DNA of 64,000 nucleotides from Patescibacteria group bacterium (GTDB lineage: Bacteria; Patescibacteriota; JACPGU01): NCBI GenBank assembly GCA_022703645.1, contig JAKLDG010000001.1:338814-402813 (forward strand). Direction: 5' to 3'. The position numbers and the translations under genes are program-made. Under the pieces are notes generated by a model that was not told the origin of the DNA, made no database searches, and worked only from the letters and a program-made list of their open reading frames with translations. Of this stretch, positions 1 through 64,000 are shown one piece after another; positions within the stretch are counted from its first letter, which is position 1; every line of letters starts with the position of its first letter.

Positions 1-166
1 AAGGTAAAATTGAGTTATATTTAAAAATTTAGGGAGGGCGAGAATTAAAAATAACTAACAAAGGAATCTATACAATAAAATATATAGTAGGATTTCTTTG
101 TAAAGGAGAAATTTACGAAGTACTTGTAGGGAAATCTTCTAACGAAGATTTTGCGAAAAGTACGTA

Positions 167-601
167 GTGAATTTAGACGCCATGAATGAATTAGCAAAAA
201 GTCTTATGCTACCACAACAGTATTTTATCGCGTTTAATGTACTCTTGATTATTGCGCTTGTAATAATCCTTTTATTAAAGGGTTTAGCTCTTTGGAGATC
301 AGCAAGAAAAGGGCAAGTCGTTTGGTTCTGGATATTACTATTTGTTAACACATTGGGAATTTTAGAAATAATTTATCTTTTAATCAGCAAAGAAAAAGTT
401 GAAACGATTGATAGTGTTGAAGAATTGGATCAATTAAGCAAGAAAACAAAGAATCAAGAAATCAAAGAAGAAAAGACGGAGAAGGAAGAGAAAAAGGATG
501 GGAAAGTAGTTGAAGAGCCAAAGAAAGAAGAGATAAAAGAGAGTATAATGATTGAGCACGAAACTATTGAAGCACCACAAGAAGAGATAAAAAGCGAATA
601 A
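167..601 (+). CDS. hypothetical membrane protein with 2 TM helices and a Lys/Glu-rich C-terminal tail (GTG start)
   Basis: ORF track; hydrophobic N-terminal half, low-complexity KE-rich tail; followed by hairpin terminator. Confidence 0.5.
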   Translation: MNLDAMNELAKSLMLPQQYFIAFNVLLIIALVIILLLKGLALWRSARKGQVVWFWILLFVNTLGILEIIYLLISKEKVETIDSVEELDQLSKKTKNQEIKEEKTEKEEKKDGKVVEEPKKEEIKESIMIEHETIEAPQEEIKSE

Positions 602-620
602 GATTTAAAAGAATATAGAA

Positions 621-655
621 AAAACTGCTTTCATAAAAAGCAGTTTTTTTATTTT
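621..655 (+). terminator. rho-independent terminator (CTGCTTT-cata-AAAGCAG + T-run)
   Basis: perfect 7-bp stem followed by TTTTTTT directly after stop of 167..601. Confidence 0.6.
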
Positions 656-669
656 TTAAAAATGATACA

Positions 670-1221
670 ATGAAATCAAGAAAACAAAAAATCAATAAAA
701 CAACAAATCAAATGAGCATGCAAAAATTCTTTCCAAAAGGAAACCCAAAACCAATTTATGGTAAGATTGCAGATTATGTAAAACAAGAGAAAGAAGAAAG
801 AGGCCAAAAATTTCTTACGGTTTGTCCTAAATGTGGCGCTATCCGCGAGAAGAAAAGATGGTTTTGGGATTCTGAGATAAAAGAAAGTAAACGGGTAGAG
901 CATACCGAGGTACTATGCCCTGGTTGTGAAGCGATTGAAAATGAGTGGATTGAAGGTGAAATAACCCTAAAAAACAAGGTTTTACAAGTAGTCCCTTGGC
1001 AAATTGAGGAAATGATAAATGATATCGAGGAAAAAGAAAGGCATGTAGATACAAAGAATCGGGTTGTAAAAATTAGAAAATCCAAGACCTTTTGGAAAGT
1101 GTATACTGCGAGTGTTTTTTTGGCTGAGAGAATAGGAAAGGAACTTGATCATTCTTATAATGGCAAAACTCATTTTAAGTGGTCAAAAGGGGATAAATCC
1201 CTAAATGTTATCTGGGAATAG
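670..1221 (+). CDS. zinc-ribbon protein, NMD3-like (COG1499-type, common in CPR genomes)
   Basis: two CxxC pairs (CPKCG...CPGCE) in N-terminal half, Lys-rich; resemblance to NMD3 family N-terminal domain is by motif only. Confidence 0.4.
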   Translation: MKSRKQKINKTTNQMSMQKFFPKGNPKPIYGKIADYVKQEKEERGQKFLTVCPKCGAIREKKRWFWDSEIKESKRVEHTEVLCPGCEAIENEWIEGEITLKNKVLQVVPWQIEEMINDIEEKERHVDTKNRVVKIRKSKTFWKVYTASVFLAERIGKELDHSYNGKTHFKWSKGDKSLNVIWE

Positions 1222-1288
1222 CGAAAACCAGCAATAAATAGAGGCTCAATATACTCAGCTTTGAGTCTTTTTTTTTATGAAAAAAGTA

Positions 1289-1317
1289 TTGACATATTAT
1301 AATATTTATGATAAAAT
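1289..1317 (+). promoter_or_regulatory. sigma70-like promoter (TTGACA -17- TAAAAT) for 1352..2254
   Basis: TTGACA at ~1289, 17-nt spacer, TAAAAT; GGAGG Shine-Dalgarno 8 nt before ATG 1374. Confidence 0.45.
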
Positions 1318-1351
1318 TAAAGTATAAAAATAAATACCCTAAATATATATT

Positions 1352-2254
1352 TTGGGGATAGGAGGAATAAATATGAAAAGAAGCAACATAACAAAAAAAG
1401 TCGTTATTTTACTGGTTGCGATATCGGTCCTTTTTACTGTTTTTGGTACTTTTCCAAGTTATGCTGGAGCCGCAACTATATTGCCAAGCGATACTTTCAC
1501 GGTCGGGATATTAAATAAAGGTACTTACGGGTACCTTGGCGGAATTTCAAAGAACAGTTCAAAGTCGCTTTCTGCGCGAGTTTATAACTTTTCAACGGGT
1601 AAGATAGCTGATGACAGAAACATTACTTATAAATGGACTGCGGTTGCTCAAGACGCGTCATACAATGGAAGATTAATTTTTAATTTTACAAACCCAAATT
1701 CTCGTAATACAACTTTAAAGATCGTTGATGCCAGCAATATTGGAACAAACGCCAAAATAATCGTAACCGTTAAAGCATATAATTCAGGTGGTTTAATTGG
1801 TTCAGATAGTGGATATTTTGGTGTTTCAAAATTTACGGATAGTTATGACAAAACCCCAAAAACAATTGCCGTTCAAGTAAACAACATTGCTTATGCAAAG
1901 AATATGGTTGTGAATGTAGGTTATAAAGGAGATATCTTGATTGACGCAAGAGTTTTGAATGGTAGCTATAAAGATATGAGTTCCAACTATGACTATAGAG
2001 TTGAGATAACTAATAACCCAAAAGGGCTTGATCTCGATCCAAGAGATACAAAAACTTATGATGCAAAATTCCGAGTATATTCCGCAAATGTTCAAGACGC
2101 GCCGCTGACACTAAAAATTTATGCAGTTAGCAAGGTTGATCCATATCTATCAAAAACCAGTTATGCGTATATAAAAGTAAATGTATCTGGAGATGCTGAT
2201 ACTAAAAGAAGCATACCAAGTAAAATCAGTAAATGGTTTAAGAAAGTATTCTAA
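1352..2254 (+). CDS. secreted hypothetical protein (signal peptide, beta-rich, no recognised domain)
   Basis: ORF track; N-terminal signal peptide VAISVLFTVFGTFPSYAGA; probable true start at MKRSNITKK (1374). Confidence 0.5.
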   Translation: MGIGGINMKRSNITKKVVILLVAISVLFTVFGTFPSYAGAATILPSDTFTVGILNKGTYGYLGGISKNSSKSLSARVYNFSTGKIADDRNITYKWTAVAQDASYNGRLIFNFTNPNSRNTTLKIVDASNIGTNAKIIVTVKAYNSGGLIGSDSGYFGVSKFTDSYDKTPKTIAVQVNNIAYAKNMVVNVGYKGDILIDARVLNGSYKDMSSNYDYRVEITNNPKGLDLDPRDTKTYDAKFRVYSANVQDAPLTLKIYAVSKVDPYLSKTSYAYIKVNVSGDADTKRSIPSKISKWFKKVF

Positions 2255-2289
2255 GATCTAGAAAAACAAGTTATATTGAAATATAACAA

Positions 2290-2316
2290 AAAGAGTTCTA
2301 TAAGAACTCTTTTTGT
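2290..2316 (+). terminator. rho-independent terminator (AGAGTTCT-ataa-AGAACTCT + T-run)
   Basis: perfect 8-bp stem then TTTTTGTTTT after 1352..2254. Confidence 0.6.
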
Positions 2317-2382
2317 TTTGTGTAGATTCTGTTATAATAAGAACAATTAAACAAGAAAGAAAAAAAACAATAAAACAAGGAT

Positions 2383-3129
2383 ATGAATGAATGTAATCCG
2401 GGTTTGGTTAGATTAAATAAATTTTTATCAAAGAATAGTTTGATTTCAAGGAGAACTGCTGATAAGCTGATAATACAAGGTAAAATTACGGTAAATGGTG
2501 AAAAGATTAAAGAGCTGGGAATAAAGATTAATCCTGAAAAGGACAGTGTTTTTATTGACGGAAAAAAGATTAAAATTCAAGACGATAAAGTTTATTATAT
2601 TCTCAATAAACCTGTTGGGTATATCACAACTATGAGCGACCCAAGAGGAAGAAAAAAGGTAGTTGATCTAGTGCCGAAATACCCAAAAGTATACCCCGTA
2701 GGACGTCTTGACTATGATTCCAGTGGTCTGCTGATTCTTACAAACGATGGCGACCTAACATATAGACTAACTCATCCAAAGTTTGAAAAAGAAAAGTCTT
2801 ATGAGGTTAAATGCAGAATTATGAATTATGAATCAGGGATTATGAACGATAAAATAATTGTGGGGAAATTTTTAAAGGGAATAAGATTGAAAGAAGGGGT
2901 TGCGAAAGCAGATAATGTAAAAGTTTTAAGCCAGAAAGGCGATATAATAACATTTAATATAACACTTCATCAAGGCTGGAATAGGCAAATTAGACGCATG
3001 TGCGCTACTGTAGGTTTGGACGTGATTTCACTGAAAAGAGTAAGGATTGGTAAATTACTATTAGGAAATATAAAAGAGGGAATGTGGCAAAAAATAAATC
3101 CAAAAGACACAAAAAAGTATTTCGAATAA
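2383..3129 (+). CDS. pseudouridine synthase, RsuA/RluB/RluF family (S4 domain + catalytic domain)
   Basis: N-terminal S4 RNA-binding motif (LNKFLSKNSLISRRTADKLIIQGKITVNGEK), catalytic GRLDYDSSGLLILTNDG motif with Asp. Confidence 0.8.
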   Translation: MNECNPGLVRLNKFLSKNSLISRRTADKLIIQGKITVNGEKIKELGIKINPEKDSVFIDGKKIKIQDDKVYYILNKPVGYITTMSDPRGRKKVVDLVPKYPKVYPVGRLDYDSSGLLILTNDGDLTYRLTHPKFEKEKSYEVKCRIMNYESGIMNDKIIVGKFLKGIRLKEGVAKADNVKVLSQKGDIITFNITLHQGWNRQIRRMCATVGLDVISLKRVRIGKLLLGNIKEGMWQKINPKDTKKYFE

Positions 3130-4070
3130 GAAAAAGATATCTGCTACTATTAACATTATTAATAGTAGGTGGTTTTTGTATTTTTTCACGCGATAAAGCT
3201 TATTCCAGCGCTTCCGCCAAGATTTTTTATGGTGAAAGTTTTATGAAAGAAAACGGTTCCGAAACAAAACTATCGTCTGTCGATAGCGTCGAAATACCAT
3301 TTCAAAAAGAGGGCGCAAATGAACATGTTGCTATAAAAGCGCAAACTTATATTGCAGCTGATCGCGCGACTATGACGCCATTACTTGAAAAAGATGCTGG
3401 AAAAAAGGTCCAAATTGCCAGTATCACAAAATTGATGACCGCCGTTATCACGGTTGAAAACTCAAAACTGGATGATGTGGTTACGATTAACAGCACATTT
3501 AAAGACGCTCCGGATGGCAGAATGGGGCTTTACGTGACAGAAAAAATTACAGTTGAGAATATTCTCAATGGTTTGCTTATCTCTTCTTCAAATGATGCTG
3601 CTGAAGCTCTCGCATATTATATCGGGAAAGGTAATTATAAGTCTTTTATTCAAATGATGAATACAAAAGCGGCTGAAATTGGGATGAGTAATACGCGTTT
3701 TTCGAACGCTATGGGACTTGATAATGGCGAAAACTACTCAACTCCACAAGACCTGGTATATCTAGCAAATTATGCTTTAAAGAATGAATTTATTGCTAAA
3801 ACAGTTAAAACTCAAGAAAAGAGAGTAAAGAATATTGAAGGAACAAGCACTCATTACCTGAAAACTACCGACGAATTGCTCGCTGATAAAGACTTTGAAT
3901 TTTTGGGTTTGAAAACCGGTTCTACACCTGAAGCGGGGGAGTGCCTTCTATCTTTTGCGAAAACAAAAAACGGTCATGAAATCATAACCGTTGTGCTTGG
4001 TTCTATGGATAGGTTCGGTGAAACCAAAGAAATTGTAAAATGGGTAGATGCAAACATTACTTGGGAATAA
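3084..4070 (+). CDS. dacA: D-alanyl-D-alanine carboxypeptidase (serine-type, PBP5/6 / peptidase S11 family), membrane-anchored
   Basis: SxxK (SITKLMTA), SxN (SSSND) and KTG (KTGST) active-site motifs; N-terminal TM anchor; 46-nt overlap with upstream gene. Confidence 0.8.
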   Translation: MAKNKSKRHKKVFRIRKRYLLLLTLLIVGGFCIFSRDKAYSSASAKIFYGESFMKENGSETKLSSVDSVEIPFQKEGANEHVAIKAQTYIAADRATMTPLLEKDAGKKVQIASITKLMTAVITVENSKLDDVVTINSTFKDAPDGRMGLYVTEKITVENILNGLLISSSNDAAEALAYYIGKGNYKSFIQMMNTKAAEIGMSNTRFSNAMGLDNGENYSTPQDLVYLANYALKNEFIAKTVKTQEKRVKNIEGTSTHYLKTTDELLADKDFEFLGLKTGSTPEAGECLLSFAKTKNGHEIITVVLGSMDRFGETKEIVKWVDANITWE

Positions 4071-4434
4071 GGTTTTTCCGCAAGTTTTTCAGTATTCCTT
4101 TTATTGTCGCGGGGAGTGTAGTTTTGGTACAAGTATAGTCACAGTATCCTAATTTAAGTAGTTCTCCCCCCTTCTTTTCAAAGGATGTGGGTATAATAAT
4201 TCTTACTTTAGGGTTTTTTTCGCGGATTTTTTCAACTAATTCTTTATAACGAAATCCGCGAATAGCGTCCTTTGAGGTGTACTTCAAAACGATAATGTCA
4301 TACTTAAATTCTTCCAAAACGCTTATATCCTTATTACTTCTTTTGAAAAAGATATCATGTTCCTTTAGTGAGATTGCATAGTGGGCTCGATAATAGTCCT
4401 CTCGTTCAACAATCAAAATCCCTTTCTTTCTCAT
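4057..4434 (-). CDS. atypical receiver-like domain protein (CheY fold lacking phospho-acceptor Asp)
   Basis: (beta-alpha)5-like pattern ILIVERED...DIIVLKYTS...KVRIIIPTSFEKK; Lys in place of the conserved phospho-acceptor Asp. Confidence 0.4.
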   Translation of the reverse strand: MRKKGILIVEREDYYRAHYAISLKEHDIFFKRSNKDISVLEEFKYDIIVLKYTSKDAIRGFRYKELVEKIREKNPKVRIIIPTSFEKKGGELLKLGYCDYTCTKTTLPATIKGILKNLRKNLIPK

Positions 4435-4526
4435 AGATATTATACCCCCCTTGTTTTTTTTAAATGAGCATCAAATAAAAAATAAAAAACCAGCATTTTG
4501 GTTTTATTTGTGTTATGTAATTTATA

Positions 4527-5219
4527 TTACAGGTTTTCTTGCCAAATGTCAAGAGCAATCCTTGCTGCCTCCTGTTCCGCAGCTTGTTTTGAAGACCCGG
4601 TTCCATCGGCAATCTTTTTATCTTCAAGATAAACACCCATTACAAAAACTTTTGCATGGTCTGGGCCCGATTCTTTTTCAACCTTATAGATTGGTGTAAT
4701 ACCTACTTTTTCCTGGGCTATTTCCTGAAACTTCGATTTTGGATCATAGTAAAGTTCCTTTGAAATAATCTCCGGTAAATAGGGAATTAAATACTTTTTA
4801 ATAAATTTACCCGCTGCCTCATACCCTTGATCAAGATATATTGCGCCAAGTACTGCCTCAAAGGTATTAGCAAGTATTAACTCTCTTGCTTTTCCAGTAG
4901 ACCTTGATTCTCCGCGCGATAGGAGTAGGTGGCTTTCATAACCAAGTTCCTTTGCTATTTTTGAAATCATAGTTCCTCTTACCAATGCCGCGCGCCAGTT
5001 TGTCAATTCTCCTTCAGGATTTGGGTAATTATTGTATAAATAGTCTGTAACAATTAATTCCATACATGCATCGCCAAGAAATTCAAGCCTTTCATTATGA
5101 TCAAGCTTGAAATCTTTATTTTCATTCAAATAGGATCTATGTACAAAAGCCTGCTGGAGTAAATCTTGATTCTTAAATTTTATACCTATTTTCTTTTCTA
5201 TTTCATTTAAATTGCTCAT
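4527..5219 (-). CDS. rnc: ribonuclease III
   Basis: RNase III signature ERLEFLGDA, dsRBD-like C-terminus; 230 aa. Confidence 0.9.
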   Translation of the reverse strand: MSNLNEIEKKIGIKFKNQDLLQQAFVHRSYLNENKDFKLDHNERLEFLGDACMELIVTDYLYNNYPNPEGELTNWRAALVRGTMISKIAKELGYESHLLLSRGESRSTGKARELILANTFEAVLGAIYLDQGYEAAGKFIKKYLIPYLPEIISKELYYDPKSKFQEIAQEKVGITPIYKVEKESGPDHAKVFVMGVYLEDKKIADGTGSSKQAAEQEAARIALDIWQENL

Positions 5220-5306
5220 TTGAAATTCGCTTTGCTGAAATTCTAAGAAATTGAGGAAATTCTAATATCTAATTTCTCCAATTTCTTTTAATTTCTATTA
5301 ATTTTA

Positions 5307-6152
5307 TTATTTTAGTCTGCCGATATCTTCTACTGCCTTTTTGAATAAATCTACTAAGTTTGGATAATCTAGGTGATTCAAAACCTCTCCTTCTTCCACC
5401 CATTTAATTTCTTTAATATGAGCTTCCGGATTAATTATAGTATTTACCTGAGTAGTTCGTATAAGATAGAAGTGCACGCTTTTTTTGATAACCTCTTCGC
5501 CGCTTTTATCAGTAAATTTAATTTCGCCAACTTCACCAAGAATTTCAGCCTCAGTTATACCTGTTTCTTCTTGAATTTCTCTTACAGCTGCTTCTTGCCA
5601 AGTTTCTCCTTCTTCAACTTTACCTTTTGGAAAAGTCCATTTATCATAAGGGTTTTTGACAATTATAAAAAAGTTTTTCCCATTTTCTACGCGGTATATT
5701 ATTCCACCAGCGCTAATTATCAAGTTTTCTTCTTCATACTTACTACTTGCGCGGTAAATTGTTCCCAATACACCATTAATGAACTTACCACTGTTTTCTC
5801 CGCCAAATTCCTTACCAAGCTCCACAGCCTCATTAATAACCGCTTTTGGAGGCACTTCTGCATCATAAATCAACTCATAAATACCAATTCGCAATATAGA
5901 GCGGTCAATAGTGGCAATCTGTTCAAGAGGCCATTCGGGAGCAGTCTTTTTGATTAAGTCATTGATCTCTGATATTTTTTCCACCGTTCCTTTTATAATC
6001 TTACGGCAAAATTCCTCATCAACCTTAAAACCGGAATTTTCAATATTCCGTTTTAAAATTTCAGCAATATCTCTTTCTTCATCAAAATCCCACTCGTAAA
6101 GAGATTGTAAAACAACCATTCTTGACTGATGTCTAATAGATAGGTGAGACAT
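5307..6152 (-). CDS. nusB: NusB antitermination factor fused to a C-terminal Nudix hydrolase domain
   Basis: N-terminal ~137 aa NusB-like (LQSLYEWDF...INGVLGTIYR); C-terminal Nudix box GKVEEGETWQEAAVREIQEETGI. Confidence 0.75.
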   Translation of the reverse strand: MSHLSIRHQSRMVVLQSLYEWDFDEERDIAEILKRNIENSGFKVDEEFCRKIIKGTVEKISEINDLIKKTAPEWPLEQIATIDRSILRIGIYELIYDAEVPPKAVINEAVELGKEFGGENSGKFINGVLGTIYRASSKYEEENLIISAGGIIYRVENGKNFFIIVKNPYDKWTFPKGKVEEGETWQEAAVREIQEETGITEAEILGEVGEIKFTDKSGEEVIKKSVHFYLIRTTQVNTIINPEAHIKEIKWVEEGEVLNHLDYPNLVDLFKKAVEDIGRLK

Positions 6153-6160
6153 TTTATTAA

Positions 6161-6373
6161 TTATTTAGTTTTTGTTTTTACTTTACCGCTAGCAATACCG
6201 GGTTTCTTCATTTGTCTGCCATTATAAGTACCGCAAACTTTACACACTTGGTGTGATATTTTTGGTGACTTACATTTTGAACAAATAGAAACGCCTGCTA
6301 ATTTTACTTTGATATTCTGCCCTCTGCGACTCGCAGTACGGGACTTACTCATACGTTTTTTGGGTTCTGCCAT
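6161..6373 (-). CDS. rpmF: 50S ribosomal protein L32
   Basis: MAEPKKRMSKSRTASRRGQ...CSKCKSPKISHQVCKVCGTY: basic N-terminus plus CxxC...CxxC zinc ribbon typical of bL32. Confidence 0.75.
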   Translation of the reverse strand: MAEPKKRMSKSRTASRRGQNIKVKLAGVSICSKCKSPKISHQVCKVCGTYNGRQMKKPGIASGKVKTKTK

Positions 6374-6509
6374 AGCGTCAGGATCGCGTTAAACATTTCC
6401 AGCGATCTTATTCTCCTTGATTAAATTAATATTCTGTTAACTAATACATTTTACAATAAAATAAAACTTAAGTAAACCCCTTAGAATCCATTTGTATTTT
6501 ACGCTTTTA

Positions 6510-6545
6510 GTAAAAAAACCGCCTTTTGGGGCGGTTGGGGTTTTT
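6510..6545 (-). terminator. rho-independent terminator (AACCGCCCC-aaaa-GGCGGTT + T-run on minus strand)
   Basis: GC-rich stem with A-run/T-run flanks between transposase gene and rpmF. Confidence 0.55.
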
Positions 6546-6578
6546 AATTCCAATTTTCTCAAAACTATTTTACGTTTT

Positions 6579-7040
6579 CTAAGCTCTTTTTGCAATATTC
6601 TTAGGGTTATTCATATCCCGACCCCACGTTGATGGATTTGATTCTATATAAGAATAAATTTCATCGTAAGATTTTTCATTGCGGATAATGTGTTCATAAT
6701 AGTTGCGTTGCCAGATACGATTTTCAAATGGTATTAATATATTTTGTTTAACCCCATCAATGCATTTTTTCGTTGTTAGTGATTTAAAACGTTGAATTAT
6801 TTGCGGCAATGACAGTTGTTTTTCTGTAGGGGCAAACCCCCGTGTTTGCCCGTTTTTAATTGGGCGGACACAGGGGTCCGCCCCTACGATACAGATAATC
6901 AAATGTATATGATTTGGCATAACAGAAAATATATCTACCTCGATATTTGAATAATACTTTGGGATTTCTTCTATCGTTTGGAAAATTATTATCCCAATAT
7001 CATTCAATCTCATCCCTCCATCAACAATTTCTCCGAACAA
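6579..7040 (-). CDS. IS200/IS605-like tyrosine transposase with RAYT-like C-terminal motifs, N-terminally disrupted copy (nonsense at codon 2 of the full-length frame; TTG internal start)
   Basis: HxH motif (MPNHIHLI), C-terminal WQRNYYEHIIRNE...YIESNP resembling the RAYT tyrosine-helix motif; full frame extends to ATG ~7145 but codon 2 is TAA; paralog at 20626..21183. Confidence 0.6.
   Translation of the reverse strand: MFGEIVDGGMRLNDIGIIIFQTIEEIPKYYSNIEVDIFSVMPNHIHLIICIVGADPCVRPIKNGQTRGFAPTEKQLSLPQIIQRFKSLTTKKCIDGVKQNILIPFENRIWQRNYYEHIIRNEKSYDEIYSYIESNPSTWGRDMNNPKNIAKRA
6826..6887. repeat. REP-like doublet: GTAGGGG-[GGGCAAAC..GTTTGCCC]-spacer-[GGGCGGAC..GTCCGCCC]-CTAC, embedded in-frame in transposase ORF
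   Basis: two GC-rich 8-bp-stem hairpins bracketed by GTAGGGG/CCCCTAC inverted termini, ~60% GC in ~35% GC background; translated as ...VGADPCVRPIKNGQTRGFAP... Confidence 0.7.
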
Positions 7041-7160
7041 ACACCCTCTATCTTGTGTACATATTGTAATAAAATAATCTCCGGGTTCGGAATAATCATA
7101 ACCTTTTATTCGTATTGACCTTCTGTTTTTGTTTTCTTTTTACATTAGAACAATTGAGAA

Positions 7161-15849: not shown

Positions 15850-16347
15850 TTGCATAAAAATACTATGTATAAAAAAGAAAAAAAAGAGGTTGACAAAAAA
15901 TTACTTGCCGAAGATAGGGCTGGTGGTTTTAAATGTATTAACTGCGGACAGTGGGTAAACTTGGCCGACAGCATCGGCACGGCGCATCGCAACCACTGTC
16001 CATTTTGTTTTTGCTCCTGTCATGTTGACCGCGATAAAAGCGGGGATCGCAGATCTGATTGTTTTGGAAAAATGAAACCAATCGGATTAACTTTCAAAAA
16101 TGAAGGTTTTGATAAATATGGCAAAAAACGCCAAGGCGAGCTGATGTTTATTCATCAATGTACCAATTGCGGTAAAATATCAATTAACCGCATAGCGGGG
16201 GATGACGATGAGAAAGGGATTATGAGATTATTTGAAGAGTCGCAAAAAATAGATCCAAAGATTATTGGTGAAATAGAGAAGGAGGGGATTGTGGTTTTAC
16301 GCGAAAAAGATCGGCAAGCATTAATAAAACAATTGCCAAGTATATAA
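15850..16347 (+). CDS. RNHCP-domain zinc-ribbon protein (start possibly at second ATG 15865)
   Basis: conserved ...HRNHCPFC...CHVD... and second CxxC pair (CTNCG) resembling the RNHCP domain family by motif only; function unknown. Confidence 0.45.
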   Translation: MHKNTMYKKEKKEVDKKLLAEDRAGGFKCINCGQWVNLADSIGTAHRNHCPFCFCSCHVDRDKSGDRRSDCFGKMKPIGLTFKNEGFDKYGKKRQGELMFIHQCTNCGKISINRIAGDDDEKGIMRLFEESQKIDPKIIGEIEKEGIVVLREKDRQALIKQLPSI

Positions 16348-16378
16348 AAACCCTCGTAGTAATCCCACGAGGGTTTTT
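16347..16378. terminator. bidirectional terminator (CCCTCGT-loop-ACGAGGG + T5) between convergent genes
   Basis: 7-bp GC stem, A-run before and T-run after. Confidence 0.65.
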
Positions 16379-16391
16379 GAAACTTTATAGT

Positions 16392-17141
16392 TTAATTATT
16401 TAATCTGGTTCCTCCGACGACCCCATCAGAGTTAATTGTGGCTGAAGAAACTATTCTTGCAGTAGCGGTGTTAATAAGAAGGGCTGTGCTTGTTACATAT
16501 TTAGTTCCAACAATATAATCCCAGCCATCATTCTCATCGACTGTGTCGGTATTTCTGATGTAAACAATGCAATCATAATCTTTCTCTCTGACCGACTTTC
16601 GCGCGTAAGCGTAAGCTCTCGAAAAGGAATCGCTGTTGGAAGTTTTTGCTCTCTGATCCGCATTGGCCATAATCAAATAGATCTCATATTTTGAGTCAAA
16701 AACTACGGCATGATCTGCCCCTCTGATTTCAGCCTTGGTGGAAGCGGAAAAAGTTATAGCTCCGCTAGAGAGAAAAAATGGCGCCCTTCCCACAACATTA
16801 ACCCCGATTATTTTTGAATACTTGCCGGTGGTATAGTTGAGATAATAGACGCTAATTTGATCGTCCCAACTGGGAGACCCTGATTCGCGAAAGACGAAAA
16901 GCGCGTTTTTGCTCCCTGAAATCTTTAAGTCCGTTACTCCAAAACTACTCAGTCTTTCTTTTTCTGTTTCTTCAACAAATTGCGTATAAGGCTTGATAAA
17001 AGTTATTTGTTTCGCGCCATCGAACAGCTGCCAGAAACCGTTTCCGTCGCGTTTGCGTTCAAGCTTCGCTGATGAGCTGGTTGCGCAAGTGGTGATGAGC
17101 ACGATGACTGTAAGGACTGCAAATAACCATTTGCTTTTCAT
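16392..17141 (-). CDS. secreted hypothetical protein
   Basis: ORF track; signal peptide MKSKWLFAVLTVIVLITTCATSSSA; beta-rich. Confidence 0.5.
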   Translation of the reverse strand: MKSKWLFAVLTVIVLITTCATSSSAKLERKRDGNGFWQLFDGAKQITFIKPYTQFVEETEKERLSSFGVTDLKISGSKNALFVFRESGSPSWDDQISVYYLNYTTGKYSKIIGVNVVGRAPFFLSSGAITFSASTKAEIRGADHAVVFDSKYEIYLIMANADQRAKTSNSDSFSRAYAYARKSVREKDYDCIVYIRNTDTVDENDGWDYIVGTKYVTSTALLINTATARIVSSATINSDGVVGGTRLNN

Positions 17142-17231
17142 TATTATTGTCTCCTTTTTTAAGATTGCACGGGCTTTCCCGAATACATAAATATTAGCAA
17201 AAAATGGCTATAAATGCAAGTAAATTATAAA

Positions 17232-17270
17232 ATTAAAAGTGGCTTGACGTTTTGGCGTCAAGCCACCTAA
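17232..17270 (-). terminator. rho-independent terminator (GTGGCTTGACG-ttttgg-CGTCAAGCCAC)
   Basis: perfect 11-bp stem; T-rich run on minus strand. Confidence 0.7.
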
Positions 17271-17292
17271 GAACCGTGATAAAAAAATAAAT

Positions 17293-17886
17293 TTATTTTT
17301 CAAGATCATCAATCATTTTGTCGCATTCTTTTCTAATTAATTTGATACCATTATTGCCCTTAGTATTAAGGCAACGTGTGTCAACTTTGTAGGATGATTC
17401 GCAAATTGTAGCTGCACAACCAGAACCGAGTAAGTCGAAGGTCGGTTCTTCTTTGGAATTAAGGCAAAGGTCTATCTTTTTCATAAGCATATAAGCATTC
17501 TTGCAAGATGGCTCTACTCTGTACGCTATCGACACTGGCTTTTTTGCATTATTGCTCAAGTTTCTCAACATTTTAATGCTTTTATCTTGAGAATTCTTAA
17601 TCTGTTTTACCTTTCCGTTAATTTCTTTCGTAGTATTATATAATTCATCAATTTTCTGCGACTGTTCAGGCGTAAAACCTATGCCGAACATGCCCGTGCT
17701 AATGATATCATTACCATTATGCGTGATCCTGTTCATAATTTTACTATGCGCAATAAATGGTATCGCCGGAATCATCAAAATAAAAGCGATAATGACAATC
17801 AATGCTCCGATAGGAAACTTATTCATTTTCACCTCATTCACCTCTATGAGTAGAATTGTATCCTCCAACTGGAGGAGGCCAAACAT
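17293..17886 (-). CDS. hypothetical membrane-anchored protein with 6 Cys in ectodomain (true start probably MNKFPIGAL.. at ~17826)
   Basis: ORF track; TM anchor then Cys-containing soluble domain. Confidence 0.45.
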   Translation of the reverse strand: MFGLLQLEDTILLIEVNEVKMNKFPIGALIVIIAFILMIPAIPFIAHSKIMNRITHNGNDIISTGMFGIGFTPEQSQKIDELYNTTKEINGKVKQIKNSQDKSIKMLRNLSNNAKKPVSIAYRVEPSCKNAYMLMKKIDLCLNSKEEPTFDLLGSGCAATICESSYKVDTRCLNTKGNNGIKLIRKECDKMIDDLEK

Positions 17887-18087
17887 TTATATAAGCGAAA
17901 AAATCTTCGCGTTGAACTGATTGTTAGGGTACAAATGTTACACTCGTAATATTATCATTTTTATTTAACATTGTCAAGCCTTTCGTATAATATTCTCGAT
18001 CATATTGCATTATTCACTTATAATCCGCTTTTTGCTTGCGAACCGAACAGAAATATGAGATGATAAAAAGAAAACAAAAATTATAAA

Positions 18088-18507
18088 ATGAAATTCCACA
18101 GAACAAAATTAAACAAATTAGTTGGTAGCACATACCCTGAAGTTTACAGAAATTCACAAACCTTTTATAAGAAAATAGTAAGTAAATCAAAACGAAGACC
18201 TTATATTCGCTCAATATATTTTAATAAGGAGAAAATATTTTTAGGAATATTCTGGCCGCATTTATTTCAAAAAGTCGGATGGGGAGATAGAGAAAGACGG
18301 CTAAAATTATTCCCATGCGCAATAGATCTAATGCAAAATACAAAATTCAATCCAGAATCGAAAGATAACCCAAATAAAAAGTCTGAAATTTTACATCGAT
18401 TTTATGGAATCACTCCGGATGATGAAAAATTTTGTGTACAAGTCAAGGAGGATAAGAAAACCGATGAAAAATTTTTTGTTTCGGTATTCCCATACGATGA
18501 CAAATAA
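18088..18507 (+). CDS. hypothetical protein
   Basis: ORF track only; basic, no recognised motif. Confidence 0.35.
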   Translation: MKFHRTKLNKLVGSTYPEVYRNSQTFYKKIVSKSKRRPYIRSIYFNKEKIFLGIFWPHLFQKVGWGDRERRLKLFPCAIDLMQNTKFNPESKDNPNKKSEILHRFYGITPDDEKFCVQVKEDKKTDEKFFVSVFPYDDK

Positions 18508-18612
18508 AAAAGAATCTCCGCCCAAAAGTGTAGTGTATAAACTACGGCTGAAATTCTCTTTATGCGATAAGTATATATCAAATCTCAATTTTTGTCAACA
18601 ACTTTTTGTCAA

Positions 18613-18646
18613 ATAAAAAAGCATCGGATTTCTCCGATGCTTTTTA
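18613..18646. terminator. bidirectional terminator (GCATCGGA-tttc-TCCGATGC flanked by A6/T5)
   Basis: perfect 8-bp stem between convergent genes. Confidence 0.7.
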
Positions 18647-18665
18647 AAATTTAAAAAAATTAAAT

Positions 18666-19361
18666 CTATTTCGTCGGGATCACGCCGACCATGAAACCTG
18701 TTTCCAACGAATCGCCCTTCCTTTTCTGGAAATACGGTCCGACGTTGAAAATAAATCCGTCGGTTACGATAGCCCCTGTCATGCGGATATCCGTCGTATG
18801 ATTCTTGCTCCGGGATACTTCCACCAACGGCAATTTTTTGCCGGCATAGGAGAATCCGATAATCGAATCGTTCGCGCTTTTTTTCACGTCCATCGTGGAA
18901 AAAACTGTGAGACTGGTCAGAGCTTTCGGCGAATATCTACCCGTCACTCTTACCGTACCGCCTTTTTGCAGCGGCATCAAAACGCCGATACCCGCGCCGT
19001 TCGCGTGGTAATCAACCGCGGTCGTGTGTGTAATCACGGTCGGACCGCCCGTCACCTGCAGAGACATCGTGTAAATCGTCGCGTCCACGCGGCTTCCGAG
19101 CTTCGCGCTCAAAGAGATGTGGTTGCCGGAAAGCATGTCGCGGAAAACGTACTGTTTCACACCGACGCATGCTTTACCATTGAGTACATTCAGGTTCCCG
19201 AAGACGATTTTGCTGCCTCCGTCAGGAATCGAGTAGTACTGCACCAGCGAGGGCATTACTCTGTAGAAAGCCGTGGCGTCCGCTTCGTTGTAGGCGAACG
19301 CTTTCGCTGAAACGAAGAGCAATCCGAACACAAACAACATAAACAGCTTTTTCATAACCAA
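18666..19361 (-). CDS. secreted hypothetical protein (GC-rich gene, ~50% GC)
   Basis: signal peptide MVMKKLFMLFVFGLLFVSAKAFA; beta-rich; compositional outlier; the R-rich antisense ORF 18798..19310 is a GC artefact. Confidence 0.5.
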   Translation of the reverse strand: MVMKKLFMLFVFGLLFVSAKAFAYNEADATAFYRVMPSLVQYYSIPDGGSKIVFGNLNVLNGKACVGVKQYVFRDMLSGNHISLSAKLGSRVDATIYTMSLQVTGGPTVITHTTAVDYHANGAGIGVLMPLQKGGTVRVTGRYSPKALTSLTVFSTMDVKKSANDSIIGFSYAGKKLPLVEVSRSKNHTTDIRMTGAIVTDGFIFNVGPYFQKRKGDSLETGFMVGVIPTK

Positions 19362-19513
19362 TCTCCTTTGAAAGGTATTTTGTTAAACAACTTTGTTTGT
19401 CCTTGTGGACACCATAATAATAGCACATTTTTGGCTCTATGTCCAGACTTTTCCTCTCTTGCGCGGATTGTTGAAATGTTGTATATTACAAAAACAATAA
19501 ATAATAAATTCAT

Positions 19514-19837
19514 ATGGGAAATACAGACGAACAAAAAGATAGTATTATGGATGATGAAAAATTCATTAATTTCATGGAATCAAGAGATGAAAAACTTGTA
19601 GATTTTTTAACTACTAAATTCGGCGCAATCGATGGTAGATTTGAGAAAATCGAAGGACGTCTCGATAGAATCGAAACAACTATGGTTACAAAATCCTTTC
19701 TTACTGATGTAATGGCAAATTTCAGAGTTGAAACAAACGAAAAAGTATATAAAACCGTAGAGATTTTGAAAGAGAAGAAAGTTTTTGATGATAAAGATAT
19801 AAAGAGGGTAAAAGAGGCGGGCGTTGCAGTAAAATAG
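19514..19837 (+). CDS. hypothetical coiled-coil protein
   Basis: ORF track; heptad-like charged pattern. Confidence 0.4.
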   Translation: MGNTDEQKDSIMDDEKFINFMESRDEKLVDFLTTKFGAIDGRFEKIEGRLDRIETTMVTKSFLTDVMANFRVETNEKVYKTVEILKEKKVFDDKDIKRVKEAGVAVK

Positions 19838-19859
19838 ATTTTTGGGATATTTTTATTAA

Positions 19860-19900
19860 AAAAACAACCGCGAAGGCTAAAGCCTTCGCGGCGTTGTGTT
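19860..19900. terminator. terminator-like hairpin CCGCGAAGGC-taaa-GCCTTCGCGG between convergent genes
   Basis: perfect 10-bp GC-rich stem; flanking A-run. Confidence 0.55.
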
Positions 19901-19911
19901 TCAAGAGAAAT

Positions 19912-20508
19912 TTAGGGTTGATTCTGCTCGGGGTGGTCCCAATCCTTTCCGTAGATTTCCGCATTGGGAATGTTTGCGAAATTCTGCCCCTTGGGATAGC
20001 GGCGCGCCGCCATGAACTGCGAAATAGTCATCTTTGTGTTTATCGGTGTGGCATTTGATGACTTTCTCCAACGGTCCATCTCCGAAAAGTACTGCATTTG
20101 GACGCCAGAGAATTCCTCACTGTCGCCGGATCGCCATTTGCAGGTTACTCTGCCGTCTGGGATGGTTTCGCAGTCGTACGCGAGACCAACGGCAGTGAAA
20201 AGATCGTCTTTTGACAGAGATACTGTGAAATGGTGACCGCTCTCGATATCCTCTGCGCTGAGCGTGCGGGTCTTGCAGTGTTTGTTAAGTCCTATCCATT
20301 CGGGATCTTTCAGCCCGCAGTCAGACCCGACCAGAGTGTAGTAGTAGCGGCCGGTCTTGGGTGAATCCGTGCGTTCCATGGACTTTTCCGTTCTAATGAG
20401 CATCAGGACAACTAAAATTAAAATACCCGTAGCAAGCATGGAAAATAGCACTATTCGTTTCATTTCTTTCACCTCGATTTTTCCCATTTTTGGGAGATTT
20501 GCCCGCAT
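19912..20508 (-). CDS. secreted Cys-containing hypothetical protein (GC-rich; likely true start MKRIVLFSML at ~20463 preceded by GAGGTG)
   Basis: signal peptide after internal Met; ~50% GC. Confidence 0.5.
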   Translation of the reverse strand: MRANLPKMGKIEVKEMKRIVLFSMLATGILILVVLMLIRTEKSMERTDSPKTGRYYYTLVGSDCGLKDPEWIGLNKHCKTRTLSAEDIESGHHFTVSLSKDDLFTAVGLAYDCETIPDGRVTCKWRSGDSEEFSGVQMQYFSEMDRWRKSSNATPINTKMTISQFMAARRYPKGQNFANIPNAEIYGKDWDHPEQNQP

Positions 20509-20625
20509 AAATGCGGGGGATATTGCAGATTGTTATGGTGCAAAATAATACATTTATAATTATATCATAGATAACGCGATGTGTCAAGTACTTTTGTAGG
20601 TGTTGGCAATTATAAATTCATGGTA

Positions 20626-21183
20626 TTTTTCCTTAAAATATTCTTAGGATTATTGCTGTCTCGTTCCCACATTTGCGGATTGGATTCTATGTAACTATAA
20701 ATTTCATCGTACGATTTTTCATTGCGAATGATGTGTTCGTAATAGCCGCGTTGAAAAATGGGGTTGCCTGTTTTGTCTAAGATAATATTTATCTTTTTCG
20801 TTGATTGATATTTAAAATACCCAATTATTTGTCCTAATGTTGGTTTTTTATCCCGTAGGGGCGGGGTCTCCCCGCCCTGAATTAAATTGTTTTTGTTACC
20901 TACAAATATCGTTTTTCTCTTCTAATATCCGCAATATAAAATGAATATGATTTGGCATTATCTGAAAAATATCTAATTTTGTATTTGGGAAATGATTCGG
21001 AATTTCGTACCAACATTTTTCTGCAACATTTCCAATCTTATTTAATTCCATTTTCCCATCCACAATTTCCCCAAACAAACATTCTCTGTCTTTTGTGCAG
21101 ATCGTAACAAAATAATCTCCAGGTTCGGAATAATCATATTCTTTAATCCGTATCGATTTTCTATTTCGTTCGATTTTTGACAT
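20626..21183 (-). pseudogene. IS200/IS605-like tyrosine transposase with RAYT-like motifs, second copy, frameshifted: N-terminal part 20896..21183 intact, C-terminal part (~20626..20850) in +1 frame
   Basis: N-terminal 95 aa aligns with copy 1 upstream frame (..EPGDYFVTICTKDRECLFGEIVDG..HIHFIL); downstream DNA ~85% identical to copy 1 3' half encoding ...GYYEHIIRNEKSYDEIYSYIESNP; stop and REP hairpin intervene. Confidence 0.65.
20855..20877. repeat. REP-like single hairpin GGGGCGGGG-tct-CCCCGCCC preceded by GTAG, at the break point of the second transposase copy
   Basis: GC-rich palindrome with GTAGGGG terminus like other REP copies. Confidence 0.6.
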
Positions 21184-21352
21184 TTTTATTTTGATTATAG
21201 CATATTTTCATTTCCCTCTTGACAAACACTATGATTTTGTAGTAAAATAATGGCTATGTAGGCTATTTTTCGTTTACATGCACGACCCTTAAAAACATAT
21301 TGAGTCAAATACTGTCCTCCTTGAGGGGACTATCAAACAAGGAGGCAACACA

Positions 21353-22270
21353 ATGTCTGAAAACGGAAGGAAGGAAAGATTCGAGGAACTGATGGAAATG
21401 TACGTTGATTACTCAAATGTAGAATGTTTCCCAGAAAGGATAAGGCGGGAGCTTTCATCTACGGAACCTTATGACGAGGATCTTATAAAGTTTTTTAAAC
21501 AAAACTCGCCTGTGGCTGGAGAGATCGCAACAAACCCTGCAAGCGATTTCATAACTCGAACTGTTTACGCTTCTACTCTGCCACAGATGCCGCCTCGTTA
21601 TTCAATTGACGACCTGCTTGTTTATAGCCCTGGCGGCCGCGCACTATTTAACCGGTTGCCAGCCGCAAGTAAAATACTCGCAAAATGGATAACCGAACAC
21701 GAATCGTGCGACATAGTAGACCTCGGAGGCGGTTCCGGTTCTTACGCATTTAAGACAATAGAAATATTGTCAAAAATGAAAGGGTTCAATTCGATCGTCA
21801 AAAGGATTTCATGGACAAGCGTAGATATTGACTCCGGCGCAATCGAACTCGGTAAGGCACGGTCTAAAGCTGATGGACTTACGGGACAAGTTTTTTTCGA
21901 GGAAGGAAATTTTATGTCAAAAAAGTTTCCCACTATCGACGCAGACCTCGTAGTATTAATCGGTGTTCTATGTGGTATGACACCGGAGGTTGCGGTAACA
22001 TGCCTCGAAAAAGTGAGACGCTTTATCGAAACGCGTAACGGCGAAATTTACGCTGCTACACTTCTGACTAGGAGTTTTGAAGAGGATCCGATATGCTTCA
22101 GAATCTTCGCGAAACTCGGCTGGCATCTCAAACCGAAAACCGAGGAAGAGGTCAGAAAGGTCTTTAATGATGCCGGATACGAAATTATCGACATCCACAG
22201 TGAGCGCGACACGGAGACAGAAAGAGTCCCCGGGCAGTACGCAATTGTCAGAGCGCGTTTAAAAGCTTAA
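21353..22270 (+). CDS. class I SAM-dependent methyltransferase
   Basis: motif I DIVDLGGGSGSYAF; GGAGG Shine-Dalgarno; ~44% GC. Confidence 0.55.
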   Translation: MSENGRKERFEELMEMYVDYSNVECFPERIRRELSSTEPYDEDLIKFFKQNSPVAGEIATNPASDFITRTVYASTLPQMPPRYSIDDLLVYSPGGRALFNRLPAASKILAKWITEHESCDIVDLGGGSGSYAFKTIEILSKMKGFNSIVKRISWTSVDIDSGAIELGKARSKADGLTGQVFFEEGNFMSKKFPTIDADLVVLIGVLCGMTPEVAVTCLEKVRRFIETRNGEIYAATLLTRSFEEDPICFRIFAKLGWHLKPKTEEEVRKVFNDAGYEIIDIHSERDTETERVPGQYAIVRARLKA

Positions 22271-22343
22271 TACTAAAAAAACATCTTTTATTACAATCCC
22301 AACTTTGTTATAATTCTATTATAACTTAGGAGGGATTGTTTTT

Positions 22344-24521
22344 ATGTATTTGTATTTTGCATTTACAGGATTATTTAATGCTATAGTTAGCACTTTATTA
22401 GGTATTTTTGTATTTTTCAATAATTCAAAAAACAATATTAATCGCTCGTTTGCTCTTTTCTGTTTATTTTTTACGATGTGGTCTGCCGCATATATATTTT
22501 GGCCATTATCGCAAAACGCTGAAGGTACACTTTTGTCTTTTAGATTACTGCATATTGGCGCTGCTTATGTTTCTGTTGCTTATTTACATTTTGTTTGTAA
22601 TTTCCTGGATGTATATAAGCAAAAAAAAGTAATAGTTATAATTGGATATATTTTAGCATCTATACTAGTTCCATTTATTTTCACTCCATATTTTATTGCT
22701 GATATGGTTCCAATATTCTCAATGCGCTTTTGGGCAGTTCCTGGGATATTGTACCATTTTTATCTTGTGCACTTTTTTGGATATTTTGCATATTCGTCTT
22801 ATTTGTTATTTAAAAGTTATAAAAAATTATTGGGAGTAAAAAAGGTCCAAATTCTATATATTTTAGTTGGTTTTGTTTTGGCTTTTTTCGGGGGATCAAC
22901 AAACTATTTTTTATGGTATAAAATTAATATACCTCCTTATCTCAATATTCTTGCTTGTTCATTTGTAGTATTTACTGCCTACGCGATTGTAAAGACGCGG
23001 TTTTTAGACATCAAATTCGTTCTTCGTTCCTCTTTTGTTTACATTTCATCTCTTATTACAATTATTATCCCTGCAGTATTAATTAAGTTTATTGTTGGTG
23101 GGGAATCAGTTTTTAAAGCAACTGGATGGATTGATCTAATCATTGTTATTTTTGCCATTGCTGTATTTCCAAAAGTTAAAGAATATTTTTACAAAATCGC
23201 GAATAAGTATTTTTTCTCATCACTCTATGATAGCGCCGAAGTGATTGCAGACCTGTCTGATAAACTGCGATCAACCCTTGATATAAATAAAATTGATGAC
23301 TATATTACGAATGCTTTAATCCAAGCATTTCATTGCAAAGCGATTGGAATTTTGAATTATTCCAGAAGAACCGGGGACTACAACCTTGTCCATAATAAAG
23401 GGTTTGCGTTCAAGGGAAGAAAGAGATTTCTCGGCGATAAGGGATTGCACAAAAAATATGTTATGAAAGATGAACCTTTCCTGACATCCGAAATTAGAGA
23501 TAATCGCAAATATAAAAAGACGGTTTCTGTATTGGAAAAATTTGACGTAGAAGTTTTAACGCCGTTAAACGTTAAAGATAAGACAATCGGCCTTATCGCA
23601 ATCGGAGCAAAAGAATCCGGTGATTCATATAATCAACAGGATATTGAGCTTTTGGGAATTGTCAGCGCGCAGTCGGCAATTGCTATTGAAAACGCTATTT
23701 TATATGAAAAAACACGCAGATTTACAAAAACTCTGCAAGTAAAGGTTGATAATGCAACGGCTCAAATTCGCCACAAGAATGAAGAATTGAAAAAACTCGA
23801 TAAGCTCAAAGACGAATTTATTTCCGTCGCCAGCCATCAGCTGCGAACTCCGCTGACCGCCACGCGCTGGGCGCTGGAATTTCTGATTAAAGATAATAAA
23901 GGAAAACTCAACCGCAAACAGCTTGAGAGCGTTCATGAGCTGGAAGACACAAATTCAAAACTTATAAAACTCGTCAATTCACTTCTGAATGTCTCCCGTA
24001 TTGACGAGGGACGCCTTTCTATCACGCCAGTACCAACTGACATAGTTGCCGTGATGAAAGAAATCATGCATGAATTTGAACCGATTGCGCGCCACAAGAA
24101 TTTGAAAGTTATCACACACTATGATAAATTGCCAAAAATCAAATTTGATCCTGTTGTTATTAATAAAGCGATACATAACTTCGTTTCAAACGCGATAAAA
24201 TATAATAAAGACGAAGGCCGTCTTTGGATAAATGTCGAGAAATATGATAAAGATAATCTGGTTATCAAGGTTCGCGACGAGGGAATCGGAATACCAAAAG
24301 CCGAGCAGGCAAATCTATTTGCGAAATTTTACAGAGCATCTAATGCTGCTACTTCAAATACCGAAGGAACCGGACTTGGACTTTATATTGCCAAAAGCGC
24401 CGTAGAAAGCTCCGGAGGAAAGGTTTGGTTCGAATCAAAAGAAAATGAAGGGACAACTTTCTTTGTGACATTACCACTGAAAGGCAGTAGGGCGAAGAGA
24501 GGAGAAAAGAGCCTGGTCTAA
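22344..24521 (+). CDS. sensor histidine kinase: N-terminal polytopic membrane domain (~7 TM), GAF-like domain, HisKA, HATPase_c
   Basis: H-box FISVASHQLRTPLTA, N/G boxes (KYNKDEGRLWI, GTGLGLYIAKS); hydrophobic first 270 aa. Confidence 0.8.
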   Translation: MYLYFAFTGLFNAIVSTLLGIFVFFNNSKNNINRSFALFCLFFTMWSAAYIFWPLSQNAEGTLLSFRLLHIGAAYVSVAYLHFVCNFLDVYKQKKVIVIIGYILASILVPFIFTPYFIADMVPIFSMRFWAVPGILYHFYLVHFFGYFAYSSYLLFKSYKKLLGVKKVQILYILVGFVLAFFGGSTNYFLWYKINIPPYLNILACSFVVFTAYAIVKTRFLDIKFVLRSSFVYISSLITIIIPAVLIKFIVGGESVFKATGWIDLIIVIFAIAVFPKVKEYFYKIANKYFFSSLYDSAEVIADLSDKLRSTLDINKIDDYITNALIQAFHCKAIGILNYSRRTGDYNLVHNKGFAFKGRKRFLGDKGLHKKYVMKDEPFLTSEIRDNRKYKKTVSVLEKFDVEVLTPLNVKDKTIGLIAIGAKESGDSYNQQDIELLGIVSAQSAIAIENAILYEKTRRFTKTLQVKVDNATAQIRHKNEELKKLDKLKDEFISVASHQLRTPLTATRWALEFLIKDNKGKLNRKQLESVHELEDTNSKLIKLVNSLLNVSRIDEGRLSITPVPTDIVAVMKEIMHEFEPIARHKNLKVITHYDKLPKIKFDPVVINKAIHNFVSNAIKYNKDEGRLWINVEKYDKDNLVIKVRDEGIGIPKAEQANLFAKFYRASNAATSNTEGTGLGLYIAKSAVESSGGKVWFESKENEGTTFFVTLPLKGSRAKRGEKSLV

Positions 24522-24529
24522 AGTAAATT

Positions 24530-24563
24530 AAAAATTAAAAATCAAAATGTAAAATGACAGATG
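24530..24563. repeat. AT-rich inverted-repeat arm (R orientation) of IVS-like element; contains start codon of 24554 gene
   Basis: reverse complement CATCTGTCATTTTACATTTTGAT... identical over 23 nt to arm at 26941. Confidence 0.6.
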
Positions 24564-24919
24564 CAAATTTTAAAAATGAATTTAAGAAAAGATTGTACTC
24601 GTTCGTTTTACGATTAATTAAATATATAAATAGTCTCCCAAGATCACAATCAAACGATGTTATAGGAAAACAACTGTTAAGAAGTGGTACGAGTATATTG
24701 GCTAATTTTATAGAAGCTAATTCAGCCAGCAGTAAAAAAGATTTTACGAACTTTTTTAATCATAGCTTAAAATCTGCCAATGAATCAAAGGTTTGGTTAA
24801 CACTTTTCCGCGATACAAACCCTATAAACAATGAGAATGTTTTTTTGATAAAAGAACTTTGCGAGATTGCAAACATCTTAGCATCAAGTATATTAACTTT
24901 AAAAGGAAAAAAGAAATAA
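24554..24919 (+). CDS. four-helix-bundle protein (TIGR02436 / '23S rRNA intervening-sequence protein' family)
   Basis: family-typical LLRSGTSILANFIEANSASSKKDF...HSLKSANESKVWL; 121 aa. Confidence 0.7.
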   Translation: MTDANFKNEFKKRLYSFVLRLIKYINSLPRSQSNDVIGKQLLRSGTSILANFIEANSASSKKDFTNFFNHSLKSANESKVWLTLFRDTNPINNENVFLIKELCEIANILASSILTLKGKKK

Positions 24920-24980
24920 TTTTACATTTATTATATGTCATTTTGATTTTTGACATTTACATTTTACATTACATATTTTA
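24920..24980. repeat. AT-rich inverted-repeat arm (F orientation) of IVS-like element
   Basis: TGTCATTTTGATTTTTGACATTTACATTTTACATT, related to arms at 26941 and 30648. Confidence 0.55.
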
Positions 24981-25047
24981 ACCTTTAAATTATCGATAAA
25001 TTATGCTAATATTACTATAATTTACAAAAACTAAGCAAACCGACACT

Positions 25048-26397
25048 ATGATTAAAGTATATAATACACTTTCAAGGTCTAAAGAAGAATTCAAACCTAT
25101 CGAAGAAGGTGAAGTTGGCATCTATTCTTGTGGACCTACGGTTTACAACTTTGTTCACATTGGGAACTTAAGAGCATATATTTTTGCTGATATATTGCAC
25201 AGAACTTTCCTTTACAACGGATATAAGGTGAAACACATAATGAATATTACTGATGTTGATGATAAAACGATTCGTGATTCTCGATCCAATGGGTTGACAC
25301 TAAAAGATTTTACAGACAGATATACTACGAGTTTCTTTGAAGATTTAGAAAAATTAAATATTAATAAAGAAGAATATATCTTTCCACGCGCAACTGAAAA
25401 TATTGATGGTATGGTGAAACTAATCAAGAAGCTTTTGGATAAAGGGTTTGCTTATAAAGCAGAAGATGGATCAATATATTTTGCTATTTCGAAATTCAAA
25501 GACTATGGTAAACTGTCCGGTGTCGATTTTGAACGCGACACTAAATCGAGAATATCAAATGATGAATATGCAAAAGATGAGGCGCATGATTTTGCTCTTT
25601 GGAAGGCTTGGGACGAGAAAGATGGGGATGTTTTTTGGGAAACAGATATTGGTAAAGGTAGGCCCGGTTGGCACATAGAGTGTTCAGTAATGTCTGAGGA
25701 TAACCTTGGACAGCCCTTTGATATTCATACTGGTGGAATTGATCTTATATTCCCTCATCATGAGAATGAGATTGCGCAATCTGAAGCTGCTAATGAAAAA
25801 ACTTTTGTAAATTATTGGATGCACAATGAAATGTTAATGGTTGATGGACAAAAGATGAGCAAGTCACTAAAAAACGATTACCGACTGAATGATATTATTG
25901 AAAAAGGTTATGAACCCTTAGTTTTTCGCTATTTAATGCTTTTTACGGGATATAATCAGAAACTTAACTTTACCTGGGATGCTCTAGAAGCGGCAAAAAA
26001 TGGTCTGGGCAATCTAAAAAATAAGATTTTATTATTAGGAAATGATATAGGGGAGGTTAGCGCAAGTCTTGTTGATGATTTCAAAAATGAGATTAACGAT
26101 GATCTTAATACTCCGAAGGCTCTCGCAGTCCTACAGGAAGTCTTGAAATCAGATATTACAAATGCGGATAAGCTCGCAACGGTTCTTGATTTTGATAAAG
26201 TTTTAGGATTACGGCTCGATGAAGTAAAATCAGAAACCATCGATATTCCGGAGGATGTGATTAAATTTGCAGAAGATAGAAAAAATGCTAAACAGGAAAA
26301 AAACTTTGAGCTTGCAGATAGTCTTCGCGCAAAGATAAGCGAAGCCGGATATGAGGTAGAAGATACGAAAGATGGTTATAGGGTTGTGAGAAGATAG
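25048..26397 (+). CDS. cysS: cysteinyl-tRNA synthetase
   Basis: CGPTVYNFVHIGN (HIGH), KMSKS, Zn-binding Cys/His pattern; 449 aa. Confidence 0.9.
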   Translation: MIKVYNTLSRSKEEFKPIEEGEVGIYSCGPTVYNFVHIGNLRAYIFADILHRTFLYNGYKVKHIMNITDVDDKTIRDSRSNGLTLKDFTDRYTTSFFEDLEKLNINKEEYIFPRATENIDGMVKLIKKLLDKGFAYKAEDGSIYFAISKFKDYGKLSGVDFERDTKSRISNDEYAKDEAHDFALWKAWDEKDGDVFWETDIGKGRPGWHIECSVMSEDNLGQPFDIHTGGIDLIFPHHENEIAQSEAANEKTFVNYWMHNEMLMVDGQKMSKSLKNDYRLNDIIEKGYEPLVFRYLMLFTGYNQKLNFTWDALEAAKNGLGNLKNKILLLGNDIGEVSASLVDDFKNEINDDLNTPKALAVLQEVLKSDITNADKLATVLDFDKVLGLRLDEVKSETIDIPEDVIKFAEDRKNAKQEKNFELADSLRAKISEAGYEVEDTKDGYRVVRR

Positions 26398-26464
26398 ATA
26401 CATTTGTAATTTGTCATTCAAATCCATTATGCTATAATCAAGCTATTAGAAATAAACAAAAACT

Positions 26465-26857
26465 ATGCCAACAAAAACCATAAAGAAAAAAAAGAAAGTC
26501 GCCATACTTGAAGATGATAAAATGCTGAATAAATATCTTGCGGCGAGTTTTGCGAAAGAGGGGACTTATGATGTTTGCGCGGCGCTAAATGGGGAAGAGG
26601 GGATAGCGATGATAAAAAAAGAAATGCCTGATCTAGTGCTTTGTGATATCATAATGCCAAAGAAAAACGGTTTTGAGGTTCTTGAAGCGGCAAAAAAAGA
26701 CGCGAAAACGAAAAAAATAATTTTTATAATGTTATCAAATCTTTCCCAAGAATCTGACGTGAAACAAGCAAAAAAAATGGGGGCAAAAGATTTTTGGCTG
26801 AAAGTAGATTTCGATACGGAGGCGATAGTAAAAAAAGTTAAAGATATTTTAAAATAA
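26465..26857 (+). CDS. single-domain response regulator (CheY-like receiver)
   Basis: ILEDD..., phospho-acceptor D in DLVLCDIIMP, conserved Lys region; 130 aa. Confidence 0.8.
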   Translation: MPTKTIKKKKKVAILEDDKMLNKYLAASFAKEGTYDVCAALNGEEGIAMIKKEMPDLVLCDIIMPKKNGFEVLEAAKKDAKTKKIIFIMLSNLSQESDVKQAKKMGAKDFWLKVDFDTEAIVKKVKDILK

Positions 26858-26880
26858 CTTTTTTAACTTAAATAAAAAAT

Positions 26881-26985
26881 TAAAAATCAAAGTGCAAAAA
26901 ATTGGGGTTCCTGCGGAATGATATCTAATTTTTAATTTTACATCTGTCATTTTACATTTTGATATTTACATTTTACATTGCATGG
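26881..26985. repeat. IVS-like AT-rich inverted-repeat pair (R...F, ~35-bp spacer, 'empty' copy)
   Basis: AAAAATCAAAGTGCAAAAAATT ... CATCTGTCATTTTACATTTTGATATTTACATTTTACATT. Confidence 0.55.
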
Positions 26986-27020
26986 GATAATTATTAAAAT
27001 AAAAACAAAACTTTTTAATC

Positions 27021-28724
27021 ATGTTAATTGACGAGAAAAAACTAAAATCTATTCTAATAGACGCTGGAATAGTTGACGAGGCTGCTTGGGAAGATGTGAT
27101 AAAAAACGCTCACAGATTGGAGGTCTCTCCTGAAGATATACTCCGTCAGAAAGACATTATTTCCGGTCATCTTTATTATGAAATATTGGCGAAAGGCTTG
27201 GGAGTAAAATACGTAAACTTGAAGCGCCTCGAGGTTGATGAAGGAGTTCTCGATATTTTCAATGGCGACACTGTTAATAAGTACGGCGCTATTCCATTCG
27301 AGATTTCAAAAGAAAAAGGCTTGGGCAGAGCAAAACTGAAGGTTGCTTTTACCAAACAATGGGACAAGCAGATCTTAAGAACTTTGCAAATTAAAGCAAA
27401 AAGAAAAATCGAGCCTTATTTGACAGACGATATCAGTTTCCGCTCAATATTTGTTTATTACAAAAAAGAAGTCGCCGAAAAACTGAAAGTTCTTATTGAT
27501 AAAAAATCTCACGATCATACACAGTGCGAGGACTGTTTTGATCTTCTTATGGAATACTGCTACTACACCAGACCTTCCGACATTCATGTCGAAGAATTTG
27601 CAAATAGCGGTGTGGTAAAATTCCGTATCGACGGTTTTCTCCATGATGAATTTGAAATGGCGCCGCAATTGATTCAAAAGCTGGTTGAGATAATCAAAAA
27701 ATCTTCTGAAACCACTACCGACGAAGACAATCAAACTGACGACGGAAGATTTAGCGTAGAGGTATTCGATGAAGAATTAGCTTTCCGTGTTTCAATAATA
27801 CCGACTTATTTTGGTGAAAAAGTTTGTCTCAGAGTTCTTGATGATTCCAAACAAAAATTATCTTTGCACGATCTGGGTTTCAACGACTCGGATATTGTGA
27901 TGCTGAAAAAAGAATTCGAAAAACCTTATGGACTAATATTAATCAATGGTCCAACCGGCAGCGGCAAATCTACGACACTTTATTCTGTTTTGAAATTTTT
28001 GAATATTGAAGGCACCAGTATTGCGACAATCGAGGATCCGGTGGAATATCCGATCAAGCATATTAATCAAAGCCAAGTGGATGAGGAAAATGGGTTTACC
28101 TTTTCGCGAGGGTTGAAAGAGCTTCTACGCCAAGATCCTGATATTGTGGTGATTGGCGAAATACGCGACAATGAGACTGCTAGCATCGCCGTAAACGCCG
28201 CTCTGACGGGTCATATAGTGCTATCAACTATTCATTCGAATACTGCCGTAGGGACGATTTCAAGACTGGAGAATATGGGAATTCCAAACTATCTTCTATC
28301 CCCAACGCTCGACTTGGCGATTTCGCAAAGATTGATAAAGAAAATGTGTATTTATTGCCGGGAAAGTTTCACACCGGAGAAAAAATACCTTGATAAATTG
28401 GATCGCGATGTTGGGGTTTACGCATCTCTCGCAAAACTGAAAAAAATGGGGCTGATTAGTTATAAAACCTACAAAGACATTATTTTATTCAAAAACCATG
28501 GCTGTCCAAGATGCGGGGGCAAAGGTTTTACCGGTAGAATCGGTGTATTTGAAATTTTGAATAGCAACAAAGACATTCAAGAAATGATTTTGACCGGTAA
28601 AAGTGAATCACAGATCGCAAAACATGCCGAAAGCCAAGGAATGCTGACGATGTTTGAAGATGGACTTTTGAAGGCTCTAAACGGCATGACAACGATTGAA
28701 GCAGTAATAGATGTGGTCAGGTAA
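27021..28724 (+). CDS. GspE/PilB-family secretion/pilus assembly ATPase
   Basis: N-terminal T2SSE_N-like region, Walker A GPTGSGKST, Walker B/Asp box DPDIVVIGEIRD, His box, C-terminal tetracysteine zinc motif. Confidence 0.85.
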   Translation: MLIDEKKLKSILIDAGIVDEAAWEDVIKNAHRLEVSPEDILRQKDIISGHLYYEILAKGLGVKYVNLKRLEVDEGVLDIFNGDTVNKYGAIPFEISKEKGLGRAKLKVAFTKQWDKQILRTLQIKAKRKIEPYLTDDISFRSIFVYYKKEVAEKLKVLIDKKSHDHTQCEDCFDLLMEYCYYTRPSDIHVEEFANSGVVKFRIDGFLHDEFEMAPQLIQKLVEIIKKSSETTTDEDNQTDDGRFSVEVFDEELAFRVSIIPTYFGEKVCLRVLDDSKQKLSLHDLGFNDSDIVMLKKEFEKPYGLILINGPTGSGKSTTLYSVLKFLNIEGTSIATIEDPVEYPIKHINQSQVDEENGFTFSRGLKELLRQDPDIVVIGEIRDNETASIAVNAALTGHIVLSTIHSNTAVGTISRLENMGIPNYLLSPTLDLAISQRLIKKMCIYCRESFTPEKKYLDKLDRDVGVYASLAKLKKMGLISYKTYKDIILFKNHGCPRCGGKGFTGRIGVFEILNSNKDIQEMILTGKSESQIAKHAESQGMLTMFEDGLLKALNGMTTIEAVIDVVR

Positions 28725-28897
28725 GGGTCCAATTTTTAATTTTATAATTTTTAATTTTTAAAATTGTCTAAAAAAACACGTACCAAAACCAAAACTTCAA
28801 CCATAACTGGTGTTCAAATGGGGCTTCTCATTTCGACTATTTTTATTATAGTTGGACTTTTTTATGCTGTTTTTAGCTTTTTTCAATAAAATAACAG

Positions 28898-29383
28898 CTA
28901 ATTTAGAAATATTAGAGCTATATTAATCATGATCTCGTAAATAATAACTATCAGATAGGGGACTAAAAGCAGTTCTGCTATTTCTGATATTTTTGAAAAT
29001 TTATATATAGTTAACGCGATAAAAACCAATAAAAGAATTAGGATAATTAAGCTCGCTCCCAAGGATCCTGCGACAAATAGTGATAGCGCAACCATCATAT
29101 TCAGAACGAACTGAGCTATGAAATATGGCATTGCATGAGAAATCTCTTTTGATTTATGATTTTGAACTAAAACAAAAAACAGAGACAGTCCCATCATTAT
29201 GTATATCACAACCCAGATGGAACTCAACGCCCAAGCAGGAGGCATAAAAAATGGCGTATTAGTCTCAGCATACCAGGCGGCTCTATGCGGAATAGCAAAG
29301 ACCGCGCCAAAAAAGGCTGGTATTTGGCATATCAGCATGCTCGAGAGTAATTTTGTACCAATCATTAGCCGGCTATTTTCCAT
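28898..29383 (-). CDS. TspO/MBR-family-like polytopic membrane protein
   Basis: AWYAE...TPFFMPPAWALSSIWVVIYIMMG matches the W-Y..L.kP...PP...F..VW..LY..MG TspO signature. Confidence 0.5.
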   Translation of the reverse strand: MENSRLMIGTKLLSSMLICQIPAFFGAVFAIPHRAAWYAETNTPFFMPPAWALSSIWVVIYIMMGLSLFFVLVQNHKSKEISHAMPYFIAQFVLNMMVALSLFVAGSLGASLIILILLLVFIALTIYKFSKISEIAELLLVPYLIVIIYEIMINIALIFLN

Positions 29384-29422
29384 GTTCTGAAATATTACTG
29401 CTAATTAAACGAAAAGAAGACC

Positions 29423-29647
29423 TCATAAATCGAGGTCTTCTTCGTTGAATTTTAGTTGGAATGAACCTTCTTTTATAATTCTGCCACCGCCGTTTATGCC
29501 ACGAACTAATGTCGCATCATTTAGTTCGATATCGAATTGTTTGGGAGTCCAAGGATGATCTTCCCCAGTTAATTCAAGCGCAGCCTTCTTAATTGCTTCC
29601 CACCCAGGTTGAAATTCATCTTCTTTTTGGGTGTTAGTGTTTTTCAT
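29423..29647 (-). CDS. small hypothetical protein
   Basis: ORF track only. Confidence 0.35.
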   Translation of the reverse strand: MKNTNTQKEDEFQPGWEAIKKAALELTGEDHPWTPKQFDIELNDATLVRGINGGGRIIKEGSFQLKFNEEDLDL

Positions 29648-29668
29648 AGGCGTTCCTCCTAATTTTTT

Positions 29669-30085
29669 TTAACTCTTTGTTACCGGTCCATTTTGCAACT
29701 CAAATGGTAAAAATTCCTGTCCAAAAGGATCATTGTTACCAACTGATCCATTCAACCTCATATCTTGATTAATAGGCTTTTGCTCTCCAATAGTTACAGC
29801 GCCGCTTTTGATAACCATAAAGGCTATTGCGGCAATAACCATCAGAAGCACTACAAAACTTGCGATATTCGCCAAGATATTTTTGAATTTCAGCATTGAT
29901 AATCCCAAAAAAACGATCAGAATTGGCCAGAGCTTCCACCATTGGATATCGATATTGAGACTTAGCAAACCGGTGTTTTGTCCTAAAAGTATTAAACCGA
30001 TACCAATAATTAGGATACCGATCAACCATCTATTTGGTGAAAACCCACGATCATGATTACAATTTTCGTTGCATTGATGAGTCAT
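29669..30085 (-). CDS. LiaF/LiaI-like transmembrane protein (DUF5668-like)
   Basis: RWLIGILIIGIGLILLGQNTGLL...WWKLWPILIVFLGL pattern; directly downstream of PspC-domain gene. Confidence 0.45.
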   Translation of the reverse strand: MTHQCNENCNHDRGFSPNRWLIGILIIGIGLILLGQNTGLLSLNIDIQWWKLWPILIVFLGLSMLKFKNILANIASFVVLLMVIAAIAFMVIKSGAVTIGEQKPINQDMRLNGSVGNNDPFGQEFLPFELQNGPVTKS

Positions 30086-30089
30086 TTTT

Positions 30090-30548
30090 TTATTTTTTAA
30101 AAATAATTGCTACGCCTAATAAAATAATAATCAATGGAAGGAAGATATCCCAAATATTCCAATTAAGAAATTGCTGAAGGAGCAATCCCACACCAATAAA
30201 AATCAGTATAACTGCCACAATATTGCGAGTCTTGGAATAATCTATCTCGCGGTTTTGGGTTTTGATTTCTTTTGCTATATCATTCACTTTGTCTTTTACA
30301 TCCTGCCCAAAATCCTTCAGCTTTTCTTTGATTTCCGGTTCTTTCGCATCAACAGCATCTTCTTCCGGTACAAAAATCGCTAAAAGAATATAAATAATAA
30401 TTCCAACGCCACTAAATAATATTAATAAAACAAAAATGACACGAACCAAAGTTGAGTCCATGTCAAAAAATTCGGCTAATCCTCCGCAAACGCCTAAAAA
30501 AATTCGGTCTTTTTTACTGCGAAATAAAGTTTTCGATTCTTTTTTCAT
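30090..30548 (-). CDS. PspC-domain membrane protein
   Basis: LFRSKKDRIFLGVCGGLAEFFDMDSTLVRVIFVLL matches the PspC N-terminal domain. Confidence 0.7.
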   Translation of the reverse strand: MKKESKTLFRSKKDRIFLGVCGGLAEFFDMDSTLVRVIFVLLILFSGVGIIIYILLAIFVPEEDAVDAKEPEIKEKLKDFGQDVKDKVNDIAKEIKTQNREIDYSKTRNIVAVILIFIGVGLLLQQFLNWNIWDIFLPLIIILLGVAIIFKK

Positions 30549-30574
30549 AGTTTTATTATTATATCATAAAAACA

Positions 30575-30676
30575 TATCAAAATGCAAATATCAAAGTGTA
30601 AAATGACAAATTAAAATTAAAAATGTATAATATGCCAAAGGCATACCAAAATTTTACATTTTGATTTTTAAATTTT
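30575..30676. repeat. IVS-like AT-rich inverted-repeat pair (R...F, 'empty' copy) in divergent promoter region
   Basis: ATATCAAAGTGTAAAATGACAAATT ... AAATTTTACATTTTGATTTTT; central TATGCCaaaGGCATA palindrome. Confidence 0.55.
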
Positions 30677-30685
30677 AAATTTATC

Positions 30686-31450
30686 ATGAAGATTATTTCT
30701 TTCAATATTAACGGCATCAACTCGGCCATCAAATATGGTTTGCGGGATTTTATATCTCTAGAAAATGCCGATATCTACTTGTTCCAAGAAGTAAAAAATT
30801 CCTGGGATACTATTGATGACTCTTTGCGGAAAATTCCGGGTTACGAAACATATTTTTACCAAGCAGCAAAAAAAGGATATTCCGGACTTCTTGCATACGT
30901 GAAAACGAAGAACAAACCAATCGGATACAAGGAGGGTATAGGGTTTAGGGTTATAGACGAACAAGCGAGAGTGCAGACATTAGAATTCCAGGATTATTAT
31001 TTAGTTAATACCTATCTACCACATTCAGGAAGGGAACTTGAGAAACTTCCATTCAAACGTGAAGTAAACGAAAAATTCCTCGAATACTGTGAGTCTTTGA
31101 AAAAGAAAAAGCCACTTATAATTGCAGGGGATCTGAATGTTGCGCACAAAGATATTGATCTCGCCAATCCTCGCGCCAATATGGGAAACGCCGGATTTAC
31201 GACGGATGAGAGAGATTTTTTCGATAAATTCTTATCCCACGGATATATCGATACATTCCGCGAATTTGTAAAAGAAAATGGCCACTATACCTGGTGGAGC
31301 TGGCGGACAGGGGTACGCGAAAGAAATATCGGTTGGCGCATTGATTATTTTCTCGTCTCTGAAAATATTTCAAAACGAGTGAAAAAGAGTTGGATTCTGA
31401 AAGACATTCTCGGATCCGATCATTGCCCGATAGGATTAGAAATCCTGTAG
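30686..31450 (+). CDS. xthA: exodeoxyribonuclease III (AP endonuclease)
   Basis: MKIISFNINGI..., catalytic DLNVAHKDIDL, C-terminal SDHCPI; 254 aa. Confidence 0.85.
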   Translation: MKIISFNINGINSAIKYGLRDFISLENADIYLFQEVKNSWDTIDDSLRKIPGYETYFYQAAKKGYSGLLAYVKTKNKPIGYKEGIGFRVIDEQARVQTLEFQDYYLVNTYLPHSGRELEKLPFKREVNEKFLEYCESLKKKKPLIIAGDLNVAHKDIDLANPRANMGNAGFTTDERDFFDKFLSHGYIDTFREFVKENGHYTWWSWRTGVRERNIGWRIDYFLVSENISKRVKKSWILKDILGSDHCPIGLEIL

Positions 31451-31626
31451 GGGCGCAAAATTTTAAGCCCTTTTTTTGGGGCGTTATGTGTAGCATTCCT
31501 ACAAAACCGTTCTTTCTTTGGCTTTTATAACGTAAAATTAACCATGCGCTTTATATTGGACTTTTTTTAAATTTAGCATAGAATAGGAGATAAGAAAACA
31601 AAAAAGCAATAAATCAATAAATCAAA

Positions 31627-33006
31627 ATGTCTATGCCTAAAACGAATTTGAAATTTGTTTGTAATAATTGCGGGGCGGAGTTCCTTCGCTGGCAGGGGAA
31701 ATGCTCAGCATGTAATGAATGGGAAACCCTCGAAGAAATTAAAATTTCTTCTCGAGTTCAAAGTTCAAAGTTAAAAGTTCAAAGTGGCGGTGTTGCTGCG
31801 CAACTTATTTCTTTAGATAAAGTTGATAGTAAAAATTTTGAAAGAATCAAAACTAATATAAGTGAATTTGACCGCGTGCTTGGCGGGGGGATCGTACTCG
31901 GTTCGCTGGTTCTCTTAGGTGGAGATCCGGGGATAGGAAAGAGTACTTTGCTTCTCCAATCTCTCGTTGGAATTTCACAAAATAAAAGTCTGACGAAAAT
32001 TCTTTACGTCAGCGGCGAAGAATCAGCGCAACAAATAAAGCTTCGCGCGGAAAGACTGAAAATTAAAAATGAAAAGATATTTCTGCTTGCTGAAAGCGAT
32101 CTGGAATCAATCCTTGCAACTATTGAAATGGAAAAACCAAACCTGGTTATTATTGATTCTATTCAAACCGTATATTCCGATCAAATTGCTTCCGCGTCAG
32201 GCAGTATAGTACAGGTGAAAAACGCTACCGAGTCCCTGATGCGCGTTGCAAAAGCCACGAATGTGCCGATTTTTATTATCGGACATGTGACAAAAGATGG
32301 GGGGATAGCGGGTCCAAAAACGCTTGAGCATCTTGTTGATGTTGTTCTTTACCTCGAAGGAGACCGCTATCAATCTTTCCGAATCCTGCGCGGGATAAAA
32401 AATAGATTTGGCAAAACTTCCGAGGTTGGAATATTTGAAATGGAAGAAAATGGCATGACTGAAGTTGCAAATCCTTCAAAGGTTTTTCTCGAAGAACGTC
32501 TTGAAGGGGCGAGCGGTGTTGCAGTTAGTTCGATTATCGAGGGTAACCGTCCGTTTCTGGTTGAAATTCAAGCATTGTGTTCCAAGAGTTATTTTGGTTA
32601 TCCAAAAAGAACGTCTTCAGGAATCGATTTAAATAGATTGAATTTGTTAATTGCAATTATTGAAAAACGCGTGGGTGTGGATATGAGTCAATTTGATTGC
32701 TATCTCAATGTTGTTGGAGGCATCAGAATTCGTGAAAATTCAGTTGACTTGGCAGCTGCTTTATCGATAATTTCGGCGGCAAAAAACAAGCCAATAGACG
32801 ACCACACAGCCATTTTCGGAGAACTCGGGCTTTCGGGCGAAATTCGCTCTATTCCAAATCTGGAAAAAAGAATCGAGGAGGCAATCCGCATGGGGTTTGA
32901 CAAAATAGTCATTCCGAAGCAAAATAGTCAAAGCAAATTGAAGCCTGTGGGAAAAGTGAAATTTATTGAAGTAAGAACGCTAAAAGAGTCAATGGGAAGG
33001 GTATAG
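31627..33006 (+). CDS. radA: DNA repair protein RadA/Sms
   Basis: N-terminal C4 zinc finger CNNCGAEF..CSACNEW, Walker A GGDPGIGKST, KNRFG motif, Lon-like C-terminal domain. Confidence 0.9.
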   Translation: MSMPKTNLKFVCNNCGAEFLRWQGKCSACNEWETLEEIKISSRVQSSKLKVQSGGVAAQLISLDKVDSKNFERIKTNISEFDRVLGGGIVLGSLVLLGGDPGIGKSTLLLQSLVGISQNKSLTKILYVSGEESAQQIKLRAERLKIKNEKIFLLAESDLESILATIEMEKPNLVIIDSIQTVYSDQIASASGSIVQVKNATESLMRVAKATNVPIFIIGHVTKDGGIAGPKTLEHLVDVVLYLEGDRYQSFRILRGIKNRFGKTSEVGIFEMEENGMTEVANPSKVFLEERLEGASGVAVSSIIEGNRPFLVEIQALCSKSYFGYPKRTSSGIDLNRLNLLIAIIEKRVGVDMSQFDCYLNVVGGIRIRENSVDLAAALSIISAAKNKPIDDHTAIFGELGLSGEIRSIPNLEKRIEEAIRMGFDKIVIPKQNSQSKLKPVGKVKFIEVRTLKESMGRV

Positions 33007-33025
33007 GGGATAGGGTTTAGAAAAT

Positions 33026-33343
33026 ATGGACAAAATTAGTTTTCCAATAATAATTATTATTACAACGATAGTTTCCTATATATTTATTAGGAAATATTTT
33101 AAGATGAACCCAAAATACCTTACTTACGCTGTAATTGGAATTTTCTTCGGGCTCATCTTTGGCCTGACTGTCGGCTGGCCTGCTCCCGCAATACTTGGCG
33201 CTTATGGAATGGTGATAGCGCCATATATAATGGGGATTGTTTTGATGGGTTTTGTAGAATTTTTTATAATTGATGGTGGTGGAATATTAAAATATCTTAA
33301 AAAGAAAATAGCTTCAAATGATCACAATTCTTTAATAGTTTAA
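33026..33343 (+). CDS. small polytopic membrane protein
   Basis: ORF track; three hydrophobic helices. Confidence 0.4.
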   Translation: MDKISFPIIIIITTIVSYIFIRKYFKMNPKYLTYAVIGIFFGLIFGLTVGWPAPAILGAYGMVIAPYIMGIVLMGFVEFFIIDGGGILKYLKKKIASNDHNSLIV

Positions 33344-33361
33344 TAATAATAAATATAAAAA

Positions 33362-33838
33362 ATGAAAACAAAAACACATTATTGGGCGGTTCCTTTGGCT
33401 GTCATAGCCGTAGCAGTGCTGGGCTCACTGGCAACGAATGTTGGAATGAGCTGGTATTATTCACTAAATACTCCGGACTTAACGCCACCGGGAAGCTTTA
33501 TCGGCACAATGTGGACGATAATTTTTACGCTTTCCACTATCGCGCTGATTCTTTTTTATAACTCCAAAACGCTATCCAAAGACAAAAACAAAGCATTATA
33601 TTCGGATGCCTTTATTACCAATGCCGTTTTGAATGTATTATGGAGTGTGCTTTTCTTTGGTCTTAATTCACCATTCATGGGGCTGGTTTGTATCCTGTTA
33701 TTAGAAGCTTCAAATATTTGGATAGAGGTGATATTATGGAAAAAGAATAAAATTGCTTTCGCGCTTTGGTTGGTTTATACCGCATGGGTGTTAGTAGCGA
33801 CTTATTTCAATTTTATGATATGGATACTAAATAAATAA
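33362..33838 (+). CDS. TspO/MBR family tryptophan-rich sensory protein
   Basis: [37 protein letters not shown] matches TspO signature; 158 aa, 5 TM. Confidence 0.65.
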
Positions 33839-33857
33839 TACCATTAAATTTAACTGT

Positions 33858-34400
33858 ATGTCTAAAACTCTCGCAATCATTTTCGTGCTAATAATTGGCG
33901 CCGGAATTATCATCGGCTACTTAGCTCTGAATAGTAAAAAAGTTCCTGAAGTAAAAAAAGAAGCAGTAAACAATACTGTTGCTTTGAACCCTGTTGAAGA
34001 AGAGGAACCAACTGATGATACTACAGTAGAAGAAGAGACTGCAACGACTGATTCTGATACCGCAGCAGAAGCAACGGAATTAAAAATCGAGGTGTTGAAA
34101 CAAGGGACAGGGGATGAAGTTACAAAGGTTGGCGACGGTGTCAGCGTTAATTATACCGGCACACTGGTTGATGGAACAAAATTCGATTCTTCTTATGATC
34201 GTGGAACGCCATTCAAATTCGATCTTGGGGCTGGACAGGTAATAAAAGGCTGGGACCAAGGGTTGATCGGTATGAAAGTAGGGGAGATAAGAAAACTTAC
34301 AATACCGCCTTCACTTGGTTATGGTGCAACTGGAGCAGGAAGCAAAATCCCACCAAACGCCACTTTAATATTCGAAGTTGAATTGATGGAGATAATTTAG
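33858..34400 (+). CDS. FKBP-type peptidyl-prolyl cis-trans isomerase, membrane-anchored with acidic linker
   Basis: FKBP core [54 protein letters not shown]. Confidence 0.8.
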
Positions 34401-34422
34401 GAAAGAATTATATAAATATACC

Positions 34423-34458
34423 GGAGAAAGTCAATATTTCTATTGACTTTCTTTTTAA
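34423..34458 (+). terminator. rho-independent terminator (AGAAAGTCAATA-tttc-TATTGACTTTCT + T-run)
   Basis: perfect 12-bp stem after FKBP gene. Confidence 0.7.
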
Positions 34459-34524
34459 TTTATGTTAGAATTATTCTATTCGCATATTGTGCGCGAACAT
34501 TAAATTTTATAGAAAAAGGAGAAA

Positions 34525-35982
34525 TTGAAAATGCCACTTTCTAAACTTAGAAAACACTTTGCGCAGTTTTGGCCGCATGAGGTGGTTATAGCGATTTTTC
34601 TGCTTGCGATTCTTATGGTTATCACTTTTCGTGACAAAGGATGCAATCAGTCTCCTCGGGAGCAAAAAGTGATTCTACCGCGGTATTTTACCTCGGACTA
34701 TCCGGTTAAGTTCAGCAAAGAGAATTTGATTGCCGGGGCTATCAAAACTTACGATCCGATTATTTTCAATGTAAAAAGAAATGGCGGGCCGCAGGCAATG
34801 ATGGAACGAATCGATCAATACGACTTGGCTATTAATGCTGCAGCCAACAAACACGGCGTCGATGCGCTGACGCTTAAAGGAATTATTTATCTTGAAAGCG
34901 GCGGGGATATTTACGCGCTTTCCGGGTCATCTTGCGCAGGAATTGCGCAGTTTTCTCCCTCCACGGCACGCGGATACGGACTGAAAGTGGCGGGAAACTG
35001 GTATCGATTTTACCTCCGGTTTAAAAAAAGCGGCGCAGATAAGGACGCCATCACGCTTTCACGCATCGATGAACGCTTTGATCCCATAAAAGCAATTGGT
35101 GCTCAAGCCGCGTACATAGCTTCCTTACAGCAAAAATATGGCGAGGTCGATTTCGCGGTTGCGGGATACCATATGGGTGGAAGCAATTTGAGTAATGTTA
35201 TCAGAGAATATCGAGCCGGTTGGCAATCACCCGAAAAAATTACTTGGGAAGATATCGTTTTTGACGCTTCTCCTTCAAAACACCCCAAGACCCATCGGCT
35301 GCTTTTCCATGAGTTGGAAGATTACTCGTGGTCCTACTATTTTCGCGTCCGCTCAGCTATGAAGGCTAGATCTCTTTGGAAAATGGACAAGGCTGTCTTT
35401 GCGCAAAAAGTAGAGCAGCTAAATAATCCAATTCGCAGAACTCAACTGGTAACTGAAACCATCTGGTATCCGGAAGAAAAAATGCCACAATATACAATGG
35501 CGCAGGTAGAGAGGTGGGCTCAGTCGGGACTTTTTGCAAAAATAGAACCCAGTGATTTTCTAAACATCCAGCTTAATAAAGTCAGCGCGCCATATCTGTC
35601 CCAGAATGCTGCCGGCGTGCTTTACCATCTTGCTGGTCAGATGAGGCAAGTAACCGGACACGGAATTACGGTAAATTCTGCTCTGCGCACATACGAAAAG
35701 CAGATACAGTTAGTTCGCCAGGGACTTTCTCCTTCGGTCTATTCATCGCATCTCTGGGGAGAAGGTATTGATATCGATCCTTACAATTCCGACAAGTTGA
35801 ACGATCAGTTGTCATGGTTTCTTGATCAGCTGAAATGGCGCGGCGATATCGTCTGGTATAGAGAAGGCAATCATTTTCACATTACTGTCGCGCCAAATGA
35901 GAAATTCGTTACCCTCGCTAGCAGAGCGATCTTGAACCTTCATGTAAAACAAGCGGAGGAATCTCGTTTCGCCAGCAAGTAA
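34525..35982 (+). CDS. bimodular peptidoglycan hydrolase: SLT-type lytic transglycosylase domain + M15 (VanY-like) peptidase domain
   Basis: SLT motifs YLESGGD...AGIAQF; C-terminal SALRTYEKQ...SSHLWGEGIDID...HFHITV (H-x-D/H-x-H Zn ligands of LAS peptidases). Confidence 0.6.
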   Translation: MKMPLSKLRKHFAQFWPHEVVIAIFLLAILMVITFRDKGCNQSPREQKVILPRYFTSDYPVKFSKENLIAGAIKTYDPIIFNVKRNGGPQAMMERIDQYDLAINAAANKHGVDALTLKGIIYLESGGDIYALSGSSCAGIAQFSPSTARGYGLKVAGNWYRFYLRFKKSGADKDAITLSRIDERFDPIKAIGAQAAYIASLQQKYGEVDFAVAGYHMGGSNLSNVIREYRAGWQSPEKITWEDIVFDASPSKHPKTHRLLFHELEDYSWSYYFRVRSAMKARSLWKMDKAVFAQKVEQLNNPIRRTQLVTETIWYPEEKMPQYTMAQVERWAQSGLFAKIEPSDFLNIQLNKVSAPYLSQNAAGVLYHLAGQMRQVTGHGITVNSALRTYEKQIQLVRQGLSPSVYSSHLWGEGIDIDPYNSDKLNDQLSWFLDQLKWRGDIVWYREGNHFHITVAPNEKFVTLASRAILNLHVKQAEESRFASK

Positions 35983-36000
35983 CCAATTCAAATTAACTCT

Positions 36001-36034
36001 TCAAGCCGTTCTGGTAAAGAACGGCTTTTTTGTT
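36001..36034 (+). terminator. rho-independent terminator (AAGCCGTTCT-ggta-AAGAACGGCTT + T6)
   Basis: 10-bp stem after 34525..35982. Confidence 0.7.
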
Positions 36035-36047
36035 TATAATTATATCC

Positions 36048-36707
36048 ATGAAATTAAAAAGATCATTTTTTAATCGCGATACAAATATAGTTGCGCAAGA
36101 GCTTCTCGGCAAAAAAATTGTCCGGGTTCTGCCTGATGGCAGTAGAATTGAGGCTATTATAACCGAAACCGAAGCTTATCATGGATTTGATGATAAAGCC
36201 TCTCACGCAAGCCGCGGTAAAACTGAAAGGAATAAAGTGATGTTCGATAAGGCAGGGTTGGTTTATGTTTATTTAATCTATGGAATGCACTATTGTTTGA
36301 ACTTTACAACAATGGGAAAAGGGTTTCCAGCAGCAGTACTGATTCGAGCTGTTGCTCTCAAAATCCCAAATCATAAATCCCAATGTCCAAACAAATCTCA
36401 AACCCGAAATTCCAAGTTTAAAAATTTAGATTTTGAAAATTATTTAAAAATTACAAAATTAAAAATTAAAAACTTAACTCAAATAAACGGTCCTGGCAGA
36501 ACCTGTAAAGCGCTCCAAATTGATAAATCTCTTTATGGCGAAGATTTGGTTGCCAGTAATCATATTTGGATCGAACCTGTAGAAACACAGATTCGTGTGT
36601 CTAAAAAAATTATCTCATCAAAACGTATAGGAGTTGATTATGCGGGTGAATGTAAGAACTGGGAATGGAATTATAAAGTAGATGCGAAAGCGATAATATT
36701 GTGCTAA
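36048..36707 (+). CDS. DNA-3-methyladenine glycosylase (Mpg/AAG family) with a low-complexity internal insertion
   Basis: FFNRDTNIVAQELLGKKIV...ETEAYHGFDDKASHASRGKTERNKVMFDKAGLVYVYLIYGMHYCLN matches Mpg family; start moved from 36030 to ATG 36048 because 36030 lies inside the terminator. Confidence 0.7.
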   Translation: MKLKRSFFNRDTNIVAQELLGKKIVRVLPDGSRIEAIITETEAYHGFDDKASHASRGKTERNKVMFDKAGLVYVYLIYGMHYCLNFTTMGKGFPAAVLIRAVALKIPNHKSQCPNKSQTRNSKFKNLDFENYLKITKLKIKNLTQINGPGRTCKALQIDKSLYGEDLVASNHIWIEPVETQIRVSKKIISSKRIGVDYAGECKNWEWNYKVDAKAIILC

Positions 36708-36739
36708 AATAAAATTATAAAAAGTAATATATTTCAAAT

Positions 36740-37165
36740 ATGAATAATGAACAAAATAATATGTCAAAACTGAATGTTTCGGAAATAAAAAAGAGGATGG
36801 CTTCAAGAGAAGGCTTTACTGAAGTTTCGGATAAGATCAAGAAATTTGGTGAGCTCGGGCTGAATATAAGAGAACATCATAGTATTTATAGTACGCCACC
36901 TGGCGATCTGATTCGTAGAATAAAATGCAAAGAAGACGAGGATAAGACTCTTGGGGAGCTAATGAGCGATGAGGAGATATTGGAACGTTTGGATTATTCG
37001 ATAAAATTTTATAATTATTTTAAAGATGATATAATTGATAACCTGCCTGATGATGTAGCTAAAGATACGGTAATGGGCGTCAGAGAAAATCTACCAAAAG
37101 ATATAGCCTACCTTCGCTCAATAGGGCGTCTTCCGGAAAAATACCGTGATTTTCTAAAAGAATAA
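36740..37165 (+). CDS. hypothetical protein
   Basis: ORF track only. Confidence 0.35.
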   Translation: MNNEQNNMSKLNVSEIKKRMASREGFTEVSDKIKKFGELGLNIREHHSIYSTPPGDLIRRIKCKEDEDKTLGELMSDEEILERLDYSIKFYNYFKDDIIDNLPDDVAKDTVMGVRENLPKDIAYLRSIGRLPEKYRDFLKE

Positions 37166-37193
37166 TATTGTTAATGTAAAAAAGGAGGGGATT

Positions 37194-37613
37194 TTGAAGA
37201 AACTTTGGAAGTGTCCGAAATGCAAAAGGGAGTTCAAAAACCAGAATCAATCACATTCTTGTGTTAAATTTCCTTTGGAAAAACATTTTAAAAATAAAGA
37301 ACTTGCCAAAGAACTATTTTTACACCTGAAAGATGAAATAGAAAAAAATATTGGCAAAGTAAAGATTGAATCTCCGCCTTGCTGCATTCACTTTGTTAGT
37401 AATTACACTTTTGGCGCGGTTTTTCCGATGAAAGATCGGATTAGAATTGATTTTAGAACTGATTTTGAAATCAAAAGTAAAAAAACATGGAAGATGGTAA
37501 AGATCTCAAAAAACCGCTATCTTTATTACCTAGATATTAAGGATAAAAAAGAAATTGACAAAGAACTTATTGGCTGGATCAAAAAAGCTTACTGGATGAA
37601 TAAAGATGAATAA
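37194..37613 (+). CDS. hypothetical protein with N-terminal zinc-ribbon-like WKCPKC...NQSHSC motif (DUF5655-like); TTG start
   Basis: AAGGAGGGG Shine-Dalgarno 5 nt upstream of TTG; motif resemblance only. Confidence 0.4.
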   Translation: MKKLWKCPKCKREFKNQNQSHSCVKFPLEKHFKNKELAKELFLHLKDEIEKNIGKVKIESPPCCIHFVSNYTFGAVFPMKDRIRIDFRTDFEIKSKKTWKMVKISKNRYLYYLDIKDKKEIDKELIGWIKKAYWMNKDE

Positions 37614-37636
37614 AATCCGCAAAAGCGGATTTTATT
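37610..37636 (+). terminator. rho-independent terminator (AAATCCGC-aaaa-GCGGATTT)
   Basis: 8-bp stem after 37194..37613. Confidence 0.55.
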
Positions 37637-37713
37637 GTCTCATTGAATATTTTTTTAATTTGACGGGATAAATGCTATAATGGATTTGATTTTAATATTA
37701 ATAAAATTTTTCT

Positions 37714-38025
37714 ATGAAAAAAATGAGCCTGTATCTGCAAGGTCTTATCAACGCGGTTTTGGCAGCGGCCTATGTCTCTCTTATAGCATTAATTATGTCT
37801 CATGGTGAGAACATTTTTGGCAAAGAGGATGGTTTTTTGGTGCCATTTATCATGCTACTTATTTTCGTTCTTTCCGCTGCTGTTATGGGAATTCTAGTCT
37901 TTGCTAAACCGATAATGTTATACATCGACGGACAGAAAAAAGATGCTGTCAAATTACTTGGTTATACTGTTGGATGGATTTCTGTAGTTATCATTATTAC
38001 TATCCTACTAAAAATTGCGATATAA
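37714..38025 (+). CDS. small membrane protein (3 TM)
   Basis: ORF track; hydrophobic. Confidence 0.4.
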   Translation: MKKMSLYLQGLINAVLAAAYVSLIALIMSHGENIFGKEDGFLVPFIMLLIFVLSAAVMGILVFAKPIMLYIDGQKKDAVKLLGYTVGWISVVIIITILLKIAI

Positions 38026-38126
38026 ATATGCGCTATTAATGTTTGCAGGGTGGTTCAATATGAAAATTTCAATAGAGTTGTATGATGCCTCTCGACAAGG
38101 TTTTCGACAAGTGATATTATGCGTTT

Positions 38127-38657
38127 ATGGAAAATAAATCAAATAAATTCGTAATTCTTTTCGCTGGCGCAGTAGGCAGTTCCAAAAGCCCGATTGCGAC
38201 TTATCTCAGTTTCAAACTTGATCTGCCGATTTTTATTCATGACGTCATCCGCACGGAAGTGAAGGAAGACTTGGGGAAAATGGACGTGAATGAATATGCA
38301 AAGCGCAGAGATGAGAGGCTGCGAGAGATTATTGCAAAAGGAGATTCTTTTATTTATGATGCGAGCGTGGATCGGTCTTGGGAGATGAGAAAAGCGCAGC
38401 TGTTGGCTGCCGGGTATAAATATTGCATTGTCAGTCTTGATCTTTCTATTTCATTTCTAGAACAATTATGTAAGATAAAAAACTATACCGAAACATTGAC
38501 AGTCATTGATAATTTTGTTTTGGAACACAATACTTTTTTGAATAGGTTTAAAGACGACGTCATAGTGCATATTACGGATGAAACTTTTCCCAGCCGTCTG
38601 AATATCGCTTATAACGCAGTGAAAAAATGGATTGACGAAAATAGTAAATTAATATAG
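38127..38657 (+). CDS. P-loop NTPase-like protein (putative small kinase)
   Basis: degenerate Walker A GAVGSSKS near N-terminus. Confidence 0.4.
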   Translation: MENKSNKFVILFAGAVGSSKSPIATYLSFKLDLPIFIHDVIRTEVKEDLGKMDVNEYAKRRDERLREIIAKGDSFIYDASVDRSWEMRKAQLLAAGYKYCIVSLDLSISFLEQLCKIKNYTETLTVIDNFVLEHNTFLNRFKDDVIVHITDETFPSRLNIAYNAVKKWIDENSKLI

Positions 38658-38680
38658 TAATATTATTAACATAAAAACAA

Positions 38681-38890
38681 ATGGTAAAAAAAGACGAAAA
38701 ATGTGAATGCCGCTGTCATCATAAAAAGATGGGCGGTGGATGGAGTGTTTACAGTTTAGGATTTATAGGCGCAGCGGTTTATTACATTGGAACCGCGGCA
38801 ACTTTTTGGATTGGAGTTTTGGGATTTTTGAAAGCGGTTGTTTGGCCGGCACTTCTGGTTTATACATTGATGCAATATATTGGAATGTAG
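38681..38890 (+). CDS. small membrane protein with CxC/HH motif
   Basis: ORF track. Confidence 0.3.
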   Translation: MVKKDEKCECRCHHKKMGGGWSVYSLGFIGAAVYYIGTAATFWIGVLGFLKAVVWPALLVYTLMQYIGM

Positions 38891-38931
38891 AAGACTAATA
38901 TTATATTAGAAATATTAGTAAAAATAAAAAT

Positions 38932-39333
38932 ATGGCAAAAGGATTTAACGCAAACATCGAGAAGGATACTCTCGAGAACTCTAATTTTCGCAAAGTGCTT
39001 TATACGGCAAAGCATTCACAATTGGTTTTGATGGCTTTAAAACCAAGCGAAGACATCGGGATGGAAGTGCATCCTGATAATGATCAGTTTTTTCGTTTTG
39101 AAGCAGGCGTAGGCAAAGCAATTATTGATGGCAATGAATATGAATTGGCAAACGGATCTGTGATCATCGTTCCAGCCGGAGCGCAGCACAATATTATAAA
39201 TACTTCTGCAACCGATGAATTGAAATTGTACACTATTTACTCTCCAGCTCACCACAAAGATAGGGTGGTCAGAGCTACAAAAGCAGAAGCTGAGGCTGAC
39301 AGTCCTGAATTTGACGGGGCAACAACCGAGTAA
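38932..39333 (+). CDS. cupin-domain protein
   Basis: cupin motifs G(x)5HxH-like (GMEVHPDND) and second motif G..IIVPAGAQHNIIN. Confidence 0.6.
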   Translation: MAKGFNANIEKDTLENSNFRKVLYTAKHSQLVLMALKPSEDIGMEVHPDNDQFFRFEAGVGKAIIDGNEYELANGSVIIVPAGAQHNIINTSATDELKLYTIYSPAHHKDRVVRATKAEAEADSPEFDGATTE

Positions 39334-39347
39334 AAAAATCATGAAAA

Positions 39348-39380
39348 ATAAAACCTCCGGAAATTTCGGAGGTTTTTCAA
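39348..39380. terminator. bidirectional terminator (AACCTCCG-gaaattt-CGGAGGTT + T-run) between convergent genes
   Basis: 8-bp stem, A-run before, T-run after. Confidence 0.65.
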
Positions 39381-39396
39381 TTTGTAAATTGAAGTT

Positions 39397-40479
39397 TTAA
39401 AGTAAATTGAGTACAGAATTGAGCGTTGATCCGATAACCAGCGACATATCAACATCTTTTATCAATCCGCCCGTACTTTTCTCGTATGAACGATAGATAG
39501 TATTGCCGCCGAAAATATGAGTGTACGGAGAATTATCAGTGATATTTCGGCGCCAGCCGGGCGAGAGTACCAAGTGTGTAACTGCGAGGTAGAGTTCCGC
39601 TACGCCCATTTCACGATACCAACGCCCGCGCATTGCTGCTGTTCCGCCGGTATCCAGCTCATCTTCCCGTGAAATTACGACGCTTCCGGAAACCAAATCC
39701 GGCTTCATTAATACTGATTCAACGCCATAATCCTGTTTGACTTTTTTAATTAATGACAGAATCTGTTCGTCAGCCTCTTTATCCATAGTGATTTTGCCTG
39801 TTTGGGATCGTGTCTTAAATTTCTTTAAGTCGAACAATATCGGCAAATTCAGCTCTTTCGCCAAGCTTGCCGCGCGCGGTATAGAACCTTTATCTGGAGC
39901 ATCAATAAATGTCGGGATCAATTCGCCCCGCAGCCGAGAAACCAGATCAAACATTGCCTTTGCGTAAGCTGGAGTCGGATCTACATTGAAAAAAACCAGA
40001 TCGATTTTTTCGGCATTTTTTCTGGTCTGATCCGAATGAACATCGCAAACTATTAGACGGTCAACCCCATTTGCTTTTAGCATCTCCATAAACCAGAGAT
40101 TGCGGTGAATCTCATGTGTTACTTCAGGATGGTCCTGTCTGCGGTAGGACATGAAAGGCATCACGACCGTGAGGCTCTCCGCTTTATATTGGCGCTTGAT
40201 AGCCCACATCAGTTGCAGCGCTTGGGTTACTAAAGGAGTGGTAGAACAGTTGACAAAAAGAACCGCGTGTCTGCCGCTAATTTTAGCCGGAGTGGCAATG
40301 CGGTCGTCCGGCTCGCCATCGCTCCAAAAACCAAAATTAATATTAGAAAGATTAAGGTCTTTTTCTCCGGGACGCGAATTATTGACATTGCGCAACACCA
40401 GATTTGCGAGGCGATTGACCCTGCCCGCGCCGCAAAAAACCACGATTTTTTCCGATCCAGCCATTTTTATACCCTCCAT
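39397..40479 (-). CDS. prs: ribose-phosphate pyrophosphokinase (PRPP synthetase) family protein, divergent and extended (360 aa)
   Basis: HAVLFVNCSTTP...VVMPFMSYRRQDH resembles Prs N-domain/flag region; PRPP-binding loop EDELDTGGTA. Confidence 0.55.
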   Translation of the reverse strand: MEGIKMAGSEKIVVFCGAGRVNRLANLVLRNVNNSRPGEKDLNLSNINFGFWSDGEPDDRIATPAKISGRHAVLFVNCSTTPLVTQALQLMWAIKRQYKAESLTVVMPFMSYRRQDHPEVTHEIHRNLWFMEMLKANGVDRLIVCDVHSDQTRKNAEKIDLVFFNVDPTPAYAKAMFDLVSRLRGELIPTFIDAPDKGSIPRAASLAKELNLPILFDLKKFKTRSQTGKITMDKEADEQILSLIKKVKQDYGVESVLMKPDLVSGSVVISREDELDTGGTAAMRGRWYREMGVAELYLAVTHLVLSPGWRRNITDNSPYTHIFGGNTIYRSYEKSTGGLIKDVDMSLVIGSTLNSVLNLL

Positions 40480-40654
40480 TTTGATTTTTTAAAAAACACG
40501 CAGAATATTCAGATTTAATAATTAAATAATAGTACAAATAAGAGTTTTTTTCAATGCCTTTTGCATTTTATTATTTATGCTATAATGAAAAAATAGATGT
40601 ATTTCTTAAAATATTATTTAACCAAGAAAAAATTTATGCCAGATTATTTGGTAT

Positions 40655-40689
40655 GATTTTTTCTTAAAAGGAGGATTTTCACGAAAGCT
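40655..40689 (+). promoter_or_regulatory. conserved 35-nt 5' leader motif GATTTTTTCTTAAAAGGAGGATTTTCACGAAAGCT (copy 1, upstream of mscL), immediately after an extended -10 (TGGTATGAT)
   Basis: 32/35 identical to 59302..59335 upstream of nusA; both directly downstream of -10 boxes. Confidence 0.5.
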
Positions 40690-40723
40690 TACGGAGAATA
40701 AAACTGAAATTTTTTTCTCAAAA

Positions 40724-41056
40724 GTGGGAGTGGAATTACGACGGGTGGAAGGTTTTATTAATTTTATTAAAGAGCAGGGGGTTGTCGGGTTAGCTGTTGG
40801 TTTTATTCTCGGCGGCGCAGTATCAAAAGTTGTTTCGGCTCTCGTAACAGATATTATTAATCCATTTATTGGGTTAGGGCTCGGTGCGGTAGGGGATATT
40901 AAATCCGCTTCTTTTTCCGTAGGTTCGGCTACGATTCTTTATGGAGATATGATTGGCGTGGTTATTGATTTTCTTGTAATCGCGCTCGTTGTGTATTTTG
41001 GAGTTAAGATATTTCGCTTTGACAAGCATGATAAAAAGCCGGTTAAGGCAAAGTAA
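40724..41056 (+). CDS. mscL: large-conductance mechanosensitive channel (GTG start)
   Basis: GFINFIKEQGVVGLAVGFILGGAVSKVVSALVTDIINPFIG closely matches MscL TM1 region. Confidence 0.8.
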   Translation: MGVELRRVEGFINFIKEQGVVGLAVGFILGGAVSKVVSALVTDIINPFIGLGLGAVGDIKSASFSVGSATILYGDMIGVVIDFLVIALVVYFGVKIFRFDKHDKKPVKAK

Positions 41057-41084
41057 TTTTGTGTTATACTTATTATATTAAACC

Positions 41085-42788
41085 ATGACTCAAGCTGATG
41101 CTCTCAAAATTTTGAAATCCGGAGCTAATGTTTTTATTACCGGAGAACCGGGATCTGGGAAGACTTACACGATTAACCAATATGTGGCATATCTGCGTTC
41201 TCACGGAATTGAACCGGCGATCACTGCTTCAACCGGAATTGCTGCTACGCATATTGGTGGGATGACAATTCATTCCTGGTCTGGTATTGGAATCAAAAAT
41301 CATCTAAGCAAATCGGATTTTCATAACATTATCACGAACGATTATATCGAGAAAAGAGTGGGGGAGGCCAAAGTCTTGATTATTGATGAGATATCCATGC
41401 TCCCTCCCGAAACTTTACAAATGGTAGACGCGATTTGTCGTGGGGTTAAGAAAAACCAAGCTCCATTTGGCGGTATGCAGGTGGTTCTGGTAGGAGATTT
41501 TTTTCAGCTTCCGCCTATCAAAAAAAATGAGTTTAGTGGATATTTACAGGATAACCTTTTTGACGAAGGAGCGCCCGCGCGCTTTGCATATGATTCACGC
41601 ACCTGGCGCGATATGGAATTTATCGCTTGCTATATTGATGAGCAGTACCGTCAGGATGATTTTGAACTTGTTAATCTTTTATCGAAAATCCGTTCCAATT
41701 CTTTTGGAGTTAATGAGTTAGCTCTTATTCAAAGACGACGGGTAGATGCGGTAAAGGCTCCTGATCATGCGCCAAAACTATTTTCGCATAATATCGATGT
41801 GGACACTGTTAATAATCAGATGTTAGAAAAAATTCGCGAGCCAAAACAGAGCTTTCCCATGATTACAAAAGGTCATGAAGCGCTGGTTGCCATAATGAAA
41901 AAAGGTTGTTTATCACCGGAAAATCTGGAATTAAAAATCGGCGCTGCCGTCATGTTTACCAGAAATAATCCGAAAGACGGATATGTAAATGGAACTTTGG
42001 GAGTAGTTGATTCATTCAACCATGATAATGGAATGCCGATTGTAAAATTGAGAAACGGACGTAAAATCGAAGTTTCTTACGCGGATTGGACGGTTGAGGA
42101 AGATGGTAAAGTGAAAGGACGCCTCACACAGATTCCTCTAAGGTTAGCTTGGGCGATAACGGTGCATAAAAGCCAGGGGATTTCGCTCGATGAAGCGGTT
42201 ATTGATCTTTCGAGCGTATTTGAATTCGGCCAAGGGTATGTGGCATTATCACGTGTGCGCAGATTACGCGGAATCTACATTCTAGGATGGAATGATAAAT
42301 CCTTTCAAGTTGACCCTGAAGTACTGAAAAAAGATCAAGAGTTTCGACGCGACTCAAAAGAAGCCGAAGCTTTTTTCTCGCGTTTTTCCGAGCAAGAGTT
42401 AGTAAAAACACAGAATGATTTCATTATATTTTGTGGCGGTGCAATAAATACCGAAGACGTCATTCCAAAGAAAAAAGGTAAAAAAACGCATACGATTAAC
42501 GAAACATTGAAGCTTTGGAAGGAAGGGAAGGGGATTACCCAAATTGCCGAAATCCGCGCCTTGAGTGAAAATACTGTTTTTTCACATATTGAAAGATTGG
42601 TTGAGAAAGGAAAAGTGGAACGCAAGGAACTAATGCGTCTTGCAAGCACAGACCTGAAACGCGCGCTGCCAAAAATTGAAAAGGCTTTTAAAGATTTAAA
42701 AACTAGAAAGCTAACTCCGGTTTTTGAGTATTTTAAGGGCAGACATTCTTATGACGATTTGAGATTAGCACGAATGATAAATAGTTAA
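41085..42788 (+). CDS. PIF1/RecD-like ATP-dependent DNA helicase with C-terminal HTH domain
   Basis: Walker A GEPGSGKTYT, DEISML, VLVGDFFQLPPI, motif V AITVHKSQG; C-terminal HTH. Confidence 0.8.
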   Translation: MTQADALKILKSGANVFITGEPGSGKTYTINQYVAYLRSHGIEPAITASTGIAATHIGGMTIHSWSGIGIKNHLSKSDFHNIITNDYIEKRVGEAKVLIIDEISMLPPETLQMVDAICRGVKKNQAPFGGMQVVLVGDFFQLPPIKKNEFSGYLQDNLFDEGAPARFAYDSRTWRDMEFIACYIDEQYRQDDFELVNLLSKIRSNSFGVNELALIQRRRVDAVKAPDHAPKLFSHNIDVDTVNNQMLEKIREPKQSFPMITKGHEALVAIMKKGCLSPENLELKIGAAVMFTRNNPKDGYVNGTLGVVDSFNHDNGMPIVKLRNGRKIEVSYADWTVEEDGKVKGRLTQIPLRLAWAITVHKSQGISLDEAVIDLSSVFEFGQGYVALSRVRRLRGIYILGWNDKSFQVDPEVLKKDQEFRRDSKEAEAFFSRFSEQELVKTQNDFIIFCGGAINTEDVIPKKKGKKTHTINETLKLWKEGKGITQIAEIRALSENTVFSHIERLVEKGKVERKELMRLASTDLKRALPKIEKAFKDLKTRKLTPVFEYFKGRHSYDDLRLARMINS

Positions 42789-42919
42789 TATTTTATCGAA
42801 CTGAAAAAAACAAAAAATAAGATATAAAGTACCTTGTTTATATTTCAATTTATAGTATATTTTAATAGACCGATATTTAACTGTGGATATCTTTATTTTC
42901 GTATAGATAAAAAGCCCTC

Positions 42920-45001
42920 ATGATAATAAAAAAGAAAGTAAAAAATGAATTTTTCTTCGGATTTATTTCTGTTGCTGTTCTTGTTCTTTTTTTGGGAATG
43001 CTTTCCATGTTTGCCGCCAGTAATGTCGATACCACGGTTAATATAATTTCAGCTGCTCCGGCAATTACTTTTTTTACTGCGACGCCAACATCTGTGAATT
43101 CGGGGGATTCATCGCTATTAACATGGAATTCTACTAATACAACATCTTGCAATAGTAGTGATTTTGCAACAGGCGGCGCGATTAGCAACTTGATCGGTGT
43201 TCCAACTGGCGCGTTAACCACTGCAACTACCTTTACTATTACTTGTTCTGGTCCTGGAGGTCCTGACGCAACTAGTAGCGTTACGGTAACAATCTCCGCG
43301 GGTGGCGGACCATCTTATACTTCTACCCCCCCAACTCCAACTGTTCCAAAAATTACTTCTTTTATTGCGACGCCAGCTCTAGTTGATTCTGGCGGATCAT
43401 CCGTGCTTTCGTGGACTTCGCAGGATGCCACTTCTTGTAGCAGTCCTGATTTTTCAGTTGGATCAAGCTCAAATACAAACGGTTCTATTACATTAAATAA
43501 TATTACTTCAAATAAAATATTTAATCTAATTTGCACTGACGGAATCAGCTCAGACATGGCTAGCGTGGAGGTAAAGATTAATGTGGTTCCAATATTAATC
43601 GCAAATAAGACTTTGGTTGCCCCAGGTGATAGCATTTCTTTGAGCTGGACTGCGGCCGGGGCTGCAGTATGTACCGCTTCGGGAGTTGCTGGTTGGTCCG
43701 GTAGCAAATTTGTTCCAAGCGGAGCGCAAGATGTGGTTTTACCAAGTTCCCCGGGTATTTATGTTTATACACTAACTTGCGATGAAAGTTCAACTTTTGT
43801 AACGATAAACGTTGGATTGCCGCCGGTTTTTATCAGTTTTAATTCAAATAAAACTACTACTGCTCCCAGTGATACCGCATCACTCGCTTGGGATGTAACC
43901 GGAGCTGACACCTGCGAGGCTTCCGGAGCATCTGATTGGAGCGGAAACAAATCTTTATCTGGTACAAGTAGTATAACTTTACCAGACACTATTGGGTTTT
44001 TCTCATATAAATTAAGCTGTTCAAATGTATTTGGCTCTATCAGCCGTACGATCAATATCAATGTTTCAACTGCTGAAAAACCTCCAATTGAAGAACAACC
44101 TCCAATGCCAATTACTAACCCAATAGAAGTTACTAAACCAACTGAAGAAACATTTGGCGGCGCAGGCGGCGGTATTGAAGTAACGATGACAACCGAAAAT
44201 CCTCAGATAGAAATTGGGGCATTGGGAACAACCAAAATATCCTGGACTTCCAAAGGAGCTGATAGCTGCAGCGCTTCGGGTGTTGACGGCTGGGCAGGAA
44301 ACAAGCCAGTTAATGGAAGTGAAACTGTTACAGTTCCGGCTGAAACCGGAATCTATACTTATGTATTGACTTGTGAAAATCAAAAAGGACAAAAAACAGT
44401 TGCTTATGCTAAGATTACCGTAACCGAACCAAATAAAATTGAGGGTTTTTTCAACATCATAGAATCAGAAATCATTCCGGAAGCAGCGGTAACGTCTGGT
44501 GAAGTTTTGCAATATGTTCCAACCCCATCTGAAATAATAGACAAGCTAGGCCTGACGGAAGCTTTTTTGATTTCTGGTCCGCCAAAAACATTTGCGCAGA
44601 ATGTTTTATCCACTATCATTGCCGCTTTGTTGTTGTTGATGGTCCTTTACTTATCGATTTTATACTATAAAAATTCCAAAAACTGGGGTTATATCTTTGA
44701 TGCAGATTCAGGTCGCGCCATATCGGACGCAAAAATTGAAATCCGCAAAGCGTCCAATGGCGAGATACTCCAAACGACTTTATCCGACCATAAAGGAAAG
44801 TTCAGATTTATTTTAAAGAATCTTAAAGATGGGGATTATATTGTTGCGGTTGAAAAAAGAGGGTATCTTTTTCCATCCAAAGTTTTTGGAAGAAAGACTA
44901 CAATACCAAAATTAGTCTATCTCGGAAGAAAAACTAAATTGATTATTAAAAAAGGATTTAAGATGAAAATTCCTATCGACCCAATATCAAAACAAATATG
45001 A
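42920..45001 (+). CDS. secreted multi-repeat surface protein (5-6 Cys-containing Ig-like repeats, Pro-rich linker, C-terminal TM + carboxypeptidase-regulatory-like beta-sandwich)
   Basis: repeats of ..SGDSSLLTWNSTNTTSC.. type; TM (IIAALLLLMVLYLSILYY) followed by NWGYIFDADSG...GDYIVAVEKRGY. Confidence 0.6.
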   Translation: MIIKKKVKNEFFFGFISVAVLVLFLGMLSMFAASNVDTTVNIISAAPAITFFTATPTSVNSGDSSLLTWNSTNTTSCNSSDFATGGAISNLIGVPTGALTTATTFTITCSGPGGPDATSSVTVTISAGGGPSYTSTPPTPTVPKITSFIATPALVDSGGSSVLSWTSQDATSCSSPDFSVGSSSNTNGSITLNNITSNKIFNLICTDGISSDMASVEVKINVVPILIANKTLVAPGDSISLSWTAAGAAVCTASGVAGWSGSKFVPSGAQDVVLPSSPGIYVYTLTCDESSTFVTINVGLPPVFISFNSNKTTTAPSDTASLAWDVTGADTCEASGASDWSGNKSLSGTSSITLPDTIGFFSYKLSCSNVFGSISRTININVSTAEKPPIEEQPPMPITNPIEVTKPTEETFGGAGGGIEVTMTTENPQIEIGALGTTKISWTSKGADSCSASGVDGWAGNKPVNGSETVTVPAETGIYTYVLTCENQKGQKTVAYAKITVTEPNKIEGFFNIIESEIIPEAAVTSGEVLQYVPTPSEIIDKLGLTEAFLISGPPKTFAQNVLSTIIAALLLLMVLYLSILYYKNSKNWGYIFDADSGRAISDAKIEIRKASNGEILQTTLSDHKGKFRFILKNLKDGDYIVAVEKRGYLFPSKVFGRKTTIPKLVYLGRKTKLIIKKGFKMKIPIDPISKQI

Positions 45002-46476
45002 AAAAAACAACGTTTAAAAAAATAGCCTACTTATTTTTGTCCACATTGATTTTTTGCGCTCTGATGACGCCTTTTAGCAGCTATGCGGCTGATTTGGCCA
45101 AAAAAAGCGGCAACAATTTTGGTATTACAAGAATTTCTATCGCGGATACTGATTATCCTTTAACTATTTCTATTTCTTCGGATAAAAATATAGTATTTAA
45201 TAATGGTTTAGACATAGCAAATTTAAAAGTTAGAATCGCAAATAGTAAAAAACAAGGCATTTCTGGAATTAATATTAAATTCAGTTCAGGCGGTAGGGAT
45301 ATAATTAATCCACCGGAAAATACCACAGACAATAATGGCATTGCATATTTCAAAGTCAGTTCTACCCAAGAGCATATCTCCAATTTTCAATTTAGCCTTA
45401 GAGACCCTACCAGCGGTGAGATTTATTCAAGTAATGTGGTAGCAATAAAGTTTTTGAGCCAAAGCCGCTTTAGTATGACCGTTAACTCTATCGCGGATTT
45501 CAAAAATAATACCGCCACAAAAGAGGCTGCTGCTTATGTTGTCGCTCCTGCGGCTACAGCTGTAATCGCCGTAAGCGCCTTTTCTCCAATTATTAATTTA
45601 TTAAGTTCTATTTTCCCATATTTGAATTACCTATTTAACGTAATATTACAGTTTTTTGGTATCAGAAGAAAACAAAAACCTTGGGGAATACTTTATGACA
45701 GCATGACAAAAGAGCCGATTGATCTTGGCACTGTCAGATTATTTGACGCAAAAACAAAAAATATCGTTCAAACCGCAACAACCGATAAGTCCGGAAGGTT
45801 TGGTTTTCCACCTTTATCAGGCAAATACTATTTAACAGCTGCTAAATACCAGTTTGGGTTTCCTTCAAAATTACTAAAAGGAGCGGTAGTTGACGGTAAA
45901 TATCACGGTTTATATTTCGGAGATAAGTTTAATTTAAAAAAGAATCAAAAACTTACTATTTCTGTACCAATTGACTTAGCAACCGCGGTAACTGCTCGGT
46001 TAAGATTGATAGACAGACTAAAAGCATTTTCAGAAAAGATATCGCGTCCTTTTTTGGTGGTAAGTCTGATGGTCACGTTGGTTATGCTTTGGATAAATAC
46101 AACCCTATATAATGAAATATTGATCATACTATATATATTGATGATTCTTACTATGAGGCGCATTCGCACATCAGCCATTATTCCATGGGGTATTATTTAT
46201 GATTCAAAGACTAAAAAACCGCTCAAGAGTATGCCGATTAAAGTATTTGATAAAAAATACAATAAATTGTTGGAAACGCGCGTCAGCGATGAAGCTGGCA
46301 GATTTACTTTCATATTACCGAAAGGGGAGTATTATTTCAAAATTGCTGATTTTCATTATCAGATAGATTTAAAAGCAAAAGAGTTAGGCGGCAATAAAAA
46401 CTATCATGGCGAGATTTTCAAGGTAGAAGAGAATGAGGTTTTAAGGTTTAATATTCCATTAAAAAGTTTAAAATAG
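44998..46476 (+). CDS. surface protein: signal peptide, Big_1-like Ig domain, then two TM/basic/WGI(L/I)YDS/carboxypeptidase-regulatory-like modules
   Basis: TTDNNGIAYFKVSST (invasin-like Ig motif); repeated RRKQKPWGILYDS.. and RRIRTSAIIPWGIIYDS.. modules; 4-nt overlap with upstream gene. Confidence 0.55.
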   Translation: MKKTTFKKIAYLFLSTLIFCALMTPFSSYAADLAKKSGNNFGITRISIADTDYPLTISISSDKNIVFNNGLDIANLKVRIANSKKQGISGINIKFSSGGRDIINPPENTTDNNGIAYFKVSSTQEHISNFQFSLRDPTSGEIYSSNVVAIKFLSQSRFSMTVNSIADFKNNTATKEAAAYVVAPAATAVIAVSAFSPIINLLSSIFPYLNYLFNVILQFFGIRRKQKPWGILYDSMTKEPIDLGTVRLFDAKTKNIVQTATTDKSGRFGFPPLSGKYYLTAAKYQFGFPSKLLKGAVVDGKYHGLYFGDKFNLKKNQKLTISVPIDLATAVTARLRLIDRLKAFSEKISRPFLVVSLMVTLVMLWINTTLYNEILIILYILMILTMRRIRTSAIIPWGIIYDSKTKKPLKSMPIKVFDKKYNKLLETRVSDEAGRFTFILPKGEYYFKIADFHYQIDLKAKELGGNKNYHGEIFKVEENEVLRFNIPLKSLK

Positions 46477-46500
46477 CATGAGCAATAAAAACAAAAAAAT

Positions 46501-49500
46501 ATGATTGTGGTAAAGAAAAAGAAAATACCTTTAAGACCGTTTTTAATCCTCTTAGTGTTAATAGCTGGGTTTACTTTGAGTTTGGGTTTAAAACCAAATG
46601 AAAAAATAAAAGCGGCTTATTCTAATCCTTGCAAGACAGCTGGCACGTATGCTGGTTATGTAGTTGACGCGAATCTTAATGTTATTATTCCGGCTTACAA
46701 TAATGCTGTGTTTGGTGACACTTTCTATGATAGTACCAGCAAAGAAATTCATTGTAAAAGCATAACGATAGAAACGGGAGCGACTTTAGATATATCGCCA
46801 AAAACTACCGGTGCAAGTAAAACAGGCGGCACAAATTATAGAAGATTGGTTCTTGATGGTGATTTGAATATCGCAAGCGGTGGAACGCTAAATCTATATG
46901 GCGGCAATATATATAATACCGGCGGACTCAATGGCACTGGGATAACAAATGATGGAAAAGGATATGGTATGAATGTTATGGTTGGTGGAAATGTTTTGGT
47001 TGAATCCGGCGGATGGATATCAGCTGATGGCAAAGGGTATGAACATAGTAAGGGGCCGGGAGCAGGTGTGGCTGAACCCGGTTCACAAGGCGCTGCATAT
47101 GGTGGGGCTGGTCCGGATGGAACCAATTGTTATGGGAAATATTACGGTTCGGTTTCTGACCCGATAGAACTCGGCAGCGGCAGTAGTTTGGGAGTAGGAG
47201 GCGGAGTAGTTGATATAACTGCCGCGGGAACAATATTAATTCGCGGCGTAGGCAAAATTACGGCAAACAGCATTGGAGAGGGATCGGGCGGTTCAGTAAG
47301 ACTCAGCGCCAATACTATTAGTAGTACAATTGACGGCGTAAATATACCTTCTATTACAGCAAATGGCGGTAGTGGGTCTTATTACAGTGGCGGCGGCAGA
47401 ATCGCGCTTTTTTATAATTCATCAAATTTTGGCGGTGATATCAAAGCTATTGCTAACGCCTATGGAGGAGCTGGCACTGTATTCAAGAAAAAAAATATCG
47501 AGGCTTATGGTGATTTAATTATTACAAATAATTATCAGGATCATACCGATAACCCTCCGGACTATACTCCATATGCATATACAAAAATTGGCAAAACAAA
47601 AATCGATTCTGGCACATATAAGAATATCACAGTTAATAAAAGAGCAAACGCTATTATTGAATCTAGTAATATAGTAAACATCAATGGTGGTACTTTTGAA
47701 GTAAATAATTCCAAACTTGAAAATAAAGGCACTTTAGCTTCACAGACTTCCGCAGAAAAATTTCTGGCGAAAAATACCGCTCGGATACTTAATAGCGGTA
47801 CAGGGTTATTTAGCCTGTCCGCGAACTCAAACGCTATATTTGACGGCATAGACACTTATTTTGAGAACCAAAATAATATTATCCAAAATTTCGCCAATTT
47901 AACTATCTCTAACGGGGCTGTCATGAGCCATGCCGTCAATGATGCTACCGGTGTGACAAATTGTCTTAGGAATTCAATTGATAATCCAGTTGGCGGCGCG
48001 ATCCCTCCTTGCGAATATAAGGATTGGGGTGATGGCTATGGGAAACATTGGAATCAAAAATATACCTTAAGGATAAATGCCACAAGTGTTAATATTGATA
48101 ACAAAAGTTCGATAGATGTTTCACAAAAGGGATTTCAAACATTACCTGGAACATCAGGTTTTGGGCCGGGAGGGTCAAGTACGGCTTACTCAATCGGTGG
48201 TTACGCGGGAGGTTCTTATGGTGGCAGAGGTGGTAACGATAATACTGGGGGAGTAAGCGCAGATATTTATGGCGACTCGGATGGAGACCTGAATAATCCA
48301 AATGATCTGGGAAGCAGCGGTGATACCGGCTATACTGCCGGAGGATTAGTAAGAATAACAGTTTTGGGCGATATTGTTAATAATGGCTCTATATTATCAA
48401 ATTCAGGTACGGTTTCAAATGGTTTTGCCGGTGGGTCAGGAGGAGGCATAAGATTGGATGCAGACCGGATTCTCGGAGCTGGAAAAATTTCTGCCAACGG
48501 CATGCCCGGAACGATAGATCTTGCGAAAGGCGGCGGAGGAGGCGGAAGGATCGCGATCACATACAAAACCACAAAAGATTTTTATGGTCCAATTACCGCT
48601 TATGGAGGGTCTACTGATGGGGGACCCGGTACGATACTTTTTGCAAACAATAGCTCGGGAGCCTTAATTGATAAAGAACTTGTTATTTCTAATTCAGTTT
48701 TAAACGACAATCCAACCAAAATAGGAGGCGGTACGTATAAAAATATTACCGTAAAGAATACCTCGCCAACTCTTACTGACCTGACTTTAGCCGCAATCGT
48801 TTCTGGACAATCCGTTGTCATGCAAGATGGTGGGAATTTTGAAGTTAACCAAACTAATTTAACTAATAGCGGAACTATTTCTTTATTAGCCGGAACGTCA
48901 AATTTAGTTATAAAGGGAAAATCAAATTTTATTAATATCGGACCTACCGCCTCTCCTGGCATTAACGCGAATAGTACTTCTAAAGTTATTTTGGACAATG
49001 CCAATTTTGAAAATAAGAATAATATTGAACAGAATTTTGGCAATCTTTATATCCAGAATGGAGCAATATTAACGCATACTCAAAATGATTACTTAACGGT
49101 AAATTGCGTGAATACTTCCTGTACCAACCAAGACCTGGGTGATGGCAATGGAATGCATTACAATCAGGCTTATACATTAAGAATACATGCAAACAATGCT
49201 TTAATTGATAAATTTAGCGCTATTAATGTTGATGGCAAGGGCTATGACATGGGTAGAGGACCGGGTAATAATGGGTCTGCTAATTCTGCCGGAAGTTATG
49301 GCGGAGCTGCGTCAAGCGGCGACAGTACCTATGGTTTAGCGGATAACCCTAATGATTTGGGCAGTGGAGGTTATTCCGGTAGTTATGGTGATAATACCGG
49401 CGGCGGTTTAGTAAGAGTTAGGGCAGACGGTAATATAACAGTTGATGGCTTTATTTCTTCGGATACAACATCTGCCGGATCTTTTGACGGCGCTTCAGGA

Positions 49501-52500
49501 GGCGGTATAAAATTAATAGCAAATAGTATTCTTGGCTCCGGTTCTATTTCCGCTAGTTCTAATTTGACAAGCGGGAATATTGGCGGAGGTGGCAGAATAT
49601 CTCTCATAGCTACGCAAAAAAATTACAGCGGCACCGTCTCTGTGAATAGAGGTGGAACTGGAGCGAATTACGGTACTATTTATGATTCTCTGGCTATCCC
49701 TACGACTTATGGTCCGAGCGCAACACCATTAACTTATAATACAAAATTAAGTAATAATACTCCATATATAAAAGCCGATAGTTCAGCAACAACGATAGGT
49801 GTTGATGAAGGCAATGCAGTTAGCACTGGATATACTCCAGATTCTGATACCTCACTTCTTTTGAAAATGGATAACTGGGGAGATGGTCTTATTTATGATT
49901 CTTCCGCAAAATCAATACCTGTTATTAAATATGGCACAACTTCCTTCTCTGATACTGTTTTGAAAACTGGAACGCATTCACTATTATTTAATGGTTCCAC
50001 AGGTCGTTTAATACCTGATGGTACTTTTACATCAAATTTCCAGTATGGCACCGGAGCTTTTACTATTGATACTTGGATTTATCCAAAATCTGTTACGACA
50101 CTTCAAACAATTTATTCTCAAAAAAATAGCGCGACACCAACAACTAATGCATCATCATTACAAATTACTACTACCGGTCAGCTAAAATATACTGAAAATG
50201 GAGTTTCTATTATTTCTCCTGTCAGTACTATAAAACTAGGCAGTGATGTCGGATGGCAACATGTTGCTTTAGTTAGAGATAATTTAGGGGTTGAAAGATT
50301 ATTTTATAATGGTTCCGTAGTAGGAACACAGTCGTCTACATACTCCAAATTCAGCGATGTCGGTATCGGATGTTTATACCAGTCTACTAATACATTATTT
50401 TATAATGGCTATATGGATGAGTTCCGTATCAGTAAAGGAGTGGCGCGCTGGACCTCTGATTTTATTCCATTATCTGATGATGGCAACTGGGAAAAATTAA
50501 ATTTGAGAGCAACAAGGACTAACCCTAGCTCCGATACTAAGCTTTTGCTTCATCTCGATGGAACAAATGGATCAACTACCTATACTGACAGTTCTCCTTC
50601 AAACCATACAATATTGCGTTACAACACACCAACAATTTCCACTAACACTAGTAAATTTGGCGGCGCGTCAGGCGCTTTCCCGAGAGTAACCTCTCCATAC
50701 TTTGATTATATTTATGCTAATGATAATGTTAATGATTGGACTTTTGGCGCGGGTGATTTTACGATAGATTTTTGGGCTAACTTTTCAGATAATGTCAGGC
50801 AAGGTGTTCTTGCCATCGGCTCCGGCGCTTATGCTCCAATTGCTTTTGAAGTAGTAAGCAACAATCTTAACGTCTACATGACTAGTAATGGTAGCAGTTG
50901 GGATATCGCTAGCGGTCAACCAGTTGGCCAAACATTTGGTCCGGTAACACCAGGCGTTTGGGTACATTATGCGCTAACAAGGAATGGAAATACTTTTTAT
51001 CTTTTTGTTAATGGTACTACTGTAAACTCTTTTATGTCATCATTAAGTTTATGGAATAATAGCGGCGCTTTATATATAGGGCAATATTTTGGGTCTGTTA
51101 CAGCCTTTAAGGGCTATCTGGATGAATTTAGAATTATAAAGGGAAGAGCGGCTTGGAGTAATAATTTTACTCCTTCTACAACTCCCTATGAAATTTATGA
51201 TGACCCGTCTTTCAATGGAACGGTAGATATTGGCATAATAGATAATCTTGCAGGTGAATATGTTTTTTCCGGCTGCAACGGAGCGAACTGTACTTTTTCA
51301 GATTCAAAAGTTACAGCGAGATTCATAAATGGTATTGCTAATTTAGCAGTAAAAGTAAAAGACAAAAGAGATGGGCAGATAAAGCATCACGGTTTTTCAG
51401 GGCTAAAAATTAACTCCGTTTCAAATGTATCTTATATAAATAATAATCAAATAACCGGAGCTATCGAAATTCAAGATAGAACCCCAGAAAGATCAATACC
51501 ATCAGGTCCTGCCCCCGCAGGAAGTATTACTAAAGGAACTGCTGGCGCTACTATTTTTCCAATGGGAGCCGGTTTTAGTATTATAAATAATTCCAAAGGA
51601 ACCAGTCAGAGCCAACAAGATTTGGGTGGTAATTTAGTGGTTCGAGGTCCATTAGCATCCGCGCCATATCGTCTTTACCTTGATAAAAACATAATGTATA
51701 AAAGAGGTGATTATTTGAATAGCGACGGAACTATTAGCAGCGTGGCAACAGATTATCAAGTGGTTTGTGTTAATACAGCGGACTATACCCAAACAAAAAT
51801 AAGATGTAATGATGATCTGAGCACCAGCGCTATTCCATCAGGATTGCGAAATTATGGTATATATACATTTAATAAAACTTATAATTTCTATACCCAGAAC
51901 GAAACCTCTAATTATTCAGCGCCTTCAATATCTCAAGTTCTTATACCAGCTAGCAACCCAACTGTGCCTGTTATTTCTCCTTTAACAATAACTCCGACTA
52001 ACGGAAAATTAAATCTCAGCTGGAATAATCCAATTGATAATATCGGGCAAACAAAAACTTTGATCGTTAGAGGTATCGATAGTATTCCTACTTTCGTTCC
52101 AAGTGATGGGACGGATTATAATACCTGGTCAAATACTACTGTAACCGGAGAAGAGATGATCTATGACAGCACTAATGTCGGGGCGGGAAGTGAAGTAAAA
52201 AACTTTGACGATGCCAATGTATTTTTTGGAACCAGATACTGCTATACAATCTATGCTCAATATATTGGTTATATTTATTCGGTAGGGACTTCTGCTTGCA
52301 GCACTCTAACATCAATTATTGATCCGCCAGTCAACCCAACTATCACGATTCAAGGAATGATGATAAATATCGGATGGACAGCGCCACCTTCCGGCAATCC
52401 TGATAATTACCTGATTGTTAGAAAAAAAGGCACAACAGAACCAAACTGGAATCCAACCGGGGAAACTGCTGACTATAATATTGGTGATACGGTTGGCGAT

Positions 52501-55500
52501 GGTGTTGTTGTCTGTAAAGGATTTTCATGCACTGATCAAAATGTAAATGTAAATACTTTGCCAACCCAGTATTATTATAAAATTTATGCTCAGTATGGAA
52601 CCGCGGCTCCCTTCAGTTATTCTGTCGGTTCAACGGCAGTAAGCGGAAATCCTAACCCGGAAAACCCCCAAAAGTTTGATAATACCAATGAAGCAACACC
52701 AAGTGTAACACTGGACAATCTATCAGGACCTTACACGCCTCTTAATACATTTAAGATTGCAAATTATCTTGTCTGGAAAGCAACAACTCCGGCTGATTGC
52801 TCAGGGGCTTGGACGCCAACCAATGGAGCTGACTATTCAGGAGTGCAAGGAACTGGAAATATCATTTACAAAAACCCAGCAGCGCCAATATCATATATTG
52901 ATACTGCAGTTACAAATGGCGTTGGTTATTGTTACAAAATCTTTGTCCAATATAATGGTGAAACAATCAATACTACTGATCTAATGTATTCTTCTGGATT
53001 AAGTCTTTGGACTCAACCGCCAAATCATAATCCAACAATTAGCGTAAATAGCATCACCCAAACGATCGGCACGGATAATGTGGTAATTAACTTTAATGTA
53101 AATGATATTGATCCATCTGATAATGGCAAGCTTTCTGTTGGCTTTGCTGTTACAAATCCGGTTTCAGGATGCAGTATTAGCACTTTAACCGGACCAATAA
53201 CTAACCTCGGTGTCGGAGCTCATAGCGTTACTTGGACCGCCACTACCACTAATGGAACCGCGGGGGATTGTCCAGGCGTAGAAATGTTAGCCGGTTCTGC
53301 TCAACTGACAGCCACTGTTTCCGATTTTATCGGAGCCACCGGTACCGCTAGTCCAACTTTCTCTCTTGACACCAAAGCTCCCATTGCAAGTTCCAGCCTT
53401 ATTTTGTCCTCCAAAAACAGCAACTCCATTACTGTCGCTACCGGAGCTACCGGGGCTACTGATGGAAACATAAAAACTACCGCTGCCTATAAAGTCTATT
53501 ACAAGCAAGGATCAACGGTAGACGAAGTAAGCGGTACGCAAATACTACCAAATATTAATAGTTATGTTGCGGGACAGATATTTACTGCTTCCTCGCTAAT
53601 AACTAACCAGCAATATTCATTTAATATCTGGGCTTATGATAACTATGGACATAAAACTGCTGCTACGGTATTAAATGTCAGCACAAAAGGAAAATCTGTT
53701 ACAGGATTTACAGCTATAGTTCAAGGTATGAGAGTCCATCTGAGTTGGGACGCAATGCTGCCGGCGCCAGATAAGCATCTGGTTATTCGTAAGAAAGGAA
53801 CATCCGCGTCTACTTGGACGCCAACAGATGGTATTGGAATATATGCTGCTGGCAACACGGTAGATGCAGATACGATAGTAGTTTACCATGGCACAGGCGT
53901 CACTCTGGATGATGATGCAGTTGATGGAGCAGCCTATACCTATACTATCTTTGCCAACTATTCTGGAAATCTATATTCAGAGGGGGTTTCAGCTCCATCG
54001 ATAACACCGAATGCTCTGAACGCGTCGTTATCTGCTCCTGCCTATATACCAAATGGATCAAATTATGATATCGCACTCAACTGGGTAGCCCCCACACCAA
54101 GTTACAGTTTACAAAAATATGTAGTAGTTAGAGAAGTTGGGTCTCCTACTTGTTTAATCGAATGGACGCCAACCAAGGATAATAACTATAATGCATTAGA
54201 TCCAACCGGCTTTACTAATGAAGAAATTATCTATTCCGGAACCGGAACCACTACTACTGATAATATGGGAGGAACGGGAGTTTCTTCTGGTACAAATGTT
54301 TGCTATAAGATCTTTACTCAATATCTGGGAGATGATTTAGCGGTTCCAACAAACTTAGTTTATTCCGCTGGAATTGCCGCTACCTATGTACCGCCAAATC
54401 TGCCTCCAGAGATAGAGATTGGTTCAGTCACAGCGCTACAAACTACCGGAACTGAAAATATTGTTATAGCTTACCGTGTTAGAGATTCCGACTCAACCAA
54501 TTTGAATATTACATTTAGCATGATTGATCCGGGAGGCTCCACTTGCCAAATGAATTTAACTGATAATTTGGCGGGGATTGATGGCACTTACTATACTCAT
54601 ACCGCTACTTGGAATGCAGGGCTGGCAGGAGAGTGCCCGGGATTTGAAGTAACAAATGCTGTTATCCAAGTAACTGCCAGCGATAGTCTTAATTCTGTTT
54701 CGCAAAACTCCGCTCCATTTCTGCTTGATACTCTATCCCCAAGGCTTCCAACTCCAACTGTTTCTAACTTTAATTTAACTAATTTTTCATCAACAGGAGA
54801 TAAGATATTCTTCAATCTAGGATCTAATTCAACAACTGATACTAATGCGCTTAACTACAAGATATACTATGCTTCTGGGGGAAGTGTTGATGAAACAGGA
54901 ATACTCATAACAGGAGCTCCTATAGCATTTACTCCTGGAGCTGCATATTCGGTAACCGGATTAACACCGGGACAAAACTATACATTTAATATTTGGGCTT
55001 ATGATAAATATGGGCATAAAACTTCTGCGACTTCCGTAACATATTCAACTATTGTGCCTGCTCCGGCAAGCTTCTCTGTAACTCCGCATGGAATGAGATT
55101 ATCACTTACTTGGACGGCTCCTGTCGGTGGAACCCCAGACTATTATCTGATAGTTAGAAAAGCTAATTCAGATCCAATAATAGCTCCCGCTAATGGTTCT
55201 ACATACAACCTGGGGGATATTTTGAGCGGGGGAATGGTAGTCTACAATTCAACCGGGACAAGCCTTGACGATGATAATATTGATGACGGTCCTTACTATT
55301 ACCGAATTTATGCGCATTATTCAAATGGCAATTTCTCACCAGCCTTGGCTGGCAATGCGATTGCAGTGGCGGAAGGACCAAATACATTCAGCGCAACCTC
55401 AAGCCCAGCGCCAGTAGTCACATACATAGACACTCCACCAACAAATAATTTCAGTTTCGAGAACTATCTTATTTGGAAGAAAGAACAACCTAGCTGTACT

Positions 55501-57534
55501 ACTGATGGCAATCTGGTAGACGGTACGGTATATAATTATCTTGATTCAGTAGATGGGGGAACGATTATTTATAAATCAAACATTGATCCTAATGGTATGT
55601 CTGATATCTCAACTACAATAACTGGCCATACTTACTGCTACAAGATGTTCGTAGAGTATAATGGAGAAACTACTAATACTATCTATTCTAATGAAATGTA
55701 CTTTCAAATCACTCCTCCAAATAATCCTCCGACTCTTTCCGCTCTTTCTGTTGTTCAAACAATAGGTAGTGACGATGTTGTAATCGGATTTACTATTAAT
55801 GATCCGGATGGAATTGACGCTGGCAATCTCTCAGTCGCTTTATCAATTGTTAACCCTCCAGAAGGATGCAGTATCGGTACAATATCTGGTTCTTTGACTG
55901 GTTTATCAAATGGTAGTTATTCGGTTACTTGGACTGATGCCGATACTACTTGCCCTGGGCTTGAATTATCTAATGCTGGTTTAGAGTTTATTGCTCACGA
56001 CCTGATAGATTATTCATCTGCGCAGATAAGCAGTTTTTTACTCGACACTAAAGCGCCTACACTAATAGAGGGGCTAACATATGACCCACCAACCGCAGAT
56101 ACTATTGTAGTACGCCTAAGCACCAATACATTCTTCTTAAATCCTTTGAGTGTTGATCAAAATCTAAAAGGAGGAGGAAATAGCTTTAAGATTTACTACA
56201 AACAAGACAGTACCGTTTCAGAATCCGATACACAATTAGCTGCCTTTGATAATTATATCTTAGGGCAAGACTATACGGCCACACCATTAGGATCTAATTC
56301 ACAATATTCATTTAATATCTGGGCTTATGATAACTATGGACATAAGACAGCATATACTGATCCAGTCAAGCCAACTACCAGCGGTCTCAACGGACCACCA
56401 GTAGTACAATATGTTGCTCAACCAGTCCAAGCTGCTGGTACTGGTAATATCAATTTCAGTTTTGAAGTAAAAGATCCAGACTCGGATGGTTTAACTATCA
56501 CATTCTCACTAATTAATAATCCAGTCGGTTGCAGTATCTCTGGCGTTACTGGGTTTACCAATCCTGTATCCTCCACCAGTACTTTTGCAACAATTATCTC
56601 CAGCTGGAATGCGAAATTAACTTGTGATGGAGCGGATCAGTCTGACCTCAAGATCAGAATTAGCGCGGATGATGGAAACGGACATACAGCAACTATTGAT
56701 TCAGATCCATTTACTATCGATACGAAAAATCCTGTCTCTCCAGGAAACCTATCATTCCCAGCAGGAACTACTTTTGCGAATCAGGTTAGTGTAAAGACAA
56801 ATACTATTTCCGGTAGCGATACTAATGCCGATGATTGGCATGTATATAGGGTTGATGGAAATACTTTCCCAACGGATCCATTCTCTCCTGCTCTAACTCC
56901 AATTAAATTATATGATCCTTATATACCAGATGACGTATTTATTGATTCGGGGTTAACGCCAGATTCTGATTATACTTATAATATCTGCCTGCATGATACT
57001 TTTATGAACTTTACCTGCGCAACATCGCAAACTATTCATACACCAGCTTCAATATTAAGCTTTAATATTCTTGGTATTGCCAGTGGAATATCGGTTGGAG
57101 TTGAAACAACTAATATCACTACTACTTCTACAACAATTCCTTTTGGCAGTACTACAGTAGGGGATACAAAGGTTGGAGCGCTTGATCTACAAGGCACAAC
57201 AAATCTGGTTAATGGATATACTATTGATATCAGACAAGACCAAGATTTAACATCAGGAGGCAACACTATTCCTGCCCTTACCTCTACTAACGCTAGTCCG
57301 CAAGTATGGCCACCAACTCCAATTAGTTCTTTCTTTGGATATTCATCAATCAATCTTTCCAGATTTTCAAATGGCGTTAATTGGGCAGGATTAACTTTGT
57401 CTGACCTACCGATAGTAACACAGATAAACGGGACTCATGATGATGATGTTTTATTCAAATTATCCACCAAGAGTCCTCAACCAGCAGGAACTTATCAAAA
57501 CACCATTACTTTCTCAATAATGGCGAATCCGTAG
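46501..57534 (+). CDS. giant (3,677 aa) adhesin-like surface protein: N-terminal TM/signal, Gly-rich beta-helix-like region, two LamG/ConA-like lectin domains, ~7 FN3-like and ~5 Ig-like repeats
   Basis: LamG signatures (GAFTIDTWIYPKS...YMDEFRISKG; GDFTIDFWANFS...YLDEFRIIKG); FN3-like units with WTAP...CYKI(F/Y)xQY; Ig-like units ending F(S/L)LDTKAP; Gly-rich GGYAGGSYGGRGGN. Confidence 0.75.
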   Translation: MIVVKKKKIPLRPFLILLVLIAGFTLSLGLKPNEKIKAAYSNPCKTAGTYAGYVVDANLNVIIPAYNNAVFGDTFYDSTSKEIHCKSITIETGATLDISPKTTGASKTGGTNYRRLVLDGDLNIASGGTLNLYGGNIYNTGGLNGTGITNDGKGYGMNVMVGGNVLVESGGWISADGKGYEHSKGPGAGVAEPGSQGAAYGGAGPDGTNCYGKYYGSVSDPIELGSGSSLGVGGGVVDITAAGTILIRGVGKITANSIGEGSGGSVRLSANTISSTIDGVNIPSITANGGSGSYYSGGGRIALFYNSSNFGGDIKAIANAYGGAGTVFKKKNIEAYGDLIITNNYQDHTDNPPDYTPYAYTKIGKTKIDSGTYKNITVNKRANAIIESSNIVNINGGTFEVNNSKLENKGTLASQTSAEKFLAKNTARILNSGTGLFSLSANSNAIFDGIDTYFENQNNIIQNFANLTISNGAVMSHAVNDATGVTNCLRNSIDNPVGGAIPPCEYKDWGDGYGKHWNQKYTLRINATSVNIDNKSSIDVSQKGFQTLPGTSGFGPGGSSTAYSIGGYAGGSYGGRGGNDNTGGVSADIYGDSDGDLNNPNDLGSSGDTGYTAGGLVRITVLGDIVNNGSILSNSGTVSNGFAGGSGGGIRLDADRILGAGKISANGMPGTIDLAKGGGGGGRIAITYKTTKDFYGPITAYGGSTDGGPGTILFANNSSGALIDKELVISNSVLNDNPTKIGGGTYKNITVKNTSPTLTDLTLAAIVSGQSVVMQDGGNFEVNQTNLTNSGTISLLAGTSNLVIKGKSNFINIGPTASPGINANSTSKVILDNANFENKNNIEQNFGNLYIQNGAILTHTQNDYLTVNCVNTSCTNQDLGDGNGMHYNQAYTLRIHANNALIDKFSAINVDGKGYDMGRGPGNNGSANSAGSYGGAASSGDSTYGLADNPNDLGSGGYSGSYGDNTGGGLVRVRADGNITVDGFISSDTTSAGSFDGASGGGIKLIANSILGSGSISASSNLTSGNIGGGGRISLIATQKNYSGTVSVNRGGTGANYGTIYDSLAIPTTYGPSATPLTYNTKLSNNTPYIKADSSATTIGVDEGNAVSTGYTPDSDTSLLLKMDNWGDGLIYDSSAKSIPVIKYGTTSFSDTVLKTGTHSLLFNGSTGRLIPDGTFTSNFQYGTGAFTIDTWIYPKSVTTLQTIYSQKNSATPTTNASSLQITTTGQLKYTENGVSIISPVSTIKLGSDVGWQHVALVRDNLGVERLFYNGSVVGTQSSTYSKFSDVGIGCLYQSTNTLFYNGYMDEFRISKGVARWTSDFIPLSDDGNWEKLNLRATRTNPSSDTKLLLHLDGTNGSTTYTDSSPSNHTILRYNTPTISTNTSKFGGASGAFPRVTSPYFDYIYANDNVNDWTFGAGDFTIDFWANFSDNVRQGVLAIGSGAYAPIAFEVVSNNLNVYMTSNGSSWDIASGQPVGQTFGPVTPGVWVHYALTRNGNTFYLFVNGTTVNSFMSSLSLWNNSGALYIGQYFGSVTAFKGYLDEFRIIKGRAAWSNNFTPSTTPYEIYDDPSFNGTVDIGIIDNLAGEYVFSGCNGANCTFSDSKVTARFINGIANLAVKVKDKRDGQIKHHGFSGLKINSVSNVSYINNNQITGAIEIQDRTPERSIPSGPAPAGSITKGTAGATIFPMGAGFSIINNSKGTSQSQQDLGGNLVVRGPLASAPYRLYLDKNIMYKRGDYLNSDGTISSVATDYQVVCVNTADYTQTKIRCNDDLSTSAIPSGLRNYGIYTFNKTYNFYTQNETSNYSAPSISQVLIPASNPTVPVISPLTITPTNGKLNLSWNNPIDNIGQTKTLIVRGIDSIPTFVPSDGTDYNTWSNTTVTGEEMIYDSTNVGAGSEVKNFDDANVFFGTRYCYTIYAQYIGYIYSVGTSACSTLTSIIDPPVNPTITIQGMMINIGWTAPPSGNPDNYLIVRKKGTTEPNWNPTGETADYNIGDTVGDGVVVCKGFSCTDQNVNVNTLPTQYYYKIYAQYGTAAPFSYSVGSTAVSGNPNPENPQKFDNTNEATPSVTLDNLSGPYTPLNTFKIANYLVWKATTPADCSGAWTPTNGADYSGVQGTGNIIYKNPAAPISYIDTAVTNGVGYCYKIFVQYNGETINTTDLMYSSGLSLWTQPPNHNPTISVNSITQTIGTDNVVINFNVNDIDPSDNGKLSVGFAVTNPVSGCSISTLTGPITNLGVGAHSVTWTATTTNGTAGDCPGVEMLAGSAQLTATVSDFIGATGTASPTFSLDTKAPIASSSLILSSKNSNSITVATGATGATDGNIKTTAAYKVYYKQGSTVDEVSGTQILPNINSYVAGQIFTASSLITNQQYSFNIWAYDNYGHKTAATVLNVSTKGKSVTGFTAIVQGMRVHLSWDAMLPAPDKHLVIRKKGTSASTWTPTDGIGIYAAGNTVDADTIVVYHGTGVTLDDDAVDGAAYTYTIFANYSGNLYSEGVSAPSITPNALNASLSAPAYIPNGSNYDIALNWVAPTPSYSLQKYVVVREVGSPTCLIEWTPTKDNNYNALDPTGFTNEEIIYSGTGTTTTDNMGGTGVSSGTNVCYKIFTQYLGDDLAVPTNLVYSAGIAATYVPPNLPPEIEIGSVTALQTTGTENIVIAYRVRDSDSTNLNITFSMIDPGGSTCQMNLTDNLAGIDGTYYTHTATWNAGLAGECPGFEVTNAVIQVTASDSLNSVSQNSAPFLLDTLSPRLPTPTVSNFNLTNFSSTGDKIFFNLGSNSTTDTNALNYKIYYASGGSVDETGILITGAPIAFTPGAAYSVTGLTPGQNYTFNIWAYDKYGHKTSATSVTYSTIVPAPASFSVTPHGMRLSLTWTAPVGGTPDYYLIVRKANSDPIIAPANGSTYNLGDILSGGMVVYNSTGTSLDDDNIDDGPYYYRIYAHYSNGNFSPALAGNAIAVAEGPNTFSATSSPAPVVTYIDTPPTNNFSFENYLIWKKEQPSCTTDGNLVDGTVYNYLDSVDGGTIIYKSNIDPNGMSDISTTITGHTYCYKMFVEYNGETTNTIYSNEMYFQITPPNNPPTLSALSVVQTIGSDDVVIGFTINDPDGIDAGNLSVALSIVNPPEGCSIGTISGSLTGLSNGSYSVTWTDADTTCPGLELSNAGLEFIAHDLIDYSSAQISSFLLDTKAPTLIEGLTYDPPTADTIVVRLSTNTFFLNPLSVDQNLKGGGNSFKIYYKQDSTVSESDTQLAAFDNYILGQDYTATPLGSNSQYSFNIWAYDNYGHKTAYTDPVKPTTSGLNGPPVVQYVAQPVQAAGTGNINFSFEVKDPDSDGLTITFSLINNPVGCSISGVTGFTNPVSSTSTFATIISSWNAKLTCDGADQSDLKIRISADDGNGHTATIDSDPFTIDTKNPVSPGNLSFPAGTTFANQVSVKTNTISGSDTNADDWHVYRVDGNTFPTDPFSPALTPIKLYDPYIPDDVFIDSGLTPDSDYTYNICLHDTFMNFTCATSQTIHTPASILSFNILGIASGISVGVETTNITTTSTTIPFGSTTVGDTKVGALDLQGTTNLVNGYTIDIRQDQDLTSGGNTIPALTSTNASPQVWPPTPISSFFGYSSINLSRFSNGVNWAGLTLSDLPIVTQINGTHDDDVLFKLSTKSPQPAGTYQNTITFSIMANP

Positions 57535-57575
57535 AAACAATTAATCAAGAAAACAAAAAAAACAACAAATCAAAT

Positions 57576-58289
57576 ATGCTAAAAAAAATATCTACAACCC
57601 TTCTCATTACTGCTTCCATATTAATATTCTCCAACCAAGCCTTGGCGCAAGAAACTACTAACACTATCAGCTCTTCTGTTTCTCCAGCGTTAATTAGTCT
57701 CAAATTAGATAAAGGAGAAACTAAAAGCTCTTCTTATGAGTATGTCAATGGTACTGATGATAATCTTATAATTACTATTAGCACTAGAGCCTTTGCTCCT
57801 AGTAATGGGGAACATGGAACCCCGCTATTTATAGACAAAGATGGAAAAAAGGTTACTTCACCCTTAACCAGTTGGATTAAATTAAATGAGAGTAGTATGA
57901 GTGTTAAGAAAGGGGAGAAAGCAACTGTAAACTTTCAGATTAATGTTCCTTCTGATGCAAAAGAAGGCAAATACTTTGCAGCTATATTTAATACAGAAAC
58001 TGATGGGGGGTCAGATAGCGGTTCATTAGTAAAGAAAGAGTTGGGAGTTACTCTGGTTGTTGAAGTTCTCGCCCCCAAACCAATACCAGGCACTACTACA
58101 ACCACATGGCAGAAAGACAATCTTCTTTCCTATATTATTTTTGGTGCTGCGTTATTGGCATTACTATTATTAATTGCTGCGATATTTAAGAGGAAAAAGA
58201 AAACTCCAAAATTCTTCCCGGAAGAGGAAAGGAAAGAGTTAGTAAAGAAAGTAAAACGAAAAGTAAAAATCACCAAAAATAAAAAATAG
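57576..58289 (+). CDS. cell-surface protein with signal peptide, beta-rich ectodomain, C-terminal TM anchor and Lys-rich cytoplasmic tail
   Basis: signal peptide ...SNQALA; C-terminal LLSYIIFGAALLALLLLIAAIFKRKKK. Confidence 0.5.
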   Translation: MLKKISTTLLITASILIFSNQALAQETTNTISSSVSPALISLKLDKGETKSSSYEYVNGTDDNLIITISTRAFAPSNGEHGTPLFIDKDGKKVTSPLTSWIKLNESSMSVKKGEKATVNFQINVPSDAKEGKYFAAIFNTETDGGSDSGSLVKKELGVTLVVEVLAPKPIPGTTTTTWQKDNLLSYIIFGAALLALLLLIAAIFKRKKKTPKFFPEEERKELVKKVKRKVKITKNKK

Positions 58290-58321
58290 CTCTAATTCGC
58301 TCTAAATGATATAATATAGCA

Positions 58322-59179
58322 ATGAGCAATCAAGACGATGTCCGCATAAATATTTTAGGAATTCCTATCGATCGGGTAGGTTATATTGATGTTTTAGATA
58401 AGATTGAATACTATATAAAAAAAGGCGGGTATCACTATATCGCAACGGTTAATCCAGAGTTTATTATGCACGCGGCGCAAGATAGCGAGTTTAAAAAAGC
58501 ACTACAAAATTCGAACTTAAATACAGCTGATGGCGTCGGAATCGTATGGGCAAGTAAATATCTTGCGAAAACTCAAAAATCAAATCTCAAATCTCAAAAT
58601 TTAAGCATCACTTCGCGATTTATTTATAAAATCAAAAAGATATTCTGGTTGAAAATTTCTTTGTTCTCAATTTTATTTAACCGTCGTTGGCTCTATTCTG
58701 AAATTCCGGAGCGTGTTACCGGAGCAGACCTGATCTGGAAAATAGCAAAAAAAGCGCAAGATGAAGGCTGGAAAATTTTCCTACTTGGAGCAGGGGAGGG
58801 AGTCGCGGGAAACGTTGCGGGAAAATTGAAATCAAAATTCCCGAAAATTAATATTGTCGGTACTTATTCAGGCCGCCCGGAAGAAGAGGGGATTGCTGAT
58901 AGAGTTGCCGGATATGAACCGGATATTTTGTTTGTTGCTTTTGGCTCTCCTCGACAGGAAAAATTCATTTATAACAATTTGGATAAGCTCAATGCAAAAG
59001 TTGTTATTGGAGTCGGTGGAACATTTGATTTTATTGCTGGGCTAGCAAGAAGAGCGCCAAGATTTATGAGGAGATTCGGAATTGAATGGTTATGGAGACT
59101 TGTCTGCCAACCATTTCGAATCGGCAGAATTATCAACGCTTTTCCAAAATTTGTCTGGAAAGTTTGGAGGGGTAAATAA
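58322..59179 (+). CDS. WecB/TagA/CpsF-family glycosyltransferase
   Basis: INILGIPIDRVGYIDVLDKI...YHYIATVNPEFIMHA matches WecG/TagA N-terminal signature. Confidence 0.8.
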   Translation: MSNQDDVRINILGIPIDRVGYIDVLDKIEYYIKKGGYHYIATVNPEFIMHAAQDSEFKKALQNSNLNTADGVGIVWASKYLAKTQKSNLKSQNLSITSRFIYKIKKIFWLKISLFSILFNRRWLYSEIPERVTGADLIWKIAKKAQDEGWKIFLLGAGEGVAGNVAGKLKSKFPKINIVGTYSGRPEEEGIADRVAGYEPDILFVAFGSPRQEKFIYNNLDKLNAKVVIGVGGTFDFIAGLARRAPRFMRRFGIEWLWRLVCQPFRIGRIINAFPKFVWKVWRGK

Positions 59180-59218
59180 TTTGACAAGTAAATTTGGATG
59201 TTGTAAAATAGAAATATA

Positions 59219-59245
59219 ATAGAGTAGAAATACTCTGTTTTTTTG
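59219..59245 (+). terminator. terminator-like hairpin AGAGTA-gaaa-TACTCT + T8
   Basis: 6-bp stem and long T-run after tagA-like gene. Confidence 0.5.
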
Positions 59246-59301
59246 TTTTTAAAATTAATACGAAGAAAAAATCTATACCAATAATTAATATACTATAATA
59301 G

Positions 59302-59335
59302 GATTTTTTCTTAAGAGGAGGAATTTTACGAAAGC
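59302..59335 (+). promoter_or_regulatory. conserved 35-nt 5' leader motif (copy 2, upstream of nusA) immediately after TATAAT (59294..59299)
   Basis: GATTTTTTCTTAAGAGGAGGAATTTTACGAAAGCT; see copy 1 at 40655. Confidence 0.5.
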
Positions 59336-59393
59336 TGGAGCAAACAAAATTTTTTAAATTTTGGATGCGAAAGTGAGAGTAAAATTGTGACGA

Positions 59394-60602
59394 ATGAACG
59401 AAGAATTTATTTCCGCTCTCGAACAAATCGCTGAAGAGAAAAAAATTAGCAAAGAATCTATTCTGGAGGCTACTGAATCAGCCCTAGCGGCAGCATACCG
59501 TAAAGATTATGCAAAGCCGTCCCAGACAATCAGATGTAAAATCGACCCCGTAAAAGGTACTACAGAATTCTGGTTGGAGAAGAAGATTGTCGAAGAAGTT
59601 GCCGACGAAAACGCAGAAATATTGCTTGCTGACGCGCTAAAAGAAGACAAAGATGCGGTTATCGATGGTGTTATCAAATACCCGCTGCCAACCAAAGAAG
59701 ATTTTGGCAGAATAGCAGCGCAGACTGCAAAGCAGGTTATTATCCAGAAGCTTAAGGAGGTTGAGCGCGAAGTTGTATTTGATGAATACAAAACACTTGA
59801 AGGCAAACTTTTAAATGGAGTTGTCCAACAGATTGAAGGCGGAAATATTATTGTTGATTTGGGAAGAGCAAATGGCGTTATGTTTCCATCAGAACAAATC
59901 ACCGGTGAAAATTACCGGGTGGGACAAAGAATAAAAGTACTACTTCTACGAGTTGAACAAACAAACAAGGGTCCGCAAATTATGGTTAGCCGCGCGGCTG
60001 ATGATGTTATTAAATATTTATTTATGATTGAAGTTCCAGAAATTGAAGCTGGGTCAGTCGCTATAATGGGAATCGCAAGAGAAGCGGGGGTAAGAACAAA
60101 AATGTCAGTGCGAGCGCTTCAGGAAGGTGTTGACCCAGTTGGATCTTGCGTTGGACAACGTGGCACACGCGTACAAGCAGTTCTTGGTGAAATTGGCAAC
60201 GAAAAAATAGACATTGTGCTCTGGAATGAAGAACCGGAAACATATATTGCAAATGCATTATCTCCGGCCAAAATAGATAGTGTTAAATTAAATAAGAGAG
60301 CAAAAGAAGCTTTAGTTATTGTAAACCCAGACCAATTATCTTTAGCAATCGGTAAAAACGGACAAAACGTTCGCCTTGCCGCTAGATTAACTGATTGGAA
60401 AATAGATGTTATTGAAGTTGGTTCTGAGGCGGCAAAAAGTTTTAAAGAAGATAAAGATGAAGAACAAGAAAAGAAGAAAGTAAAAAAAGAAGAAAGTAAA
60501 AAGAAAAAGAAAAATATAAAGGAGGGAAAAGAGAAAGAACCGGAGAAAAATAAGAAAGAGAAAAAGTCTGCAACAAAGAAAAAAGAAACTGAGAAAAAAT
60601 AA
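59394..60602 (+). CDS. nusA: transcription termination/antitermination factor NusA with Lys/Glu-rich C-terminal tail
   Basis: NusA N-domain, S1 (GKLLNGVVQQIEGGNIIVDLG) and two KH domains (GSCVGQRGTRVQAV...; ALSPAKIDSV), KE-rich tail. Confidence 0.9.
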   Translation: MNEEFISALEQIAEEKKISKESILEATESALAAAYRKDYAKPSQTIRCKIDPVKGTTEFWLEKKIVEEVADENAEILLADALKEDKDAVIDGVIKYPLPTKEDFGRIAAQTAKQVIIQKLKEVEREVVFDEYKTLEGKLLNGVVQQIEGGNIIVDLGRANGVMFPSEQITGENYRVGQRIKVLLLRVEQTNKGPQIMVSRAADDVIKYLFMIEVPEIEAGSVAIMGIAREAGVRTKMSVRALQEGVDPVGSCVGQRGTRVQAVLGEIGNEKIDIVLWNEEPETYIANALSPAKIDSVKLNKRAKEALVIVNPDQLSLAIGKNGQNVRLAARLTDWKIDVIEVGSEAAKSFKEDKDEEQEKKKVKKEESKKKKKNIKEGKEKEPEKNKKEKKSATKKKETEKK

Positions 60603-60629
60603 AACACTATAAAAGGAGGTTACCTTTTA

Positions 60630-60851
60630 ATGGCGTATTTTAACATCGCGCTATTTTTGAAAGCATTTGTACCTGCGTGTGTGATTGCCAGTGCTTATGA
60701 TTTTTTATTTATATGGATATATAGAAAAAAGGAAAAAGATGTAAAATATCTGAGGTCATACATCTATGTAATCCTAATCTTCGCAGCGGTTTTTCTTGTT
60801 AGTTATTGGGTTAATTCCGACATAACGGTTTTTACGGATAGTTTAAAATAA
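60630..60851 (+). CDS. small membrane protein
   Basis: ORF track; AGGAGG Shine-Dalgarno; 2 TM. Confidence 0.35.
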   Translation: MAYFNIALFLKAFVPACVIASAYDFLFIWIYRKKEKDVKYLRSYIYVILIFAAVFLVSYWVNSDITVFTDSLK

Positions 60852-60872
60852 ACCGAAAAATTAGAATAGGAG

Positions 60873-61091
60873 GTGGTTGCTATCGATATCAATCTATATC
60901 TTATATTTATTTTTATTGCCGCCTTTCCCGCCTCATATATCGGATTATTAATTAAGAATTATATAGATTATAAAGAAAAAAGAGGGTGGCAGTGGAAGGC
61001 AGCACACCTTCTAATTGATCTTACTGTCTGGGCGCTATTTTTCTTGATTATTCAATTTATTGCAATCCATATTTTTAAATTAAAAGTCTGA
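60873..61091 (+). CDS. small membrane protein
   Basis: ORF track; AGGAGG Shine-Dalgarno; 2 TM. Confidence 0.35.
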   Translation: MVAIDINLYLIFIFIAAFPASYIGLLIKNYIDYKEKRGWQWKAAHLLIDLTVWALFFLIIQFIAIHIFKLKV

Positions 61092-61111
61092 GATTCAAAG
61101 ATATAATTTCC

Positions 61112-61141
61112 TTAGCCGCTTTAAAGCGGCTTTTTATTTTT
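61112..61141 (+). terminator. rho-independent terminator (AGCCGCTTT/AAAGCGGCT palindrome + T-run)
   Basis: perfect 9-bp stem followed by TTTTTATTTTT. Confidence 0.7.
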
Positions 61142-61151
61142 CAATGAAATA

Positions 61152-61180
61152 TTGACAAATATTTTGCGTATTTATATAAT
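61152..61180 (+). promoter_or_regulatory. consensus sigma70 promoter TTGACA -17 nt- TATAAT for clpC
   Basis: exact -35 and -10 hexamers with 17-nt spacer; CIRCE begins 5 nt downstream. Confidence 0.75.
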
Positions 61181-61184
61181 AGAG

Positions 61185-61211
61185 TTAGCACTCAACAGGA
61201 CAGAGTGCTAA
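61185..61211 (+). promoter_or_regulatory. CIRCE element (HrcA operator) TTAGCACTC-N9-GAGTGCTAA
   Basis: perfect match to the CIRCE consensus inverted repeat with 9-nt spacer, positioned at the predicted transcription start of clpC. Confidence 0.85.
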
Positions 61212-61219
61212 AGCACTCT

Positions 61220-61292
61220 AAATAACCAATACCCAATTGAATATTGAAAAATTGGATATTGATTGGATATTGGTCATTGGATATTAAACATT
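61220..61292. repeat. CCAATA/TATTGG palindromic repeat cluster (copy 3) in clpC 5' leader
   Basis: AACCAATACCCAATTGAATATT...AATTGGATATTGATTGGATATTGGTCATTGGATATT. Confidence 0.6.
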
Positions 61293-61362
61293 TTTATTCA
61301 AACAAAGTATTACTTAAATAAAATTTATATAGTAAGATTATAACTACAGGAGGATTAATTAT

Positions 61363-64000: not shown

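Follow-up and report, generated by a model that had tools for sequence, protein, structure and literature searches.

A clpC gene of an uncultured, ultrasmall patescibacterium is preceded by an exact consensus promoter and a perfect CIRCE element, the operator of the HrcA repressor, and the same arrangement is found at clpC in related lineages. It appears that in CPR3/Microgenomates-related Patescibacteria clpC has come to belong to the class I heat-shock regulon, that of HrcA, instead of being placed under CtsR, and from the sequence data we put the probability of this reading at roughly 0.8. In Firmicutes, clpC is under CtsR control. To our knowledge, gene regulation in Patescibacteria/CPR has hardly been studied, and no paper linking HrcA with this group was found in the literature. 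The gene lies in a 64-kb stretch of DNA, which is referred to here as the window.

In the proposed mechanism, clpC would be transcribed from its own consensus sigma-70-type promoter, with the perfect CIRCE covering the start region. HrcA, which would be encoded elsewhere in the genome, would bind to CIRCE when there is no stress and would thus block initiation; unfolded proteins would titrate GroEL from HrcA, upon which the repressor would leave and clpC would be induced. We infer that HrcA binds and represses, that heat induces clpC, and where transcription starts; the case for HrcA control of clpC rests on the identity of the site with the consensus and on its operator-like conservation.

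The clpC gene (61363-63876, + strand) encodes an 837-aa Hsp100/ClpC-type unfoldase, as judged from Pfam domains and alignments to relatives of solved structure, and its product is recorded at NCBI as HRY60383.1 from 'Patescibacteria group bacterium'. The identical protein is also encoded on metagenome contigs, among them one of 206.8 kb from ENA and others of up to 867 kb, and ENA has it under ERZ27257455 (contig k141_216223). Two Clp_N repeats, a UVR motif, and two AAA+ modules are recognised by Pfam. The best solved relative is ClpC from B. subtilis (814 bits, full length); S. aureus ClpC and M. tuberculosis ClpC1 also align over the full length, whereas ClpB aligns in two pieces only. The LGF tripeptide of the host protein corresponds in the alignment to VGF, the loop with which B. 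subtilis ClpC docks to ClpP, and most of the ClpB alignments end before this loop. Therefore, the domain set, the full-length matches to ClpC proteins, and the LGF loop identify the product as an unfoldase that partners ClpP, and the label clpC is correct. The sequence-only reading had placed CIRCE in front of clpC, and the gene downstream of the element is indeed of genuine ClpC type.

The closest named relatives of this ClpC are from a CPR3 bacterium (67% identity) and a Microgenomates bacterium (64%). For comparison, clpC loci were taken from eight close lineages (ClpC 60-70% identical) and three more distant CPR lineages (50-57%). Among the close lineages, the gene order wecG - nusA - ... 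- clpC - (often a metallo-beta-lactamase-fold gene) - hisS - ppi is conserved. The gene with the metallo-beta-lactamase/ODP fold lies directly downstream of clpC in six lineages, in the present genome at 12696-13283 of L001, just past the end of the window, and in at least one of them (L083) the two genes overlap at the clpC stop codon. The conserved adjacency and the overlap suggest that the two genes may form an operon and be co-transcribed. A 12-bp GC-rich hairpin follows clpC at window positions 63967-63994.

Upstream of clpC, a 72-aa membrane-protein ORF ends at 61091 and is followed by its own intrinsic terminator (61114-61141, + strand), which was found in a terminator scan and consists of the stem AGCCGCTTT/AAAGCGGCT (61114-61131) and a T-run. 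This terminator insulates the clpC promoter from the upstream gene. The promoter itself (61152-61180, + strand) is of the sigma-70 type, with a -35 box TTGACA at 61152-61157, a 17-nt spacer, and a -10 box TATAAT at 61175-61180. It matches the consensus at 12 of 12 positions, as had been proposed from the sequence, and is the sole such match in the region according to a promoter scan. CIRCE was said to begin 5 nt beyond the -10 box; the gap is in fact 4 nt (AGAG). Transcription is predicted to start at about 61187, inside the left CIRCE arm. A second promoter within the clpC leader was sought and rejected, the best candidate having 9 of 12 matches, which is at chance level. The Shine-Dalgarno sequence AGGAGG, read from the sequence at 61348-61353 (+ strand), is preceded by an AT-rich stretch and lies 9 nt before the ATG at 61363. 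Just before it, a 23-nt stretch at 61323-61345 (ATTTATATAGTAAGATTATAACT) is 74% identical to the region of the -10 box and left CIRCE arm (61170-61192), of which it may be a degenerate duplicate.

The CIRCE element at 61185-61211 (+ strand), a predicted HrcA binding site, reads TTAGCACTC-AACAGGACA-GAGTGCTAA and matches the inverted repeat TTAGCACTC-N9-GAGTGCTAA at 18 of 18 positions with no mismatches, which bears out the description of it as a textbook element. Since it begins 4 nt past TTGACA-17-TATAAT, it would lie at or overlap the vegetative promoter, given the predicted start. No second site was found in the 64 kb at up to three mismatches, with 0.02 expected by chance; for an exact 18/18 match, the expectation by our own arithmetic is about 2e-6 in 64 kb. 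The operators of two other repressors do not stand out. The CtsR heptad operator RGTCAAA-NAN-RGTCAAA gave 13 matches with three mismatches against 11.6 expected, none of them in 61090-61362, and the HAIR (HspR) site CTTGAGT-N7-ACTCAAG gave one match against 2.1 expected, not near clpC.

Of the eight close lineages, whose ClpC proteins are at least 60% identical, seven have a CIRCE with zero to three mismatches upstream of clpC; L089 has none there. In the alignment of the seven, the only invariant blocks are TTGACA, TA.AAT, TTAGCACT, and GAGTGC.A, and all else differs. The -35 and -10 boxes are 17 nt apart in all seven, with TA(T/C)AAT as the -10 box, and the distance from the -10 box to CIRCE is 4 nt in six. 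The CIRCE spacer has a length of 9 nt in every lineage and a different sequence in each. Such a pattern, in which arms and hexamers are kept and the spacer and flanks have diverged, is the footprint of a palindromic operator bound by a protein. The common variant of the right arm, TAA to CAA or CAG, is accompanied by no compensating change in the left arm, which is an argument that selection acts on the contacts between protein and DNA and not on an RNA stem. The comparative sequence data show the promoter-CIRCE arrangement at clpC to be under selection.

The module is absent at the three more distant CPR clpC loci. As a negative control, 80 clpC/clpB loci from other phyla were searched, which are relatives of ClpC with at most 49% identity and not orthologues; none of the 80 has a CIRCE (up to two mismatches) within 10 kb. 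Therefore, the link between CIRCE and clpC is specific to the clade and does not simply come with clpC wherever it occurs.

The readable part of the host genome amounts to 81.5 kb, namely the 64-kb window, 10 kb downstream, and 7.6 kb upstream, or about 9% of the genome if an 867-kb contig carrying the same ClpC is assumed to be roughly genome-sized. No hrcA, groES/EL, dnaK, or second CIRCE (up to four mismatches) was found in these 81.5 kb. To look for hrcA, Pfam was run on essentially all ORFs of at least 110 aa in the window, three HrcA sequences were compared by tblastn with the window and every clpC locus, and both flanks were also read. About 200 kb from eight related genomes likewise gave no hrcA.

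A wider view of the regulon comes from a metagenome scan for TATAAT-N4-CIRCE, the matches to which are mostly hrcA-grpE-dnaK and groESL operons. On two low-GC contigs (L125 and L147), a gene for a short HrcA (226-228 aa, PF01628) stands behind TTGACA-17-TATAAT-N4-CIRCE, as at clpC. Patescibacteria encode short HrcA proteins of about 214-260 aa (PF01628) in an operon hrcA-grpE-(138 aa)-dnaK behind this promoter and operator. The short HrcA family is widespread in the group and is found among the best 120 matches in Kuenen-, Veblen-, Giovannoni-, Buchanan-, and Komeilibacteria; the named patescibacterial matches among these 120 are all of Parcubacteria type and none is from Microgenomates/CPR3. 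Perfect CIRCE elements 4 nt after TATAAT also stand on metagenome contigs directly before htpG (L134, L164), directly before hsp20-clpB (L122), and before a gene for a 703-aa Clp ATPase without N-domain (L142/L157). It is thus common for the HrcA regulon to take in other chaperone or Hsp100 genes. Contig L164, which is also rich in period-7 repeats, was considered as a relative of the host and rejected, as from its gene content it looks like a contig of Clostridia type.

These data also bear on two other explanations of the element. That CIRCE is here a relic without function, or a match that arose by chance, has a probability close to nil: besides the rarity of an exact match, seven lineages keep the site at a constant spacing from a conserved promoter, in surroundings that cannot be aligned, and this explanation is already contradicted by such sequence conservation. 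The repeat may instead act mainly as a stem-loop at the 5' end of the RNA, tuning the stability or translation of clpC mRNA independently of HrcA, with alternative folds that would make it a riboregulator or thermometer. With the predicted start, CIRCE would form the extreme 5' end of the mRNA, where its hairpin has a folding energy of -11.9 kcal/mol, and the long leaders of four lineages fold far better than shuffled sequences (z = -2.9 to -6.6). CIRCE has reportedly been seen to influence mRNA half-life in B. subtilis. Yet we hold this explanation to be very improbable, for it is the sequence and not the pairing that is conserved, the T-to-C change in the right arm leaving an uncompensated A-C mismatch. 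The three lineages with short leaders have no extra hairpin, the hairpin does not sequester the Shine-Dalgarno sequence, and there is no match to an Rfam family, a scan of the whole window having returned none at the gathering threshold. An RNA thermometer in particular was rejected, as the Shine-Dalgarno sequence is outside the stem and, depending on the fold, about 58-75 nt downstream of the end of the leader hairpin.

The alternative folds depend on a third arm, AGCACTCT, at 61212-61219 (+ strand), which the sequence-only reading had taken to compete for the right arm of CIRCE. The complementarity to AGAGTGCT at 61202-61209 within the right arm is real, and the resulting RNA hairpin (7 bp, 4-nt loop) comes to -10.0 kcal/mol, close to the value for CIRCE; the switch built upon it is not supported, as the third arm is absent from all six orthologous leaders and occurs in the host genome only. 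From this comparison, it is probably incidental. Operator function under HrcA is the preferred reading of CIRCE at clpC.

Between CIRCE and the Shine-Dalgarno sequence, about 70 nt of CCAATA/TATTGG palindromic repeats had been described, and they are present at 61221-61290 (+ strand) as a 70-nt array, similar to the STRR repeats of cyanobacteria, of CCAATAN and ATTGGAT heptamers. The CCAATAC.. units stand on the left and the inverted ATTGGAT.. units on the right; four copies of ATTGGATATTG lie at 61236-61286, and CCAATACCCAAT is the inverted partner of this sequence. The predicted fold of the array is a long, imperfect hairpin with an energy of -19.7 kcal/mol (z = -3.0). Homologous elements of 75-120 nt are found in three further leaders: that of leuS (10100-10200, - strand), starting a few nucleotides after a GTATAAT box; upstream of a gene for an RNHCP-domain protein (15725-15848, + strand), directly after TTGTAA-17-TATAAT; and upstream of ppi, a gene for a cyclophilin-type prolyl isomerase (L001 15752-15830), just outside the window. 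Each of the four copies folds into a long imperfect hairpin. The description of the region as a composite heat-shock leader is thus not upheld, since the third arm is not conserved and the CCAATA array belongs to a repeat with copies dispersed over several leaders. The array is not part of the HrcA/CIRCE switch, and most likely it is neutral or affects the mRNA in some general way, for instance in its stability.

Alternatively, the leader could be under dual control, the CCAATA/ATTGG array being read as a DNA operator or an RNA target by a second regulator with 7-nt spacing, so that clpC would be co-regulated with the leuS, cyclophilin, and RNHCP genes. All four copies in the 81.5 kb are intergenic and in 5' leaders, and in two of them a -10 box precedes the start by about 3-11 nt. 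They share the same orientation relative to the downstream gene, five of six pairwise alignments are better in the sense orientation, and ATTGGATATTG (up to one mismatch) has 23 matches against 2.9 expected, nearly all in three clusters. We nevertheless consider dual control distinctly unlikely, as the four genes have no obvious common function, the copies show no compensatory covariation, and the p-value for an orientation of 4/4 is only about 0.125. The element is missing from the clpC leaders of L085, L087, and L091, and the heptamer arrays of relatives are of unrelated sequence and also occur in coding linkers of radA and wecG, which points to a mutational or selfish process. Two other assignments of the copies were rejected. 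No target-site duplications are visible at their ends, as would be seen in a MITE; as to a terminator or attenuator, the terminator scan called none of canonical form in the leader, and in three of the four copies the T-run comes only some way downstream.

The array belongs to a wider class of repeats with a period of 7 nt. In the window, 23 tandem arrays of this period were observed against 2.2 expected from a Markov model, an excess of about 10-fold; examples are at 10110-10191, 10495-10607, 11566-11598, 15732-15837, 24525-24547, 26930-26979, and 30649-30682. Sixteen of 28 period-7 arrays are intergenic, with intergenic DNA making up 12% of the window, and for most of the intergenic ones a start codon follows within about 130 nt. 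The density in the clade is 23 per 100 kb, compared with 0.95 in 1.37 Mb from diverse bacteria and 0.27 in low-GC controls, and arrays of at least three copies number 51 in 221 kb of the clade and 13 in the 1.37 Mb. The enrichment in the clade is therefore roughly 25- to 85-fold, and it does not extend to periods of 6 and 8.

Period-7 arrays were also seen in L082, L085, and L091, and the heptamer units in the clpC leaders differ by lineage, being AGATTTG in L082, TAATACT in L083, and CTTAATA in L085. Within coding sequences, heptamer arrays of about 4.4 copies are found in radA (31755-31785) and wecG (58568-58599) of the window, as well as in radA of L085 (3239-3267) and wecG of L082 (5997-6027). 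These arrays occupy the same position in a variable linker of RadA or WecG across lineages, with units that differ or are nearly identical, and other lineages are non-repetitive there. Their presence in variable linkers suggests a mutational or selfish origin. It is conceivable that the heptamer-repeat hairpins form a clade-wide cis-acting leader system in Microgenomates/CPR3-like bacteria, with a factor that reads the 7-nt periodicity, with stabilisers of 5' ends, or with translation signals, and that clpC integrates HrcA with this second layer, but we regard this as doubtful.

Two observations on the repeats may be added. In L085 (Microgenomates, GCA_016188915.1), heptamer arrays without G (CTTAATA, CTATCCA) stand directly before the ATG with no visible Shine-Dalgarno sequence, at 6743-6765, 2498-2523 (minus strand), 9970-9996, and 17427-17460; the genes concerned are nusA, an NTP-transferase gene, clpC, and the gene for the CCA-adding enzyme. 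These may represent an alternative leader for translation initiation. In the window, a second heptamer palindrome at 10490-10612 (minus strand), upstream of a gene for a 76-aa protein, has AATTTTC and TGAAAAT units around a GC-rich central hairpin and as RNA comes to -32 kcal/mol (z = -4.0).

The closest described analogue of the CPR heptamer repeats are the STRR sequences of filamentous cyanobacteria, tandem 7-bp units that are dispersed in intergenic regions and leaders and form hairpins, of unknown function and possibly involved in transcript stability (PMC2670836). The CPR arrays are likewise tandem, 7 nt in period, dispersed, mainly intergenic, and able to form hairpins. In contrast to STRR, their units are CCAATAC/ATTGGAT (in relatives CTTAATA, AGATTTG, and others), the arrays are inverted, and homologous multi-unit copies stand in several leaders; the likeness is one of form. 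The enrichment of period-7 repeats, together with the homologous leader hairpins, may be a more original lead than the link between CIRCE and clpC.

The window has other features of note. The leucyl-tRNA synthetase (7161-10070, minus strand) carries an inserted NUDIX domain at residues 407-506, and NusB (5307-6152, minus strand) is fused to a C-terminal NUDIX domain. A giant ORF of 3677 aa (46501-57534) with a Laminin_G_3 domain is followed by a surface protein resembling WxL-interacting proteins (57576-58289). A remnant of an IS200-like Y1 transposase (6579-7040, minus strand) and a gene for a '23S rRNA intervening sequence protein' (24554-24919) are also present, and no tRNA or rRNA genes were found in the 64 kb.

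The promoter-CIRCE module before clpC provides a confident model of a consensus -35/-10 promoter for Patescibacteria, and it makes clpC a concrete and testable regulon member in CPR. The site agrees with the CIRCE/HrcA operator of the B. subtilis type, known from groESL and hrcA-grpE-dnaK, in having the same 9-N9-9 consensus (PMC545781), and also in its place immediately downstream of a sigma-70/sigma-A-type promoter, with conserved arms and a free spacer. It differs in its host, an uncultured patescibacterium of which 81.5 kb contain no cognate HrcA, and in its target: the groESL and dnaK operons are the usual targets of CIRCE/HrcA, with groESL as the sole constant member of the regulon (PMC545781). 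Compared with the ctsR-mcsA-mcsB-clpC operon of Firmicutes, the host ClpC belongs to the same gene family and shares the domain order and the ClpP loop; however, its gene has no CtsR heptad and no ctsR, mcsA, or mcsB upstream, and its neighbours are wecG, nusA, and small membrane-protein ORFs.

The nearest parallel is in Mollicutes, where clpB and lon are also under HrcA control (PMC5138195, PMC7737663). There the genome is likewise small, and HrcA, as the single repressor of the heat-shock response, also governs a gene for an Hsp100 ATPase or AAA+ protease, although the Mollicutes targets are the disaggregase ClpB and Lon, and the one proposed here is the ClpP-partner ClpC in another phylum (PMC5138195, PMC7737663). 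The conserved link between CIRCE and clpC is evidence that a reduced genome funnels its genes for protein quality control under one repressor, as in Mollicutes. Given this precedent, clpC under CIRCE would be a further case of a known extension of the regulon and not a new mechanism, that is, ordinary CIRCE/HrcA control of an unusual target gene.
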